64,000 bases of DNA from Bacteroidia bacterium (GCA_019695215.1 JAIBAK010000001.1:17028-81027); one strand, 5' to 3'; positions 1 through 64,000 are shown, counted from the stretch's first letter. Notes: generated by a model not told the origin, from the sequence alone. A program made the numbers and translations.

Positions 1-1
1 A

Positions 2-2359
2 AAGCAGGTGCATTTGTATGGCGAGGCAAAAGTAGATTACGAAGACCTTACCCTGAGAGCGGATTATATTTACATTGATTTTAATACCAACACCGTTTAT
101 GCATTCGGCAAAAAAGATTCAGCCGGGAATTATATAGGGAGCAGCGAGTTTACACAGGGCGGGCAAAACTATAAAGTTCGCCACATGGCATACAATTTTA
201 AAACAAAAAAAGGGCGGCTTAGTGAACTGGTAACAAAAGAAGGGGAGAGCATTATTCGCGGAAACAACGTGTACAAAGATGAAAACAATAACAGTTTCAT
301 TAAAGGCGCACAATACACCACCTGCGATGCCGAACATCCGCATTTTTACATCAATGCCACCAAACTCAAGATTATTCCGGAAAAGCAGGTAATTACCGGC
401 CCTGCATTTTTAGTAATTGAAGATGTACCTACACCGGGAATTATTCCGTTCGGTTTTTTTCCCATTACCAAAAAACAAAAATCAGGAGTATTGATTCCAA
501 TGTATGGAAACTCGCCCGACCGAGGATTTTTTTTACGGGGAGGAGGGTATTATTTTGCCTTTAATGATTACCTGCATACCGAGTTGCGCGGAGATATTTA
601 CACTATGGGAAGCTGGGGCTTATACACGCACACTACCTACAAGAAACGTTACCACTACAACGGAAATTTAGATTTAAAATATTATTATAATATTCTGAAT
701 GCCGGAGATGAATTAACCAAAAGCATTTCAAAAGATTTTTGGATAACCTGGACTCACCGTGCTGACCAGAAGGCAAGCCCCAATTCGCAGTTTTCGGCCA
801 GTGTAAATGCCGGTACAAGCAATGCACTCCGTTTAAACTCATACACTCCTCAAACATTTACGCAAAATCAGTTAATCTCCACCATTTCATACAGCACCAG
901 TTTCGGGAAAAACAGGCTTTATAATTTAACATCCAACCTGTCGCATTCACAAAACACCAGTACGCACGTGGTAGAAATGAAATTGCCCGATGTGTATTTC
1001 TCGGTAAACCGGTTGACTCCTTTTCAAAATTCAACCCTGCAGCAGGGTTTTTTCAGTTCAATGGTTAAAAATCTTGGCTTACAGTACAGCGCAAGTTTCA
1101 GTAATCATATTCGCACAGTTGATAGTTTACTGTTTGACCGGAAAACCCTTGACACCATGAATTACGGAATGGTGCACTCGCTGCCCATCAATACCTCTAC
1201 TAAAATTTTCAAATACTTTTCCCTTTCACCGGCCATTACCATTACCGATTATATGTATTTGAAAACCGTAAATAAAGTGTGGGACAGCATCAATAAAAAA
1301 GAAGTGACTTTGCCGGTTAATGGTTTCCGTTCGGCTTACACCTACAGCGCTTCGGTTTCACTTACTACGCGCTTGTTTTCCATGCTGCAGTTTAAGAAAG
1401 GAAAAATCAGAGCGGTGCGGCATGTGCTCACACCTACGGTTCAATGGTATTATCAGCCCGATTTCAGTCAGTCGCGTTTTGGAAATTATAAAACGGTACA
1501 AACAGGAGAGAACGGACAAACACGCAAGTACTCCGTTTTTGAACAGGGACTATTGGGTGGCCCCGGACAGGGAAAGCAGGGAAGTATTAACTACTCGCTG
1601 ATGAATAATATTGAGATGAAAGTGATGAAAGGAAAGGATACCGCGAGGCACGAAACCAAAGTGAAAATTATCGAGTCGTTAACATTGAGCGGGAATTATA
1701 ATTTTCTGGCCGATTCATTAAAATTTTCACAAATAGGGCTCTCTACTTTTACTACGTTGTTCAGGTTTTTTCAGTTACAGTTTAATGCTGCCTTCGATCC
1801 GTATGTGTACGGGAAGGTAACCACATCCACCGGTTCATCATACATGCAGCGTTTCAATTCATTTGAGTGGAAAACCAATGGCAGGTGGGCGCGTTTAACA
1901 GGTTACCGCATTCCGTTTACCGCAACGTTAAATCCGGATATGTTTAAGAAAAACAAAAAGGGAGATGCAAAACGCGACCGGATGAAAGAATTGGGCATGA
2001 ACCCGAATGATTATATCGATTTTGATATGCCCTGGAACCTGAGTTTCTCATTTACCTACGATTATTCGAGGCCCTATAATGTGAGCACCTACACGCAAAC
2101 ACTCAATTTTTCGGGCGATGTGAGCCTTACTAAAAACTGGAAAGTGGCCTTTACATCCGGTTACGATTTCAGGAATAAAGGAATTTCGGTAACCTCTTTT
2201 GATATTCACCGCAACCTGCATTGCTGGGATTTTAGTCTGCAGTGGATTCCTTTTGGCTACCGCACCAGTTATTTCTTTACCATTAAAGTTCGCTCAAGTG
2301 CATTGCAGGAATTAAAACTTACCCGCAGGCGCGATTGGTTTGATCAGGGAGGATTCTGA
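2..2359 (+). CDS. lptD: OstA/LptD-like outer-membrane LPS-assembly protein, 5' end cut by the window edge
   Basis: The reading frame is open back to position 2. It has an OstA-like N-terminal segment (LRADYIYIDF, YNFKTKKG) followed by a long Y/F/N/S-rich beta-strand region typical of Bacteroidota LptD homologues. Confidence 0.6.
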   Translation, partial: KQVHLYGEAKVDYEDLTLRADYIYIDFNTNTVYAFGKKDSAGNYIGSSEFTQGGQNYKVRHMAYNFKTKKGRLSELVTKEGESIIRGNNVYKDENNNSFIKGAQYTTCDAEHPHFYINATKLKIIPEKQVITGPAFLVIEDVPTPGIIPFGFFPITKKQKSGVLIPMYGNSPDRGFFLRGGGYYFAFNDYLHTELRGDIYTMGSWGLYTHTTYKKRYHYNGNLDLKYYYNILNAGDELTKSISKDFWITWTHRADQKASPNSQFSASVNAGTSNALRLNSYTPQTFTQNQLISTISYSTSFGKNRLYNLTSNLSHSQNTSTHVVEMKLPDVYFSVNRLTPFQNSTLQQGFFSSMVKNLGLQYSASFSNHIRTVDSLLFDRKTLDTMNYGMVHSLPINTSTKIFKYFSLSPAITITDYMYLKTVNKVWDSINKKEVTLPVNGFRSAYTYSASVSLTTRLFSMLQFKKGKIRAVRHVLTPTVQWYYQPDFSQSRFGNYKTVQTGENGQTRKYSVFEQGLLGGPGQGKQGSINYSLMNNIEMKVMKGKDTARHETKVKIIESLTLSGNYNFLADSLKFSQIGLSTFTTLFRFFQLQFNAAFDPYVYGKVTTSTGSSYMQRFNSFEWKTNGRWARLTGYRIPFTATLNPDMFKKNKKGDAKRDRMKELGMNPNDYIDFDMPWNLSFSFTYDYSRPYNVSTYTQTLNFSGDVSLTKNWKVAFTSGYDFRNKGISVTSFDIHRNLHCWDFSLQWIPFGYRTSYFFTIKVRSSALQELKLTRRRDWFDQGGF

Positions 2360-2390
2360 TTGATTCTATTTTTACTGCCCCGACTTATTA

Positions 2391-2765
2391 TTATTCAGCA
2401 AAAAACGGATAGAAGGCATCTTCGATATGAGTTATACGGGTTTCATTTCCGTTAAGAACAACTGAAATCACATCAAAACGCATTTCCCCTTTATGTCCGG
2501 CTTTTTCAAGGTAAGCTTCGGCAGCACGTGCAAGTTTTTTTTGTTTGAGCGGAGTTACGGCCAATTCAGGTTCACCAAAAACAGAGGTGCTGCGTGTTTT
2601 TACTTCAGCAATCACTAATGTTTGATGATGCGAGGCAATAATATCTATCTCTTCATGCACATTGCGCCAGTTGCGCTCTACAATTACATATCCCTTTTTT
2701 AACAGGAAATCTGCAGCAAGTTGTTCTCCCTTTTCACCCAATGCAAGGTGATCTGCCTTTTTCAT
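2391..2765 (-). CDS. yraN: YraN-family (UPF0102) endonuclease-like protein
   Basis: 124 aa. GEKGEQLAADFLLKKGY..., EIDIIA and EVKTRS motifs are characteristic of the YraN/UPF0102 family. Confidence 0.8.
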   Translation of the reverse strand: MKKADHLALGEKGEQLAADFLLKKGYVIVERNWRNVHEEIDIIASHHQTLVIAEVKTRSTSVFGEPELAVTPLKQKKLARAAEAYLEKAGHKGEMRFDVISVVLNGNETRITHIEDAFYPFFAE

Positions 2766-2781
2766 CAGCGGGCGATAAAGT

Positions 2782-5700
2782 TTAGTGCTGTACGCTTACA
2801 ATGGTATGGTGCACCATTACCCCGTTCTTTTTCAGTGTTACCACATATAAACCCGACTGCAATGCGGATAAATCAATTTTAGCCGCGTGCTGAAGTTGAG
2901 TGGTGCGAATCACACTTCCAAGCATATTTCCAATTTCCACCTGCAGCATTTCCTGCTCGGTTGATTCAATAATCAATAATCCGTTTTGAACAGGATTTGG
3001 GTACACTTTGAATACATCGGAAGTGAAAACAGGAGCAACCGAAACAGGAGCTACTTTAACAAAGGAGGTGGCAGCTCCCACGCACCCGTTGGCATCTGTT
3101 CCAACAGCTACGTAAGTTGTAGTCACTACTGGCGATGCATTCACGGTAGCGCCCGTGGTGGTGTTTAATCCGGCAGGTGGAGTCCAAGTAAATGTAACGG
3201 CTCCGCTGGCTGTGAGTTGAACGGATTCTCCAACTAAAATAAAACTATTATTAGGGTTGATACTGATAGTTGGACTCGGGTGAACGGTAACCTGAACAAG
3301 TCCGGTATCGGTACATCCGTTATTATCTGTTCCGGTTACCGTGTACAAAGTGTTGGCTGATGGTTTGGCATACACCGAAGCCGAAGTGGTGTTGCTTAAT
3401 CCGGTTGAAGGACTCCATGCATATGCAACGATATTAGTTCCGCTGGCAGTAAGTTGAACACTGTCGCCAATACAAATTCCCGCTGTAGCAGAGCTTGCTG
3501 AAACATTAGGGTTGGCATATACCGTAATCAGGTTGGTAAATGTTTGAGTATTGGGTCCTACAACATTGGTTGCGGTAAGCGTTACACTGTAAGTTCCGGC
3601 TGCATTGAATTTTACAGATGGAGATTGTGTGCTGTCATTTGTTGAACTCACAAAAGTTACTGTTGCCGGATTAAAACTCCAGCTCCACTTAGAAGGATAG
3701 TTTGTAGATTGTTCGGTAAAATTAACGGTACTGCCTTCGCAAATAGTGCTGTCGCTTGCCGAGAATTTGATAACAGGTACGCTGGTTGGGTTGGTGTATA
3801 AATCAGATTCCCATAAACCACGGCCATAAGTAGCGGCACGAATACGGCTGTTTAGATGATTGAGGTTATCGTACCATATTTCCAACTCGGTAATTTCAGA
3901 GGTAGCAGGAAGTCCCTGTTTAAAAGCAACCCAATCACTCATGCTCGAGTCGCGGTAGAACACTCCCAAATCGCTTCCTACATACAAAGCTTCGGCTCCT
4001 TTTACATCTATAGTTATGCAATTCATGGCCACATTCGGAAGAGTGCCTGATATATTGGTCCATGACTGTCCTCTGTTTACCGAACGGTAAACTTTATTGT
4101 TAATGGTCATGTAAACTACGCTGTCTTTTGCGGGATGTGTTTCGATATCGGTAGCAGTTGCGTTAACAGGCAGCGTTGAGGTGAGATCAATCCATGATGG
4201 AGTAGTAGCAAGGGCACTGTCTGTTCTGAAAAGTTTATTGTCTTCACGCACCACGTACAACACATTCATATTGGTACGCGATTGTTCAAGCACTTTTATA
4301 TTTTTTGAATTGCTTGCCCCCAGATTATCTGAAATTTTAGTGAATGATGGTGTTCCTGCTTTTGCATTAGTGGTGCGCCAAATATTTTTATATCCGATAA
4401 ACATGATATTGGAGTTGGAGCGGTGCAGAATAAAAGGAGTAACCCAGGCACCGGATTCATTAATTCCATTTATCCCGTTTCCGGCAAAATTTCCGAACGA
4501 AGAACCTTTGTTGGTAGAGCGATCAATGTCTCCGTAGTATAATTCACCCCACATGTAATTATCATTGGTAGGATCTATTACACATTCCATCCCGTCACCC
4601 CCCATTTCGGTTGACCATGCATTGGTATTATATATGGCTGTCCCATTATCCTGAAATCCGGCAATCACTAAATTTTTTGTCAGCTTGCTCTGACCTATTT
4701 TGTATATCTGTCCAATGGCAAGTCCGCTGCTTATATCGGTCCAGGTAGAACCTCCGTTTGAAGTGTAATAAATACCTCCATCATTTCCTGCATACAATCT
4801 GTTGGTTGCTTTTGCAATGGTCATACAATGCTGGTCGGCATGGATATCAGGAGCGTTTGTACCAACCCAGTGTGCATTGATGCTCCAGTTTTGTCCCCCG
4901 TCAGTTGATTTGAAAATATTCACTCCTCCCACGTAAATCACATTTTCGTTGGCGGTATCTACTGCCATACACAGGTCGTACCAGGCCTGTCCTTTGGTCG
5001 TGTCACTTCCTGTATCTGAGTAATCCATAATATTTGGTGAATTGGAGCGAAGCGAAAAAGAAAGTCCGCTGTCTGACGACATATAACAGCCACGGAAAGT
5101 CCGCTGGTTGGTTGCTATTACATATACTTTGTTTTTGTTGGCCGGTGTTACCCCTATTACCATGCGTACACTGCCCGATGGAATACCTGAACTGATAATA
5201 GACCAGGTTTCGCCTCCGTTAGCTGAGCGATAAAAAAATCCTGAAGCTGTGGCAAACATAATGGTGGTATCTCCGGGTCGGTAATGAATATCTTTAAAAC
5301 TGCTAACGGTAGATTTCCGGGTCCAGTTGGCACCACCATTATACGATTTATAAACACCACCGCTTGTTGCTGCAAAAATTACATTCGGGGTTATCGGGTT
5401 TTGTACCATTGCGCCCACCGTGAGGCCTGCACTCATTCCGGTGCTTGATGTTGTCCAGCTGTTGCCGCCATCGGTACTTTTCATTACCCCAATTCCATTT
5501 GCATCAGATGCATCACGGTCACCGGTTCCAATCCACATATTTGACGGATTACTCTGGTCAATGAGAATAGACGAAACTCCAAGTGTTGGCAACATATCGG
5601 TATTGCTTGTCCAGTTAGCTCCGTGGTTGGTTGTTTTCCATAAACCTCCTGCCGGAGCCCCGATAAAAATAATATTTCCGTTGGTTGGGTGAACAGCAAT

Positions 5701-6138
5701 GGCCGCAACCCGTCCTAATCCGTTTGGTTGCCCGGTGCCGTTGGTTGGTAAAGGTCTTGGGCCAAGTTCCTGCCAGTTTCCGGTTACCGATGCGGTAGAA
5801 TACAAACTATTCCAGCTTCCAAAATAGTTAAGGTACTCATTCAGGTTATGCTCGGGTGCCGGACGTGTTCCGTCAGGATTTACACGGGTGCTCATGTAAT
5901 ATTCCCATCTTTTAAATGGTTTGTAACTTCCCGTTTTACTATGGTTTCGATTCGTCCAGTATTTTTCAAAGGCACGCTGAACGTCAAAAAAATTCACGTT
6001 ACGGTTGGCCATCATATCAATATAATACGGGTAGTTGAAGGTGTCATCAACCGATGTGGTAAAATTTGTTTGCTGTGCAAACAATGAAGCGGTAAAAGCC
6101 AGTTGGCTAAAAAGAATTATAAGTAAATGTTTTTTCAT
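2782..6138 (-). CDS. Secreted BNR/Asp-box repeat protein with PKD/Ig-like tandem domains and a T9SS C-terminal sorting domain
   Basis: Multiple SxDxGxxW Asp-boxes (STDGGNSW, SANGGETW, STDGGQNW, TSNGGSTW, SVNRGQSW). It has repeated ~60-aa Ig-like modules ending in NGC and a C-terminal YPNP...GLYVVTL CTD. A signal peptide (MKKHLLIILFSQLAFTASLFAQ) favours the ATG at 6138 over 6159. Confidence 0.75.
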   Translation of the reverse strand: MKKHLLIILFSQLAFTASLFAQQTNFTTSVDDTFNYPYYIDMMANRNVNFFDVQRAFEKYWTNRNHSKTGSYKPFKRWEYYMSTRVNPDGTRPAPEHNLNEYLNYFGSWNSLYSTASVTGNWQELGPRPLPTNGTGQPNGLGRVAAIAVHPTNGNIIFIGAPAGGLWKTTNHGANWTSNTDMLPTLGVSSILIDQSNPSNMWIGTGDRDASDANGIGVMKSTDGGNSWTTSSTGMSAGLTVGAMVQNPITPNVIFAATSGGVYKSYNGGANWTRKSTVSSFKDIHYRPGDTTIMFATASGFFYRSANGGETWSIISSGIPSGSVRMVIGVTPANKNKVYVIATNQRTFRGCYMSSDSGLSFSLRSNSPNIMDYSDTGSDTTKGQAWYDLCMAVDTANENVIYVGGVNIFKSTDGGQNWSINAHWVGTNAPDIHADQHCMTIAKATNRLYAGNDGGIYYTSNGGSTWTDISSGLAIGQIYKIGQSKLTKNLVIAGFQDNGTAIYNTNAWSTEMGGDGMECVIDPTNDNYMWGELYYGDIDRSTNKGSSFGNFAGNGINGINESGAWVTPFILHRSNSNIMFIGYKNIWRTTNAKAGTPSFTKISDNLGASNSKNIKVLEQSRTNMNVLYVVREDNKLFRTDSALATTPSWIDLTSTLPVNATATDIETHPAKDSVVYMTINNKVYRSVNRGQSWTNISGTLPNVAMNCITIDVKGAEALYVGSDLGVFYRDSSMSDWVAFKQGLPATSEITELEIWYDNLNHLNSRIRAATYGRGLWESDLYTNPTSVPVIKFSASDSTICEGSTVNFTEQSTNYPSKWSWSFNPATVTFVSSTNDSTQSPSVKFNAAGTYSVTLTATNVVGPNTQTFTNLITVYANPNVSASSATAGICIGDSVQLTASGTNIVAYAWSPSTGLSNTTSASVYAKPSANTLYTVTGTDNNGCTDTGLVQVTVHPSPTISINPNNSFILVGESVQLTASGAVTFTWTPPAGLNTTTGATVNASPVVTTTYVAVGTDANGCVGAATSFVKVAPVSVAPVFTSDVFKVYPNPVQNGLLIIESTEQEMLQVEIGNMLGSVIRTTQLQHAAKIDLSALQSGLYVVTLKKNGVMVHHTIVSVQH

Positions 6139-6160
6139 GATGTGCTGAGAATAAAGCAAT

Positions 6161-6168
6161 CAAAGATA
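6161..6168 (-). promoter_or_regulatory. Candidate Bacteroidota -7 promoter box (TATCTTTG) for the BNR/T9SS gene
   Basis: The minus strand reads TATCTTTG, an exact match to TAnnTTTG, 22 nt upstream of the ATG at 6138 and downstream of the alternative ATG at 6159. Confidence 0.35.
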
Positions 6169-6175
6169 GTTGAAA

Positions 6176-7570
6176 TCAATCGAGTTTACCACTCAATACT
6201 TTATCCAGAAAAGGGATGGTAAGGCTGTAAGGATGTCCTTTATAAATGACTTTTCCTTTCGGGTTGATAATGTAAGTGGCAGGGAAATCCCAAAGTTGAA
6301 AGGCTTTTTCAAAATCGTTATTTACCGGAATATATTGATTGCCTGTGAGTGTGTCGCTGGTCATAAGGGCTATCCATTTTTTGGGGTCAGTTCCCAGCGC
6401 TATATGGGCCAGGTAAATCCATTGTTTGTCTTTGTTAAAAAAACGAACAACCCGCTCCAGCGTATCGCACAAACTTCGGGAAGTGGTATTGGAAGGCGAC
6501 CACGTATTCAGCAAGATATATTTTGGCGGAAATGCTTTTGTGGGAAATTTAACTCCTTTCTTATCCATCAGCCAGATATTTGGAATATCATTTTTAAGAA
6601 GAGGATGCTGGTATCCGTCATTAATGCGTTTCACCAAATTTAATTGCGGGTGGTTGGGGTTGTTTTTTATAAACTCATCAAGCTCCAGTTTAATAATAGC
6701 TGTTGAGGCCGAGTCTTTATAGGATGGGTCACGGTTGGTGTACAAAAGCTGAAGCATGATTTCAGCATAGATATGTTTAGGAAGGTTTCTTTTGGAAGCC
6801 GACACTATTTTATATACATCCAAAAATATCGGATCGGGAAGCGACCCGTCTTTAATTCGCTCTTTCATTACCGAATCATACACTGCTGTCAGAAAATAAT
6901 TGCTCACGTAATTCGCATAAAGCAAAAATCCGCAATATTTTTCCTGTGGCGGAAGGTACTTTTTCAGTAAAGGATCTTTTCCGCTGCTAAATAGAATTTT
7001 TCCGGTTACCGAATCAATCAAATGCTCTTTAAGTTTTACAGTTTCCAAATCGGTTATCAGTTGGGTGTATTCATCCGTTCCTATTCCGGGAATAGATTTT
7101 ACGGCAGCGGTAAATTTCAGGAGCTCTTTTTCGTAGTTCAACAGGGTAATTGCAGATTCTGTTTTTTTAGAGATGGCACTTATTTTTTCAAAGGCTTTGC
7201 ACCTTACACACAACCCGTCAATGGCCCATTCATTTCCTTTTTTTAAAGGGTCGAAAATGGCAGTGAGTTTACAGTCGTTAAAAAGAAAAAAATTATATCG
7301 GTAATACGTTTTTCTGTACTCCAGAACCAGTAAACATTGTGACGGGAACGCCAGTTGCCCCCGGTAATAAATTCTCCCGGTTGAGTCAGCCTTTAATTCA
7401 TTGGCTACCGAGTTGAGCGTAGTAAAAAGAGTGATTCTTCCGGTAGCCGGAGGGATTAATTTTACTGTGATATCAAACGAAAAAGCAAAAGAGAATACGC
7501 TTGTAAAAAGGAAGCAAAGCGTAAGGGAAAAATTACGAAGTCCTCTTTTATTTCGACTTAAGCAAATCAC
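6176..7570 (-). CDS. TlpA/thioredoxin-fold family protein lacking the CxxC active site
   Basis: The C-terminal ~110 aa follow the TlpA/AhpC-TSA pattern (ILLNTW....L...L..., [21 protein letters not shown]). The position of WCGPC reads WSPSNTTS. The N-terminus has a signal-like hydrophobic segment. Confidence 0.55.
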
Positions 7571-7931
7571 GAATTTCGGTGAGTAATTGTTCTTCCTTAC
7601 TTGGTGCAGGCGGGGCAGGTTGTGCGGCAGCTTCTTCTTTGCGCTTAAGATTATTCATTCCTTTTATTATCAAAAACATTACAAAGGCAATGATGATAAA
7701 ATCAATGGTAGCTCCTATAAATAAACCGTATTTTAACTCGGCATCACCTACTTTAATAGCTAACGAGGCGAAATTTACTCCCTGTAGTAAAATGCCCACC
7801 AAAGGCATCAATAAATTATCTACCAGTGAGCTGACGATTTTACCAAAAGCTCCACCAATAATAACACCGATGGCTAAATCCATAACATTGCCCTTCATGG
7901 CAAATTCTTTAAACTCTTTTATCATGCTCAT
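7548..7931 (-). CDS. mscL: Large-conductance mechanosensitive channel MscL
   Basis: 127 aa. [40 protein letters not shown] is the canonical MscL N-terminus and TM1. Confidence 0.9.
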
Positions 7932-7952
7932 AACTTAATTTATTTTAGGTGA

Positions 7953-7960
7953 CAAATTTA
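7953..7960 (-). promoter_or_regulatory. Candidate -7 promoter box (TAAATTTG) for mscL
   Basis: The minus strand reads TAAATTTG (TAnnTTTG), 22 nt upstream of the mscL ATG at 7931. Confidence 0.3.
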
Positions 7961-7998
7961 GGACTGCCCGCGACAATTCCAATTTTGTGAGCACTGCA

Positions 7999-8057
7999 CC
8001 ACTTTTTGTCCATTTAGGCTGGTTAAAACCGGTTTTTATGGGAATCTCCCCCACTTT
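7999..8057 (-). promoter_or_regulatory. Two inverted-orientation AAAGTGG boxes (MraZ-box-like)
   Basis: CCACTTT occurs at 7999-8005 and 8051-8057 on the + strand, which is AAAGTGG on the - strand. The two copies are 52 bp apart. Confidence 0.35.
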
Positions 8058-8123
8058 TTTATTCTGCTGATTTTCAGAAGTTTTAATTATTTAAAACCCA
8101 TGTTTTGCACAATATTTATCCAC

Positions 8124-8150
8124 AAAGTGGAGTTATGTGGTTTAAAGTGG
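8124..8150 (+). promoter_or_regulatory. Putative MraZ operator: three direct GTGG-containing boxes at exact 10-bp phasing
   Basis: AAAGTGG (8124-8130), TATGTGG (8134-8140) and AAAGTGG (8144-8150). The last box ends 43 bp upstream of the mraZ ATG. Confidence 0.6.
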
Positions 8151-8192
8151 AGAAAAGTTCCATAATTTTACCCATCAAAACAACTGCAAAAA

Positions 8193-8663
8193 ATGTCCAT
8201 GTTTCTCGGTGAGTTTGAGTGTAAACTGGATGCGAAGGGTCGCATAATCCTTCCGTCTGTCTTGCGGAAACAGCTTCCGCAAGAAGCCGCAGAACGTTTG
8301 GTGGTGAACCGCGGATTTGAAAAGTGCCTGGTGATATACCCCAAAAACGAATGGGATTTAATTACCGCTGAACTGGCAAAACAGAATTCGTACAATGCCC
8401 GTACCCGCGAGTTCATCCGGTATTTTACCAGAGGGGCAACGGAACTGGTGATGGATAATGCAGGCCGCATTTTGGTGCCTAAACCTTTGCAGGAGTATGC
8501 TGCACTTAAAACAGAAATTATTCTCTCTTCTCAACTCAATAAAATTGAAATCTGGTCTAAAGAATCATACGACAGGTTACTGAGTAATGAGCCTGAAGAC
8601 TTCGCCCGACTGGCCGAGGAAGTAATGGGCAACAAAGACAAAGACAGGAGGCAGAATGATTGA
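8193..8663 (+). CDS. mraZ: Transcriptional regulator MraZ
   Basis: FLGEFECKLDAKGRIILPSVLRKQL and a second AGRILVPKPL SpoVT/AbrB-like repeat. It is the first gene of the dcw cluster. Confidence 0.92.
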   Translation: MSMFLGEFECKLDAKGRIILPSVLRKQLPQEAAERLVVNRGFEKCLVIYPKNEWDLITAELAKQNSYNARTREFIRYFTRGATELVMDNAGRILVPKPLQEYAALKTEIILSSQLNKIEIWSKESYDRLLSNEPEDFARLAEEVMGNKDKDRRQND

Positions 8664-9558
8664 GTACCATGTACCGGTGCTTCTTAACGAATGCATCAAG
8701 GGACTCAACATTAACCCCGAAGGAATTATTGTCGATGTAACATACGGAGGAGGCGGCCACTCAAAAGAAATTCTTAAACAATTAACTTCAGGGAAACTTA
8801 TTGCATTTGATCAGGATTCCGATGCGCATAAAAACGCAATCAATGATAATCATTTCACTCTGGTTGAAAGCAATTTTGAGCACCTGAAAAATCAACTGCG
8901 TTTTGCCGGTGCCATTCCGGTAGACGGGATTCTGGCAGATTTGGGAGTTTCATCACATCAGTTTGATGAGGCTTCGCGCGGTTTCTCTTTCCGGTTTGAC
9001 GAAGCCGAATTAGATATGCGCATGGATCAGCAACAAAGTCTTTCGGCTAAGCAAATAATAAATACCTATACCGAAGCTCAGCTGGCCGATTTGTTTTTTT
9101 TCTACGGAGAACTGAAAAATGCGCGAAAAATAGCTAAGGCCATTATTGTAAAACGCGCAGTAAAACCAATCGATACCGTAGGTGAGTTAAAATCATGTCT
9201 GCTGCCGTTTGCTCCCAAATTTAAAGACTACAAATTTTTTGCTCAGGTATTTCAGGCATTACGTATTGAGGTAAATAATGAGATGGGCGCATTGAAAGCA
9301 TTGCTTGAACAAAGTGCCGATGTAATTAAAAAAGGCGGACGTCTGGTAGTGATTTCCTACCATTCGCTTGAGGATAAACTGGTAAAAAATTACATGAACA
9401 AAGGAAAGTTTGAAGGTGATACCGAGAAGGATTTTTATGGAAATGAAATAAAACCATTTCACCCGCTCAACCGGAAAGCTATAGTGCCCGATGCCGAAGA
9501 GATGACTAAAAACCCGCGTTCACGAAGTGCCAAACTGCGAATTGCTGAAAAAATATGA
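8656..9558 (+). CDS. rsmH: 16S rRNA (cytosine1402-N4)-methyltransferase RsmH/MraW
   Basis: HVPVLLNE, DVTYGGGGHS, DLGVSSHQFD and SYHSLEDK motifs. It overlaps the mraZ stop by 8 nt. Confidence 0.93.
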   Translation: MIEYHVPVLLNECIKGLNINPEGIIVDVTYGGGGHSKEILKQLTSGKLIAFDQDSDAHKNAINDNHFTLVESNFEHLKNQLRFAGAIPVDGILADLGVSSHQFDEASRGFSFRFDEAELDMRMDQQQSLSAKQIINTYTEAQLADLFFFYGELKNARKIAKAIIVKRAVKPIDTVGELKSCLLPFAPKFKDYKFFAQVFQALRIEVNNEMGALKALLEQSADVIKKGGRLVVISYHSLEDKLVKNYMNKGKFEGDTEKDFYGNEIKPFHPLNRKAIVPDAEEMTKNPRSRSAKLRIAEKI

Positions 9559-9947
9559 ATCAGCTGAAAGAAGAAATAGAAAAGGAAACAAAAAAGGAGG
9601 AGCCTAAAAAATCAACGGCCGGAGCGCAAATGGCAAAGGTAGCTGACTTTGATTTTTTCCTTACCCGGGATAATGTGCAGGGCATGTTCCCCACTATTCT
9701 GTTTGCAGCATCATTAGCCATATTCTATATAGCCAATGCCCATTTTACAGAGAAAACCATAAGGCAAAGCGATAAAATGGCCAAAGAAATTAAAGAACTG
9801 CGTTCAGAATATATCACCATCAAGTCGGATTTGATGTTTAACAGCAAACAAAGCGAAGTGTTGAAACGGCTTGCACCTGAAACGGGAATAAAAGTATTGA
9901 TCAATCCACCTAAAAAAATAACCATACCAGCACAGAATGAACATTAA
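9555..9947 (+). CDS. ftsL: FtsL-like bitopic cell-division protein
   Basis: 130 aa with a single TM (MFPTILFAASLAIFYIANAHF) followed by a coiled-coil-like segment. The position between rsmH and ftsI supports the call, and its ATGA overlaps the rsmH stop. Confidence 0.6.
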   Translation: MNQLKEEIEKETKKEEPKKSTAGAQMAKVADFDFFLTRDNVQGMFPTILFAASLAIFYIANAHFTEKTIRQSDKMAKEIKELRSEYITIKSDLMFNSKQSEVLKRLAPETGIKVLINPPKKITIPAQNEH

Positions 9948-12045
9948 GAAAGACATACTTTGGCGGGTATATCTTACCTTCTTCTTCATTTCCGTATTTG
10001 CGGTAGTGGTAGTGGTGTATATGTTCCGCATACAGTTTGTAGAGGGACATAAATGGCGTCAGCTGGCCGATAGCTTAAGTACCGAATACCAAACCATCGA
10101 AGCAGTTCGGGGTAATATTTATGCATCTGATGGCAGCCTGCTTGCTACTTCCATTCCTATTTATGATATCCGTTTTGATACGAGAGCAAGCGGATTAACC
10201 AATAAGGTTTTTAATGCCGGAATTGATTCGCTCTCTTTATTACTCGCGCTGGAGTTTAAGGATAAAACACCAAGAGAATATGCGCGCATGATTAAGAGTG
10301 CGCGCGCAAAATCTGAACGCTATTTTTTACTCAAGCGGAAAGTAACTTTTTTACAAATGAAACAAATGGCAAAATGGCCATTATTCAGGTTGGGCAGATA
10401 CAAAGGCGGATACGTAGCCGTAGAGCGCACAAGACGGCAAAAACCTTTTCAGCTGTTAGCCGAGCGCACCATAGGATATAATATAGAAGGGGTAGCTCCG
10501 GTAGGGATGGAGGGTTCATTTGATAAAATTCTTGCAGGTACCAGCGGCAAAAGATTAATGCAACGGGTAAGCGGAGGTGTTTGGGTGCCCATTAACGATG
10601 AGAATGAAATTGAACCCGAAGTGGGAAAGGATATCATCAGTACCATTAATGTGAATATGCAGGATGTAGCCGAGGATGCATTGTACAAAGCTCTTGTTCA
10701 GCACAACGCTCAGTTTGGTACTGCGGTGTTAATGGAAGTGGAAACCGGAGAAATAAAAGCCATTGCAAATCTTACTAAAGTTTCGGATGGAGTTTATACC
10801 GAGAAATACAATTATGCCATTGGTTTAAGTACCGAACCCGGATCGACATTTAAACTGGCTTCTGTAATCGCATTACTCGAAGACGGCTATGTAAAACCTA
10901 CCGATTCTTTTGATACAGAACACGGACAGAAACGTTATTTCGACCGTATTATGAAAGATGCGGAAGAGGGTGGACACGGACGGGTAAGTTTTCAGCATGC
11001 GTTTGAACTTTCTTCTAATGTGGCCATATCAAAGGCAGTGTATAATAACTACGCCAAACAGCCATCAAAATTTATAGCACACCTGGAAAAACTACATCTG
11101 TCCCGGCAGCTTGGTTTGCAGGTGAGCGGTGAAGGAACTCCGCATATTAAACACCCCAGGGATAAAGACTGGTATGGCACCACGCTTCCTTGGACCTCGA
11201 TTGGCTACGAAGTTCATGTAACTCCGTTGCAAATGCTCACACTTTATAATGCAGTTGCCAATAACGGACGCATGGTAAAACCACTGCTTGTAAAAGAAGT
11301 TCAGCAAACAGGAAAAGTGATTCAGCAATTTCCGGTGCAGGAAATTTCTCCGGCCATTTGTTCAGAAAAAACCATTAAAGCCGTGCGACTGATGATGGAA
11401 GGAGTGGTTGAAAGAGGAACTGCAAAGAATCTCAAAAATCAATATTATACCATTGCCGGTAAAACCGGAACTGCGCAGATTGCCGATGCGAAGAATGGCT
11501 ATAATAAAGTAGTTCATCAGGCTACCTTTTGCGGTTATTTTCCTGCCGATAAGCCAAAATATTCCTGTATCGTCATTATTAATTCTCCGTCAAACGGAGT
11601 GTACTATGGAGCTCTGGTGGCCGGTCCGGTGTTCAGAGAAATTGCCGATCAGGTGTACTCGGGGAGCATTGATATGCATCCTTCAGTTACTGTACAAACA
11701 GATAAAAAGGAATTGCTCATACCTGTGGTGCGGCCCGGTTATAAACCCGAAGTTAAAACAGTGCTGAATCGTTTAAGCATTAGTTCTTCAGTAAAAGATT
11801 CAACCGCATCTTCCGAGTGGGTGAGCGGAACCACGCATCACAATTCAGTTCAGCTTGTAAGTAAAAAAGTAGCTGATAAGCAGGTGCCGGATGTTATCGG
11901 AATGAGTTTAAAGGATGCTGTATTCATTTTAGAAAATGCGGGATTAAAGGTAATGAGTAAAGGTTGTGGCAGAATAAAAAGTCAGTCACTTCCCGCAGGG
12001 CAGGCACTTATTAAAGGAACAATTATTTATCTCGACTTAGGTTAA
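9937..12045 (+). CDS. ftsI: Penicillin-binding protein 3 / FtsI transpeptidase with a C-terminal PASTA domain
   Basis: N-terminal TM, STFK active-site motif (GSTFKLAS), SSN, KTGTA. The last ~58 aa (VPDVIGMSLKDAVFILENAGLKV...) fit PASTA. Confidence 0.9.
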   Translation: MNIKKDILWRVYLTFFFISVFAVVVVVYMFRIQFVEGHKWRQLADSLSTEYQTIEAVRGNIYASDGSLLATSIPIYDIRFDTRASGLTNKVFNAGIDSLSLLLALEFKDKTPREYARMIKSARAKSERYFLLKRKVTFLQMKQMAKWPLFRLGRYKGGYVAVERTRRQKPFQLLAERTIGYNIEGVAPVGMEGSFDKILAGTSGKRLMQRVSGGVWVPINDENEIEPEVGKDIISTINVNMQDVAEDALYKALVQHNAQFGTAVLMEVETGEIKAIANLTKVSDGVYTEKYNYAIGLSTEPGSTFKLASVIALLEDGYVKPTDSFDTEHGQKRYFDRIMKDAEEGGHGRVSFQHAFELSSNVAISKAVYNNYAKQPSKFIAHLEKLHLSRQLGLQVSGEGTPHIKHPRDKDWYGTTLPWTSIGYEVHVTPLQMLTLYNAVANNGRMVKPLLVKEVQQTGKVIQQFPVQEISPAICSEKTIKAVRLMMEGVVERGTAKNLKNQYYTIAGKTGTAQIADAKNGYNKVVHQATFCGYFPADKPKYSCIVIINSPSNGVYYGALVAGPVFREIADQVYSGSIDMHPSVTVQTDKKELLIPVVRPGYKPEVKTVLNRLSISSSVKDSTASSEWVSGTTHHNSVQLVSKKVADKQVPDVIGMSLKDAVFILENAGLKVMSKGCGRIKSQSLPAGQALIKGTIIYLDLG

Positions 12046-13508
12046 TGATTGAATTAAATACACTTCTTCGTCCGTTAGAAATAATGCAGATTGCCGGAGA
12101 CCGGGATGTTTCTGTATCTGCTATATGTTTTGATTCACGTAAGGCAGCTCCGCAATCACTATTTGTTGCAGTGCGCGGCACTCAGGCTGACGGGCATCAG
12201 TTTATTGCAGAGGTTATAGAGAAAGGCTGTTCGGTAATTGTTTGTGAAGAGTTGCCGCATCACCTCGTTGATGAGGTAACTTATGTGAAAGTGAAGGATG
12301 CTTCGCAGTCACTTGCGCTAATGGCATCAGTTTACTATGGTGAACCATCAAAAGAACTGGAACTGGTTGCCGTGACCGGAACCAACGGGAAAACTTCGGT
12401 AGCAACGCTGCTCTATAAATTATTTCGTGAATTCGGGCATCATGCGGGTTTACTGTCAACGGTAAATAATATCATCAACGATGAAGTTATTCCATCTACC
12501 CATACCACCCCCGATGCGCTCGCTATAAATGAACTGCTGGCTAAAATGGTGGATGCCGGATGTACTTACTGTTTTATGGAGGCAAGTTCACACGCTATTC
12601 ATCAAAACAGAATTACCGGGCTTGAATTTGCCGGAGTAATTTTTACCAATATCACACACGATCACCTGGATTATCATAAGACATTCGAACATTACCTCAA
12701 AGCCAAGAAAAAATTGTTTGATGATGTAAATGAGACAGCATTTGCACTCACCAATAAAGATGACAAAAACGGATTAGTAGTACTTCAAAATACCAAAGGT
12801 ACCCGATATACATACGGACTTCAGTCGATGGCCGATTTTAAAGGCAAAATTATGGAATCCGATTTTTCGGGAATGTTGCTCGAAGTTGACGGAGAACAGG
12901 TATGGTTTAAACTGGTAGGAAAATTTAATGCATATAATCTGCTTGCTGTTTATGGTGCGGCCTTTTTGCTGGGCAAAGAAAAAAATGATATTCTCAGATT
13001 GTTAAGCAAACTCAGCTCTGCCAAAGGCCGCTTTGATACCGTGTATTCGTCCGATAAAATAACGGGCATAATAGACTATGCACACACACCAGATGCATTA
13101 AAAAATGTATTGCAAACCATTGCTGATATACGCACCGGAAATGAACAGGTGATAACCGTAGTAGGATGCGGAGGTAATCGTGATGCCGCCAAACGGCCAC
13201 TTATGGCCGAAATAGCATGTGAGTGGAGTGATAAGATAATTTTTACCTCTGATAATCCCCGTTTTGAAAATCCGGAAACCATATTGGACGAAATGCAGCA
13301 GGGAGTTCCTGCACAGCATTACAGGAAAACACTTCGGATAAGCGACAGAAAAGAAGCGGTAAAGGCAGCTGTGAGTATGGCTGAACGCGGAGATATTATT
13401 CTGGTGGCAGGTAAAGGACACGAAACGTATCAGGATATTCAGGGTGTAAAACATCCGTTTGACGACAGAATTGTATTGGAAGAAATGTTTCAACTATTAA
13501 ATAAATAA
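12045..13508 (+). CDS. murE: UDP-N-acetylmuramoyl-L-alanyl-D-glutamate--2,6-diaminopimelate ligase
   Basis: GTNGKTS P-loop, a DNPR motif (TSDNPRFE) and Mur-ligase domain order. TAATG start/stop overlap with ftsI. Confidence 0.92.
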   Translation: MIELNTLLRPLEIMQIAGDRDVSVSAICFDSRKAAPQSLFVAVRGTQADGHQFIAEVIEKGCSVIVCEELPHHLVDEVTYVKVKDASQSLALMASVYYGEPSKELELVAVTGTNGKTSVATLLYKLFREFGHHAGLLSTVNNIINDEVIPSTHTTPDALAINELLAKMVDAGCTYCFMEASSHAIHQNRITGLEFAGVIFTNITHDHLDYHKTFEHYLKAKKKLFDDVNETAFALTNKDDKNGLVVLQNTKGTRYTYGLQSMADFKGKIMESDFSGMLLEVDGEQVWFKLVGKFNAYNLLAVYGAAFLLGKEKNDILRLLSKLSSAKGRFDTVYSSDKITGIIDYAHTPDALKNVLQTIADIRTGNEQVITVVGCGGNRDAAKRPLMAEIACEWSDKIIFTSDNPRFENPETILDEMQQGVPAQHYRKTLRISDRKEAVKAAVSMAERGDIILVAGKGHETYQDIQGVKHPFDDRIVLEEMFQLLNK

Positions 13509-13511
13509 AGA

Positions 13512-14780
13512 ATGCTATACTACCTTTTTGAATACTTAGATAAGCATTTTAATATGGCCGGTGCGGGAGCCTTTAAATACATTTCCACGCGTGCAGCACT
13601 GGCTATTATTCTTTCGCTTACCATTACCATGATTTTTGGCAGGCGCCTTATTGAAGCGCTTCGAAGATTGCAGGTAGCCGAAACGGTACGTTCACTTGGG
13701 CTGGAAGGCGAACAGAAGAAACAGGGAACACCCACAATGGGAGGTTTAATTATTTTGGCTGCCATTCTTATTCCGTCTCTGCTTTTTGCCAGAATAGATA
13801 ATGTATATATCGCCCTGATGCTTGTATCTACCGTGTGGCTGGGGCTGGTGGGTTTTCTCGATGATTATATCAAAGTATTTAAAAAGAATAAAGAAGGACT
13901 GGCCGGCAGGTTTAAAATACTAGGTCAGGTGGGATTGGGTGTTATTGTAGGTTCGGTACTTTACTTTAATGAACATGTAAAAACAAAAGATATTTACCAT
14001 GCGAATGATGTAACCGAGCAACTCATTATCGAGCAACACCTGCAACCTCAGCTCATCGACAATCAGCAGGTTTGGGTAAAAGAAGAAAAGGCCACCACCA
14101 CCACCATTCCTTTTTTCAAATCAACCGAATTTGATTATGCAGATCTGTTAAAATTTATGGGTGACGGGTATAAGGATTACAATTACATCATTTACATTTT
14201 GATGGTAATTTTTATCATTACTGCAGTATCGAACGGGGCAAATATAACCGATGGCATTGACGGCCTGGCAGCGGGCACTTCAGCAATTATCGGTACCACA
14301 CTTGGAATTTTCGCTTACGTTTCAGGTAACCTTGTTTTCTCCGGTTATCTGGACATCATGTACATCCCTCATTTGGGTGAGATGGTAATTTTTGCCGGTG
14401 CATTTGTAGGTGCCTGCGTAGGTTTTCTCTGGTACAACGCGTACCCTGCGCAGGTTTTTATGGGCGACACAGGGAGTTTGGCACTTGGTGGCATTATCGC
14501 CTCGTTTGCCATCATGGTACGTAAAGAATTACTCATTCCTATTCTGTGCGGAATTTTTCTGGTGGAAAACCTCTCGGTAATTCTGCAGGTTTATTATTTC
14601 AAATATCAGAAGCGCAAACACGGAATTGAGTATGCACGCGAACACCGGCTATTCAAAATGTCGCCTTTACACCATCACTATCAGAAAAGCGGATACCATG
14701 AAGCAAAAATTGTTTCGCGTTTCTGGATCATCGGAATTATGCTGGCCATTGTAACCATTTTAACTTTAAAAATCAGGTAA
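13512..14780 (+). CDS. mraY: Phospho-N-acetylmuramoyl-pentapeptide transferase
   Basis: Polytopic membrane protein with [22 protein letters not shown] and [12 protein letters not shown] motifs. Confidence 0.93.
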
Positions 14781-14782
14781 GC

Positions 14783-16132
14783 TTGAATAAAAGCATTGTT
14801 ATATTAGGCTCAGGCGAAAGCGGTACAGGTGCAGCCATTCTGGCTAAACAGAAAGGCTTTGATGTGTTTGTATCTGACAAAGGAAAAATTGCTGATAAAT
14901 TCAAAAAAGAATTGGAAGCAATTCACGTTTCCTATGAAGAAGGAGCACATGATGAGAACCGTATTTTATCGGCCGGTGAAATAATTAAAAGTCCCGGTAT
15001 TCCTGAAAAGAACGAGCTAATTCAAAAGCTGCGTTCAAAACAAATTCCGGTTATTTCCGAAATTGAATTTGCTGCTCGTTATACCAATGCGTTTAAGATA
15101 GGCATTACCGGAACCAACGGAAAAACCACCACCACTTCATTGGTATATCACTTAATGAAAAAGGCCGGGTTAAATGTGGCCTGCGGGGGCAATATCGGAA
15201 TTAGCTTTGCTCGTTTGGTGGCCGAAAAACAGTACGATTATTTTGTTCTGGAATTAAGCAGTTTTCAGTTGGACGACATGTACGATTTTAAAGCAGAAAT
15301 CGGCATTCTTACCAACATTACTCCCGATCACCTTGACAGATATAACTACGATTTGCAGAATTATATTCAATCCAAATTCAGAATACTGCAAAACCAAACA
15401 GCAAACGATTTATTTATTTATTGTGCCGATGATGAACTCACCACACAACACCTTGCAAAGGTGAATGTACAGGCGCAAAAACTACCTTTTTCTATTAAAC
15501 AGCAACTGACAACCGGAGCCTGGCAACAGGGAGATCAGTTTTATGTTTCTACTTCCACTCAAAAATCATCAAACCCATTTCATATGTATTTAAACGAGCT
15601 ATCACTTAGAGGTAAGCACAATGCTTACAATTCAATGGCTGCCGCCATTGTAGGGCAGGCCCTGTCCATCAGAAAGGAGGTTATTCGCGAAAGCCTTATG
15701 GATTTCGAGAATGCCGAACACCGGTTGGAACATGTGGCCTCAGTACAAGGCATTGAGTTTATCAATGACTCCAAGGCTACCAATGTAAATTCGGCATGGT
15801 ATGCCTTAGAAAGCATGGAAAAACCTGTTATATGGATTGCAGGTGGTGTTGACAAAGGAAATGATTACAGCATGCTCAAATCATTGGTTAAAGATAAGGT
15901 GCGCATTATTGTGTGCCTCGGAATTGACAATCGGAAGATTCACGAAGCGTTTCAGCGCGATGTGGAGATGATTGTAAATACCACATCGGCCAGCGAAGCC
16001 GTGCACGTGGCTTACAAATTAGCCAAACGCGATGAAGCAGTGTTGTTATCACCTGCATGTGCCAGTTTCGATTTGTTCGAAAATTATGAAGACAGAGGCA
16101 GGCAGTTTAAAAAAGCAGTAAGAGAACTTTAA
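14783..16132 (+). CDS. murD: UDP-N-acetylmuramoylalanine--D-glutamate ligase
   Basis: ILGSGESG Rossmann N-terminus, GITGTNGKTTTT P-loop. The start is TTG in the ORF track. Confidence 0.9.
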   Translation: MNKSIVILGSGESGTGAAILAKQKGFDVFVSDKGKIADKFKKELEAIHVSYEEGAHDENRILSAGEIIKSPGIPEKNELIQKLRSKQIPVISEIEFAARYTNAFKIGITGTNGKTTTTSLVYHLMKKAGLNVACGGNIGISFARLVAEKQYDYFVLELSSFQLDDMYDFKAEIGILTNITPDHLDRYNYDLQNYIQSKFRILQNQTANDLFIYCADDELTTQHLAKVNVQAQKLPFSIKQQLTTGAWQQGDQFYVSTSTQKSSNPFHMYLNELSLRGKHNAYNSMAAAIVGQALSIRKEVIRESLMDFENAEHRLEHVASVQGIEFINDSKATNVNSAWYALESMEKPVIWIAGGVDKGNDYSMLKSLVKDKVRIIVCLGIDNRKIHEAFQRDVEMIVNTTSASEAVHVAYKLAKRDEAVLLSPACASFDLFENYEDRGRQFKKAVREL

Positions 16133-16142
16133 TAAAACAAAA

Positions 16143-17369
16143 ATGAACTGGTTACTCTCACGCACCAAAGGCGATTTTGTTATATGGGCTATTGTAATGA
16201 TACTTTCCCTTTTCGGGGTATTGGCCGTATATAGCTCTACCGGAACTTTGGCGTATAAACGTTATGCAGGCAATACCGAATTGTTGCTGGCAAAACATTT
16301 ATTTCTTTTGCTGATGGGAATCGGGTTCATGTATCTGGCACATTTGGTTGATTACCGTTATTACTACGGAATTGCAAGGGTGCTGCTTATTATTTCAGTT
16401 CCTCTTTTAATTTACACCTTACTTTTTGCTCCTGTTATCAATGATGCCCGCAGGTGGATCAGCATACCCATTATAAACGCTACTTTTCAAACATCTGATT
16501 TGGCCAAGGTGGCGCTTATTATGTATGTGGCACGTATGTTATCCAAAAAGCAGGAAGACATTAAAGATTTTAAGAAAGCATTTCTGCCCATTATTTCGGC
16601 AGTGGTTGGTGTTTGCCTGCTCATAGCTCCGGCAAATCTTTCTACTGCGCTGGTACTTTTTTCTACCTGCGCCATTGTTATGTTCATTGGCCGCATCAAT
16701 TTTAAATACCTTATGTTAATGGCCGGGGCAGGCATCGTTGGTTTGGGATTATTAATTGGTATTTTATTCTCCGTGCCTGAGGAATCGTTGGGGAAAATAG
16801 GAGGGCGTTTTCTGACATGGAAATCCCGTATAGAGGTATTTGTGAACCACGATAGGGAAGCAAATAAAGATAACGACTACCAAAGCAAACAGGCAAAAAT
16901 TGCTATTGCCACCGGTGGACTTTTTGGAAAAGGGCCGGGCAACAGTACGCAGCGTAATTTTTTACCTCACCCGTATTCCGATTTTATTTTTGCAGTGATT
17001 ATTGAGGAATATGGTTTTGGAGGAGGCTTATTTGTCATATTTATTTATCTGCTTTTTTTGTGGCGCACCATTCGTATTGTGGTGCGAAGTCCCAAAGCAT
17101 TCGGGGCACTGCTGGCTTTCGGGCTAAGTTTGAGTATGGTAATACAGGCTTTTATTAATATGGCCGTTGCTGTAAATATTTTTCCTGTAACAGGTTTGCC
17201 ATTGCCATTGGTGAGTATGGGCGGAACATCCTTGTGGTTTACCAGTTTTGCATTCGGAGTTATTTTAAGTGTGAGCAGGTTTATTGACGGCTCTGAAGAA
17301 ATGGGTGCCGGCAATACCGAAACAACTGTTTCTTCCAATACAACCGGAGAGGAGGCTGCCCATGTCTGA
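16143..17369 (+). CDS. ftsW: SEDS-family peptidoglycan polymerase FtsW
   Basis: 10-TM SEDS pattern (QTSDLAKV, PHPYSDFIFAVI, PVTGLPLPLVSMGGTS). dcw position. Confidence 0.88.
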   Translation: MNWLLSRTKGDFVIWAIVMILSLFGVLAVYSSTGTLAYKRYAGNTELLLAKHLFLLLMGIGFMYLAHLVDYRYYYGIARVLLIISVPLLIYTLLFAPVINDARRWISIPIINATFQTSDLAKVALIMYVARMLSKKQEDIKDFKKAFLPIISAVVGVCLLIAPANLSTALVLFSTCAIVMFIGRINFKYLMLMAGAGIVGLGLLIGILFSVPEESLGKIGGRFLTWKSRIEVFVNHDREANKDNDYQSKQAKIAIATGGLFGKGPGNSTQRNFLPHPYSDFIFAVIIEEYGFGGGLFVIFIYLLFLWRTIRIVVRSPKAFGALLAFGLSLSMVIQAFINMAVAVNIFPVTGLPLPLVSMGGTSLWFTSFAFGVILSVSRFIDGSEEMGAGNTETTVSSNTTGEEAAHV

Positions 17370-18456
17370 AAAATTAAAAATAATGATAAGCGGAGGGGGA
17401 ACCGGAGGACATATTTTCCCGGCTATTGCCATTGCTCAGGCCTTACAGAAAATGCGGCCTGAAGCGGAATTTTTGTTTGTAGGGGCTAACGGCAAAATGG
17501 AAATGGAAAAGGTTCCTGCTGCCGGATATAAAATTGTTGGCCTTGATATTTCAGGGCTGCAGCGCAAATTATCACTCAGTTTGGTGTGGTGGCCGTTTCA
17601 GGTTTTGCTTGCTACCATCAAAGCAAAAAAAATAGTTAAAGAATTTAATCCTGCGGTAACCATTGGTGTAGGCGGTTATGCCAGCGGCCCTACCCTGCAG
17701 GCAGCTGCACAATACGGAATTCCCTGCCTTATACATGAGCAAAACAGTTTTGCCGGGATTACCAATAAATTATTAAAAAATAAAGTGAGTCGCATTTGTG
17801 TGGCTTACGATGGAATGGAGAAATTTTTCCCGAAGGACAAACTAATTAAAACAGGTAATCCGGTAAGGAAGGAAATTTTGAATAAAGAAGTTGATAAGGC
17901 AGCCGCTTACCATTTCTTCGGATTAGACCCGGCTAAAAAAACGCTGTTGATTATAGGGGGAAGTTTAGGAGCCCGCACTATTAACGAAAGCATTTTTGAG
18001 AAGACAGCACATATAGAAAAAGAAGGAATACAGGTATTGTGGCAAACCGGTAAATGGTTTTACGAGGTAGGAAAATCAGCAGAGACAAATGCGATAAAAG
18101 TGCACGAATTTATTTACCGCATGGATTTGGCTTACGCTATTGCCGATGTTGTGATCTCCCGTGCCGGAGCTATTTCCATTGCAGAAATAGCTTACCTGCA
18201 AAAGCCCGTGATATTAGTACCCTCACCCAATGTGGCCGAAGACCACCAGACCAAAAATGCAGAAGCATTGGTGAAAGAGAATGCCGCCATTTTGGTAACA
18301 GACGCAGAAGCCAAAAGTAACCTGGTGTATATAGCACTTGGTTTATTGCATGACGAAGAAAAAAAGGAACAGTTGCGCAGAAATATTTTACACTTCTCGG
18401 CACCCAATGCACCTGAAGTGATCGCGAATGAGGTTTTAAAATTAATTGATAGATAG
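17362..18456 (+). CDS. murG: UDP-N-acetylglucosamine--N-acetylmuramyl-(pentapeptide) pyrophosphoryl-undecaprenol GlcNAc transferase
   Basis: ISGGGTGGHIFPA begins 9 aa after the ATG at 17362. The longer ORF-track start (17284) lies inside ftsW. There is an 8-nt overlap with the ftsW stop. Confidence 0.9.
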   Translation: MSEKLKIMISGGGTGGHIFPAIAIAQALQKMRPEAEFLFVGANGKMEMEKVPAAGYKIVGLDISGLQRKLSLSLVWWPFQVLLATIKAKKIVKEFNPAVTIGVGGYASGPTLQAAAQYGIPCLIHEQNSFAGITNKLLKNKVSRICVAYDGMEKFFPKDKLIKTGNPVRKEILNKEVDKAAAYHFFGLDPAKKTLLIIGGSLGARTINESIFEKTAHIEKEGIQVLWQTGKWFYEVGKSAETNAIKVHEFIYRMDLAYAIADVVISRAGAISIAEIAYLQKPVILVPSPNVAEDHQTKNAEALVKENAAILVTDAEAKSNLVYIALGLLHDEEKKEQLRRNILHFSAPNAPEVIANEVLKLIDR

Positions 18457-18457
18457 T

Positions 18458-18832
18458 ATGAGAAAACTACTCTACGTGTTTATTGGCATGGCCATCGCTC
18501 TTGGAGCAATGGTGCTATACTCATTTAAAACAGAAAAGGCATCTGAGGCGAGTTATGCAATTATTCGAAGTTCCGAGGATCAGGGGATAGATTTTATATT
18601 TATTTATTATGGAGACGGTACCATGGAAAGCGCTGAAACTATATTAAATATTAAAATTGGGGAGAACATAGCAAAAGGGAAAACTCCAGTTAGAATTGCT
18701 TTGGCAAAGTCGCTTGAGTATCTCAGCAAAAAAGGGTATAAGCTGATAAGTGAGTCACAGGCAATCACAACTTCTACCTCAGGTGGAACAAATAAAACAA
18801 GCTCATCTTTTACATTAGTTAAACAAAATTGA
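18458..18832 (+). CDS. Hypothetical small bitopic membrane protein inserted between murG and murC
   Basis: The ATG is 1 nt after the murG TAG, and the TGA overlaps the TTG start of murC (TTGA). One N-terminal TM (LLYVFIGMAIALGAMVLYSF) is followed by ~100 aa with no motif I recognise. Confidence 0.55.
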   Translation: MRKLLYVFIGMAIALGAMVLYSFKTEKASEASYAIIRSSEDQGIDFIFIYYGDGTMESAETILNIKIGENIAKGKTPVRIALAKSLEYLSKKGYKLISESQAITTSTSGGTNKTSSSFTLVKQN

Positions 18833-20211
18833 TCGAACAGGTTAAACATATTTATTTCCTCGGTATTGGCGGCATCGGTATGAGCGCCCTGGCTAGATAT
18901 TTTCATATGGCAGGCGTTCATGTTTCCGGTTATGATAAAACAAGTACTCCGCTCACCAAGCAATTAGAAGCAGAGGGCATGGCGGTGCATTATGAAGACG
19001 ATTTGAGTTTAGTGAATGAGCACGTAAAGGATGTTGCCCATAAAGAACAAACCTTAATTGTGTACACACCGGCTGTTCCCAAAGATCACAAAGAATACAA
19101 TTTCTTTTTAAGCAACGGGTACAGGTTACTCAAGCGTTCACAACTGTTGGGTCAGGTTACAGAAAACTCTTTTTGTATTGGCGTGGCTGGTACACATGGC
19201 AAAACCACTACATCTACATTAATTACTCACTTACTGAAAAGCGGAGGCATTGCCTGCAATGCGTTTCTCGGAGGTATTTCGGCCAACTATGATACGAATT
19301 TGTTGTTGGGCAACGGAGAGTTTAACGGAAAGAAAGTAGTGGTGGTAGAAGCGGATGAGTTTGATCGTTCTTTCCTCACCCTTTCACCGGATATAGCCGT
19401 CATTACATCTACCGATGCAGACCACCTGGATATTTACGGCAAGCATGAAGAACTGAAAAAATCCTTTCTCGATTACAGCAATAAACTCAAAACAGGAGGA
19501 CTCCTGTTCATCAAAGCCGGCCTGCCGGTCATTCCCGATCTGAAAGTAAACTATACCATATACTCCCTCAACGGAGATGCCGCAGTGAACGGATCAAACC
19601 TGCGTATCAACAATGCGCAATACAGTTTTGATCTGGTAGTGGAGGGAACAGAGATAAACAATTTAAAACTCGGTATTCCCGGATGGCACAATGTAGAGAA
19701 TGCGGTAGTGGCTTCGGCTGTGGCCCTGCATATGGGCGTAAGCGAAGCCGATTTGAGAGACGGACTGGAAAGTTTCCGCGGTGCCAAACGCAGGTTCGAA
19801 TATATTTTGCGCAATGAGCATATCACCTATATTGATGATTACGCACATCACCCTGAAGAAATCAAAGCATTTCTCAGCTCAGTAAAACAAATGTATCCAG
19901 ATAAAAAAGTAACAGCCGTTTTTCAGCCGCATTTGTTTACCCGCACCCGCGATTTTGCCGATGGATTTGCCGAGAGTCTTTCATTGGCCGATGAACTTAT
20001 TTTGCTGGATATTTATCCGGCCCGCGAATTACCCATTGAAGGTGTTACATCAAAAATGTTATTGGATAAGGTACGGTTAACACATAAGGAGCTTTGCGCA
20101 AAAGCGGATTTGCTTGAAAAAATGCGCGACCGGCATCCGGAGGTTTTGGTAACCATTGGAGCAGGAGATATTGATCAGTTGGTTCAACCTTTAAAAAAAT
20201 TGTATGAATAA
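18829..20211 (+). CDS. murC: UDP-N-acetylmuramate--L-alanine ligase
   Basis: HIYFLGIGGIGMSALARY, GVAGTHGKTTTS. Mur ligase architecture. Confidence 0.92.
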   Translation: MIEQVKHIYFLGIGGIGMSALARYFHMAGVHVSGYDKTSTPLTKQLEAEGMAVHYEDDLSLVNEHVKDVAHKEQTLIVYTPAVPKDHKEYNFFLSNGYRLLKRSQLLGQVTENSFCIGVAGTHGKTTTSTLITHLLKSGGIACNAFLGGISANYDTNLLLGNGEFNGKKVVVVEADEFDRSFLTLSPDIAVITSTDADHLDIYGKHEELKKSFLDYSNKLKTGGLLFIKAGLPVIPDLKVNYTIYSLNGDAAVNGSNLRINNAQYSFDLVVEGTEINNLKLGIPGWHNVENAVVASAVALHMGVSEADLRDGLESFRGAKRRFEYILRNEHITYIDDYAHHPEEIKAFLSSVKQMYPDKKVTAVFQPHLFTRTRDFADGFAESLSLADELILLDIYPARELPIEGVTSKMLLDKVRLTHKELCAKADLLEKMRDRHPEVLVTIGAGDIDQLVQPLKKLYE

Positions 20212-21022
20212 GGAAGAACGCGTGCATCAGCTAAAACGAATTGGAATAATAGCCCTGTGGGTAGTACTTTTAAGCGGATTGGTGGTTTCGCTTGCGTTTG
20301 TTCAGCATGAGCAAAGAAGTGTTGCCTGCAAAGAAATAGATATTACCATAAGCCCCGAGAAGGATAATTTTTTTGTTGATCGCCCTATGGTTATTTCCAT
20401 TTTAACCAACGAAGGGAAAGAAGCCGATTTAATCAGAAAACCTATAGGGAGATTCGATGTATCGGCACTTGAATTAAAACTGGAGCGAAATCCGTTTATC
20501 TATAATGCCGAGGTGTATGCTGATATCAATGGCGATTTAAAGGTAGATGTGTACCAGCGCAGACCTGTGATGCGGGTTATGCTGAATGATGGAACAGGAT
20601 ATTATATTGACAACAGAGGTTTTAAAATGCCTTTATCCGAGTTGTACACTGCACATATAGTAGTGGCCACTGGAAATATTACCGAAAATTTTGGAACCAA
20701 TGATTCGCTCCGTACAGACATCACCCGCGAATTATATACGCTGGCATCCTTTCTTGATAATGATGAATTCTGGAAAGCACAAATAGAGCAGGTGTATGTG
20801 AATGAAAAGAACGATTTAATGCTGGTACCTAAAATAGGAGACCACACTATAGTGCTGGGAACTACCGAAGGGATAAAAGAAAAAATGAATCGCCTGATGG
20901 TGTTTTACACCGAGGCACTTAACAAAATGGGCTGGAACGATTATTCAACAATAAATCTCAAATACGAAGGACAAATAGTTTGTACAAAAAAAAATCAACC
21001 GAACACATATGAGCAACAGTAA
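20204..21022 (+). CDS. ftsQ: Cell division protein FtsQ (POTRA domain)
   Basis: N-terminal TM plus POTRA-like segment. Located between murC and ftsA and overlaps both neighbours. Confidence 0.75.
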   Translation: MNKEERVHQLKRIGIIALWVVLLSGLVVSLAFVQHEQRSVACKEIDITISPEKDNFFVDRPMVISILTNEGKEADLIRKPIGRFDVSALELKLERNPFIYNAEVYADINGDLKVDVYQRRPVMRVMLNDGTGYYIDNRGFKMPLSELYTAHIVVATGNITENFGTNDSLRTDITRELYTLASFLDNDEFWKAQIEQVYVNEKNDLMLVPKIGDHTIVLGTTEGIKEKMNRLMVFYTEALNKMGWNDYSTINLKYEGQIVCTKKNQPNTYEQQ

Positions 21023-22301
21023 AATCATTGTAGGTCTCGACATCGGAACCACAAAAGTTTGCGCCATTGTAGGTCGCAAAAACGAACATGGAAAGATTGA
21101 CATTCTGGGTATGGGAAAAGCCGAATCAACAGGCGTGGCCCGAGGAGTGGTGGTGAACATTGAAAAAACAGTTCAGGCCATCACTCAGGCCGTTGACGAA
21201 GCTTCCCGTAAATCAAACGTGCAGGTGCAGGTGGTGCATGTAGGCATTGCCGGCCAGCATATCAAAAGTTTTCAGCACCGCAACACCATTACGCGCGATG
21301 ATGCTGAATCGGAAGTATGTATGGAAGACATTAACCGCCTGCGCGAAGGAATGCACAAGCTGGCACTGCCTCCGGGCGATGAAATTATCCATGTTTTGCC
21401 GCAGGATTTTACTGTTGACAATGAACACGGAATTAAAGATCCGGTTGGCATGTCAGGCATTCGCCTGGAAGGAAATTTTCACATAATTACCGGCCAAATG
21501 ATGGCGGCAAAAAACATCCGTAAATGCGTGGAAAAAGCGGGGCTCACCGTGGCTGATCTAATTCTTGAACCATTGGCTTCATCTGAGTCGGTTTTAGATA
21601 AAGAAGAGTTGCAGGCAGGTGTTTGTTTGGTGGATATTGGAGGCGGAACCACCGATGTGGCCATCTTTTACGATGATGTAATTCGCCATACTGCCGTAAT
21701 CCCTTTTGGCGGAAATATTATCACCGAGGATATCAAAGAAGGTTGCTCGGTACTGAAGAATCAGGCTGAGTTGCTCAAGGTAAAATTTGGTTCGGCCATG
21801 GCTATGGAGAATAAAGAAAATGAAATTGTGTGTATCCCCGGAATAAGAGGACGACAGCACAAGGAGATATCGGTGAAAAATCTGGCAATGGTAATTCAGG
21901 CCAGGGTAGAAGAAATTTTTGAGCAGGTGCTGTATGAAATAAAAAGTTCAGGACTTGAGCGCAAACTGGCCGCAGGTATTGTAATTACAGGTGGCGGTGC
22001 TCAGTTAAAACATATCACTCATTTGGCCGAACTGGTAACCGGATTAGACGCACGAATCGGTTATCCGCATGAGCATATCAGCAAAGGAATGGATGATGTA
22101 AAAAGCCCTATGTATTCAACCGGTATCGGGTTGGTGATGATGGGTATGGACGAAGGCAGTCAGGACCCTGAAGTGAAGGAAGAAAAAATGAAGCGTACCG
22201 CAGCCGGAGCCGAAGAAACCGGAGATAGCTTTTTTGGTAAACTCATCAAAAAGGGGAAAGGCTTTATGCTCTCTGATGACGAATTGGAGGATTTTAAATA
22301 G
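21009..22301 (+). CDS. ftsA: Cell division protein FtsA
   Basis: Actin-fold motifs (VGLDIGTTKVCAIVG, VDIGGGTTDVAIF) and a C-terminal amphipathic tail. Confidence 0.92.
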   Translation: MSNSKIIVGLDIGTTKVCAIVGRKNEHGKIDILGMGKAESTGVARGVVVNIEKTVQAITQAVDEASRKSNVQVQVVHVGIAGQHIKSFQHRNTITRDDAESEVCMEDINRLREGMHKLALPPGDEIIHVLPQDFTVDNEHGIKDPVGMSGIRLEGNFHIITGQMMAAKNIRKCVEKAGLTVADLILEPLASSESVLDKEELQAGVCLVDIGGGTTDVAIFYDDVIRHTAVIPFGGNIITEDIKEGCSVLKNQAELLKVKFGSAMAMENKENEIVCIPGIRGRQHKEISVKNLAMVIQARVEEIFEQVLYEIKSSGLERKLAAGIVITGGGAQLKHITHLAELVTGLDARIGYPHEHISKGMDDVKSPMYSTGIGLVMMGMDEGSQDPEVKEEKMKRTAAGAEETGDSFFGKLIKKGKGFMLSDDELEDFK

Positions 22302-22382
22302 GCCGCCTGTTGATAAGTAGATAACTCTGTTAAAGAGAACTCAGTAAGTACAATTAATTTTACCACACAAAAAACCGAGTTT

Positions 22383-23981
22383 ATGGTAAGCAAAATTCAG
22401 TTCGATATGCCCAAAGATAAATCATCAATCATCAAGGTGATTGGTGTGGGCGGGGGCGGGGGAAATGCCGTGAATCACATGTACAGTCAGGGCATAAAGG
22501 GGGTAGATTTCCTTATCTGCAATACCGATTCGCAAGCGTTGGAGATGAGTCCTATTCCTAACAAAATACAGTTAGGCACACACCTTACCGAAGGACGCGG
22601 AGCGGGTGCAAATCCTGAAGTGGGCCGTAAAGCTGCCATGGAAAGCATTGAGACAATTATTGACGGCCTTGGAGTAAATACCAAAATGTTGTTCATTACT
22701 GCCGGAATGGGTGGCGGAACCGGAACAGGTGCAGCGCCTATTATCGCTAAAACGGCCAAAGAGTTCGGAATGCTCACGGTGGGTATCGTTACCATGCCTT
22801 TTACTTTTGAAGGTAAAAAGAGAAAAATGTTTGCCGAAGAAGGGCTTAATAATTTTAAAAAGAATGTTGATTGCCTCTTAGTCATCAGCAACGAAAAAAT
22901 TAAGGAAACTTTCGGCAATATGTCTTTGCGTACCGCTTTTTCTGAAGCCGATACTATTTTAACAATTGCCGCCAAAGGAATTGCCGAGATTATTACGGTA
23001 CCCGGTTATATCAATGTTGATTTTGAAGACGTAAAAACGGTAATGACCAACAGCGGTGTTGCTTTAATGGGCTCAGCTACTGCCACAGGCGAAGACAGGG
23101 CAATTAAAGCCGCACAAATGGCACTGGCTTCTCCTTTGCTCAATGACAGCGATATTCGCGGAGCAAAAAATATACTGCTCAATATCACTTCAGGTAAAAA
23201 GGAAGTATTGATGGACGAAATTTCAGTAATCACAAATTATATCCAGGACGAAGCCGGAGTAAATGCCGATATGATTTGGGGCAACTGTTACGATGATTCG
23301 CTCGAAGAAGAATTATCGGTAACCATTATTGCCACAGGTTTTGAAACCAAAGAAAACAAGCTCATCGTTAATAATCTCAGCGATAATAAAATTGTTCATA
23401 CCATCACCGCTCCGGTAGCCGAGGAAATTAAAACCGAGGAACCGGTACGTAAAGATGAAATCGTTTTAAAACAGGCTTCACTTTCTTTTGAAGAGAAAAA
23501 AGAAACAACAGAAGTTTCTAATGATTCTGCTGCGGAAGTTTCGGATGAGTCGGAATTTAAAAGACGCATTGATGCTTTAAAGGAGCAAATGCTCGACTCA
23601 AAAGCCGAGGTGCCGCAGGAGTTTATTGCAAGTACCGAAGAAATTACCGAATCGGTAACTGAAATTACAGCTTCTTTTGAGCCTCCCGTGCCTCCCGTTC
23701 GCAACGAGGCAAGCAATGCAGTGGATGAAGAAGAGGAGGAAAGAATACGCAAGATTAAACAACGTATTATTGAAATGCGTAACCTTAATTTAAGCCTCAG
23801 TTCTGAGAAAGGGTTGAATGATTTGGAAAAAGAACCGGCTTATGTAAGAAAAAGATTTAACCTCAATGATGTGCCTCATTCATCCGAATCAAATGTTTCG
23901 CGTTTTACCTTGTCGGAAGACGAGAATAAAAAACCGGAAATAAAAGGCAACAATTCATTTCTGCACGACAACGTAGATTAA
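22383..23981 (+). CDS. ftsZ: Cell division GTPase FtsZ with a long acidic linker
   Basis: GVGGGGGNAVNHM, GGGTGTGAAPIIA and NVDFEDV motifs. A ~190-aa E/S-rich linker ends in NSFLHDNVD. Confidence 0.95.
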   Translation: MVSKIQFDMPKDKSSIIKVIGVGGGGGNAVNHMYSQGIKGVDFLICNTDSQALEMSPIPNKIQLGTHLTEGRGAGANPEVGRKAAMESIETIIDGLGVNTKMLFITAGMGGGTGTGAAPIIAKTAKEFGMLTVGIVTMPFTFEGKKRKMFAEEGLNNFKKNVDCLLVISNEKIKETFGNMSLRTAFSEADTILTIAAKGIAEIITVPGYINVDFEDVKTVMTNSGVALMGSATATGEDRAIKAAQMALASPLLNDSDIRGAKNILLNITSGKKEVLMDEISVITNYIQDEAGVNADMIWGNCYDDSLEEELSVTIIATGFETKENKLIVNNLSDNKIVHTITAPVAEEIKTEEPVRKDEIVLKQASLSFEEKKETTEVSNDSAAEVSDESEFKRRIDALKEQMLDSKAEVPQEFIASTEEITESVTEITASFEPPVPPVRNEASNAVDEEEEERIRKIKQRIIEMRNLNLSLSSEKGLNDLEKEPAYVRKRFNLNDVPHSSESNVSRFTLSEDENKKPEIKGNNSFLHDNVD

Positions 23982-24011
23982 ATTCATCAAAGAATAATTC
24001 CAATAAAAAAC

Positions 24012-24038
24012 CCTCACCGTTTTCGATGAGGTTTTTTT
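24012..24038 (+). terminator. Rho-independent terminator after ftsZ
   Basis: CCTCACCG-TTTT-CGATGAGG stem (7 of 8 positions paired) followed by TTTTTTT. It is preceded by an A-run, so it could act in both directions. Confidence 0.7.
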
Positions 24039-24061
24039 ATTTATACTGGTATGAGTAATTA

Positions 24062-24850
24062 TTAACTGAAGAAACTTTTTGCTACGGCAATCAGCAATAA
24101 GGCATGAATACTTAAAATGCCCATCGTAGCGTAACTCATCGATATGGCCTTGTTTCCTGCATCCGAAGGTGTATCAAGCATACCAAAAACCTGTTTTAAC
24201 CCCAGCATGAGGGCAATGAATGCCTGAGCAAAGGCAAAGTAAAGAACCCAGTGGTGTTTTGATTCTTTTTGTTCTGCTGCTTTTACGGTAATGATGGTAC
24301 CGGTTGTTTTATTGGGTTGTTTTTTTGCTGTTTGTTTTGTGGCGGCTGCCGTTTCAGTAGCTGAAGGAAATAGTCTTGGCTCAAAAGTATTGTCTGAAGA
24401 TGAATTGTTGAGCAGATTAATGAGGGGTGAGGATTCGGTAGTAGAGTTAAGTCCGAATGCAGGATCAATTTCATGATTGATGATTGATGCCTGTTCACCG
24501 GTATTCACTTCATTTGTATGTGTAGTTTGTGCAACTGTTGCTGCTGCATCGTGCTGCACTTTTTGTTCAGTAACTACATTGGTAGTACTTGTGGCAGCGG
24601 GACCCGAAGGTGCTGGAACCGGGGATGAAATTTCTTTGGTATCGGCAGGTTGATTTTCCTGTAAAACCACTTCCGGTTTTTTATCTTTTACTTTTGCCTC
24701 CTGATATTCCCTTGACTGATGTCGTTTAGCAAAACTTTTTGATGAACGGCCCTTAGAGCCCATTACACCTTTATGATTTGATGTACTGCAACCGACTAAT
24801 GCGGTAGCAAGAACTACAAACGAAAGAAATTTAATATAAACTGACACCAT
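24062..24850 (-). CDS. Hypothetical lipoprotein-like protein with a low-complexity linker and two C-terminal hydrophobic helices
   Basis: Lipobox-like LVGC after a signal peptide. The middle is T/A/S/P/Q-rich. The C-terminus has two hydrophobic segments (VLYFAFAQAFIALMLGL, MGILSIHALLLIAVA). Confidence 0.5.
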   Translation of the reverse strand: MVSVYIKFLSFVVLATALVGCSTSNHKGVMGSKGRSSKSFAKRHQSREYQEAKVKDKKPEVVLQENQPADTKEISSPVPAPSGPAATSTTNVVTEQKVQHDAAATVAQTTHTNEVNTGEQASIINHEIDPAFGLNSTTESSPLINLLNNSSSDNTFEPRLFPSATETAAATKQTAKKQPNKTTGTIITVKAAEQKESKHHWVLYFAFAQAFIALMLGLKQVFGMLDTPSDAGNKAISMSYATMGILSIHALLLIAVAKSFFS

Positions 24851-24869
24851 AACCCCCTTTTAGCTAAAT

Positions 24870-24877
24870 CAAATTTA
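24870..24877 (-). promoter_or_regulatory. Candidate -7 promoter box (TAAATTTG)
   Basis: The minus strand reads TAAATTTG, 19 nt upstream of the ATG at 24850. Confidence 0.3.
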
Positions 24878-24901
24878 GACCATATAAATTACATAACAAA
24901 T

Positions 24902-27256
24902 TTATTCCTTTATTATTTTATGGGAACTCAACATGTTATCACCATTAAATACCTGAATGAAAAACAGTCCCGGAGTAAAGTATTCGGTATTGATTTCCAG
25001 TGATTTATTTCCTTTTTCAAATATTGTTGAATACATCTCCCGGCCCAGAATATCGTATAAAACTACCCTCAAAGGCAATTCCACCGACTTGTCTGAACGC
25101 GCTATCTTCAGCACCTCATTCACCGGATTCGGGAAAAGGACAATTCCGGCTTCGGTTAATTCAACCACACCGGTATTCACGTGAATTTTTAACCTCACCG
25201 TATCGTGCCCGATAAGTACAGGAAGTGTTTTGCGGTAATAACCTTTAAAAAAGAGTACACCGCCATTCTCAATTCCTACCAGCATATCAGGTATGGTATC
25301 ATTGTCAAAATTGGCTACTACCGGATTGCATTTACTTAAACTGCCTATTATTTTATTGCCATACACCAAATCACCGGGACCAATCAATATGGAATCAATC
25401 TCAGGAAAAGTTGACTCTAATCCGGCTTGCATGCGGTAACTTCTAACACGTCCGCCAAAGGAACCTACCATAATTTCAAGCATGCTGTCGCTGGCAAAAT
25501 TGTAAACATATGGTGATGCGTAACCAAAATATTGTCCCGGCTTTTCTTTGCTTAAAATTTGCCCCAGCGTATCGGCTGCCGGCACAGTCGAAAATTTGTA
25601 ACCTATAGTAAAAGTATCAATGTTTCGGTAGTAATGAATAAGCCCCAAATCGGTTCCAACCAACAGATCACATTTCCCGTCAAGATTCATGTCATAAATG
25701 CAGGGGGAAGCAATTCCGTTTACCTGAATATTCTGAAAGTTTAATTCGGGAGAACCAAATGTCATATTCCCGCTTCCGGTGGCAGTAGTGTTGTGAATAA
25801 ACGTGAGTGTACCATCAGAGGAGCCTAAAATAATATCGGGTTTTCCGTCACCGTCAACATCTCCTGTTGCGGGTTTTACATACGAAAGATTCAGATTTGA
25901 GATGGAAAGATAATTTGTATCCTGTATTTTATATACAGGCTGTTGATTGGTTCCCATATTTTGAAACAACACCAGTTGGTCTTTTGTGTCGTTAGTATAT
26001 TCCCAGTCTCCGCCAGTAGCCACAATCAAATCTTTTTTGCCATCCTGATTGTAGTCAAGTAAAGCAGGCACAAAACGCCATCCTATATCTATCGATTCAT
26101 CAAGCAGAAAATTCTTTTTAACAAACGTGAAAGCAGCCGCAGCACCCGTGCCTGTGTTCTGATAAAGCCAGATATTATCTTTTGTTTTTACCTCTTCCAC
26201 ACCGTTTGGAGCAATAACCAAATCTTTTTTGCCATCATTATTCAGGTCAACAAAATAGGCAGCAAGTGCCGAAGAAAATTTTGCTCTGGTTGTATTTTTT
26301 GGGGTTAACGAATCATAGGAGATAAGTGTATCAGCACTAAAACCTTTATATTTCCAGTTTAGCTCCTTTCGCCCGTTTTTAACGTAGTACATAAAATCAT
26401 TCAGCACGTCTCCCGCATATAAGTCCATATCTCCGTCAGCATCGTTATCAAATAAGGTAAGGGTGGTGCCAAAGTGCGCATTTGTTTTAAAATATATTTT
26501 TTCGCAACTCATCCCTAACTGCACTCTGTCGGTTACCAATACCGAACCCCAGCACCGATCGACATTGTAAAATTTAAACGAGTCAACCGGTAATCCCTGT
26601 TCCACCTGATAGTTTTTATAATATTCGATATAGGCTCCCAAACTGCTCATGGCAACTATGTCCATGTCTCCGTCTCCGTCTACATCGGCTACGTCAGGTA
26701 AATCAGTTGGGCTCACCGACAATGGAAATGTATCAACAAAATAGTAAATGCACTTTAGTTGCGGGGTGACAAGTTGAAATTGCAGGTTGCTGCCGGTGCT
26801 GGTATTTTTAAATACGCGGATATGGTTGTTTTGAATAAATAATCCGGGTACAGGAATGTCGGGGTCGGCATTAGTAATAATATCCAGTTTGCCGTCATTA
26901 TTATAATCAAAAGTGCGCACCCAGTTTAATAAACGCGGAAACTTGCTTCGGTATTCAGGGGCGTATTGAAATTTAATTTGTCCGGTGTTTCCAATATTTA
27001 AATACGGGTGGACTAAAAAACCCATGCGGTCAAATACCAGCAGGTCTAATTTGCCATCTCCGTTCAGGTCAATATTGTTAAACTGCGGGGCTGTGAATCC
27101 TCCGGTAAACGGATATGGAATGGTGTCGTTTGCGGCATTCAAAAATTTAAGGGTGTTTGCGTATTGAAACCCTATATCCTGCGCCCCTGCCGTAAAAACA
27201 AGGCAATTCACAAATAAGATGGTGTATAAAGTTTTTTTCATAGACGCTTTGGTCAT
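24902..27256 (-). CDS. FG-GAP/VCBS repeat protein with a T9SS C-terminal sorting domain
   Basis: Nine or more Ca-binding-type DxNxDGxxD loops (DLNGDGKLDLLV, DVDGDGDMDIVA, DVDGDGKPDIIL...). The C-terminal CTD is FPNPVNEVLKI...GLFFIQV. The signal peptide may start at the second ATG, 27241. Confidence 0.8.
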   Translation of the reverse strand: MTKASMKKTLYTILFVNCLVFTAGAQDIGFQYANTLKFLNAANDTIPYPFTGGFTAPQFNNIDLNGDGKLDLLVFDRMGFLVHPYLNIGNTGQIKFQYAPEYRSKFPRLLNWVRTFDYNNDGKLDIITNADPDIPVPGLFIQNNHIRVFKNTSTGSNLQFQLVTPQLKCIYYFVDTFPLSVSPTDLPDVADVDGDGDMDIVAMSSLGAYIEYYKNYQVEQGLPVDSFKFYNVDRCWGSVLVTDRVQLGMSCEKIYFKTNAHFGTTLTLFDNDADGDMDLYAGDVLNDFMYYVKNGRKELNWKYKGFSADTLISYDSLTPKNTTRAKFSSALAAYFVDLNNDGKKDLVIAPNGVEEVKTKDNIWLYQNTGTGAAAAFTFVKKNFLLDESIDIGWRFVPALLDYNQDGKKDLIVATGGDWEYTNDTKDQLVLFQNMGTNQQPVYKIQDTNYLSISNLNLSYVKPATGDVDGDGKPDIILGSSDGTLTFIHNTTATGSGNMTFGSPELNFQNIQVNGIASPCIYDMNLDGKCDLLVGTDLGLIHYYRNIDTFTIGYKFSTVPAADTLGQILSKEKPGQYFGYASPYVYNFASDSMLEIMVGSFGGRVRSYRMQAGLESTFPEIDSILIGPGDLVYGNKIIGSLSKCNPVVANFDNDTIPDMLVGIENGGVLFFKGYYRKTLPVLIGHDTVRLKIHVNTGVVELTEAGIVLFPNPVNEVLKIARSDKSVELPLRVVLYDILGREMYSTIFEKGNKSLEINTEYFTPGLFFIQVFNGDNMLSSHKIIKE

Positions 27257-27264
27257 TAAATTTG
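27257..27264 (+). promoter_or_regulatory. Candidate -7 promoter box (TAAATTTG) for murF
   Basis: Exact TAnnTTTG match 11 nt before the ATG at 27276 (17 nt before 27282). It sits in the very short gap next to the divergent FG-GAP gene. Confidence 0.35.
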
Positions 27265-27275
27265 ATTAATTAATA

Positions 27276-28589
27276 ATGTACATGTCAGTCACTCAAATTT
27301 ACAATATATTTTCTGAAAAGCAAACTGTTTCAACCGATAGCAGACAGATAACTCCCGGGTGTCTTTTTTTCGCATTAAAAGGGCCGTCATTCAACGGGAA
27401 TACATTTGCTTTGAAAGCTTTGGAGTTAGGAGCATCTTACGCAGTAATTGATGAGGAGCAATACGCTACCGATTTACGGTGCATACTGGTTGACGATGTT
27501 TTAAAAACCCTGCAGCAATTAGCCACGTACCACAGGCATCAGTTAGGAATACCCGTAATTGGAATTGTGGGTTCAAACGGGAAAACCACTACCAAGGAAT
27601 TACTTGCTGCCGTACTTCAGAAAAAGTACAATTTACTGGCTACTCCGGGCAACCTCAACAACCATATTGGTGTGCCGCTTACATTATTGAAACTTACCGC
27701 AGCTCATGAAATCGCAGTAATTGAAATGGGGGCAAATCATATTGGCGAAAATGCCGAATTATGTGAAATAGTAGCTCCCGATTATGGTCTAATTACCAAT
27801 ATAGGGAAAGACCACCTGGAAGGATTTGGGAGTATAGAGGGGGTGGCCAATGCCAGCAGCGAATTATATGCGTATCTGCTGAAACACGGAGGAACAGCCT
27901 TTGTCAATTCAAACGATGAGTGGCTTATGCGAATGGCTTCGCGCCTCAGTAATAAAAAAACCTACGCGGCCAATTATCCCGGACATACTTCGGAGGCCGA
28001 TTATGAAGGGGAGTTAACGGCAGCCCGTCCTTTCATACAGTTTACTATGGACGGATTTCAGAAAACTTTTCATTCGGTTTTATCGGGAGAATATAATTTT
28101 GATAATATTATGGCAGCGGTGGCCATAGGCCGTTATTTTGGAGTGGCAATGGAACAAATTGCTGCTGGCCTGGCCGGGTATGAACCTAAAAACAACCGTT
28201 CACAAATTTTAAAAAGGGGGAATGTTACTATTTACCTCGATGCCTATAATGCTAACCCTTCAAGTATGGAAGTATCGTTGATGAATTTTGCCGCCAACGA
28301 TTTTCCGGGAAAAATTGCCATTTTGGGAGATATGTATGAACTGGGCGAATTCAGCGATAAGGAACACCAGCAAATGGCCATGCTTGCTACCGAACTCGGA
28401 CTGGAAGAGGTGTGGTTAGTGGGGCCCAGCTTTGCAAAACATGCTTCGATAGCCGGAGCAAAATCTTTTAATGATGCTGCCGAAGTAAAAAACTATATTT
28501 TGCAAAGAGATTACAGCGGCAAAACATTTTTTCTTAAAGGCTCGCGCGGAATGAAACTGGAAACAATTGCTGAAGTTTTTTCAGCCTGA
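27276..28589 (+). CDS. murF: UDP-N-acetylmuramoyl-tripeptide--D-alanyl-D-alanine ligase
   Basis: GSNGKTTTKE P-loop, DAYNANPSSM and LGDMYELG motifs. It lies outside the dcw cluster. Confidence 0.9.
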   Translation: MYMSVTQIYNIFSEKQTVSTDSRQITPGCLFFALKGPSFNGNTFALKALELGASYAVIDEEQYATDLRCILVDDVLKTLQQLATYHRHQLGIPVIGIVGSNGKTTTKELLAAVLQKKYNLLATPGNLNNHIGVPLTLLKLTAAHEIAVIEMGANHIGENAELCEIVAPDYGLITNIGKDHLEGFGSIEGVANASSELYAYLLKHGGTAFVNSNDEWLMRMASRLSNKKTYAANYPGHTSEADYEGELTAARPFIQFTMDGFQKTFHSVLSGEYNFDNIMAAVAIGRYFGVAMEQIAAGLAGYEPKNNRSQILKRGNVTIYLDAYNANPSSMEVSLMNFAANDFPGKIAILGDMYELGEFSDKEHQQMAMLATELGLEEVWLVGPSFAKHASIAGAKSFNDAAEVKNYILQRDYSGKTFFLKGSRGMKLETIAEVFSA

Positions 28590-29062
28590 TGTTTTGGGTG
28601 GATATCTTTTCAAGAGAACACAGCCTTAAAGTAAACGGGTCATTGCTTTACTAATTTGAGTACAGAAATTCCCTCATCAGTTTGAATACGGAGAAAGTAC
28701 ATTCCAGAAGGCAAATCACTGTTAACTTCAACTACGTTTTCCGCAATCCCTTCTAAGTGGAGTTTACCGGTAAAATCACTAATGCGGTAATAAAATTTGC
28801 CGGTAGCACCTTCTACAACAATGGTATTTGTAAAAGGATTGGGGTAACATTTTATCTGATTGGGAGCAACGTGCCCCGCTGAAAGAATTTCTCCGGTTAA
28901 TTGATTGCCGTAGCTACCCAAATACTCCACCGAGCAATCCGGATACACATGAAATTTCCAGTACCTTTTTTTAGTGCATCCGTTAAAGCAGTCCCCCCAC
29001 TTATAAGCAAAAACCAGTTCAGTAAAGTTAGCATATACTGAATCGGTAATATCGGGGCCATC
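28284..29062. repeat. Direct repeat copy A (murF 3' end + spacer + 3' part of the Cys-rich T9SS gene)
   Basis: Matches 33294-34075 at offset 5013. The stretch 28431-29053 is identical by eye over 623 bp. Confidence 0.9.
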
Positions 29063-29635
29063 AAAATACAAACCTTGTGCATAATAGTTTACATTAGGAA
29101 TCGATTCCGACAATTTACCTAGGGCGTGAATATTATAGTTTCGATCGCTTTTAAAACGGAAAGAAATTTTATGGAAGGCAAAATTATAGTAGCACCCATC
29201 AAGTGTTAGAAAATGCCTTGTAATAAAAGTATCAAGTAAGGCGTACCCAGAAGGGAACCCAGAATTACAAAGTTGCTTAGCCCAAGGCAGGTTTGAGTCC
29301 GATAGGAGGATGATATCGTTAACATGAAAATTTACTAATGTATGAATATTTAACGAACTAAGCAAAACCGTATCACGAGCAGGTAAAGAGTTAGCATTGT
29401 AAACAGCTAACAGGGATCGGAGCGTGGTTTCCCTCCATGCCATTGGTATATTGATGCTGTCTTTGTAACTGGAATAATTACGATAGACCCTTCTTAACGC
29501 TAAACGAGCAGCATCCTCAGAAAAAAGGTTAACAATGCTATCAGGAGCAGTGCAGGAGGAAGGTACGGTTTCCGGTTGGGCCTTGCAGGGAGTAAAGAAA
29601 GCAATGAGCAAAAGAAGCAGGATATATTTTTTCAT
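28640..29635 (-). CDS. Cys-rich secreted protein of unknown function with a T9SS C-terminal domain (paralogue A)
   Basis: Signal peptide MKKYILLLLLIAFFTPCKAQ (ATG 29635), six conserved Cys, and a YPNPFTNTIVV...GMYFLRIQ CTD. It starts 4 nt after the S8 gene stop. Confidence 0.7.
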   Translation of the reverse strand: MKKYILLLLLIAFFTPCKAQPETVPSSCTAPDSIVNLFSEDAARLALRRVYRNYSSYKDSINIPMAWRETTLRSLLAVYNANSLPARDTVLLSSLNIHTLVNFHVNDIILLSDSNLPWAKQLCNSGFPSGYALLDTFITRHFLTLDGCYYNFAFHKISFRFKSDRNYNIHALGKLSESIPNVNYYAQGLYFDGPDITDSVYANFTELVFAYKWGDCFNGCTKKRYWKFHVYPDCSVEYLGSYGNQLTGEILSAGHVAPNQIKCYPNPFTNTIVVEGATGKFYYRISDFTGKLHLEGIAENVVEVNSDLPSGMYFLRIQTDEGISVLKLVKQ

Positions 29636-29639
29636 AGGT

Positions 29640-32600
29640 CTAATTTTTAATAATTTTTTTAACGAAATTCGAGGTGCCAATCTTTATATTTAGCAAATAC
29701 ATTCCGGCTGCCACTCCTTCCATATCCATTTGAAAAATATGTTCACCCTTGGTTTTTTGACCTAAGTTTACGCTTTTTATTACTCTACCTTGCAAATCCA
29801 TCAGGATTATATGCACAGGATTTTGATCAAAGGCCGGCCAGTATTGAATGGCAACATTGTTGGCGGCAGGGTTGGGATAAATATTGCATAGGGGTACACG
29901 ATTCAATTTATTTACAGCGGTGTAATCGGGGTCATAAATAAGAAGGGAATAAGCCATTACTGGAGGAATCAATGAATAGGGGTCAGCATTGTGAGGAATG
30001 ATAGGGGTATTTGGTACAGTGGATAATTTGTAGTAATAGCCAACAACAGTGGCGGAACTTATACTTGGAGTACCATCAAACTTAACATCTGTTTCGGGTA
30101 ATAGCTGTTTATTACCTGTTGTTCCAATTATAGGACCCCAGAGGTTTGATCCGCTGTTCCTGATCCAGTACCCCGGCTTATTTGCTGAACTCACAATTTG
30201 GGCGTTTGGCCCCAGACCAGTATGAGATACTGTGGCTGTGTATTTGTAAACATCTACTGTAATGGGCCCCATGGGATAGGCATCATAATCAGATACCATA
30301 TTGTCAACAAATACGTTATTGGTAATATTGATTGGATTTGTTGGTTGAACCTCATAATGTACTACCCGATAATGGGGAAATTCAATTAATTGGATGGCAC
30401 TTCCTGCATTTAACAAGCCCCAGCCAGTGTAGACATCGTATCCACTTGAATTCCGATCAGAAGCACTATACTCTATTAGTCGTTCTATATCTTCTGGGGC
30501 TAGTTTTTCATTGTGATAACCCATAATAAGGGCAGCAACCCCACTTACATGTGGTGCTGAAGATGAGGTGCCATTAAAAGTGCGATAAGCACCTGGTGAA
30601 TTAGCTGTTGTGTACACCATTCCTTCGTAATAAGGCGCCACAACATCCAAGTGAATGCCATAATTTGATTCTCCGTGGCGATCTCCATCATTTGTACTAC
30701 CCCCAACACTAATAAGCCAGTCGTCTCCTATTTGCCAATCCTCATAGTAACTTGATGGGTAGTTTGGCAAATCGGTTAACCGATTACCACGCCCACAAAC
30801 CTGTATAAGCTCATTTTCAAATGCAAATCTTATGTTCATTTTAAGTTCAGCATACTCCGATGGCAACAATGGAGGAATCGCATCCGAGTCAAACCCCCAA
30901 CTATAGTTCGCAATATCAAGTTTGTTAACATATCCATTTGCACCACTCCCAAGTACAGCATCTAAAATAGCTGGAGTCAGGTTTGATATCTCTCTAATCC
31001 CATTATTTGGCCATATTTTCATATTGTAAAGACTTGCTCCCGGGTTGTTAAAATCATTCATGTCACCACCGGCAACTCCTGCGACCCCAATTCCATTATT
31101 CCTTATGGCACCGCATATCCCAGCTACTGCTGTACCATGTCCGATCAAATCAATTTCGGCACTTTGGGATGTAACGGGAGGGTGGCCGCTAATGGAATAA
31201 TCCCTTCCTCCTTTAATCTTAGTATTTGTCAGCGAATTTAAGTTATTCGTTGTTCCATCAAGTGAAAAGTCCGGATGATCATGCCTGATTCCGGTATCGA
31301 AAATTCCAATCCTTACATCAGGACTTCCAAATGCCCCCATGCTCCAAGCACCTTCCGCATTAATATGTCCGTTCGTGTATATGGGGTAGTTGGTATTTGG
31401 GTGTAACCCAATTTGCTTGTCATCATAATGAGGGTCGTTTGGCGTTACAGAGTGTAAAGTTAATATCCAGTTAGGCTCGGCATACCGTATCGAAGGGAAA
31501 AGGCCATCAGTGGTGTCCCTGTCATTTAAACTGTCAAATAAAGCGCTTGAGAATAGGTTGTCGGGAATAACGACCCGGAAGGCGGCCCAAAATTTAGGGA
31601 CTTTCAATATTCGCCCTAACCTACTTGTGGTTATAGTATCGGCAGTGGTCATATTGGTATAAATCTTAATGGCAAGTCTAGAGGAGAAATCGGTTTCAGT
31701 TTTTTGATTCATACGGTTTAGAAAGGCAGAATCAACGAAATCGCTCAATGGACCAAAACGTTTTGCTTTATTGTCAATGGCTGCTGTATTTATTAAAGTA
31801 GGGTCAAACCTGATGATGAGTTCATTTTTTGGGTACAAAGGGTTGTCAAGTGTATCATATTGGATGATAAGATCATGGGTAAGTTGCGCATATTTAACAG
31901 TAACGTACTGTAAAGTTGATGAACCTGATTGGCACTGCCCTGTAACAATAATATTGTTTTGATTATCTAATGCAATGGCATTAGCTTTATCATTTCCCCC
32001 ATAAGAGTGGTTGTAGTTTATTCCCCACAAAATACTCCCATCGTTTGAGTATTTAACTGTAGCATAGTCTTGGTTGGAGCCATTAAAACAACTACCGGTT
32101 ACAATAATATTCCGGTCTTCGTCAAGCAATATTGCAGTGGCCTCATCATCCTGACTATTGGAGCCATTATAATGGATTACCCATTCCTCCTGACCGCTGG
32201 GATCATATTTGATGGTTACATATGCTTTTGATTCATTGGTGCTAGTGGAGTACCCTGTAATGTAAACATATCCTGAATCATCAATCGTAATAGAATTGGC
32301 CACATCATCTAGATCGTCTTCCCCATTAAAAGTGGAATACCAAACAACGGATAATGTAGAATCAAGTTTTATAGTTCTGCAATCTAATCCGGTGGTTAAG
32401 TTAATTACCCCACCTGTCAAATAAATGTTTCCAAAATTATCAGCAATTATATCATTTACTTGATCTATGCCAACACCCGATCCTCCTGAAATGTTAGAGC
32501 CAATGTATGAACCTGTACTCTCAGAATAACCAATTACTGCGTATTGCCATTCTGCACCACTCGTTTGTGTTCCTCCGGCAACATATACTGTTCCTGCTAA

Positions 32601-33218
32601 ATCATCATAAACAATTTTATTTGCTGCATCGTGCAGATCAAGGTTATTCCACGTTTGGCTCCATGTTAAGCTACCATTGCTTGCATAACACAAAGTAACG
32701 AAGTCAGTTTTGCTCGAACTATTATAAGTTCCCCCGCAAACAAATACAGTCCCAATATCAGTAACAGTTAAGTCTGTTCCAATATCATTAGATGACCCAG
32801 GTCCATTATACTCAGCACTCCATAGTAAAGCACCGAGCGAATTGTATTTTAATGTAATTATGTTGTTCGAGTCAATGGTAGAAGCATTTACACAACCTGT
32901 CACATAAACATTTCCTGAATCGCTAATGAAAAGAGCCATTGCAAAAGCGTCTTTTCCCGATGGCCCCGAATATTGTTGAATCCATTGTCTCAATCCTGAG
33001 GGACTAAGTTTTTCAATTAATATGTCATAATCACCGGACGTATTTATTGTCGAGCCAACAACGTAAATATTCCCAGATCCATCCGATTTTGTAGAATTTT
33101 TTTTGAAAAAATATTGAGTACCGGTAGAAGTTGCCCAAGCTTCAGATACTAGGTGCTCTTGTGCTCTTAATTCAGCAAATGGCAATAAAAAAAAAGAGGT
33201 AAGTAAGAAGAGTTTCAT
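29640..33218 (-). CDS. SBBP beta-propeller repeat / subtilisin-family (S8) serine peptidase with a T9SS C-terminal domain
   Basis: Signal peptide MKLFLLTSFFLLPFAELRAQ at ATG 33218. There are about 8 SBBP-type repeats (GNIYVVG, GNVYVTG, VTxKY..xGxxxW). The S8 triad motifs are FDTGI (Asp), GHGTAVAG (His) and GTSSSAPHVSG (Ser). The C-terminal CTD is YPNPAANNVAI...GMYLLNI. Confidence 0.85.
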   Translation of the reverse strand: MKLFLLTSFFLLPFAELRAQEHLVSEAWATSTGTQYFFKKNSTKSDGSGNIYVVGSTINTSGDYDILIEKLSPSGLRQWIQQYSGPSGKDAFAMALFISDSGNVYVTGCVNASTIDSNNIITLKYNSLGALLWSAEYNGPGSSNDIGTDLTVTDIGTVFVCGGTYNSSSKTDFVTLCYASNGSLTWSQTWNNLDLHDAANKIVYDDLAGTVYVAGGTQTSGAEWQYAVIGYSESTGSYIGSNISGGSGVGIDQVNDIIADNFGNIYLTGGVINLTTGLDCRTIKLDSTLSVVWYSTFNGEDDLDDVANSITIDDSGYVYITGYSTSTNESKAYVTIKYDPSGQEEWVIHYNGSNSQDDEATAILLDEDRNIIVTGSCFNGSNQDYATVKYSNDGSILWGINYNHSYGGNDKANAIALDNQNNIIVTGQCQSGSSTLQYVTVKYAQLTHDLIIQYDTLDNPLYPKNELIIRFDPTLINTAAIDNKAKRFGPLSDFVDSAFLNRMNQKTETDFSSRLAIKIYTNMTTADTITTSRLGRILKVPKFWAAFRVVIPDNLFSSALFDSLNDRDTTDGLFPSIRYAEPNWILTLHSVTPNDPHYDDKQIGLHPNTNYPIYTNGHINAEGAWSMGAFGSPDVRIGIFDTGIRHDHPDFSLDGTTNNLNSLTNTKIKGGRDYSISGHPPVTSQSAEIDLIGHGTAVAGICGAIRNNGIGVAGVAGGDMNDFNNPGASLYNMKIWPNNGIREISNLTPAILDAVLGSGANGYVNKLDIANYSWGFDSDAIPPLLPSEYAELKMNIRFAFENELIQVCGRGNRLTDLPNYPSSYYEDWQIGDDWLISVGGSTNDGDRHGESNYGIHLDVVAPYYEGMVYTTANSPGAYRTFNGTSSSAPHVSGVAALIMGYHNEKLAPEDIERLIEYSASDRNSSGYDVYTGWGLLNAGSAIQLIEFPHYRVVHYEVQPTNPINITNNVFVDNMVSDYDAYPMGPITVDVYKYTATVSHTGLGPNAQIVSSANKPGYWIRNSGSNLWGPIIGTTGNKQLLPETDVKFDGTPSISSATVVGYYYKLSTVPNTPIIPHNADPYSLIPPVMAYSLLIYDPDYTAVNKLNRVPLCNIYPNPAANNVAIQYWPAFDQNPVHIILMDLQGRVIKSVNLGQKTKGEHIFQMDMEGVAAGMYLLNIKIGTSNFVKKIIKN

Positions 33219-33239
33219 GATTTCATAAATTAATTTTGG

Positions 33240-33280
33240 TAAAGTTATTTGATAAAACTCAGAGAAACAAGGAAATTTCC
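33240..33280 (-). promoter_or_regulatory. Candidate promoter/operator region of the S8 peptidase gene
   Basis: The minus strand has TAACTTTA (33240-33247, one mismatch to TAnnTTTG) 21 nt upstream of the ATG. A perfect 10-bp palindrome GGAAATTTCC lies at 33271-33280. Confidence 0.3.
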
Positions 33281-33602
33281 CGAAATTATTTTTAATTTCT
33301 TTGCTGCGAATGATTTTCCGGGAAAAATTGCCATATTGGGAGATATGTATGAGCTGGGCGAATTCAGTGATAAGGAACATCAGCAAATGGCCATGCTTGC
33401 TACCGAACTCGGATTGGAAGAGGTGTGGCTGGTGGGGCCCAGTTTTGCAAAACATGCTTCGATAGCCGGAGCAAAATCTTTTAATGATGCTGCCGAAGTA
33501 AAAAACTATATTTTGCAAAGAGATTACAGCGGCAAAACATTTTTTCTTAAAGGCTCGCGCGGAATGAAACTGGAAACAATTGCTGAAGTTTTTTCAGCCT
33601 GA
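33280..33602 (+). pseudogene. Truncated second copy of the murF 3' end (about 103 C-terminal codons)
   Basis: It translates to FAANDFPGKIAILGDMYELG...IAEVFSA, identical to the MurF C-terminus. It has no Mur-ligase N-terminal or central domains. The only upstream start is a TTG at 33249. Confidence 0.85.
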
Positions 33603-34075
33603 TGTTTTGGGTGGATATCTTTTCAAGAGAACACAGCCTTAAAGTAAACGGGTCATTGCTTTACTAATTTGAGTACAGAAATTCCCTCATCAGTTTGAAT
33701 ACGGAGAAAGTACATTCCAGAAGGCAAATCACTGTTAACTTCAACTACGTTTTCCGCAATCCCTTCTAAGTGGAGTTTACCGGTAAAATCACTAATGCGG
33801 TAATAAAATTTGCCGGTAGCACCTTCTACAACAATGGTATTTGTAAAAGGATTGGGGTAACATTTTATCTGATTGGGAGCAACGTGCCCCGCTGAAAGAA
33901 TTTCTCCGGTTAATTGATTGCCGTAGCTACCCAAATACTCCACCGAGCAATCCGGATACACATGAAATTTCCAGTACCTTTTTTTAGTGCATCCGTTAAA
34001 GCAGTCCCCCCACTTATAAGCAAAAACCAGTTCAGTAAAGTTAGCATATACTGAATCGGTAATATCAGGGCCATC
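33294..34075. repeat. Direct repeat copy B
   Basis: Counterpart of 28284-29062. The stretch 33444-34066 is identical to 28431-29053. Confidence 0.9.
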
Positions 34076-34648
34076 GAATGCATAATAATTTTGACCGTAG
34101 TAGTACACCCCTGGAATCAAACTGAAAGCCTTTCCCAATGCAAACATATTATAGTTGCTGTCTGTAACAAAGTCAATGTACATCGATGGAAACAAAATGT
34201 TGTAATAGCATCGGTCATATTTTAAATGATAACGGGTAATAAAACTGTCGACAGCATAATTTCCCGATGGGCTACCCCAATCGCAAAGTTGTTTTGCCCA
34301 CATTAGATTTGAGTCTGACCGGATTGTTATAAGTTCCACTCCAAAATTTGGAAGGGTATGCATGTTCAAAATGGAAAATATGGTATCACGTGCCGGTAAG
34401 GAGTAAGCATTGTACACAGCTAATAAGGATCGAAGGGAATTTTCCCTCCATGAAGTAGGAAGATGTATGCTGTCCTTGTATGAAGAGTTATTTCTATAAA
34501 CCCTTCGGATAGTCAGACGGTCGGCATCAGTCCGGTATAAGTTTACAATGCTATCAGGAGCGATGCAGGAAGAAGGGACAATTACAGATTGTGCCCGGGT
34601 TTGAGTTAACGTAATAATAAGAATCAGTAACAGTGTATTCCTTTTCAT
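33653..34648 (-). CDS. Cys-rich secreted protein of unknown function with a T9SS C-terminal domain (paralogue B)
   Basis: 331 aa and collinear with paralogue A. The N-terminal ~190 aa are diverged, and the last 138 aa are identical at the nucleotide level. The same six Cys are present. Confidence 0.7.
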   Translation of the reverse strand: MKRNTLLLILIITLTQTRAQSVIVPSSCIAPDSIVNLYRTDADRLTIRRVYRNNSSYKDSIHLPTSWRENSLRSLLAVYNAYSLPARDTIFSILNMHTLPNFGVELITIRSDSNLMWAKQLCDWGSPSGNYAVDSFITRYHLKYDRCYYNILFPSMYIDFVTDSNYNMFALGKAFSLIPGVYYYGQNYYAFDGPDITDSVYANFTELVFAYKWGDCFNGCTKKRYWKFHVYPDCSVEYLGSYGNQLTGEILSAGHVAPNQIKCYPNPFTNTIVVEGATGKFYYRISDFTGKLHLEGIAENVVEVNSDLPSGMYFLRIQTDEGISVLKLVKQ

Positions 34649-34702
34649 TTGGCTAATTTAGCTATTTTTTAAAGAAATAGGAATGCAGCCCGATTTTAAT
34701 CT

Positions 34703-35731
34703 TTAGCCTTTAAAATGATTCCACCCCTGCGCTGTAATATCATGTACATTTCCTGCTTTGGTAATAAGTTGCACCCCGGCACTTTTTTCGGTGGCGTGGC
34801 CTATTATACTCACTTCAGAAACATTTTTGATTTTATCGTAATCGTTTTGCGAAATGGTAAATAAAAGTTCATAATCTTCTCCTCCGTTTAAGGCGCACAT
34901 GGTTGGGTCAAGATTAAATGCACGGGCCATATCAAAAGTGTTTTGAGCAATCGGAATTTTTTCTTCGTACAATTTCATTCCTACCCCCGACTGGTTACAT
35001 AAATGCAGCATCTCTGAAGCAAGTCCGTCAGAGATATCAATCATTGCGGTTGGTTTCACTTCTATGGTTTGCAGCAACTGGTAAATATCTGCTCTGGCTT
35101 CCGGTTTTAATTGCCTCTCTAAAATGTATTCATTTCCTCCTAAATCGGGCTGAGCAGTTTGGTTTTCGAGAAATACCCTTTTCTCTCTTTCCAGCAATTG
35201 ATATCCAACATAAGCAGCACCTAAATCTCCGCTCACGCAAAGTAAATCTCCTTCCTTAGCCGTATTTCGGTACACTAGTTCTTTTTCATCTGCTTCGCCA
35301 ATGGCCGTTAAACTTAACACTAATCCCTGCCGCGAAGTGGAGGTATCACCACCTACCAAATCCACCCCGTATTTTTTGCAGGCAAGTTCTATTCCGGCAT
35401 ATAGTTCTTCTACAGCTTCTAATGTAAATTTACTTGATATCGCCAAGGCAATGGTAATTTGCCGTGGTACAGCATTCATAGCAAAAATGTCGGATAAATT
35501 TACCACCACAGCTTTATATCCCAGGTGTTTCAGCGGCATATACATCAGGTCAAAATGAATGCCCTCCAGCAGCATATCTGTACTTACCACCGTAGTACTT
35601 TTTCGGTTGGCAATTACAGCCGCATCATCTCCCGCTCCTTTAAGTGAGGAAGGATTGATTAATTTTATTTTTTCAGTAAGGTGTTTAATTAATCCGAATT
35701 CACCCAGTTCGTTTATTGTTTGTTGTGTCAT
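34703..35731 (-). CDS. thiL: Thiamine-monophosphate kinase
   Basis: GEFGLIKHL, GAGDDAAVI, STDMLLEGIHFD and GGDTS motifs of the ThiL/AIR-synthase-related family. Confidence 0.88.
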   Translation of the reverse strand: MTQQTINELGEFGLIKHLTEKIKLINPSSLKGAGDDAAVIANRKSTTVVSTDMLLEGIHFDLMYMPLKHLGYKAVVVNLSDIFAMNAVPRQITIALAISSKFTLEAVEELYAGIELACKKYGVDLVGGDTSTSRQGLVLSLTAIGEADEKELVYRNTAKEGDLLCVSGDLGAAYVGYQLLEREKRVFLENQTAQPDLGGNEYILERQLKPEARADIYQLLQTIEVKPTAMIDISDGLASEMLHLCNQSGVGMKLYEEKIPIAQNTFDMARAFNLDPTMCALNGGEDYELLFTISQNDYDKIKNVSEVSIIGHATEKSAGVQLITKAGNVHDITAQGWNHFKG

Positions 35732-35732
35732 T

Positions 35733-36449
35733 TCAATTTGTTTTATGGGTGTATTTTCCCCTCAGTTGTTTTCCTTTTATTTTTATCAGGTCATACATCA
35801 TTTCTAATCCATGCCCTACCACTTTTACCGATGAATCCTGCTGCGATCTAAGCTGAACGGGCAGGCGTTTTACTTCAAAATTGTTTTTGGCGGCCAGTAA
35901 AAATAACTCCACGTCAAAAGCGAATCCGTTTACGGTTATATCCTTAAAAATAGTAAGGGCTGTGTTCCTTGAAAAACCTTTTAATCCGCATTGTGTATCA
36001 TGAAGCCCGGCAACGCTTTTGACAAAAAGCGAAAAGCAATAACTTACCAGTTTGCGCAAGGGAGTGGTTTCGGAAAAATAATTGGATTGCGGATGATGCC
36101 TGTCACCAACTACCATCGCGTTCTGCTGTGAGCAGATGGCCCTATAAAACTGAATATAGTTTTCATAAGCAAACGGAATATCCGCGTCAGTAAATAAAAT
36201 TTCAGATCCGGTGGCGGCCAAAATTCCGGCTTTTACTGCTGCTCCTTTGCCGCTGTTGTGTGGCAAACGGACAAACCGGCAATGATAGAGGTTTGCCAGT
36301 TCCTGTGTGGCCTGATGGTCATCCGATCCATCATCCACTATAACCAGTTCATACCTGATAGATGTTGAATTAAGATAGGAAATAAAAAGAGGCAGTTGCT
36401 TTTTTAATGTGTTTGATCCGTTATATGAAGGCAAGATAATGCTGAGCAT
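35733..36449 (-). CDS. Family 2 glycosyltransferase (polyprenyl-phosphate sugar synthase-like)
   Basis: MLSIILPSYNG, VIVDDGSDD and TDADIP (DxD-type) motifs. Short soluble GT2 of DPM1/GtrB size. Confidence 0.7.
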   Translation of the reverse strand: MLSIILPSYNGSNTLKKQLPLFISYLNSTSIRYELVIVDDGSDDHQATQELANLYHCRFVRLPHNSGKGAAVKAGILAATGSEILFTDADIPFAYENYIQFYRAICSQQNAMVVGDRHHPQSNYFSETTPLRKLVSYCFSLFVKSVAGLHDTQCGLKGFSRNTALTIFKDITVNGFAFDVELFLLAAKNNFEVKRLPVQLRSQQDSSVKVVGHGLEMMYDLIKIKGKQLRGKYTHKTN

Positions 36450-36457
36450 AGCTGATA

Positions 36458-38827
36458 TCAGAAAGGATTTGTAGTTGTTTGAGCGTTTAAAAAATGTACG
36501 GGAAAGTATCGGTTATTGTGCATAAGGAAAGCTGTATCTTTTTTTAAAACGTGGCAATTTTCGGGTTTGAGTAAAAATTCATCTATGCAATAATAACTTC
36601 CGGAAGGCAAATCATCATTGTGCACGTAAATTTCCAGATTGGTTTCTTCCGGTTTAAAAGTTATCGGAAATTCAATTAATCCCCATTCGGCATCAGCAGC
36701 AACTATATTTCCGGGTGCATAAAACTGGTTGTACTGAACAGTTTCTCCCTTAATATTTTTTGTAACAAACAGAATGAAAATTCTTCCTTTTAAATCAGCC
36801 GAAATATCTTTTATCCAGAAGGAACAATTAAAACGCTCTTCGGCCGGGAGATGAAGTTTTTTACTGAGAAGTAACTGGAATTTTTTGCTTTTAATTTTTT
36901 TGCATCCTTTACTGAAGTAGCCGTTTTCTTTTCCTTGTTCGTTGTCAAAAGAAAAGTAAGTCAGATTCCCACCGGTGTCTGAAACCGATAGTCCCGATTC
37001 GCCATGAAAAGGGTAGGATGGGATTGTCTGTATCATGGACTCCTGCTGGCGATAAATACGATTGCTGTCAAACAACAATGAGTCGTAGGGTAGCTCATAT
37101 ACACCATACCCGCCCGGGCTTTCAAATATTTTTTTACATTTTAAGAACAGGTTTTTTTGAGCAGGAGGGATTTTGTCGGGCCAGGCCAGCACTAATAAGG
37201 GTTTTTTGTTAGGGTACCATTGCAGTACCTGAAGAGGCCGGTAATTTTCAAGTGCATATTGAAAATTCAGCCAGCTTTCTTTTAACGAGGAGCGACTGGA
37301 AGTCATACTCACCATAGGTAATCCGGTTTTTAATACTATTAATTCCGTGGTGAGAACTACCTGATGGTGTTGCATGCCCGTACCGAAGTTCTCGGCCCCA
37401 ACCTGAAAGAATGGAAGTGGCAGAATGGCCTGAAATGCGGAAGGAGTGATTAGGTTTATCCAATTATTTTCGGGAAGTTGGTTTGAATGGTCATCCAATG
37501 ATGGGAGGCGGTTGTTGAGTGTTTGGTTAATGAGTCTTACGTTGGCAATGGCATCCGTATACACCGCCACTGCTAAAAGTCCCATAACTAAAATTCGCAC
37601 AGGTTTTGTCCGGTTTTGCAGCAAATGATAAAAAAAATAGACTCCAGTGATATTGATGATGTAAAAGAACAGCCACGTAAATCTTCCTATTCCTCTAAGT
37701 TGTTTAAGAGGGCCTAAATAATCCATTACCTTTTCCGTGTTTATAAAAAGAATCCGGCCGCACCCGTACATGGCTACAGCCACAGCTGTCCATAAAAAAG
37801 TGTCGAGGAGCGCATTCCCGGTGACGGCTAAATGCTGCGAGGGCCTTTTGAAATTCTGCACAAGTTGCCTTATTTTACCTGATAGGAGAGCTAAGGAAGT
37901 AAGGATGCCAAATATACCTGCATAGGCCAATCCTTCCCATTCGGTCAATTCAGGTTCGAAGAAAGTTTTCACCATAAACTCATACGGCCTTGCATAAGGA
38001 TAAAACATACCCGATAACGTAGATTTATAGGCCATCATTCCCCAGGGCATGGCTGTGCGGTCGCTGGCTGTATTTAGCCAATTCATGAGCAAAAGGAGTG
38101 CAGCCACCGGCAAAATTCCCTGTATCACTACATGAAAAAAAGCAAAGCGAAATTGTTGCCGACCCTGTTGCGCTATCTGCCATACCCAGTAACCCGCCAA
38201 TAAAAATAAAAAGAAGGCGACAAAGTAAAGGTGAACTATTCCTAATAAAAACACCGCTGCTCCCGTTTGGATACTCACGGTGGTACTTGCTTTTTTATGA
38301 AAACGAATGAACTGGTAAATAAAAAAAGGTAATGCAAACTGGTAGGTGAGGCTGTAGTGTCCCTGTAACCTTATTACTTGAGGGGAGAGGTAACTTATTC
38401 CAATAGCAAACACACAGGACCAAAGTCCGGGAATAGTTAAGGAGCGCAGAATAAGATAAAGGAACAGGGTACACAAAACAATGGATAAGAGAGGAGCAAG
38501 GTTGGTGAGTGCTATAAGTGTGCTATCTGTTTCTACGTAGGGAGAAAGTAGTTTTAGCGGAATGGAGTACAAGGGTTCGCAACCGGTAAAAAAAATACTT
38601 TCCCTGAAAGGATAATTCATGGCCTGCTGCGTGCCGTAGGACGAATCGAATTTAATGTGAAAAAGGGCGGTGAAGTACGTTTGGAAACCATCTCCCCCGG
38701 TGTTATAAAAAACATGTCCGGGATTGGTGAGCAGCGGCCAAAAAAAAGCAGCAAGAAAGGCGAGTGACCCTGTCAAAGTGCACCACAGCCACCCATCAAT
38801 ATGTATTGCTTTCTTCCGTATCTCCAT
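36458..38827 (-). CDS. Large polytopic membrane protein with a ~330-aa C-terminal soluble domain (possible GT-C/YfhO-like glycosyltransferase)
   Basis: The first ~450 aa contain about 12 hydrophobic segments, with an acidic first loop (NTGGDGFQTYF). The function is inferred only from the architecture and the adjacent GT2 gene. Confidence 0.35.
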   Translation of the reverse strand: MEIRKKAIHIDGWLWCTLTGSLAFLAAFFWPLLTNPGHVFYNTGGDGFQTYFTALFHIKFDSSYGTQQAMNYPFRESIFFTGCEPLYSIPLKLLSPYVETDSTLIALTNLAPLLSIVLCTLFLYLILRSLTIPGLWSCVFAIGISYLSPQVIRLQGHYSLTYQFALPFFIYQFIRFHKKASTTVSIQTGAAVFLLGIVHLYFVAFFLFLLAGYWVWQIAQQGRQQFRFAFFHVVIQGILPVAALLLLMNWLNTASDRTAMPWGMMAYKSTLSGMFYPYARPYEFMVKTFFEPELTEWEGLAYAGIFGILTSLALLSGKIRQLVQNFKRPSQHLAVTGNALLDTFLWTAVAVAMYGCGRILFINTEKVMDYLGPLKQLRGIGRFTWLFFYIINITGVYFFYHLLQNRTKPVRILVMGLLAVAVYTDAIANVRLINQTLNNRLPSLDDHSNQLPENNWINLITPSAFQAILPLPFFQVGAENFGTGMQHHQVVLTTELIVLKTGLPMVSMTSSRSSLKESWLNFQYALENYRPLQVLQWYPNKKPLLVLAWPDKIPPAQKNLFLKCKKIFESPGGYGVYELPYDSLLFDSNRIYRQQESMIQTIPSYPFHGESGLSVSDTGGNLTYFSFDNEQGKENGYFSKGCKKIKSKKFQLLLSKKLHLPAEERFNCSFWIKDISADLKGRIFILFVTKNIKGETVQYNQFYAPGNIVAADAEWGLIEFPITFKPEETNLEIYVHNDDLPSGSYYCIDEFLLKPENCHVLKKDTAFLMHNNRYFPVHFLNAQTTTNPF

Positions 38828-38938
38828 CAGGTTTATTGTGCAGATGCAAGGATAATTAATTCGATAATATTATTTAAGTGCCTGGCTTTATTTGACTTGA
38901 ATTGCATTGCGAAAGCAACTGATTACGGCAAATTTAGT

Positions 38939-38946
38939 TATTTTTG
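38939..38946 (+). promoter_or_regulatory. Candidate -7 promoter box (TATTTTTG)
   Basis: TAnnTTTG match 34 nt upstream of the ATG at 38981. Confidence 0.3.
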
Positions 38947-38980
38947 CCCTCCATAATTAAAATTAGTTAAATAAGCATTT

Positions 38981-41008
38981 ATGAAGAAGCTTGTTCTTAT
39001 TCTTTGCGTGATTGGTTTGGTACAACCCGGTTTAGCCCAAACCAAAAAAGCGACCGTTGTTGCACCGGTATCAAAAACGGCTATTGCTAAACCAACTGAC
39101 GAAGTACTTTTTACTTTCGGAACCGATACAGTTTATCGTTCGGAGTTTGAACGCATTTATTCTAAAAACAATACAACTAAGGAAAAACCTGATGAAAAAA
39201 GCATCAAAGAGTACCTTGATTTGTATATCAACTTTAAGTTAAAAGTAAAAGAAGCCATTCGCTTAGGGTTAGATACCTTGCCATCGTTTAAATCAGAGCT
39301 GGCCGGTTATCGTAAGCAATTGGCTCAGCCTTACCTTATCGATCAAAAAGTGAGTCAGCAATTGGTAAAGGAAGCTTACGAGCGAATGAAATATGAAATT
39401 AATGCAAGCCATATCCTTATTCGATTAGACGAAAATGCTCTTCCAAAAGATACCATTGCGGCCTATAAAAAAATTATGGATTTACGGGCAAAAATAATGA
39501 AGGGCGAAAGTTTTGATTCAATAGCAGCTAAATTTTCAGAGGATCCTTCAGCCGTAAGTAATTATGGAAATCTCGGATGGTTCACAGCCTTCCAAATGAT
39601 TTACCAGTTTGAAACCGGAGCCTACACCACCGAACCCGGCAAAATATCAATGCCTGTAAGAACCCGGTTTGGATACCACCTGATTAAAGTGATTGACAGA
39701 AGGCCTGCTTCCGGAGAAATAAAAGTAGCTCACATTGGAATACGCGTACCTTCATCTGCTACCTCCGAGCAGCAAATGGAAATTAAATCACGGGTTGATG
39801 CTATTTATGCCAAGTTGAAACAGGGCGAAAAATTTGAAGATTTGGTAAAACAATATTCGGAAGACGAGCGCACTGCACCTCAAAAAGGAGAGTTGAACTG
39901 GTTTAGCGGAACCAATAATTCGTTCCCTCAGGAATTTAAAGATGCAGCTTTTGCCTTAAAGGAAAACGGAAGTTTTTCGGCTCCGGTACGTACCAGTTTC
40001 GGGTGGCATATTATAAAACGAATAGATAAGCGCGGCCTTCAGCCAATGGCAGAACTGGAAGAAACCATTAAGTCAAAAATAGCCCGCGACAGTCGTCAGG
40101 ATCAAAACAAGCGTGCCGTTATTGATCGCATTAAACGTGAAAATAGTTTTACCGAATTTAAACCTGCCTTTGACGAGTTGTTGAAACGAATTGACTCCAC
40201 TGTACTGGGCAGCAGCTGGGACTCGAGTAAAGCAGGCGGCTTAAAAAAACCTTTATTCGGTATTGGAAAACAAACTTTCAGCCAGTATGATTTTACAGCC
40301 TATGTTTACAATTACCAAACAAATCTGGCCGGTAAAGTTTCGGTTACCGCAGCTATCAAAGGGATGTATGATAATTTTGTTGATTCAAAAGTGCTCGAGT
40401 ATGAGGAAGCAGGACTTGATGCCCGCTTTGAAGATTTTCGCAACCTGATGAAGGAATACCATGACGGAATTTTATTGTTTGATTTAACCGATAAAAAAGT
40501 TTGGTCTAAAGCCGTATCTGATACCACAGGTCAGCTGGCTTATTACGAAAAAACTAAAAATAAGTACCTGTACAAAGAGCGTTATCAGGTGGAAACTTTT
40601 ACCTGTGCCGATGAAAAAACAGCAGTTGCTGTTCAAAAAATGATTAAAGCAGGTAAAACCAATGATGAAATTAAGGCGAAATTAAATGCAAAAAATCCGC
40701 TGGCAGTTGATATCAAAATCAATCTCAGTGAGGCAGGAGAAAATGCAGCCGTTGACTCGTTTGTTACTGCCAATAAGCCCGGAGGCGATGTAAAAATGAT
40801 TAAATTTATGAATCCGGAGGCAGGAAACTCAAAAGTGTTCTCCGTAATCAGAAAAACAATTCCTCCGCAGCCTAAAGAACTTAAAGAGGTTAAGGGGCTG
40901 GTTACTTCCGAGTATCAGAATCAGTTGGAGAAAGACTGGCTCATCGAACTGCGCGCCAAATATCCGGTACAGGTAAATGAAATTACCGTTAGCAGGTTAT
41001 TTAAATAA
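38981..41008 (+). CDS. Periplasmic peptidyl-prolyl isomerase with two parvulin (PpiC-type) domains
   Basis: Signal peptide present. Two parvulin signatures: INASHILIRL...FGYHLIKVIDRR and IKVAHIGIRV...FGWHIIKRIDKR. Confidence 0.8.
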   Translation: MKKLVLILCVIGLVQPGLAQTKKATVVAPVSKTAIAKPTDEVLFTFGTDTVYRSEFERIYSKNNTTKEKPDEKSIKEYLDLYINFKLKVKEAIRLGLDTLPSFKSELAGYRKQLAQPYLIDQKVSQQLVKEAYERMKYEINASHILIRLDENALPKDTIAAYKKIMDLRAKIMKGESFDSIAAKFSEDPSAVSNYGNLGWFTAFQMIYQFETGAYTTEPGKISMPVRTRFGYHLIKVIDRRPASGEIKVAHIGIRVPSSATSEQQMEIKSRVDAIYAKLKQGEKFEDLVKQYSEDERTAPQKGELNWFSGTNNSFPQEFKDAAFALKENGSFSAPVRTSFGWHIIKRIDKRGLQPMAELEETIKSKIARDSRQDQNKRAVIDRIKRENSFTEFKPAFDELLKRIDSTVLGSSWDSSKAGGLKKPLFGIGKQTFSQYDFTAYVYNYQTNLAGKVSVTAAIKGMYDNFVDSKVLEYEEAGLDARFEDFRNLMKEYHDGILLFDLTDKKVWSKAVSDTTGQLAYYEKTKNKYLYKERYQVETFTCADEKTAVAVQKMIKAGKTNDEIKAKLNAKNPLAVDIKINLSEAGENAAVDSFVTANKPGGDVKMIKFMNPEAGNSKVFSVIRKTIPPQPKELKEVKGLVTSEYQNQLEKDWLIELRAKYPVQVNEITVSRLFK

Positions 41009-41019
41009 CCCGTTGAGTG

Positions 41020-41859
41020 ATGCGGTCTGTTTTTGTTATATTGAGTATGACTGCACTTTTTACAGGTTGTTTGCAAAGGAGTTCGTCAAACGGTGAACCG
41101 CTGGCAAGGGTAGGAAATCATTTTTTATACCCTGCCGATATTACTGAAGCGTTGGCGGGGCGCAGCCCGTTGCAGGATAGTTTGCCCTATATGAAAAAGC
41201 TCATTCAGGAGTGGATACGCGAACAGGTGCTGCTGGATAAGGCAAACAGTGTGCTCACCGCTGCGCAAAAAGATAAAAAGAAAGAACTGGATGCTTATCT
41301 GTCGGCATTGCTTGTTTACGAGTACCAGCGCCAAACGGTAGAACAAAAACTCGACACCACCGTAACCGATGCGCAGATTAAACAATATTTTGAAAAGAAT
41401 AAAGCCGATTTTGAACTAAAACAAAATCTGATTCGTTTCAGGTATGTGAAGTTAAAAAAAGATATGCCTTTTGATGAAGCCAGAGCCCTGCTTGCATCGG
41501 ATAAGGAGGAAGACTTTAAGAAACTGGAATTATTTTGCAGGCAGCATGCCTCTAATTTTTTTCTGAACGATAAAGTGTGGCTCAATTTTCAGGATGTGTT
41601 AAAAGAGATTCCGATTCAAACGTATAATGAGGAAGATTTTTTAAAGAACAATACCCTGGTAGAGGTGAAAGACAAGGAGTACACTTACCTTGTACGTATA
41701 AGTGATTACCGAGTGAAAAACGGGCAATCGCAACCCGAGCTGGAACGCGACCGTATTGTACAAATGATTATTCAGGCTCGAAAGGCCAAATTGATAAAAG
41801 AAACCGAACAGCAAGTGCTTAAAGAAGCCGAATTAAATGGAAGTATTGAACTATTTTAA
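41020..41859 (+). CDS. Lipoprotein with a SurA-N/PpiD-like chaperone region and no parvulin domain
   Basis: Lipobox LFTGC. Helical K/E/Q-rich sequence resembling the SurA N-terminal chaperone module. I did not see a PPIase signature. Confidence 0.45.
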   Translation: MRSVFVILSMTALFTGCLQRSSSNGEPLARVGNHFLYPADITEALAGRSPLQDSLPYMKKLIQEWIREQVLLDKANSVLTAAQKDKKKELDAYLSALLVYEYQRQTVEQKLDTTVTDAQIKQYFEKNKADFELKQNLIRFRYVKLKKDMPFDEARALLASDKEEDFKKLELFCRQHASNFFLNDKVWLNFQDVLKEIPIQTYNEEDFLKNNTLVEVKDKEYTYLVRISDYRVKNGQSQPELERDRIVQMIIQARKAKLIKETEQQVLKEAELNGSIELF

Positions 41860-43195
41860 GAAAATTTCAGGAATTGTTATCCTGTTATATTTTGTATCAC
41901 CGGCAGCCCGAGCTCAGGTGGTAGATGAAGTGGTGGCGGTAGTGGGCGATAAAATTATTTTAAAATCGGAGATTGAAATTGAAGTGGAGCGTATCAAAAA
42001 AAATGCGGAGGGTGCATTGCCGCCAAATATTTTTTGTGAAGTGCTTAATCAAAAACTGGCCGAGAAACTAATGCTTCACAAAGCCGATTTAGACAGTGTT
42101 GTAGCCGATGAGGACAGGGTTACAGCCGAACTTGATTACCGTGTAAAAAAACTGGTGGCTCAGTTTGGCAGCGAAAAAGCATTCGAAAATTATTACGGTA
42201 AAACTATTGCCGAAATTAAAGCAAGCAACCGAGACAAGGTGCGCGATGATATGCTGGTTACAGAAATGCAGCAGAAAATTTTGAAAGAAGTGAAAGCAAG
42301 TCCTACGGATATTAAGAGATATTTTAACAGCATCCCGGATGACAGTTTACCTTTTTACAGTTCGGAGGTTGAAATAGCCCAGATTATAAAACTGCCTGCT
42401 GTAAGCAAAGAGGCTAAACAATATGCTTACGAACGCATCAGAGAAATACGTCAGCGCATTATAGACGGGGAAAGCTTTCAAACGTTAGCCATTCTGTATT
42501 CCGATGATCACGGGTCGGCTAAAAGAGGAGGTGAGCTTGGCTTTTTTTCACGCGGGGATATGGTTCCCGAATTTGAAGCTATGTCATTTAAATTGCGCGG
42601 AGATACTGTTTCGAAAATCATTGAAACCAAATATGGGTACCATATTCTTCAACTTATCGAGCGCAAGGGCGAAAGTATCAATGTGCGGCATATTCTTATC
42701 AGAGCACAAACCTCAAAAGCAGATTTGGTACTTGCAAAAGATACCATGGATAAAATTTACCGCATGCTCACCAAAGATACGCTCACATTTGAAGACGCGG
42801 CCAAAAAATATTCGGATGATGAAGAATCAAGAGCAGGGGGTGGTTATTTACGCGATCCGGCAACGGGCAGTACCAAAGTGCTGGTGGAGGAGCTGGATAA
42901 AAATCTGTATATCGCCATTGAGCGTTTGCAACCCGGACAAATTACCGAACCCGAATTAATTACCCTGCCCGATGGCTCTCAGGCCTACCGCATGATTTAC
43001 CTCAAATCAGAGACAAAACCACACAAAGCCAATCTTCGTGACGATTATCAGAAATACCAGGCTATGGCCTTTCAAAAAAAGCAGGAAGAAGTGATGAGTG
43101 CCTGGATTGATAAGTACCGTAAAAAATATTATGTTCGAATTGCCGATGGATACGTAACCTGTACTTCCATTGAGCGATGGATAAAAGCGCAATAA
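41837..43195 (+). CDS. SurA-like periplasmic chaperone/peptidyl-prolyl isomerase
   Basis: Signal peptide, SurA-N-like segment (VVAVVGDKIILKSEIE), and parvulin signatures (EVEIAQIIK...YGYHILQLIERKG; INVRHILI). Confidence 0.75.
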   Translation: MEVLNYFKKISGIVILLYFVSPAARAQVVDEVVAVVGDKIILKSEIEIEVERIKKNAEGALPPNIFCEVLNQKLAEKLMLHKADLDSVVADEDRVTAELDYRVKKLVAQFGSEKAFENYYGKTIAEIKASNRDKVRDDMLVTEMQQKILKEVKASPTDIKRYFNSIPDDSLPFYSSEVEIAQIIKLPAVSKEAKQYAYERIREIRQRIIDGESFQTLAILYSDDHGSAKRGGELGFFSRGDMVPEFEAMSFKLRGDTVSKIIETKYGYHILQLIERKGESINVRHILIRAQTSKADLVLAKDTMDKIYRMLTKDTLTFEDAAKKYSDDEESRAGGGYLRDPATGSTKVLVEELDKNLYIAIERLQPGQITEPELITLPDGSQAYRMIYLKSETKPHKANLRDDYQKYQAMAFQKKQEEVMSAWIDKYRKKYYVRIADGYVTCTSIERWIKAQ

Positions 43196-43199
43196 ACCA

Positions 43200-44165
43200 A
43201 TGACTCAATATACATCAGATGTAGAAGCAGCCGATGCACTGCAGGCAAAGTACAAAGAATTAAAAAGAGAAATCGGTAAGGTAATTATCGGTCAGGAACG
43301 GGTAGTGGAGGATGTGCTCACCTGCATTTTCTCCCACGGACATGCCTTGCTTATTGGTGTTCCCGGTCTGGCCAAAACATTATTGGTAAAAACCATCTCG
43401 CAAGCGCTTGATTTAAGTTTTAACCGCATTCAGTTTACGCCCGATTTAATGCCATCTGATATTACAGGCTCCGAGATACTTGACGAAAACAGGCACTTTA
43501 AATTTATCAAAGGGCCTTTGTTTGCCAATATTGTGCTGGCTGACGAAATTAACCGTACTCCCCCCAAAACACAGGCTGCTTTACTGGAGGCCATGCAGGA
43601 AAAAAACGTGAGTGTGGGCGGTCATCAGCATCAGTTGCAGGAGCCATTTTTTGTACTGGCTACGCAAAATCCCATTGAGCAGGAGGGAACATATCCGCTT
43701 CCCGAGGCGCAACTCGACCGTTTCATGTTTAATATAGTACTCGATTATCCCTCATTTGAGGAAGAATTGCAGGTGGTACGGTCTACTACAGCCGGAGTTA
43801 CGGCAAGCGCATCAAAAGTGATCAGTGCAGCCGAGATTACGCAGTTTCAGCAGGTAGTACGCAAATTGCCGGTTGCCGATAATGTGCTGCAATATGCGGT
43901 AAAGCTGGTTTCCAAAACCCGTCCGCAATCAGCATTTGCTACAGATAAGGTAAATCAGTACATTTCATTTGGAGCCGGTCCGCGTGCCAGCCAGTATTTG
44001 GTTATAGGGGCCAAATGCCACGCGCTGCTTCATGGAAAATACTCGCCCGATATAGAAGATGTGCAGGCCGTTGTGGCTCCCGTATTGCGCCATCGCCTGG
44101 TGAAAAATTATAAAGCCGAGGCCGAAGGGGTAAGCATGGAGCAGATTATACAGTCATTGCTATAG
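43200..44165 (+). CDS. moxR: MoxR-family AAA+ ATPase
   Basis: Walker A GVPGLAKT, Walker B/sensor LADEINRTPPKTQAALLEAMQE, and FFVLATQNPIEQEGTYPLPEAQLDRF. Confidence 0.9.
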   Translation: MTQYTSDVEAADALQAKYKELKREIGKVIIGQERVVEDVLTCIFSHGHALLIGVPGLAKTLLVKTISQALDLSFNRIQFTPDLMPSDITGSEILDENRHFKFIKGPLFANIVLADEINRTPPKTQAALLEAMQEKNVSVGGHQHQLQEPFFVLATQNPIEQEGTYPLPEAQLDRFMFNIVLDYPSFEEELQVVRSTTAGVTASASKVISAAEITQFQQVVRKLPVADNVLQYAVKLVSKTRPQSAFATDKVNQYISFGAGPRASQYLVIGAKCHALLHGKYSPDIEDVQAVVAPVLRHRLVKNYKAEAEGVSMEQIIQSLL

Positions 44166-44197
44166 TCAAGGATCTTTCAGGAATAATATTAAGTAAC

Positions 44198-44273
44198 GTC
44201 ATTGCGAACGTAGTGAAGCAATCTCCTTTCATTTAGCAGATTGCCACGTCCGGAGTGCCGGACTCGCAATGAC
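44198..44273. repeat. 76-nt compound palindromic element (three-stem structure)
   Basis: The outer stem is a perfect 10 bp, GTCATTGCGA/TCGCAATGAC (44198-44207 / 44264-44273). The inner stems are GCAATCT/AGATTGC (44218-44224 / 44238-44244) and GTCCGG/CCGGAC (44248-44253 / 44258-44263). Confidence 0.7.
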
Positions 44274-44316
44274 GGGTGTAATTGATTTATAGCCCTTGTT
44301 TTTTCAAATAGTTTTC

Positions 44317-44324
44317 TAACTTTG
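44317..44324 (+). promoter_or_regulatory. Candidate -7 promoter box (TAACTTTG) for ybeY
   Basis: Exact TAnnTTTG match ending 5 nt before the ybeY ATG (44330). Confidence 0.35.
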
Positions 44325-44329
44325 TTTTT

Positions 44330-44755
44330 ATGACTGCGTCCATAACTTTTCATGCTGCCGATGTACCCATACCGCTCACACAGCGCACCGCCATTAAACA
44401 CTGGCTTCAAAGTGTGGCAAAAAAAGAGAAGTGTACCATCAGTCATATCGCTTATATTTTTTGCAGTGACGAGTACCTGCATAATATCAACGTTAAATTT
44501 TTGAAGCACGACACCTTTACCGATATCATTACGTTCGACTACTCGGAAGGGAAAATACTAAGCGGAGAGATTTACATAAGTGCCCAGCGGGTAAAAGACA
44601 ATGCCGCGGTTTATGGAGCTTCTTATATTCATGAACTGTGCAGGGTATTGGTACACGGGTTACTTCACTTAAGCGGTTACAACGATAAAACAAAAACCGA
44701 AAAGGAATCCATGCGCCAAAGGGAGGAATACCATCTTGGAGCGCTGTTTGAGTAA
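44330..44755 (+). CDS. ybeY: rRNA maturation endoribonuclease YbeY
   Basis: 141 aa. VLVHGLLHLSGYNDKT metal-binding motif region and the typical size. Confidence 0.85.
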   Translation: MTASITFHAADVPIPLTQRTAIKHWLQSVAKKEKCTISHIAYIFCSDEYLHNINVKFLKHDTFTDIITFDYSEGKILSGEIYISAQRVKDNAAVYGASYIHELCRVLVHGLLHLSGYNDKTKTEKESMRQREEYHLGALFE

Positions 44756-44783
44756 TCAGCAATAAGATTTCTTCTCGTTAAAA

Positions 44784-46181
44784 TTAGTTTTTGCAGAATT
44801 TAAAAGTCTTTAAAAGTATGTTGTTTACAGAAACTGAAACAACGTAAATTCCGGAGGCTAATTGACCTACATTTGTTTTATCTACTAATTCCGGGGCCCC
44901 TTCGTGTTGCACCACAATTTTACCGGTTAGGTCGCGTATGGTAATAAATACTTTATCGTCTGTCTTTAAATTTTCAGGTAATTGCAGGTGCAAAATACCA
45001 TCACGGTTTGGGTTTGGATAAATATTCAGCATTTTATTTGGATAGAATGATGATAAACCTGTACCGGGAGAATATGCAAGCACCCACCTGTAGATAGAAT
45101 CGGTGATATCATGCGTATTGATTCTGATAATTAATTTCCCCTTGGGTGTAAATAGAAATTTAGCATTATAAGGATATTGCACAATATTAGTCGCTGATGG
45201 TTGCCAGCTGTTCCCGGAATAATTAATTATCGAAACATATTTCGATTGAATATTTTCATAGGCAATGTGCGGAGTTCCTGTGGGACTGATGGCAAGAGCT
45301 AATAAACGTATTTTATCCGTACATCCGGAGGGCGAATTTGATACAGTAATCCAGTTGCCCCCTATATATTTTTTTAATGTAATTGAAGGATTAAGTCCGG
45401 CATCTGCATTGGCAGCGTAAAGATTTTTTTGTGAATCCATAAAAATCTGTTGTGCATTTGAAACGGAATCCCAATTGGTGCCATTGAATTTTAGTATATT
45501 ACCCAATTCTGTGGAAACGTAAGGCGTATCATTACTTCCTAAAAAAAGTTCAAGATTCTTGACTGTACTTACCCAGGGTTCTTGCATTGTGGCAGGCAAG
45601 CCTACATTAATCCAGGAGTTTCCGTTGAATTTTTTAACTTTAATATATTTAGTAGTATTATTAGGCTTGCTACTGTAGGTAAAGGCCGCAAAGGGCGTTC
45701 CGTTCTGTGATAACTTAACTGCAATGCTCAGAAGGAAAGAAGTTGAGTCATTTAAGTTATCTATTTGCCCAGAATTATTGCCCAAAGGATACCAATAATT
45801 ACCATTAAATTTAGATACAAAAAATGAACGATACCACAATGGGAGAGCTGCTTGGCCAAGATACCCTATTATCATATCGTTTGCGCTATTGGTGCTTAAG
45901 GCCGAACCCCAAAGACAAAGACCCGGAATGAGTCTACCTTCTAAACTGTCCATCGGTAAATTCAACCAGGAATTCCCAATATATTTTTTGAATTGTATCC
46001 CATTAAAAATATCGGACTCATCAGAAATTATGGGATTACCAGAAGAATCACTTTCCAATATTGCTCCTTCTGGGTACATAGCCCCCGGTCCAATATGAGA
46101 GCCGCCCAGAAAATTCCATTGCGCATTGGAAGCAGTAATGGTTAAACAAAAGGTGAAAATAACTAAATAGAGCCTTATCAT
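44784..46181 (-). CDS. Secreted repeat protein (about 6-7 'F-x-G-x-x-W' blades, propeller-like) with a T9SS C-terminal domain, paralogue 1
   Basis: Signal peptide present. Recurrent KKYIGNSW / KFNGNYW / KKFNGNSW / KFNGTNW / KKYIGGNW / NYSGNSW motifs. The CTD is YPNPNRDGILHL...GIYVVSV. Confidence 0.7.
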   Translation of the reverse strand: MIRLYLVIFTFCLTITASNAQWNFLGGSHIGPGAMYPEGAILESDSSGNPIISDESDIFNGIQFKKYIGNSWLNLPMDSLEGRLIPGLCLWGSALSTNSANDMIIGYLGQAALPLWYRSFFVSKFNGNYWYPLGNNSGQIDNLNDSTSFLLSIAVKLSQNGTPFAAFTYSSKPNNTTKYIKVKKFNGNSWINVGLPATMQEPWVSTVKNLELFLGSNDTPYVSTELGNILKFNGTNWDSVSNAQQIFMDSQKNLYAANADAGLNPSITLKKYIGGNWITVSNSPSGCTDKIRLLALAISPTGTPHIAYENIQSKYVSIINYSGNSWQPSATNIVQYPYNAKFLFTPKGKLIIRINTHDITDSIYRWVLAYSPGTGLSSFYPNKMLNIYPNPNRDGILHLQLPENLKTDDKVFITIRDLTGKIVVQHEGAPELVDKTNVGQLASGIYVVSVSVNNILLKTFKFCKN

Positions 46182-46202
46182 GAGGTTAGTGGTTAATAAT
46201 TG

Positions 46203-46210
46203 TAAAGATA
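46203..46210 (-). promoter_or_regulatory. Candidate -7-like box (TATCTTTA), part of a 10-mer shared with the paralogue at 49899-49908
   Basis: The minus strand reads GTATCTTTAC (46202-46211), 20 nt upstream of the ATG at 46181. Confidence 0.3.
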
Positions 46211-46270
46211 CTAAGCGGCTGCTAATGGTTGTATCAATTACACAAAAATCTTGAAATTTATGCCACTCTG

Positions 46271-48319
46271 CTACCAGATTTTCACTCGTACACTATCGGC
46301 TCGCCACATGTAATCTCCTTCTTTAATACCAAAGGTGGCATAAAACTCCGGCATATTGGCCAATGGGCCGATTACTCTGAATTTACAAGGCGCATGTTCA
46401 TTGCTGCGCACCTGATCGGCTATGGATTCGGGGCGTTCGTTTACCATCCAGGCCAGAGCATAACCTAAAAAGAAGCGTTGGTCGGGATTTAACCCCGCTA
46501 TGATTTCCTTACCGGTGTATTGTTTTGTTTTCTTAAAGGCTTCGTATCCCATCACAATGCCACCGAGGTCGGCAATATTTTCTCCCTGTGTATTGGCTCC
46601 GTTTATGTGAAGGCTGTCAACTGCCACGTAATTGTTAAACTGCTCTACAATCATTTTGGTTTTGGTGTAAAACTTTGTGCTGTCTTCGCTGGTCCACCAG
46701 TTATTCAGGTTGCCCTGTCCGTCATATTTGCTGCCCTGGTCGTCAAAACCGTGGGTTATTTCGTGCCCAAAGGTAGAGCCGCCAATAATGGAATAAAGAA
46801 TCGCATCATCTGCTAATTTACGTTCATACCCCGGTACAATGATATTGCAGCCCGGCACCACAATTTCATTATTGCTTGGGTTGTAATAGGCATTATACGT
46901 TTGCGGATACATGCTCCACTCGGTACGGTCAACCGGTTGCCCGTATTTATGTGTCATGTACTGAAAATCCCAAATGTTTGCATTCATTACATTGCGCACA
47001 TAACTGCTGCGATCAACCTGCAGACTGCTCAGGTCTTTCCATTTATCGGGGTAACCTACTTTCATTACCATCGCATCCAGTTTGGCCTGTGCTTTTTCTT
47101 TGGTCACACTGCTCATCCAGTCAAGGGTTTTAATGCGTTCGGCATATACTGCGCGTATGGCATTGCCTATTTCAAGCAGTTTTTCTTTGGTGCCTTTGGG
47201 TAAATATTCCTCCACATACACCTGTCCGATCAATTCTCCCAGCGAGGCATTGGTTTGTTCGGTTACCCTTTTCCACCGTGGTTTTGGCTCTTCAATACCA
47301 CGAATCACCTTTCCGTAAAAACTGAAACTTTCGGCATAGGTTTTATCATCGAGGTAGGCAGCCAATCCGCGTACCAGATGAAAACGGAGGTAATTTTTCC
47401 AGTCGGGGAGCGAATTGGTTTTCACATAACCGTTAAGCGCTTTTAAAAATTCAGGTTGCCCTACAATCACCGAATCCGGTTTTAGTCCGCATGCCTCCAT
47501 AAAACTGTTCCAGTCTAAATCAGGAGTTGCTTTAACCAGTTCGGCAAAAGTTATTTTATGGTAATTCAGCAACGGATCACGGGTATCTTCTCTCTTGCGC
47601 GAGGTTTGTGCAATGGAAGTTTCCAGTTTCATCAGGTTGCCTGCTGCTTTGGTTGCATCGGTTTCGTTTTGCCCCATCAGCTTAAACATATTTTGCAGGT
47701 GGATGAAAAATTTCTGGCGTATTTCTTTAGCCCTAGTATCGTTGTCGAAATAATAGCTGCGGTCGGGCAAACTCAACCCTCCCTGATAAATGAATACCGC
47801 ATGTTTACTGCTTATTTTATCATCCTGCCCTACATACATACCAAACATAGGCGAACCTGATACTTTTTGAATATGGGCCACGGCTTTCATCAGGGTGGCA
47901 CCGTCATGTATGGCATCAATCATATCCAGCTCGGCTTTCAGCGGAGACAACTCGTTTTGATTTATGGTGTTGCTGTCCATCCCGGTGAAATAAAAATCAC
48001 CTATTTTTTGTTTGTTGCTTCCTTTTTCTGCCCTGGTTTCGGCAGCCGATGAAATACAAATCTGCTGAATCTGCGCATTGATGGTGTCGCGGATTAGTTG
48101 CCACAATCCGTTGCTGGATTCGCTGGCCGGAATAGGATTTTTCTTAAACCAGCCGTTGTTGGCGTATAAAAAGAAATCGTCACCGGGTTTAATGGTACTG
48201 TCAATATTGGCAGCGAGAAAATCGGGGCCGGTATTTTCGGTGGTGTTTTTCTGTTGCGAACAGGAAATGATAACAATTCCTGCAAGGACTAATGAAAAGG
48301 AACGGATTTTAGAAACCAT
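46271..48319 (-). CDS. pepO: M13-family zinc metallopeptidase (neprilysin/PepO-like) lipoprotein
   Basis: Lipobox IISC. HEITHGFDD (HExxH), the downstream ENIADLGG motif, and M13 length and domain order. Confidence 0.88.
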   Translation of the reverse strand: MVSKIRSFSLVLAGIVIISCSQQKNTTENTGPDFLAANIDSTIKPGDDFFLYANNGWFKKNPIPASESSNGLWQLIRDTINAQIQQICISSAAETRAEKGSNKQKIGDFYFTGMDSNTINQNELSPLKAELDMIDAIHDGATLMKAVAHIQKVSGSPMFGMYVGQDDKISSKHAVFIYQGGLSLPDRSYYFDNDTRAKEIRQKFFIHLQNMFKLMGQNETDATKAAGNLMKLETSIAQTSRKREDTRDPLLNYHKITFAELVKATPDLDWNSFMEACGLKPDSVIVGQPEFLKALNGYVKTNSLPDWKNYLRFHLVRGLAAYLDDKTYAESFSFYGKVIRGIEEPKPRWKRVTEQTNASLGELIGQVYVEEYLPKGTKEKLLEIGNAIRAVYAERIKTLDWMSSVTKEKAQAKLDAMVMKVGYPDKWKDLSSLQVDRSSYVRNVMNANIWDFQYMTHKYGQPVDRTEWSMYPQTYNAYYNPSNNEIVVPGCNIIVPGYERKLADDAILYSIIGGSTFGHEITHGFDDQGSKYDGQGNLNNWWTSEDSTKFYTKTKMIVEQFNNYVAVDSLHINGANTQGENIADLGGIVMGYEAFKKTKQYTGKEIIAGLNPDQRFFLGYALAWMVNERPESIADQVRSNEHAPCKFRVIGPLANMPEFYATFGIKEGDYMWRADSVRVKIW

Positions 48320-48338
48320 ATGCTTGTATTTTTGAAGG

Positions 48339-48368
48339 CGGAAGTTACGGTTTTATTTACGGAAGTTA
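48339..48368. repeat. Direct repeat CGGAAGTTA x2 at 21-bp spacing in the pepO upstream region
   Basis: CGGAAGTTA occurs at 48339-48347 and 48360-48368, 20-49 nt upstream of the pepO ATG (48319, minus strand). Confidence 0.6.
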
Positions 48369-48383
48369 AAGATTTGTGATCTA

Positions 48384-48482
48384 CCGTGTCAGATGTAGCA
48401 TCTGACACCACGAAAAGAAGGAGTCGTGACATCTGACACCACAAAAAAGGGAGGTGCCGTCAGATGCTACATCTGACACCAC
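48384..48482. repeat. Cluster of three CATCTGACACCAC repeats, two forming hairpins
   Basis: CATCTGACACCAC occurs at 48399, 48430 and 48470. A perfect 10-bp stem GTGTCAGATG-tag-CATCTGACAC lies at 48386-48408, and an 8-bp stem GTCAGATG-cta-CATCTGAC at 48459-48477. Confidence 0.75.
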
Positions 48483-48488
48483 AGAAAA

Positions 48489-49880
48489 TTATTGTTTACA
48501 GAATTTAACCACCTGAACTAATTTTTCTCCAACAAAAATAGATGCAAAGTATAAGCCTTTATTTAAAGTATGTATATCTATTTCGGTAAAACTTTGAGCA
48601 GTTCCGGCTTGGGAAAGTATTCGTTTGCCGGACACATCCGTTACCTCTAATCGCATCTCTTCAAGTATCCCTTGCTGTATTTGCAAATGCAGCATCTCTG
48701 TTTTTATTGGATTAGGATAAAGTGTGAGGATGTGATCCTCTTTAATTTCTGTAAAGCCTGCACCGGGAGAATAGGTCATCACATATCTGTAAATAGAATC
48801 GGCCAGCATTCCTGAGTTTGCTCTGATGTAAAGTTGTCCATTTCGGTTAATATGCAATTGAGCATTGTAAGGGTGGTCTGGAATACTTGATCCTAGCTTT
48901 ACCCATTTACTCCCGTTAAAATTCGCAACCACGAGTTCATTTTGCTGCTTTGTGGTATAAGCTACGTATGGAGTAGTATTTGCGCTTAAATAAAATGATA
49001 CTAAATCAATTTTGTTTATTGAACCGGAAAATGAATTTGAAATGGTATTCCAGTTTGAGCCAATATATTTTTTCAAGATAATTGACGGTGACAGACCAGT
49101 ATCAACAGAGGCTGAGTAGATGTTCTTTTGAGTATCTAAATAAATTTTCTGAGCATTTCCGATACTATCCATTTTTTGCCCGTTAAATTTATAAATATTG
49201 CATAGTGGCGTATGAATAATAATAGTATCATTTTTAGAAAGCAATAACTCAAGTGGGTAAATGCCAGCGTAAGGTGAATATTCAATAATAGTATCCTGCA
49301 TTCCAATGTCAACCCAGTTGTTTCCCGTAAATTTTTTTACTGCAAGATGATAAGAGCCGTGTTGGGTATTACTATAAAGATAGGCAATAGACGGAGTACC
49401 GGAATCGGATAACTTAACAGAGATGGATTTTACAAAATTAAGTGAACTGTCAACAAGTCCATTTTTCCCTATTGGCTCCCAATAGGTCCCGTTAAATTTG
49501 TAAACAAAAATCCCTGAGGTGGTGTCAGGCCCAGAGTTAAACTTGAAAAAGCCCAAGACCATTTCATTGTTTTTGCCAATAGTGAAGTCGCATTCAAATG
49601 AGTAAAATGGCAAATTTTTGTATAAACTATCCTTTGCAAGGTTAACCCAGTTTGAGCCATTGAACTTTTTTACCAGAATTGGACTATAAAATTCTCCTGT
49701 ATAATCATCAATATAGGCAATGTAAACGTTACCTGATGAATCAGACTCTATGTTAGGATTCTCTGGAAAGGAAACGTATTTAGACATACCGATGCGTGGT
49801 CCTCCTACAAAACTCCATTGTGCTTTTAACCCGGAATAAAAGCAGATAAGAGCGAAAGAAACGAAAAGGTGCTTAATCAT
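48489..49880 (-). CDS. Secreted repeat protein (propeller-like 'F-x-G-x-x-W' blades) with a T9SS C-terminal domain, paralogue 2
   Basis: Collinear with 44784-46181 (AQWSFVGG..., KKFNGSNW, KFNGTYW, KKFTGNNW, KKYIGSNW, NFNGSKW). The CTD is YPNPIKTEMLHL...GLYFASI. Confidence 0.7.
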   Translation of the reverse strand: MIKHLFVSFALICFYSGLKAQWSFVGGPRIGMSKYVSFPENPNIESDSSGNVYIAYIDDYTGEFYSPILVKKFNGSNWVNLAKDSLYKNLPFYSFECDFTIGKNNEMVLGFFKFNSGPDTTSGIFVYKFNGTYWEPIGKNGLVDSSLNFVKSISVKLSDSGTPSIAYLYSNTQHGSYHLAVKKFTGNNWVDIGMQDTIIEYSPYAGIYPLELLLSKNDTIIIHTPLCNIYKFNGQKMDSIGNAQKIYLDTQKNIYSASVDTGLSPSIILKKYIGSNWNTISNSFSGSINKIDLVSFYLSANTTPYVAYTTKQQNELVVANFNGSKWVKLGSSIPDHPYNAQLHINRNGQLYIRANSGMLADSIYRYVMTYSPGAGFTEIKEDHILTLYPNPIKTEMLHLQIQQGILEEMRLEVTDVSGKRILSQAGTAQSFTEIDIHTLNKGLYFASIFVGEKLVQVVKFCKQ

Positions 49881-49899
49881 AAGTTAACTATTTAGAAGG

Positions 49900-49907
49900 T
49901 AAAGATA
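49900..49907 (-). promoter_or_regulatory. Candidate -7-like box (TATCTTTA) abutting the atp terminator
   Basis: The minus strand reads GTATCTTTAC (49899-49908), 18 nt upstream of the ATG at 49880. Confidence 0.3.
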
Positions 49908-49937
49908 CAAAAAAAGCCCCGCGGGTTGCGGGGCTTT
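49908..49937 (-). terminator. Rho-independent terminator of the atp operon
   Basis: GCCCCGC-5 nt loop-GCGGGGC (49916-49934) followed on the minus strand by TTTTTTT (49909-49915). Confidence 0.85.
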
Positions 49938-49959
49938 ATAAAAAACTTTTTTAAATGGT

Positions 49960-50841
49960 TTAACCTAAGGCTGCGGCACCACCCACAATTTCCGAGATCT
50001 CATTGGTAATAGCGGCCTGGCGGGCACGGTTGTACTGCAAACGAAGTGATTTAAGCAATTCTCCGGCATTATCAGTGGCTTTATCCATCGCCACCATTCG
50101 GGCACCGTGTTCACTTGCGTGCGAGTCGAGCAGAGTGCGGTAAAGTGTTGTTTTCAGAATACGCGGGATCAACTCTTCGAGAATTTCGGTTTTGCCCGGT
50201 TCAAAAATATAATCACTTTTGGTTTTGCTGCTTTTGCCGGCAAATGAGTTGATGTCGATAGGCAGAAAAGGTTCGGCAGTGAGAATTTGTGTACCTGCGT
50301 TTTTAAATTTATTGTACACGATTTCTACCGCATCAAACTGTTTTTTGCGAAATGCATCAAGCACCCAATCGGCTATAGCAAAACCATTTTCGGCATTCAG
50401 GTTTTGAAATGCTTCGCGAAAATCGGTTACCATTTTTGCGTTCATACGGCCAAAAAATTCAAATCCTTTTTTACCCACAGGCAAAATAGTAACGTTTCCT
50501 TTGGCTGCCTGCTCGGCATACTTCTCTCTGAGCAGGGCATTGGTTTGTTTTACCACGTTGGCATTAAAACCACCACATAAACCGCGGTCGCTGGTTACCA
50601 CCACCACCAGCACATTGGTGGCAGGGCGTGCATTAAAATACGAAGCCAGTGAATCGCCTTCAATGGAGTCGGCCAGGTTTAGCAATAAGTCCTGCAGCAT
50701 TTGAGCATACGGACGCATTTGCACAATGGCATTTTGAGCTTTGCGCAGCTTGGTTGCACTCACCAATTTCATGGCTTTAGTGATTTGCTGTGTTGAGCTT
50801 ACCGATGTAATGCGTACCCGTACTTCTTTTAAATTTGCCAC
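49960..50841 (-). CDS. atpG: F1 ATP synthase subunit gamma
   Basis: MANLKEVRVRITSVSSTQQITKAMKLVSATKLRKAQ and the C-terminal ITNEISEIVGGAAAL. Confidence 0.93.
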   Translation of the reverse strand: MANLKEVRVRITSVSSTQQITKAMKLVSATKLRKAQNAIVQMRPYAQMLQDLLLNLADSIEGDSLASYFNARPATNVLVVVVTSDRGLCGGFNANVVKQTNALLREKYAEQAAKGNVTILPVGKKGFEFFGRMNAKMVTDFREAFQNLNAENGFAIADWVLDAFRKKQFDAVEIVYNKFKNAGTQILTAEPFLPIDINSFAGKSSKTKSDYIFEPGKTEILEELIPRILKTTLYRTLLDSHASEHGARMVAMDKATDNAGELLKSLRLQYNRARQAAITNEISEIVGGAAALG

Positions 50842-50853
50842 GTTTCTGTATTT

Positions 50854-52434
50854 TTAGTTAGCGTATTTCGAACTTAAATCTTTAGCAACCGATTCAAGTA
50901 CATTGGTAACTTCATCGGTGAGGTTTCCTTTACGCAACTCAGCAAGAATATTGCTGTGTTTGCTTTCTAAAAATCCTACGTATTCAGCTTCAAATTCACG
51001 TACTTTATTTACCGGAACTTTAGAAAGTAATCCTTTAGTACCGCAATAAATAATTGCTACTTGTTTTTCAACGGCAATAGGAGCGTATTGTCCCTGTTTC
51101 AGAATTTCTACGTTGCGTGCTCCTTTTTCCAATACCGCTTTGGTGGCCGCATCCAGATCAGAACCGAATTTAGAGAAAGCTTCCAACTCGCGGTATTGTG
51201 CCTGATCGAGTTTTAAAGTACCTGCAATTTTTTTCATGGATTTAATCTGTGCATTACCACCCACACGTGATACCGAAATACCTACGTTGATAGCAGGACG
51301 CACACCTGAGTTAAACAGATTCGACTCAAGGAATATCTGTCCGTCAGTAATGGAGATTACGTTGGTAGGGATATAAGCCGATACGTCACCGGCCTGTGTT
51401 TCGATAATAGGAAGAGCCGTTAATGAACCGCCACCTTTTACCAAAGGCTTAATTGACTCGGGCAGGTCGTTCATATTGCGGGCCACATCATCGTTGGCAT
51501 TTATTTTAGCGGCACGTTCCAGCAGGCGGCTGTGCAGGTAAAATACGTCACCGGGGTATGCTTCACGTCCCGGAGGTCTGCGCAACAGCAGAGATACTTC
51601 ACGGTAAGCTACCGCTTGTTTTGATAAATCGTCATATACAATCAGAGCCGGACGACCCGTGTCGCGGAAAAACTCACCGATAGCAGCACCTGCCATAGGA
51701 GCATAGAACTGTAAAGGAGCAGGGAAAGATGCGGTAGCAGCTACAATAATGGTGTAAGGCATGGCTCCGTATTTCTCCAGTGTATTTACTACCTGCGCCA
51801 CAGTTGAAGCTTTTTGCCCAACGGCTACATAGATACAATATACCGGTTTTCCGGCATCGTAAAACTCTTTCTGATTGATAATGGTATCGAGACAAACGGC
51901 TGTTTTACCTGTCTGACGGTCGCCAATCACCAACTCACGCTGTCCGCGTCCAATCGGAATCATGGCATCAATTGCTTTAATACCTGTTTGCAGTGGTTCT
52001 TTTACCGGCTCACGGAAAATTACACCGGGAGCTTTGCGCTCCAGTGGCATTTCGTATAAATCTCCGGTGATGGGGCCTTTACCGTCAATTGGTTCGCCAA
52101 GCGTGTTTACTACACGGCCAAGCATACCTTCGCCTACTTTAATGGAGGCGATTTTTCCGGTACGTTTTACCACGTCACCTTCTTTGATTTTTTCAGAATT
52201 ACCCAACAATACCGCACCGATATTGTCTTCTTCCAGATTCAACACAACAGCTTGTGTTCCGTTGCTGAATTCAATCAGCTCACCTGACTGAACTTTTGTC
52301 AAACCGTAAACGCGGGCAATACCGTCACCAATCTGGAGCACGGTTCCCACTTCTTCCAGTTCAGTCTCGGAGCGGAAGTTAGAAATCTGCTCACGTATAA
52401 TAGCTGAAACCTCATCGGGTCTGATTTGTACCAT
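50854..52434 (-). CDS. atpA: F1 ATP synthase subunit alpha
   Basis: GDRQTGKT Walker A. Overall alpha-subunit signature. Confidence 0.95.
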
Positions 52435-52438
52435 AATA

Positions 52439-52990
52439 TTAGTTGCTTAAATGCGGGTTAATTAAATTCTTTTTAATTGCAGCCAGTTTGCTGGCAATAC
52501 TTGCGTCAAACAATTTATCATCCATGCGAATAACCAAACCACCAATAATATCGGGGTTGGTATTTGCACTCAGTTCAACTTGTTTTTTGGTTTGCTGTTC
52601 AATGAAAACACGAATTTCGCTTTTCAGTTTATCATCAATTGTTACAGCGGTTGTAACGGAAGCCGTTAAAATACCTTTCATCAGGTTGTAGGCTTTACGA
52701 AACTCACCGGCTATATCAGTAATAAAAAACTCCCTGTTCTTTTTAATAACTGTTTCAAGAAACAGCAAAGTGAGGGGATTAATACTACTGCTGAAAATCT
52801 TTTTCACAATAGAAAGTTTAGAGGCAGGATCAATAACCGGATTGCGAAATAACTTTACTAAGTCCTGACTTTGACGGCATACATCTATAAATAATACCAT
52901 GTCTTTATTCACATCTTCAAGCTTGTTTTGCTCAATAGCAAGGTCAATTAACGACTTGGCATACCTGGATGATACTCTTGATTCGGCCAT
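52439..52990 (-). CDS. atpH: F1 ATP synthase subunit delta (OSCP)
   Basis: 183 aa. [11 protein letters not shown]-terminus. Located between atpF and atpA. Confidence 0.85.
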
Positions 52991-52995
52991 ATGAC

Positions 52996-53490
52996 TTAGT
53001 TAATTTGTAAACGCTTCAGGTTATCATTAATCAGTGCTTCCTGTTCAGCATTCTTCTCAATGTTTTTGCGAAGAATTTTTTCGGCAATATCTACCGAAAG
53101 GCTGGCCACCTGAGCTTTTAACTCAATTAAAGCAGCTGATTTTTCCTTGTTAATAGCTTCTGTAGCATCGGCAACTAATTTCTTCTTTACTTCTTCGCCC
53201 TCTTTCTGAGCTTTTGAAATAATCGAGTCTTTCAGTTCCCGGGCTTCTTTCAGAATGGTGTCTCTTTCCTTACGGGCTTCACGCAGCAAATTCTCATTGT
53301 CTGCTTTTAAAGCATCCATTTGCTGACGGGCTTTTTCGGCCGATTGTAAAGCCTCATGAATTGAGTCTTCCCGCTCTTTTAATGCCTGTGTAATTGGTTT
53401 CCAGGCAAACTTGGTGAGAATGAAAAAGAGGATGGCAAACGATGCTGTTGACCATACCACTAATCCGATACTCGGGGTTAGTAAATCCAT
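52996..53490 (-). CDS. atpF: Fo ATP synthase subunit b
   Basis: A single N-terminal TM followed by a long charged helix (KEREDSIHEALQSAEKARQQ...). Confidence 0.85.
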   Translation of the reverse strand: MDLLTPSIGLVVWSTASFAILFFILTKFAWKPITQALKEREDSIHEALQSAEKARQQMDALKADNENLLREARKERDTILKEARELKDSIISKAQKEGEEVKKKLVADATEAINKEKSAALIELKAQVASLSVDIAEKILRKNIEKNAEQEALINDNLKRLQIN

Positions 53491-53535
53491 TTTTTTACTT
53501 TTTTAATTGTTCAGAACTTAAGTGAACGGGGAACG

Positions 53536-53585
53536 CAAAAAGAAAAAGCCCGATTAACAAACGTTAATCTGCCACCGGGCTTTTT
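53536..53585 (-). terminator. Intra-operon hairpin plus T-tract downstream of atpE (possible attenuator or RNA-stabilising element)
   Basis: A 7-bp stem GATTAAC/GTTAATC (53552-53569) sits inside GCCC/GGGC (53548-53551 / 53577-53580). On the minus strand it is followed by TTTTTCTTTTT. Confidence 0.45.
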
Positions 53586-53592
53586 CAATAAA

Positions 53593-53817
<225 letters not shown>

Positions 53818-53853
53818 TTAAAGGGTTAAACGATTATTCTATTTTAATTTATT

Positions 53854-54990
53854 TTAGTGATGTGCTTCTTCGTGATGATCTTCAATGGCAATTCCAATAT
53901 ACAAAGCCGATAATACCGTAAAGATAAAGGCCTGAATAAAGGCTACAATCAATTCGATGATGCTGATGGCTGCTACAAACGGAACAGCTACACCGGCTAC
54001 TGCATACGATTTGAAAATAAATATTAAACAGGTTAAGCTAAGTACAAGAATATGTCCTGCAGTAATGTTGGCAAACAAACGAATCATTAACGCAATGGCT
54101 TTGGTAAAAATTCCTACTACCTCAATAGGGGTGAGTAAAAGTTTAACCGGAAGCGGAATTCCCGGCATCCAGAAAATATGCTGCCAGTAGTGTTTGTTTC
54201 CGTTTACATTTGTTAAGATGAGTGTAATTAACGCCAGCACCATAGTTAAAGAAATATTTCCGGTAAGATTGGCCCCTCCCGGAAAAAATGGAACTAAGCC
54301 CAGCATATTACAAAACCAGATAAAGAAAAATACCGTTAAAAGGTAAGGCATAAATTTCTCGTACCTGTTGCCCAGATTTGGTTTGGCGATTTCATCGCGC
54401 ACAAAAAGGATAATAGGCTCTAAAGCCGATTGAAGACCTTTTGGTGCCTGACCTTTTCGCTGAGCATATCCTTTGGCAACAGTGGTAAATACCCATATTA
54501 AAAGAACTACAGTGAGCAGCATAGTTGCTACGTTTTTAGTAATCGATAAATCGGTTACTTGAGCAGTAGCTGCTTCATCTATGGTACCCGATGCATCTAC
54601 TACTTTTATTTTTTCGTGAATGTTTTTATAGGTGTAGTGGTTGCCGGTATAGGCATCATGTCCGTGATTAAAACGTCCGGATGAAAATAATTCGATTCCT
54701 TTATCTGTATATAAAATAACAGGAAGGTGAATAGCGGTATGTCCCCACAAATGCCAGTCATGTGCATCTTTAATATGCTCCATGATGGTTTCGGTTGGAT
54801 TAAACTTTCCGTTCTCTTTGTGTGCTCCTGCTTCGGCATGGGCAGCTTCAGTATGCGCGGAGTCATTTATTGCCGCGTGAGCATCATGTTCCTGACCAAA
54901 CGCTACGGAAGAAGCGCGTGAAACGAGAAAAATCGCCAGAAAAATAATCAGTCTGAAAGCGGTATAAGTTGCTGAATATCTGTTACTCAT
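53854..54990 (-). CDS. atpB: Fo ATP synthase subunit a with a His/Ala-rich N-terminal extension
   Basis: IRLFANITAGHILVL (essential Arg region). Polytopic C-terminal two thirds. Confidence 0.9.
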   Translation of the reverse strand: MSNRYSATYTAFRLIIFLAIFLVSRASSVAFGQEHDAHAAINDSAHTEAAHAEAGAHKENGKFNPTETIMEHIKDAHDWHLWGHTAIHLPVILYTDKGIELFSSGRFNHGHDAYTGNHYTYKNIHEKIKVVDASGTIDEAATAQVTDLSITKNVATMLLTVVLLIWVFTTVAKGYAQRKGQAPKGLQSALEPIILFVRDEIAKPNLGNRYEKFMPYLLTVFFFIWFCNMLGLVPFFPGGANLTGNISLTMVLALITLILTNVNGNKHYWQHIFWMPGIPLPVKLLLTPIEVVGIFTKAIALMIRLFANITAGHILVLSLTCLIFIFKSYAVAGVAVPFVAAISIIELIVAFIQAFIFTVLSALYIGIAIEDHHEEAHH

Positions 54991-55393
54991 TAGTGGGCTT
55001 ATCCTTGTTAAAATCGGGGTGCAATTTAGTGGTTAGGTAATAAATTTCAAACACTGTGTAAAAAATGTATAGCCCAAACATAAGAAGCAGGAAACTTTTG
55101 CTGTAAGGCCTTTGCCCCCAAAGGAATAAAAGTATAAACCCAATGGTTCCAAACATTCGAAGAGCCATCACTAAATAGGCCGTGTTAACAAAGGTAAAAC
55201 GGTCTTTACCATAGCTATAGGCTGTTAACAGGAACGAGATGATGGTAAGAAATGCAAAGAAAAATAAAGTTAAATCGGTTGCAGGCTGCGGAAGGACAAC
55301 GGAAGTGTTGGGTAATAGGTAATGTATTACTGTCCAGAGAAATGATGTTAAAAGAGAAAGCCACAAAAGGAAGTAAAAAAAATTTGTTCGCAT
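54983..55393 (-). CDS. Hypothetical 4-TM membrane protein in the atp operon leader
   Basis: 136 aa with four hydrophobic segments. It overlaps the atpB start by 8 nt. I recognise no motif. Confidence 0.5.
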   Translation of the reverse strand: MRTNFFYFLLWLSLLTSFLWTVIHYLLPNTSVVLPQPATDLTLFFFAFLTIISFLLTAYSYGKDRFTFVNTAYLVMALRMFGTIGFILLFLWGQRPYSKSFLLLMFGLYIFYTVFEIYYLTTKLHPDFNKDKPTNE

Positions 55394-55396
55394 AAA

Positions 55397-55654
55397 TTAA
55401 TCCTGATTGCGGATAAGTTTAAAGATAAAGTAAAAAACGGAAACGAATGCGAGTAATACTCCGGCTAAGGTAAATGCAGGAAAATGCATGGAGAAATATT
55501 TATCTACCCAGTTTCCTCCCAACGACAGCACCACAAAAACGCCTATCATTTGGAAACCAAAAGCCGAATACTTAAGGTAGTTATTTAGCGGTGTTGATTT
55601 TTTCGGTTGACTGGGCAATTTGTCCGTTGGCTCGGGCATCTTTGGTAGAGGCAA
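55397..55654 (-). CDS. AtpZ/AtpI-family small membrane protein
   Basis: The KKSTPLNNYLKYSAFGFQMIGVFVVLSLGGNWVDKYF pattern and two TMs are typical of AtpZ-like proteins preceding atp operons. The exact start is uncertain. Confidence 0.65.
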   Translation of the reverse strand: MPLPKMPEPTDKLPSQPKKSTPLNNYLKYSAFGFQMIGVFVVLSLGGNWVDKYFSMHFPAFTLAGVLLAFVSVFYFIFKLIRNQD

Positions 55655-56030
55655 TGGCTTCGTTTTTATCTGATTTCATATGGCAGCGGCCATTAAACTC
55701 GGCTCCTGCTTCTATGATAATTTTTTTGGTTACCACATCACCGTAAACTTTACTGGTACTTTTTAAGGTAAGTAATTCATTTACGAAAATATTCCCTTTC
55801 ACTATTCCGGAAATATCGGCATTCTGTGCATTGATATCACCTTCCACCGATCCGGTTTGTCCAAGAACCATTTTAGATTTGGAGGTAATGGTTCCCGAAA
55901 GCGTTCCGTCAATACGTATATCCCCGTTAGAAACAATATCGCCATTAATATTGGTTCCGTTATTAATAATATTCACTGTTGCCGGGTTAAATTCCGGTCC
56001 TTTTTCTGATTTTCCGTTAGATCCAAACAT
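55581..56030 (-). CDS. Bactofilin (polymer-forming cytoskeletal protein)
   Basis: Beta-helical repeat pattern INGDIVSNGDIRIDGTLSGTITSKSKMVLGQTGSVEGDINAQNADISGIVKGNIFV...VYGDVVTKKIIIEAGAEFNG. The ATG at 56030 is preferred over the TTG at 56042. Confidence 0.85.
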   Translation of the reverse strand: MFGSNGKSEKGPEFNPATVNIINNGTNINGDIVSNGDIRIDGTLSGTITSKSKMVLGQTGSVEGDINAQNADISGIVKGNIFVNELLTLKSTSKVYGDVVTKKIIIEAGAEFNGRCHMKSDKNEAIASTKDARANGQIAQSTEKINTAK

Positions 56031-56049
56031 AATTTCTAACAATTAAAAC

Positions 56050-56910
56050 TTAAAACACCATGTATTCTTCGGGGTTTACCGGATTGCCTTTGTACCAGAG
56101 TTCAAAATGAAGGTGAGCTCCGGTTGTTAATTCCCCCGAATTACCCACAATGGCAATAGCATCTCCCGCGTTCACAAAAGTACCTACTTTTTTTAATAAT
56201 ACCGAATTGTGTTTATATATGGAAATCAAATCATTGGGATGCTGAATTCCTATAACATGCCCGGTTTCGGGCGTCCAGGAAGCAAAAATGATTGTTCCAT
56301 TAAGGGTAGCCTTAACGGCTTCGCTTGGCTTAGCCACCACATCAACAGCATAATGCTCATCGGGGAAATTAAATTTTTCGGTAATCAAGCCCTTAAGCGG
56401 AGACATAAATGTGTAGCTGCTTATATTATCGGGGCGAACTGATTTTTCTTCAAGCGCATAGGGATTGTCTTTTTCCATTTCAAGCTTAAAAATGGAATCG
56501 TTCTCGTAAATTTTTTGTAAATCAATGCTTCCTGATACCGAGTCGCTTAGTGGGGGGGCATCTCTGTCGGATTTGGGCTCTTTTCCTCTCATAATATCGT
56601 TTTGGTTTTCGATATAATCATTTAACTGCCTTACTACATTTTGCAGCGAATCGGCTTTTAAAATAAGGTAGGCTACATTTCGTTTCGAGTCGGGGTCGGC
56701 ATATCCGGGCACATACTCTTTAAGAGGAGTAAAGAAAAACAGGGAGAGAATTAATCCGGTAAATGTTAAAATACCACTGCTTAGAGCGATAAACAGATTC
56801 ATCGGGGTGAGTTTCAGAGAGAATTTCTCTTCAAAAGTCTGGTCGTTCATTATTACCAGCCTGTATTTGTTTTTGAGCTTATGAATAAGCTTTTTTCGGG
56901 TAGTACTCAT
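56050..56910 (-). CDS. M23/LytM-family metallopeptidase with an N-terminal membrane anchor
   Basis: HYAVDV...(HxxxD), GNSGELTTGAHLHFEL (HxH). TM segment at residues ~35-60. Confidence 0.88.
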   Translation of the reverse strand: MSTTRKKLIHKLKNKYRLVIMNDQTFEEKFSLKLTPMNLFIALSSGILTFTGLILSLFFFTPLKEYVPGYADPDSKRNVAYLILKADSLQNVVRQLNDYIENQNDIMRGKEPKSDRDAPPLSDSVSGSIDLQKIYENDSIFKLEMEKDNPYALEEKSVRPDNISSYTFMSPLKGLITEKFNFPDEHYAVDVVAKPSEAVKATLNGTIIFASWTPETGHVIGIQHPNDLISIYKHNSVLLKKVGTFVNAGDAIAIVGNSGELTTGAHLHFELWYKGNPVNPEEYMVF

Positions 56911-56946
56911 TTCGGAAGAAAAAAATAAATTTGACGCAGATTAAAA

Positions 56947-56954
56947 TAATTTTG
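56947..56954 (+). promoter_or_regulatory. Candidate -7 box (TAATTTTG) for the TPR lipoprotein gene
   Basis: TAnnTTTG match. A second match, TAAATTTG, lies at 56926-56933. Confidence 0.3.
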
Positions 56955-56960
56955 CCAGTT

Positions 56961-56968
56961 CAAAGTTA
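56961..56968 (-). promoter_or_regulatory. Candidate -7 box (TAACTTTG) for the M23-bactofilin-atp transcription unit
   Basis: The minus strand reads TAACTTTG, 50 nt upstream of the ATG at 56910. Confidence 0.3.
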
Positions 56969-57006
56969 ATACAAGTGTTAAAACAATCGGTAAAGCGCGC
57001 AATTAG

Positions 57007-59664
57007 TTGTTTTATTTAAATAAACCCCTTCGTTTTCTACTTATTATAGTGGCTGTATCGGCTTGCAGTCCTACTAAAGATAATTTTTTTAACCGTTCGT
57101 ATCAAAATCTCGTAGCGCGCGACAATCCTTATTTTAATGCACGCGAAAAACTTAAAGAGTCGGTAAAAGCACTTAATGCCTCGCATTTAGACGATCATAC
57201 AAAAGTATTGGATGTGTATGCCTACGGAACTGAAAAAGATTCAAAAGGCATGTTGCCTCAAATGGATGAAATTTATAAAAAATGTTCTAATGTCATTCAG
57301 CGCAGGCCACTGTCAAAATGGATTGATGATACCTACATGCTCATTGGTAAATCGCATTTTTTTAAACGCGATTATTTTGCAGCATTAGAGGTTTTTCAAT
57401 ATGTAAGTTCTAAGTACAAAGATAAAAATCCGGTGATAGCCAAAGAGGCAGAAATATGGATAGCGAAGTGTTATCTTTATATGGACAAACCCGGTGAGGC
57501 TGAAGCGGTAATCAGTTTACTGATGGCCGAGAAAAATTTCCCGAAAGAATTAACCGGCTTTTTAAATGCTACTGCGGCTGCAGTATATATCCGTCAGGAA
57601 AAATACATAAGCGCGCTTCCTAAAATGAAAATTGCCGTGGCCGAGGCAAAAGGAAGAAAGGATAAAATAAGGTACAATTATATTTTGGCGCAATTGTATG
57701 AAGAGGCCGGGCAAAACGGAGCGGCTATAGCACATTATCGTCAGGTAATAAAACGCACACCTGCCTATGAGTTTGAGTTTAATTCAAAACTGAGTATTGC
57801 CAAACTTTATAATCCGGCAAATAAAAATGCGGCCAAACAGGTGCGCAGAGATTTTAAAAAGTTGCTGCGTGACGACAAGAATATTGATTACTTCGACCAG
57901 ATTTATTATGAGATGGGAAATATTGAGTATCGCGAGAAAAAAATCCCTGAGGCCATCAAATATTATAAGCAATCGGTACTAACAAGTAAGAGTAACCAAA
58001 AGCAAAAATCCCTTTCGTACTATGCATTAGCCAGGCTTTATTTTGCACAGCCCGAATATTCGCTGGCGCAAGCTTATTACGATTCATTAAGCACCACCAT
58101 GCCTCCCGATTTTCCGGATTACAAAAAAATCATGGATACGCGGAATGTGCTTTCTGAACTAATAAAAAACATGACGGTGATACGCACAGAAGACAGTTTA
58201 CAAAGTATGGCTAAGCTTTCGCCCGATGCGCTGGAGAAAAAAATAAATTACCTGATAGAAAAGGAAAAACAACGTAAGGCAGAAGAAGCAAAGAATAAAA
58301 AGATAAAAGATCAGCAGGCGAAAAATCAGGCAGACAATGCCAACGCCATGCAGCAAAATGTTATTACGGCATCTTCCGGTGTGGGGTCCTGGTATTTTTA
58401 TAATCCGGTAAGTGTTAATCAGGGAAAAATTGATTTTGTAAAGAAATGGGGAGACAGAAAACTTGAGGATAACTGGAGAATAAGCAGTAAGGAAAAAGAA
58501 CTTGTACTGGATGATCCGAATTCCACAGATACCAGCACCGCAAAGCCGGGCGAGAAGAAGGATGAACAAATAACAGAGGAAAAGGAACAGGATTTAATTT
58601 CCAATGTTCCGGCCGATAAGAAAAAGTTTTATGAGAACCTGCCCACTACCTCAAAGGCATTAAAGGAATCGGATAGCCGCATTATGGAAGCTTATTACAA
58701 TCTTGGTATTATTTATCAGGAGAAGCTGGATGACGACAGGGAGGCCACCAAAACTTTTGATACCTTGCTTAAGCGTTATCCGTCAAATAAATTTGAGCCT
58801 GAAGTATTATACCGGTTGTATAAAATGCATGTGGATGCCCGCAATCAGGAACTGGCAGATAAGTATAAAAAGCAATTGATTGATAAATATCCCATGTCGG
58901 AGTACGCATTGATTTTATCAGGTAAATCAAACAGAGATAATAATACAGATAAGGAGCTGGAAGCATATTACCAGACCACTTACGAGCACTATAAAAAATT
59001 TGAATGCGATCAGGTATTAAGCAAAGTCAGTGAATCCGACCGTTTATTTCCGGGCAGTGTATTAAAACCTAAATTTGATTTACTCCGGAGTTTTTGCATA
59101 GGGAGAACTGTGGCTCAGGATAGTTTTAAAGTGGTATTGCAAAACGTAGCTGAATCGTACCCGGGAACCGATGTGGCCGAAAAAGCTAAGCAGGTAATTG
59201 CTGCCATGAAAGAGATGGCTGAAAGGAGAAAACGCGATTCATTACAAGCCTTAATGCCGAAAGACTCGCTGGCCGCGGCAGCAAAAAAATCAAAAAACTA
59301 TGATTTCAGCGGGACGGATGAAAAACATTTTTACATCATTGTATTGCCGCTTCAAGGAATAGCTATTGGCGATTTAAAAGCCCGGGTGGCCGACTACAAC
59401 TCGGAGTTTCATCAGCTGGAGGGTTTGCAGATAAGCGCGCTTGTGCTTAGCGATGACAAACAATTGTTTGTGGTAAAAGAGTTTCCCAATGATAAAAAGG
59501 CGATGGGGTACCTCAAAGAGTTTGAAGAGACAAACAAAATTCTTCAAACGTTTGGTATTACCGACTATGAGCATTTTATTATTTCATCCACTAACTTTGT
59601 TAAATTGCTAAGGGGGAAAAATCTTCCGGAGTACCTGGAAATGTATAAACAGAAATTTAAATAG
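57007..59664 (+). CDS. TPR-repeat lipoprotein, possible T9SS component PorW/SprE
   Basis: Lipobox VSAC followed by KDNFFNRSYQNLVARDNPYFNA, which resembles the SprE/PorW N-terminus as I recall it. It has multiple TPR-like Y/A/L patterns, a central K/E/Q-rich segment and a size of ~880 aa. TTG start. Confidence 0.45.
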   Translation: MFYLNKPLRFLLIIVAVSACSPTKDNFFNRSYQNLVARDNPYFNAREKLKESVKALNASHLDDHTKVLDVYAYGTEKDSKGMLPQMDEIYKKCSNVIQRRPLSKWIDDTYMLIGKSHFFKRDYFAALEVFQYVSSKYKDKNPVIAKEAEIWIAKCYLYMDKPGEAEAVISLLMAEKNFPKELTGFLNATAAAVYIRQEKYISALPKMKIAVAEAKGRKDKIRYNYILAQLYEEAGQNGAAIAHYRQVIKRTPAYEFEFNSKLSIAKLYNPANKNAAKQVRRDFKKLLRDDKNIDYFDQIYYEMGNIEYREKKIPEAIKYYKQSVLTSKSNQKQKSLSYYALARLYFAQPEYSLAQAYYDSLSTTMPPDFPDYKKIMDTRNVLSELIKNMTVIRTEDSLQSMAKLSPDALEKKINYLIEKEKQRKAEEAKNKKIKDQQAKNQADNANAMQQNVITASSGVGSWYFYNPVSVNQGKIDFVKKWGDRKLEDNWRISSKEKELVLDDPNSTDTSTAKPGEKKDEQITEEKEQDLISNVPADKKKFYENLPTTSKALKESDSRIMEAYYNLGIIYQEKLDDDREATKTFDTLLKRYPSNKFEPEVLYRLYKMHVDARNQELADKYKKQLIDKYPMSEYALILSGKSNRDNNTDKELEAYYQTTYEHYKKFECDQVLSKVSESDRLFPGSVLKPKFDLLRSFCIGRTVAQDSFKVVLQNVAESYPGTDVAEKAKQVIAAMKEMAERRKRDSLQALMPKDSLAAAAKKSKNYDFSGTDEKHFYIIVLPLQGIAIGDLKARVADYNSEFHQLEGLQISALVLSDDKQLFVVKEFPNDKKAMGYLKEFEETNKILQTFGITDYEHFIISSTNFVKLLRGKNLPEYLEMYKQKFK

Positions 59665-61865
59665 TGAATATTAAAAACTGGTTTTATAATAAAGATTACA
59701 AAGCACTCCTCATTGTGTTTTGGTCACTGTTTATTTGCTTTATTATTTCCATATGGTTACTGTTTTATGGTGTTACCAAAGAGTGGTTTGGGGCTTTACC
59801 TAAACTGGAGCAACTGGAAAATCCCAAAAGTGCTCTTGCATCCGAAGTGATTTCGGGCGATGGGGTTTTACTTGGGAAATATTATTTGCAAAACAGGTCG
59901 AATGCCACCTTTAAAGAATTAAGCCCGAATCTGATTCATGCCCTCATCGCTACAGAGGATATTCGGTTTTACAAACACTCGGGTATTGATTTGACAGGAA
60001 CCTTTGCCATCATGTTTTATACGGCCATTGGTAAAAACAGAGGATCAAGCACCATCACGCAGCAGTTGGCAAAAAATCTTTACGGGAGACCTAAACATCC
60101 GAGTTTTCTTGATAAAGTAGCTACTAAGTTTAAAGAATGGGTAGTTGCCGTAAGGCTTGAAGAGCGATACACTAAGGAAGAATTGCTTACACTGTATTTT
60201 AATACTGTTGCTTTTTCGGGAAACGCATATGGCATCAAGGCCGGTTCAAAATATTTTTTTGATAAAACACCGGATCAGCTAAGTAAACCTGAGGCCGCGA
60301 TGCTCGTAGGAGTATTAAAAGGGATAACTTTTTACAGCCCGATTAAAAACCCTGACCGTTGTCTTAACAGACGAAATACGGTACTGCATCAAATGAACAA
60401 GTACGGCTATCTGGGTGATGACGAATTTGCAAAATTTAAAGCCGAACCAATTGCATTAAACCTGACCGAAGAAGATCACAACGAAGGACTCGCAACGTAT
60501 TTCAGGGAGTGGCTGCGTTTACAAATGGTCGACTGGTGTAAGGAGAACGGATACGATTTGTATCGTGACGGATTAAAGATTTATACCACCATCGACAGCC
60601 GCATGCAGCAGTATGCCGAGGAGGCCGTAACTCAGCGGTTATCCGAATTACAAAAAGTATTTTACGGACACTGGAAGGGAAGAGAGCCCTGGGGGAAATT
60701 CACCGAACTGATTGATCAGGGCATAAAACGTTCGGAGCGTTATATGCAAATGAAACGTTTGAGGTATTCAGACGAAGAAATAAAGCGAGTATTTAATATT
60801 CCTGTAAGAATGAAAGTATTTAGCTGGCAGGGGGAAAAAGATACCCTTATGACACCGCTTGATTCGATTAAGTATTATAAGTATTTTTTATTAGCCGGTT
60901 TTATGTCGATGGATCCTGCCAACGGACAAATAAAAGCGTGGGTGGGCGGCCCGAATTACAAATATTTTAAATATGATCACGTCAATACCGAAAGTAAACG
61001 GCAGGTAGGTTCAACTTTTAAGCCGCTTGTATACACTCTGGCAGTTGATAACGGATATTCTCCGTGTCAGAAAGTGCCTAACCTTCCTGTTACGTTTGAA
61101 GATTACGATAATTACACGCCTACCAATGCCGATGGGAAAGAAGGAGGAGAACTAACCCTGTACAAAGGCTTGCAGATGTCGGTGAATAATATTGTGATGT
61201 ACCTTATGAAAAAATTAGGTCCCGATGGACCTAAATCTGTCATTGATCTGGCGCATAAAATGGGCGTGAGCAGCAATATGGAGCCTTACCCGTCAATCGC
61301 ATTGGGAGCTCCCGATATTTCGGTTTATGAAATGGTGGGAGCCTTTGCAACTTATGCCAATAAAGGCGTTTGGACCGAACCGGTTTACATTACCCGCATA
61401 GAAGATAAAGAGGGCAATGTTATTAAAGAGTTTGTCCCACGTACTGTTGAAGCCATGAGCGAGCAAACGGCCTATGTGATGTGCAAAATGATGGAGCGGG
61501 TGGTGTTACACGGAACTGCTGCCAAGCTCAGGTATTTTTATCAGGTAACTGCGCCCACCGCAGGCAAAACAGGAACTACACAAAACAATTCCGATGGATG
61601 GTTTATGAGTATTACTCCTAATCTTGTTTCGGGTGTATGGGTAGGTTGCGAGGATCGTGCAGTGCATTTCCGGTCGCTTGATTTAGGGTCCGGAGCCAAT
61701 ATGGCAATGCCGGTATATGCCTATTATGCAAAAAAGGTATATGCCGATTCCTCTCTGTCCGTTCCGCAAATTCCGTTTATGCCACCAAAGGAAGATTTAA
61801 CTATCGAAATCAATTGCGATAATTACGAAAACGACAACGAGACCAAAATTGATTTTATAGAATAA
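59664..61865 (+). CDS. mrcA: Class A penicillin-binding protein (PBP1A: GT51 transglycosylase + transpeptidase)
   Basis: N-terminal TM. GT51 motifs ATEDIRFYKHSGID and RGSSTITQQLAKN. Transpeptidase motifs GSTFKP and KTGTT. The GTG start overlaps the upstream TAG by 1 nt. Confidence 0.9.
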   Translation: MNIKNWFYNKDYKALLIVFWSLFICFIISIWLLFYGVTKEWFGALPKLEQLENPKSALASEVISGDGVLLGKYYLQNRSNATFKELSPNLIHALIATEDIRFYKHSGIDLTGTFAIMFYTAIGKNRGSSTITQQLAKNLYGRPKHPSFLDKVATKFKEWVVAVRLEERYTKEELLTLYFNTVAFSGNAYGIKAGSKYFFDKTPDQLSKPEAAMLVGVLKGITFYSPIKNPDRCLNRRNTVLHQMNKYGYLGDDEFAKFKAEPIALNLTEEDHNEGLATYFREWLRLQMVDWCKENGYDLYRDGLKIYTTIDSRMQQYAEEAVTQRLSELQKVFYGHWKGREPWGKFTELIDQGIKRSERYMQMKRLRYSDEEIKRVFNIPVRMKVFSWQGEKDTLMTPLDSIKYYKYFLLAGFMSMDPANGQIKAWVGGPNYKYFKYDHVNTESKRQVGSTFKPLVYTLAVDNGYSPCQKVPNLPVTFEDYDNYTPTNADGKEGGELTLYKGLQMSVNNIVMYLMKKLGPDGPKSVIDLAHKMGVSSNMEPYPSIALGAPDISVYEMVGAFATYANKGVWTEPVYITRIEDKEGNVIKEFVPRTVEAMSEQTAYVMCKMMERVVLHGTAAKLRYFYQVTAPTAGKTGTTQNNSDGWFMSITPNLVSGVWVGCEDRAVHFRSLDLGSGANMAMPVYAYYAKKVYADSSLSVPQIPFMPPKEDLTIEINCDNYENDNETKIDFIE

Positions 61866-61873
61866 GTGTCGCT

Positions 61874-63352
61874 TTAGTTACAAGGCATATTTTTTCGGTT
61901 AATGATCAGGGATACCCCGTTTTTACTTACAGAGGCTTTTCCCTTTTTGTCAAAATAAATTTCCCCGTCATATTGTGTTGGAATAATTACTTCTCCCTTG
62001 TTATTGAATAAGCCGAATTTGCCATTTTTTACAACGGTAATATCATTTGAAGCGCTGAAAGCAGATACACGCTCATAGATGCAAGGAACAATTATATTTC
62101 CATTGATATCAGCTACTCCATAAGTTGCTGCTGAATCATCCTTGATGCTTAACCATTTTTGTCGGGCCGACAGTAAAGTAATATCTGAATAGTACGGAGG
62201 TATCAGCACTGTACCGGTTAAACTAAGTAAACCTGTTTTGTTTTTATTTTTGCAGATAATTACCTTCCTGTTTTTCTCTTCACCATAGGAAATAGTGTAT
62301 AGTGACTGATAGACCACAGGTATAATAAGGCGTCCGTCTTTGTGTAATATTCCCGACCTTTCAGTTGAATCGGTCACCAGAATCAGCTCATCATTCATAA
62401 ACGTGCAGCTTTTCCATTTGCCTGTTTTCCCAACAATTTTCCCGCTTTTATCAAGTATAAACCATTGTCCGTTTTTAGCAGCAGTGGTGAGCTGAAAATC
62501 GCGGGAATTAACTTCATCAAAAGAGTCCTTTGGAAATATTCCTGTTTGGTAGTTGTACAGAACATATTTGTCAGCTCTTGAAATAGCAATGATTGGGTCA
62601 CTATTATTAGCGATGATCATGTTGTAGGATGTGTCACCCAAAAAAAATCCTTTTTTTACCATGAACGCCAAACAGGCATTCTCATTTACCCAGGCTGCAA
62701 ATACGTTTTCTGAAACGGCATCGATAGAAGTAAATTCTGGCGGTATCACCCAGCCATGTGCATCAATAAGCCCTTTCGTCATTACACCATTTTCTTTTTG
62801 ACCCACTAAAACCAAATCATTGCCTATTGATTGCCAGCTGCTGAAAATGCATGGGAAAAGGAATGAATCATTTCCGGCATTAATGAAGCCATATTTGTTA
62901 TCCTTTGTCACTGAAATCAGTTTATTTCCCCCGCAAAAAGATTCTGCGTTGTCAAACTGAGGTTCAATTTTTTTGCCTGTTTTCGTGTTATAAAGAGTAA
63001 CTTTATTTAACGTGTCATAAAGCATCAGGTATTGCCACTGTTCCTTTTTGTTTTCAGAACTTAACTCTTCAATGCTGGTGTAAATTGCAGGGAAAACTGT
63101 ACTTCCGTTAGCAGAAACTAATCCAACCCTGCTCCCGAAAGCTTCAACTTTAAACCATCCGTTTTCCAATGCCTCAATTGAGTGATACCTTTTATTGTCA
63201 ATTGGTTTTTTTGTTTTTTTCTGCACAAGGTAATAAGGCAAACCATCGGTAACGGTATCATTTACCGCCACTTCAAAAAGTTTGTTCTGTGCCATACAGG
63301 GAGTCACAAACAAGAGTCCCGTCAATAATAAATAAAACGATTTTAATCTCAT
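61874..63352 (-). CDS. WG-repeat (KWG-type) secreted protein
   Basis: Signal peptide present. Repeated patterns such as NKYGFINAGNDSFLFPCIF, GKFGLFNNKGEVIIPTQYD and TGLLSLTGTVLIPPYY. Confidence 0.7.
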   Translation of the reverse strand: MRLKSFYLLLTGLLFVTPCMAQNKLFEVAVNDTVTDGLPYYLVQKKTKKPIDNKRYHSIEALENGWFKVEAFGSRVGLVSANGSTVFPAIYTSIEELSSENKKEQWQYLMLYDTLNKVTLYNTKTGKKIEPQFDNAESFCGGNKLISVTKDNKYGFINAGNDSFLFPCIFSSWQSIGNDLVLVGQKENGVMTKGLIDAHGWVIPPEFTSIDAVSENVFAAWVNENACLAFMVKKGFFLGDTSYNMIIANNSDPIIAISRADKYVLYNYQTGIFPKDSFDEVNSRDFQLTTAAKNGQWFILDKSGKIVGKTGKWKSCTFMNDELILVTDSTERSGILHKDGRLIIPVVYQSLYTISYGEEKNRKVIICKNKNKTGLLSLTGTVLIPPYYSDITLLSARQKWLSIKDDSAATYGVADINGNIIVPCIYERVSAFSASNDITVVKNGKFGLFNNKGEVIIPTQYDGEIYFDKKGKASVSKNGVSLIINRKNMPCN

Positions 63353-63355
63353 TGC

Positions 63356-64000
63356 CTACAGGTATCCGTTTTTTGCGAGCCAGCTTATTCCTTTTTTAAA
63401 TAAATATGTTGCGTTTGTATCGGAATAAGTATGAATTACTTTACCTGAAGCATCAGTAATGGTTACGTTAATGGTGTAATACCTGTCAGGGGCAGCCACA
63501 TTTATTTTTGCAATAAGTTTTTTCGATAAATTGAACACATGTACACTATAATTTTGCTGATTAGGCATTCTGAAATTTTCATACGAACCAATGGGAACTC
63601 CTCCTTGCAGAATTTGGGTTTCAATATAGGAAACGGGGGCGCTGCGGTCGCGCTCATTCCCTCCCCCAGGTGCAAGTGTTGCCGATGCATTGTAACCCCT
63701 GTGTTTTTTTATGAAGGCATCACGATACGCAGTGTTGTATCCCTGTGCAGTAAGAATCGAATCTGTTCCGAAAAACTGCGCCAGCTCTTTGGCATAAGCA
63801 TCGCACACGCGGGGCAGGTATGATTTTTTATCGTCCAAAAACATAATTTTACCCTCCATTCCCTCAAACAGAAAACGGGGCGTGCCTGTTACATCATAAA
63901 CAGTAAACTCGGCAATGGTGCCGGCCATAATACTGGCTTTTTTTGTTTTTAATACGGTACAAATTTTCTGTCCGTTTACTTTTACAATGCTGTCTTCTTC
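63356..64000 (-). CDS. Hypothetical protein, 5' end beyond the window
   Basis: The frame stays open upstream of the ATG at 63928 to the window edge (…EEDSIVKVNGQKICTVLKTKKASIMAGT…). I recognise no motif. It is 3 nt from the downstream WG-repeat gene. Confidence 0.45.
   Translation of the reverse strand, partial: EEDSIVKVNGQKICTVLKTKKASIMAGTIAEFTVYDVTGTPRFLFEGMEGKIMFLDDKKSYLPRVCDAYAKELAQFFGTDSILTAQGYNTAYRDAFIKKHRGYNASATLAPGGGNERDRSAPVSYIETQILQGGVPIGSYENFRMPNQQNYSVHVFNLSKKLIAKINVAAPDRYYTINVTITDASGKVIHTYSDTNATYLFKKGISWLAKNGYL

Follow-up and report, generated by a model that had tools for sequence, protein, structure and literature searches.

Genes between murF and thiL

In the window, meaning here the whole 64,000-nt stretch of Bacteroidia DNA that was analysed, murF and thiL converge on a gap that holds a Cys-rich T9SS cargo gene (gene A), an S8 peptidase gene, an orphan second murF 3' end (m') and a paralogue of gene A (gene B) (Table 1). 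The intact murF has colinear orthologues in the relatives L001-L004, L038 and L081, thiL is colinear in L001-L004 and L081, and the two flanks match the gene order of these relatives. An exact-protein look-up found the murF version starting at the second ATG (27282), two codons downstream, on record, and returned no record for the version from the first ATG. Within ORF 28640..29680, which encompasses gene A, the Pfam domain Por_Secre_tail occupies residues 279-343.

The S8 peptidase starts with MKLFLL at 33218 and carries a signal peptide. A longer minus-strand ORF, 29640..33518, was considered as an N-terminal extension of the peptidase and rejected on two grounds: the signal peptide begins at 33218, and colinearity with L001 stops at 33299. 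This ORF overruns the murF fragment only through a far-upstream TTG. The region upstream of the peptidase gene, termed u, contains a Bacteroidota-type -7 box (TAACTTTA) 29 nt before the ATG with a TTG about 20 nt further up, a motif that suggests a promoter in u. The distal end of u is the conserved sequence found directly after the thiL stop codon in relatives.

Table 1. Features of the murF-thiL region, with coordinates counted from the first nucleotide of the window
Feature	Coordinates	Strand	Basis or remark
Intact murF (UDP-MurNAc-pentapeptide synthetase), 437 aa	27276..28589	+	Pfam Mur_ligase, Mur_ligase_M, Mur_ligase_C
Copy 1 'c1' allele, murF codons 338-385	28287..28430	+	11 silent sites versus copy 2
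Copy 1 of the 623-bp tract	28431..29053	.	Includes the stop codon and last 137 codons of gene A with the T9SS C-terminal sorting domain
Gene A, Cys-rich T9SS cargo protein, 331 aa	28640..29635	-	Pfam, comparison with relatives
S8 (subtilase) peptidase, beta-propeller repeats and T9SS sorting domain, 1192 aa from MKLFLL	29640..33218	-	Pfam
u, 81-nt S8 upstream region	33219..33299	-	Comparison with relatives
Putative illegitimate joint, u / murF codon 337/338	33297..33300	.	2-5 nt microhomology, comparison with relatives
m', orphan murF 3' end, 'c2' allele, codons 338-437 and stop	33300..33602	+	Alignment, translation
Copy 2 of the 623-bp tract	33444..34066	.	Alignment, identical to copy 1
Gene B, paralogue of gene A, 331 aa	33653..34648	-	Comparison with relatives
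thiL (thiamine-monophosphate kinase type), right-hand conserved flank	34703..35731	-	Pfam AIRS/AIRS_C

A graded direct repeat and a silently diverged murF end

Self-BLAST and global alignment uncovered a single direct repeat, in which 28287-29582 recurs at 33300-34595 with a constant offset of 5013 and 84.6% identity over 1307 aligned columns (179 mismatches, 14 gap openings), and no other repeat of at least 60 nt was found in the 64-kb window. The core of 623 bp has zero mismatches; it takes in the final 159 nt of murF and the 50-nt spacer and reaches 414 nt into the 3' end of the convergent T9SS gene. Together with the stretch to its left it forms 767 bp of 98.6% identity, so that long direct repeats 5,013 bp apart flank the intervening unit, and to its right (past 29054/34067) identity is about 47-77% per 60 columns. 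An earlier note on this DNA had described a 0.78-kb repeat with a mismatch-free core that gives way on the right to paralogue-level similarity. The boundaries of the core and the fall in identity were reproduced, but the full repeat is 1.3 kb long, as the paralogous alignment reaches 29582/34595. The one-codon indel, or extra Phe, that the note had placed inside the repeat lies outside it, at the joint described below.

The 144 bp left of the core (28287-28430 versus 33300-33443) contain exactly 11 substitutions, located at 28292, 28295, 28298, 28322, 28340, 28355, 28367, 28401, 28416, 28418 and 28430, where 11-12 had been counted before. All 11 are silent in the murF frame and the two copies translate identically, while in the other five frames the same differences alter 5-10 residues. 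The stretch comprises 29.3 synonymous and 114.7 non-synonymous sites, and nine random transitions plus two random transversions would all be silent with a P of about 1e-6. The two murF ends thus have a dN of 0 and a dS of 0.52, compared with murF orthologue dS values of 0.20, 0.41 and 0.75 for the window versus L038, L001 and L081, respectively, which makes the copies as diverged as species-level orthologues. Polarisation of the 11 sites with four relatives assigned at least 5 changes to the intact copy and at least 2-4 to the fragment, all of them silent. Signs of pseudogene decay were sought in the 303-nt fragment, and zero frameshifts, stop codons and replacement changes were found; the piece is truncated but undecayed.

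Gene callers stretch m' into a 117-aa ORF (33249..33602) whose start is a TTG inside u, and this ORF, which has no Pfam match, is predicted in six public assemblies. Annotators should be aware that an orphan gene end can be called as a gene in this way. The reading of the 117-aa ORF as a living gene, translated and kept silent-only by purifying selection, gains from its being open, but it scarcely deserves credence. Of the roughly 100 murF residues (308-407) matched by Mur_ligase_C the ORF retains only about 70, its first 17 codons lie in the S8 promoter region on the strand opposite to that gene, and the polarised changes lie mostly on the intact copy; an intact frame is expected for a young relic, and the adjoining 623 bp are unchanged.

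On its left, m' is joined to u at 33299/33300, where the two sequences share TT to AATTT and nothing more. The sequence AATTTCTT at 33292-33299 is the conserved sequence after the thiL stop codon in L001, indicating that murF homology begins at about 33297-33300 with 2-5 nt of microhomology. A 7-nt match between the thiL end and murF codons 341-343 (AATGATT) was examined as the crossover point and discarded, as murF-type TGCTGCG is already present left of the match. Seven independent public assemblies from seven different samples (L037 and L083-L088) have the joint with 100% identity, and hence it is not an assembly chimera. Linkage is consistent in every contig: SNPs of the c2 type go with u and those of the c1 type with upstream murF.

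The cargo genes are mosaics as well. Gene A is a chimera of an N-terminal half (29054-29582, 'N_div') of the L038 type and a C-terminal part identical to that of gene B. The N-terminal half of gene B (34067-34595, 'N2') is 99-100% identical to the single such gene of L001, and its signal-peptide end (34596-34648) is of the type adjoining thiL in L081. The N-terminal halves of genes A and B are about 55-60% identical to each other, and each has a 96-100% counterpart in a different relative (L038 and L001, respectively). The S8 cassette is 97-100% identical to those of L001 and L038, the backbones of which are 80-93% identical to the window. The dS of 0.52 and the separate affinities of the N-terminal halves point to foreign DNA from a diverged lineage as the inserted part.

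The 623-bp tract is variable among orthologues, with identities of about 91% to L001, 61-79% to L038 and 79-85% to L081, and hence is not intrinsically invariant. L038, the nearest relative of the gene A N-terminal half and S8 (96-100%), is quite different in the C-terminal part and spacer (61-79%), and L001 matches the gene B N-terminal half at 99-100% yet the core at only about 91%. A run of 623 identical nucleotides amid 1,307 columns with 179 mismatches is far longer than the surroundings permit. Homogenisation of the core by gene conversion, as proposed earlier, is supported by the identical copies, variable orthologues and diverged N-terminal halves. The direction was likely from copy 2 to copy 1, because the gene A of L038 has another C-terminal part.

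Variable islets and the origin of the orphan end

Comparison with relatives shows the convergent murF/thiL gap to be a variable islet that houses T9SS cargo genes in this Bacteroidia group. The islet is empty in L003 and L004, where thiL directly follows murF, contains one FG-GAP T9SS gene in L002, and in L081 consists of one A/B-family gene with a gene-B-type signal peptide adjoining thiL. L001 has a gene and S8, with u abutting the thiL stop codon, and L038 has the order murF-gene-S8. Each of these alternative layouts lacks the four-part set of gene A, S8, murF fragment and gene B, which among the relatives compared occurs together in the window only. Aligned with L001, the window shows a clean insertion of 33300-34693. 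In L001, the N-terminal half of gene B is fused to the signal-peptide end of gene A and S8 (97-100% identity), implying that other recombinants of these modules circulate, and the history of the locus is more tangled than a single event. A metagenome scan with murF yielded one close contig only, L038.

The murF fragment is probably a recombination scar, left when the islets of two lineages were joined and then partially converted. Two islet types from related lineages, P (murF-[gene A]-S8-thiL) and Q (murF-[gene B]-thiL), would have met in one chromosome and been joined on one side by a homologous crossover within a flanking gene and on the other illegitimately, the last nucleotides before the thiL stop codon of P being linked to codon 337/338 of the murF of Q. 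Such an arrangement has the geometry of homology-facilitated illegitimate recombination (HFIR), the presumed mechanism. In the favoured version the anchor is thiL: a P-type genome would have received a Q-type fragment that begins inside murF, includes gene B and ends in thiL, and would have gained 1,394 bp (33300-34693) with no loss of resident DNA. The differences would be silent only because both alleles evolved as working murF until the event, which would be too recent for the fragment to have decayed. The dS, the silent polarised changes and the joint support the earlier view that the fragment is a relic of another lineage's functional murF allele, and a silent-only gene fragment may serve as a practical marker of recent inter-lineage import rather than in-place decay. 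The second event would be a conversion or replacement, with copy 2 as the likeliest donor and copy 1 as the recipient of the 623-bp tract, which would there have overwritten the murF end, the spacer and the native C-terminal sorting domain of gene A. The order and direction of both events are reconstructed from the sequence comparisons above. None of these features is a device with a function.

The same end product would arise with the opposite polarity, if a resident Q-type murF(c2)-gene B-thiL had received a P-type fragment (murF 3' part-gene A-S8-u) through a homologous crossover inside or upstream of murF, with the far end joined illegitimately at the resident codon 337/338. The 3' end of the intact gene would then be the import, and the fragment the displaced original end of the resident. 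L081 shows that the single-gene Q-type layout with a gene-B-type signal peptide beside thiL exists, the S8 cassette is clearly a recent arrival given its 97-100% identity across lineages, and the patchy murF identity between the window and L038 (90-100%) is compatible with a crossover inside murF. However, the donor fragment must end exactly at the thiL stop codon, and an illegitimate joint 300 bp inside a homologous region is less natural than one at the end of homology, so this polarity is possible but rather unlikely. A foreign tract in thiL was sought to fix the polarity, and identity to L081, L002 and L001 ran without a step; no close relative spans that side. Of the two candidate imports, the fragment plus gene B and the 3' end of the intact gene plus gene A and S8, the first agrees slightly better with the anatomy.

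Direct repeats of this kind could also make the locus unstable, as RecA-type recombination between them could delete or amplify the 5,013-bp unit of gene A and S8. The earlier note had called the repeat a substrate for such events; the long direct repeats do flank the unit, and deletion or amplification is plausible but unproven. Among public contigs, L035 and L036 are of the deletion type and L084 is of the amplification or circle type; the two reciprocal SNP hybrids are present as well. Every combination of paths across the repeat is represented among the short-read contigs, a pattern that arbitrary choices by an assembler would equally produce where the repeat is longer than the reads. L035 (murF with all c1 SNPs-tract-gene B-thiL) was therefore withdrawn as a deletion variant in view of the reciprocal hybrid, the L084 path and the parental paths L078-L080 in sister samples, and L036 and L077 (c1 at 7 sites, c2 at 4) were withdrawn on the same contig evidence as products of a second crossover or a longer conversion tract. 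As 28368-28400 (33 nt) and the 623-bp tract are shared graph nodes, the intervening 4-SNP stretch looks like an assembler bubble. It is doubtful that the 0.78-kb repeats act as a working population switch, with RecA recombination in the identical tract repeatedly deleting, amplifying or excising the unit. If so, deletion would leave murF-gene B-thiL (compare L035 and L036), a circle would look like L084, and wastewater-type populations of the clone would be polymorphic for the dose of a secreted protease. Short-read surveys would be blind to such events because no junction sequence is left.

A mis-resolved assembly would explain the window by a single-copy chromosome (murF-623 tract-gene B N-half-thiL) together with a 5,013-bp circle or tandem amplification, or by genotypes that differ among samples. 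Both states give the same de Bruijn graph, and the 623-bp perfect repeat leaves the linkage in the window resting on assembly. L035 and L036 run murF(c1)-tract-gene B-thiL and L084 runs u-m'(c2)-tract-gene A-S8, and no short contig crossing copy 2 in the configuration of the window was found. Against this, L078, L079 and L080 cross copy 1 in that configuration, and in at least six samples contigs break off at the edges of the repeat, which two chromosomal copies would predict. Reciprocal SNP hybrids both occur (L036, L077 and L079 versus L083 and L085), as bubble popping typically produces, a 5-kb circle carrying only a protease and a cargo gene would have no replication or integration function, and the window seemingly comes from a long contig. 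A mis-resolved assembly is thus improbable. The general caution for metagenomics is that short-read assemblers yield all possible chimeras over the 623-bp tract, spurious 'recombinant' murF alleles among them.

Tandem duplication of the 5,013-bp unit in place within one lineage, followed by loss of the second S8 and by separate allelic imports that gave the 11 silent differences and divergent N-terminal halves, accounts for the constant offset and head-to-tail geometry expected of a duplication joint. It requires at least four further events, however, and is very improbable in the face of N-terminal halves that are only about 55-60% identical, each with a 96-100% counterpart in L038 or L001, and of a copy 2 end (34596-34693) that is of the L081 type and copied from nothing in copy 1.

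A site-specific integrative element that targets the murF 3' end and brings a replacement end, as e14 and phage 21 do in icd, would give an equal outcome of an intact gene plus an orphan 3' end with silent differences (PMC13626634), but it is hardly credible for a 5-kb unit of gene A and S8 only, with no integrase or excisionase in it or its surroundings, housekeeping neighbours in L081, a 1.3-kb repeat of graded identity with a microhomology joint at one end in place of a short att core, and no phage or plasmid similarity. More broadly, a mobile-element origin was rejected, as a search in and near the unit returned no integrase, transposase or recombinase domain, no tRNA, no plasmid or phage match and no GC anomaly.

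Comparison with known systems

Gene conversion and concerted evolution between bacterial paralogues leave a sharply bounded identical tract in otherwise diverged paralogues, ending where homology ends. The sharply bounded 623-bp tract inside the diverged A/B repeat resembles such products. Different from typical paralogue conversion, this tract crosses a gene boundary, covering the murF end, the spacer and the cargo-gene end, and would have exchanged one T9SS sorting domain for another.

Models of HFIR and of 'displacement' in which an orphan 3' end remains are established (PMC3240628, PMC5361080). HFIR products have been described from Acinetobacter baylyi, Streptococcus pneumoniae and Pseudomonas stutzeri and, by conjugation, from E. 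coli (PMC3240628). In the murF case, likewise, a conserved flanking gene anchors one side, a few nucleotides of microhomology make the joint on the other, and the inserted DNA is from a diverged relative. In contrast to experimental HFIR, usually an insertion plus a deletion, it is read from sequence and would have lost no resident DNA, and its foreign arm brings in part of a housekeeping gene already present in the recipient, which generates the direct repeat (PMC3240628).

Displacement arrays with orphan 3' ends are known from rhs C-terminal displacement and from the T6SS effector-immunity loci of Vibrio cholerae, and an HFIR-like mechanism was proposed for them (PMC5361080 and the rhs studies cited there). 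Like these arrays, the murF islet places a new module beside the old one, retains a stranded 3' end and a second cargo gene, and is an exchange hot spot among related lineages. It differs in that the stranded end belongs to an essential cell-wall gene flanking the islet rather than to a polymorphic toxin, and in that the cargo consists of T9SS-secreted proteins outside any immunity logic (PMC5361080).

The icd/icdC pair at the e14 prophage of E. coli K-12 also presents a housekeeping 3' end twice, intact and orphan (PMC13626634; Hill et al. 1989 cited there). In icd, the end switch at e14 excision shows mostly silent changes, and once the intervening DNA is lost the gene becomes joined to the orphan end by recombination, as it would at murF. 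The e14 prophage has its own site-specific integration and excision, unlike the murF locus with its long graded repeat and no recombinase, and recombination in the 623-bp identical tract would, in contrast to icd, leave no sequence signature (PMC13626634).

Set beside these systems, the murF-thiL locus is a real and tidy case of a known process, with no new mechanism or element. It provides a natural example, in uncultured Bacteroidia, of how secreted-protein islets between housekeeping genes may be rebuilt: species-level relatives exchange DNA, a single illegitimate joint leaves part of an essential gene stranded, and conversion afterwards replaces a T9SS sorting domain.

Anatomy of the direct repeat

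Self-comparison of the region returned a single direct repeat, whose copies at 28287-29582 and 33300-34595 stay 5,013 bp apart throughout, and a window-wide search found no second repeat of 60 nt or longer anywhere in the 64 kb. Copy 1 lies at the intact murF and gene A, and copy 2 at a murF fragment and gene B. Base-by-base alignment resolved zone (a), 28287-28430 versus 33300-33443, with 11 substitutions and no gaps, and zone (b), 28431-29053 versus 33444-34066, which runs for 623 nt without a difference and comprises the last 159 nt of murF, 50 nt of spacer and 414 nt at the 3' end of the cargo gene. Zone (c), from 29054/34067 to 29582/34595, has ~47-77% identity with small gaps, and the alignment of the region showed no similarity between the copies beyond it. 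The repeat described in the earlier note was confirmed by these two comparisons, and its account of the content of the identical tract was borne out.

Features of the murF-thiL region (window coordinates)
Feature	Coordinates	Strand
murF	27276..28589	+
Gene A, 331-aa Cys-rich protein with T9SS sorting domain	28640..29635	-
S8 peptidase	29640..33218	-
murF fragment	33300..33602	+
Gene B, paralogue of gene A	33653..34648	-
thiL	34703..35731	-

A hairpin with a 7-bp stem (GCTGAAG TTT TTTCAGC) occurs at 28569-28585 and 33582-33598, overlapping the final codons of murF and followed by a T-rich stretch, and may be a bidirectional terminator common to murF and the convergent cargo gene. As it was duplicated along with the repeat, a second hairpin separates gene B from the putative S8 promoter. 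A 1,292-aa minus-strand ORF over the fragment was rejected as artefactual: it results from a TTG far upstream, and the signal peptide of the peptidase begins at 33218. At least six public assemblies annotate the orphan murF end (33249-33602) as a protein-coding gene of 117 aa; the first 17 codons of this ORF run through the S8 promoter region, and the gene call is probably an annotation artefact.

Two murF alleles and the joint at the fragment

None of the 11 differences in zone (a) changes a residue in the murF frame, where the stretch counts 29.3 synonymous sites against 114.7 non-synonymous ones, and both copies have identical translations. Random placement of the nine transitions and two transversions would make all of them silent with a chance of ~1e-6, and in the five other frames the same differences would alter 5-10 residues. 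The two murF ends differ by a dS of 0.52 at a dN of 0. Whole-gene murF dS between the window and its orthologues is 0.20 for L038, 0.41 for L001, 0.75 for L081 and 0.94 for L002 (dN/dS ~0.05), so the two ends are as distant as orthologues of separate species-level lineages. When four relatives served as outgroups to polarise the changes, five or more proved to be derived on the intact copy and at least 2-4 on the fragment, in which no replacement changes, frameshifts or stop codons were seen. Drift of a fragment in place would have yielded mostly replacement changes. Both ends were functioning alleles until recently, and the earlier proposal that the fragment came from a foreign functional murF allele is supported by the silent-only differences, the dS and dN values, the changes derived on both copies and the lack of decay.

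The bases AATTTCTT at 33292-33299 are part of the 81-nt S8 upstream region (33219..33299), and in the relative L001 the same bases run directly into the stop codon of thiL; the extra Phe codon that the earlier note had placed as an indel inside the repeat is therefore S8 upstream sequence. Homology to murF sets in at ~33297-33300, where 2-5 nt are common to both sequences, which marks the joint as illegitimate. The joint was found without mismatch in seven samples (L037, L083-L088), and in every contig the SNPs of the fragment allele by the joint were linked to the S8 side and those of the intact allele to upstream murF. Because 2-5 shared bases are too few for any assembler to create it, the joint is real and not an assembly product. 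Judged by motif, a Bacteroidota-type -7 box (TAACTTTA) lies 29 nt ahead of the ATG in the S8 upstream region, with a TTG ~20 nt further up, and with this putative promoter S8 expression need not rely on the fragment.

Contig paths across the identical tract are another matter. Exact-protein look-ups in public assemblies placed the window's clone in 16 runs or assemblies; with the 11 SNP sites left aside, identity was 99.3-100%. Short-read contigs end at the edges of the 623-bp tract in many samples (L072-L074, L076, L077, L083, L085), and those crossing it follow 'parental' (L078-L080), 'deletion' (L035, L036) and 'amplification or circle' (L084) paths, with reciprocal 11-SNP hybrids both seen (L036, L077 and L079 versus L083 and L085). 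Such symmetry is expected from path choice and bubble popping by the assembler, the tract and 28368-28400 being nodes common to both copies, with a bubble formed by the four SNPs in between, and these contigs were not counted as evidence of real recombinants. In L035, L036, L077, L079 and L083-L085, murF alleles and gene linkages mix the two copies in all combinations, and SNP-level or gene-content analysis from such assemblies would report false recombinants at this locus. Recombination within the identical tract would leave no new junction; the deletion or amplification through the repeat that the earlier note envisaged is a reasonable prediction.

A variable islet for T9SS cargo

A MurF query against species-representative genomes yielded four informative relatives. 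In L003 and L004 (~70% nucleotide identity) thiL comes straight after murF and the islet is empty; L002 (~88%) has a single FG-GAP T9SS gene between them; and L001 (backbone 80-90%) has murF, one A/B-type gene, S8 and thiL, with the S8 upstream region adjoining the thiL stop codon and the murF fragment absent. Other searches added an activated-sludge metagenome assembly (L081, ~84%), which carries one A/B-type gene with a signal-peptide end like that of gene B, and a JGI metagenome contig (L038, ~93%), which reads murF-gene-S8. The window islet (28590-34702) holds two genes and S8. With contents that differ in this way, the gap between the convergent murF and thiL is a variable T9SS-cargo islet. 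Compared with L001, the window has a clean extra 1,394 bp (33300-34693), consisting of the murF fragment, gene B and the gene B upstream spacer.

The FG-GAP gene of L002 is a paralogue of window 24902..27256. The L002 record (CAZHTC010000002.1) is titled 'uncultured Bifidobacteriaceae bacterium', yet its locus is colinear with and ~88% identical to the window, including the T9SS cargo genes, and it is probably mislabelled or mis-binned. Downstream of thiL, 35733-38827 encodes a GT2 glycosyltransferase together with a membrane protein of 789 aa (annotated as DUF6311 in L081), both present in L002 and L081 and absent from L001 (locus 17031 to 17241), a further presence/absence difference beside the islet.

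Identities within the islet are mosaic. Across the S8 region the window shares 97-100% identity with L001 and L038, against 80-93% for the backbones, so the cassette has moved between lineages recently. Within the cassette (29583-33299), a patch of ~500 bp (30757-31254) is only 72-92% identical to these two relatives, although L001 and L038 match one another at 97-100% there; it is a second, smaller recombination patch inside the protease gene. The N-terminal half of gene B is 99-100% identical to the gene of L001, and that of gene A 96-100% identical to the gene of L038. The 623-bp tract has ~91% identity to L001 and 61-79% to L038 and is thus not constrained sequence; its perfect identity in both copies reflects recent conversion, as the earlier note had held for this core, or replacement from the same donor. 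L038 is the closest match for gene A and S8 but differs in the C-terminal part and the spacer, so the most likely direction of copying is from copy 2 into copy 1, which would have supplied gene A with the sorting domain of gene B. The Cys-rich 331-aa cargo family (28640-29635, 33653-34648; proteins P0001-P0005), with Por_Secre_tail as its only recognised domain, behaves like three shuffled modules, namely the signal-peptide end, the N-half and the C-terminal part with the sorting domain, in at least four combinations among the window, L001, L038 and L081.

Proposed origin and known systems

One illegitimate joint unites two islet types, murF-[gene A]-S8-thiL (P type) and murF-[gene B]-thiL (Q type). 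The P-type end is the S8 upstream region, terminating at the thiL stop codon, and the Q-type end murF codon 337/338, with ordinary homology on the outer sides. This is the geometry of homology-facilitated illegitimate recombination (HFIR), defined in PMC3240628. The 'displacement' model, put forward to explain orphan 3' ends at rhs loci and in arrays of T6SS effector-immunity genes (PMC5361080), has it as well. A thiL-anchored polarity, in which a Q-type fragment broken within murF entered a P-type genome, is favoured, because the resident breakpoint would lie exactly at the homology end, the thiL stop codon, and only the donor end would be arbitrary. The opposite polarity yields the identical product but is less favoured, as the donor fragment would have to terminate exactly at the thiL stop codon and the joint to fall 300 bp within the homologous stretch; none of the relatives compared is a close one spanning the thiL side. 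An integrative element was rejected, as no recombinase in the unit, nearby tRNA, GC anomaly or phage or plasmid similarity was found.

The murF locus is a well-resolved case of known processes. Its most useful by-products are the view of related Bacteroidia exchanging a T9SS-cargo islet and a warning about chimeric short-read contigs over the repeat. In E. coli, intact icd and the orphan 3' end icdC flank the e14 prophage, change between the ends is mostly silent, and the gene becomes joined to the orphan end when the insert is lost (PMC13626634). The outcome at murF is similar, with an insert lying between a complete gene and an orphaned 3' end, whereas the e14 system depends on site-specific recombination, which is absent here. 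At the process level the closest matches are HFIR and the C-terminal displacement arrays; unlike in those arrays, the piece stranded at the window locus comes from a flanking essential gene and not from polymorphic cargo.
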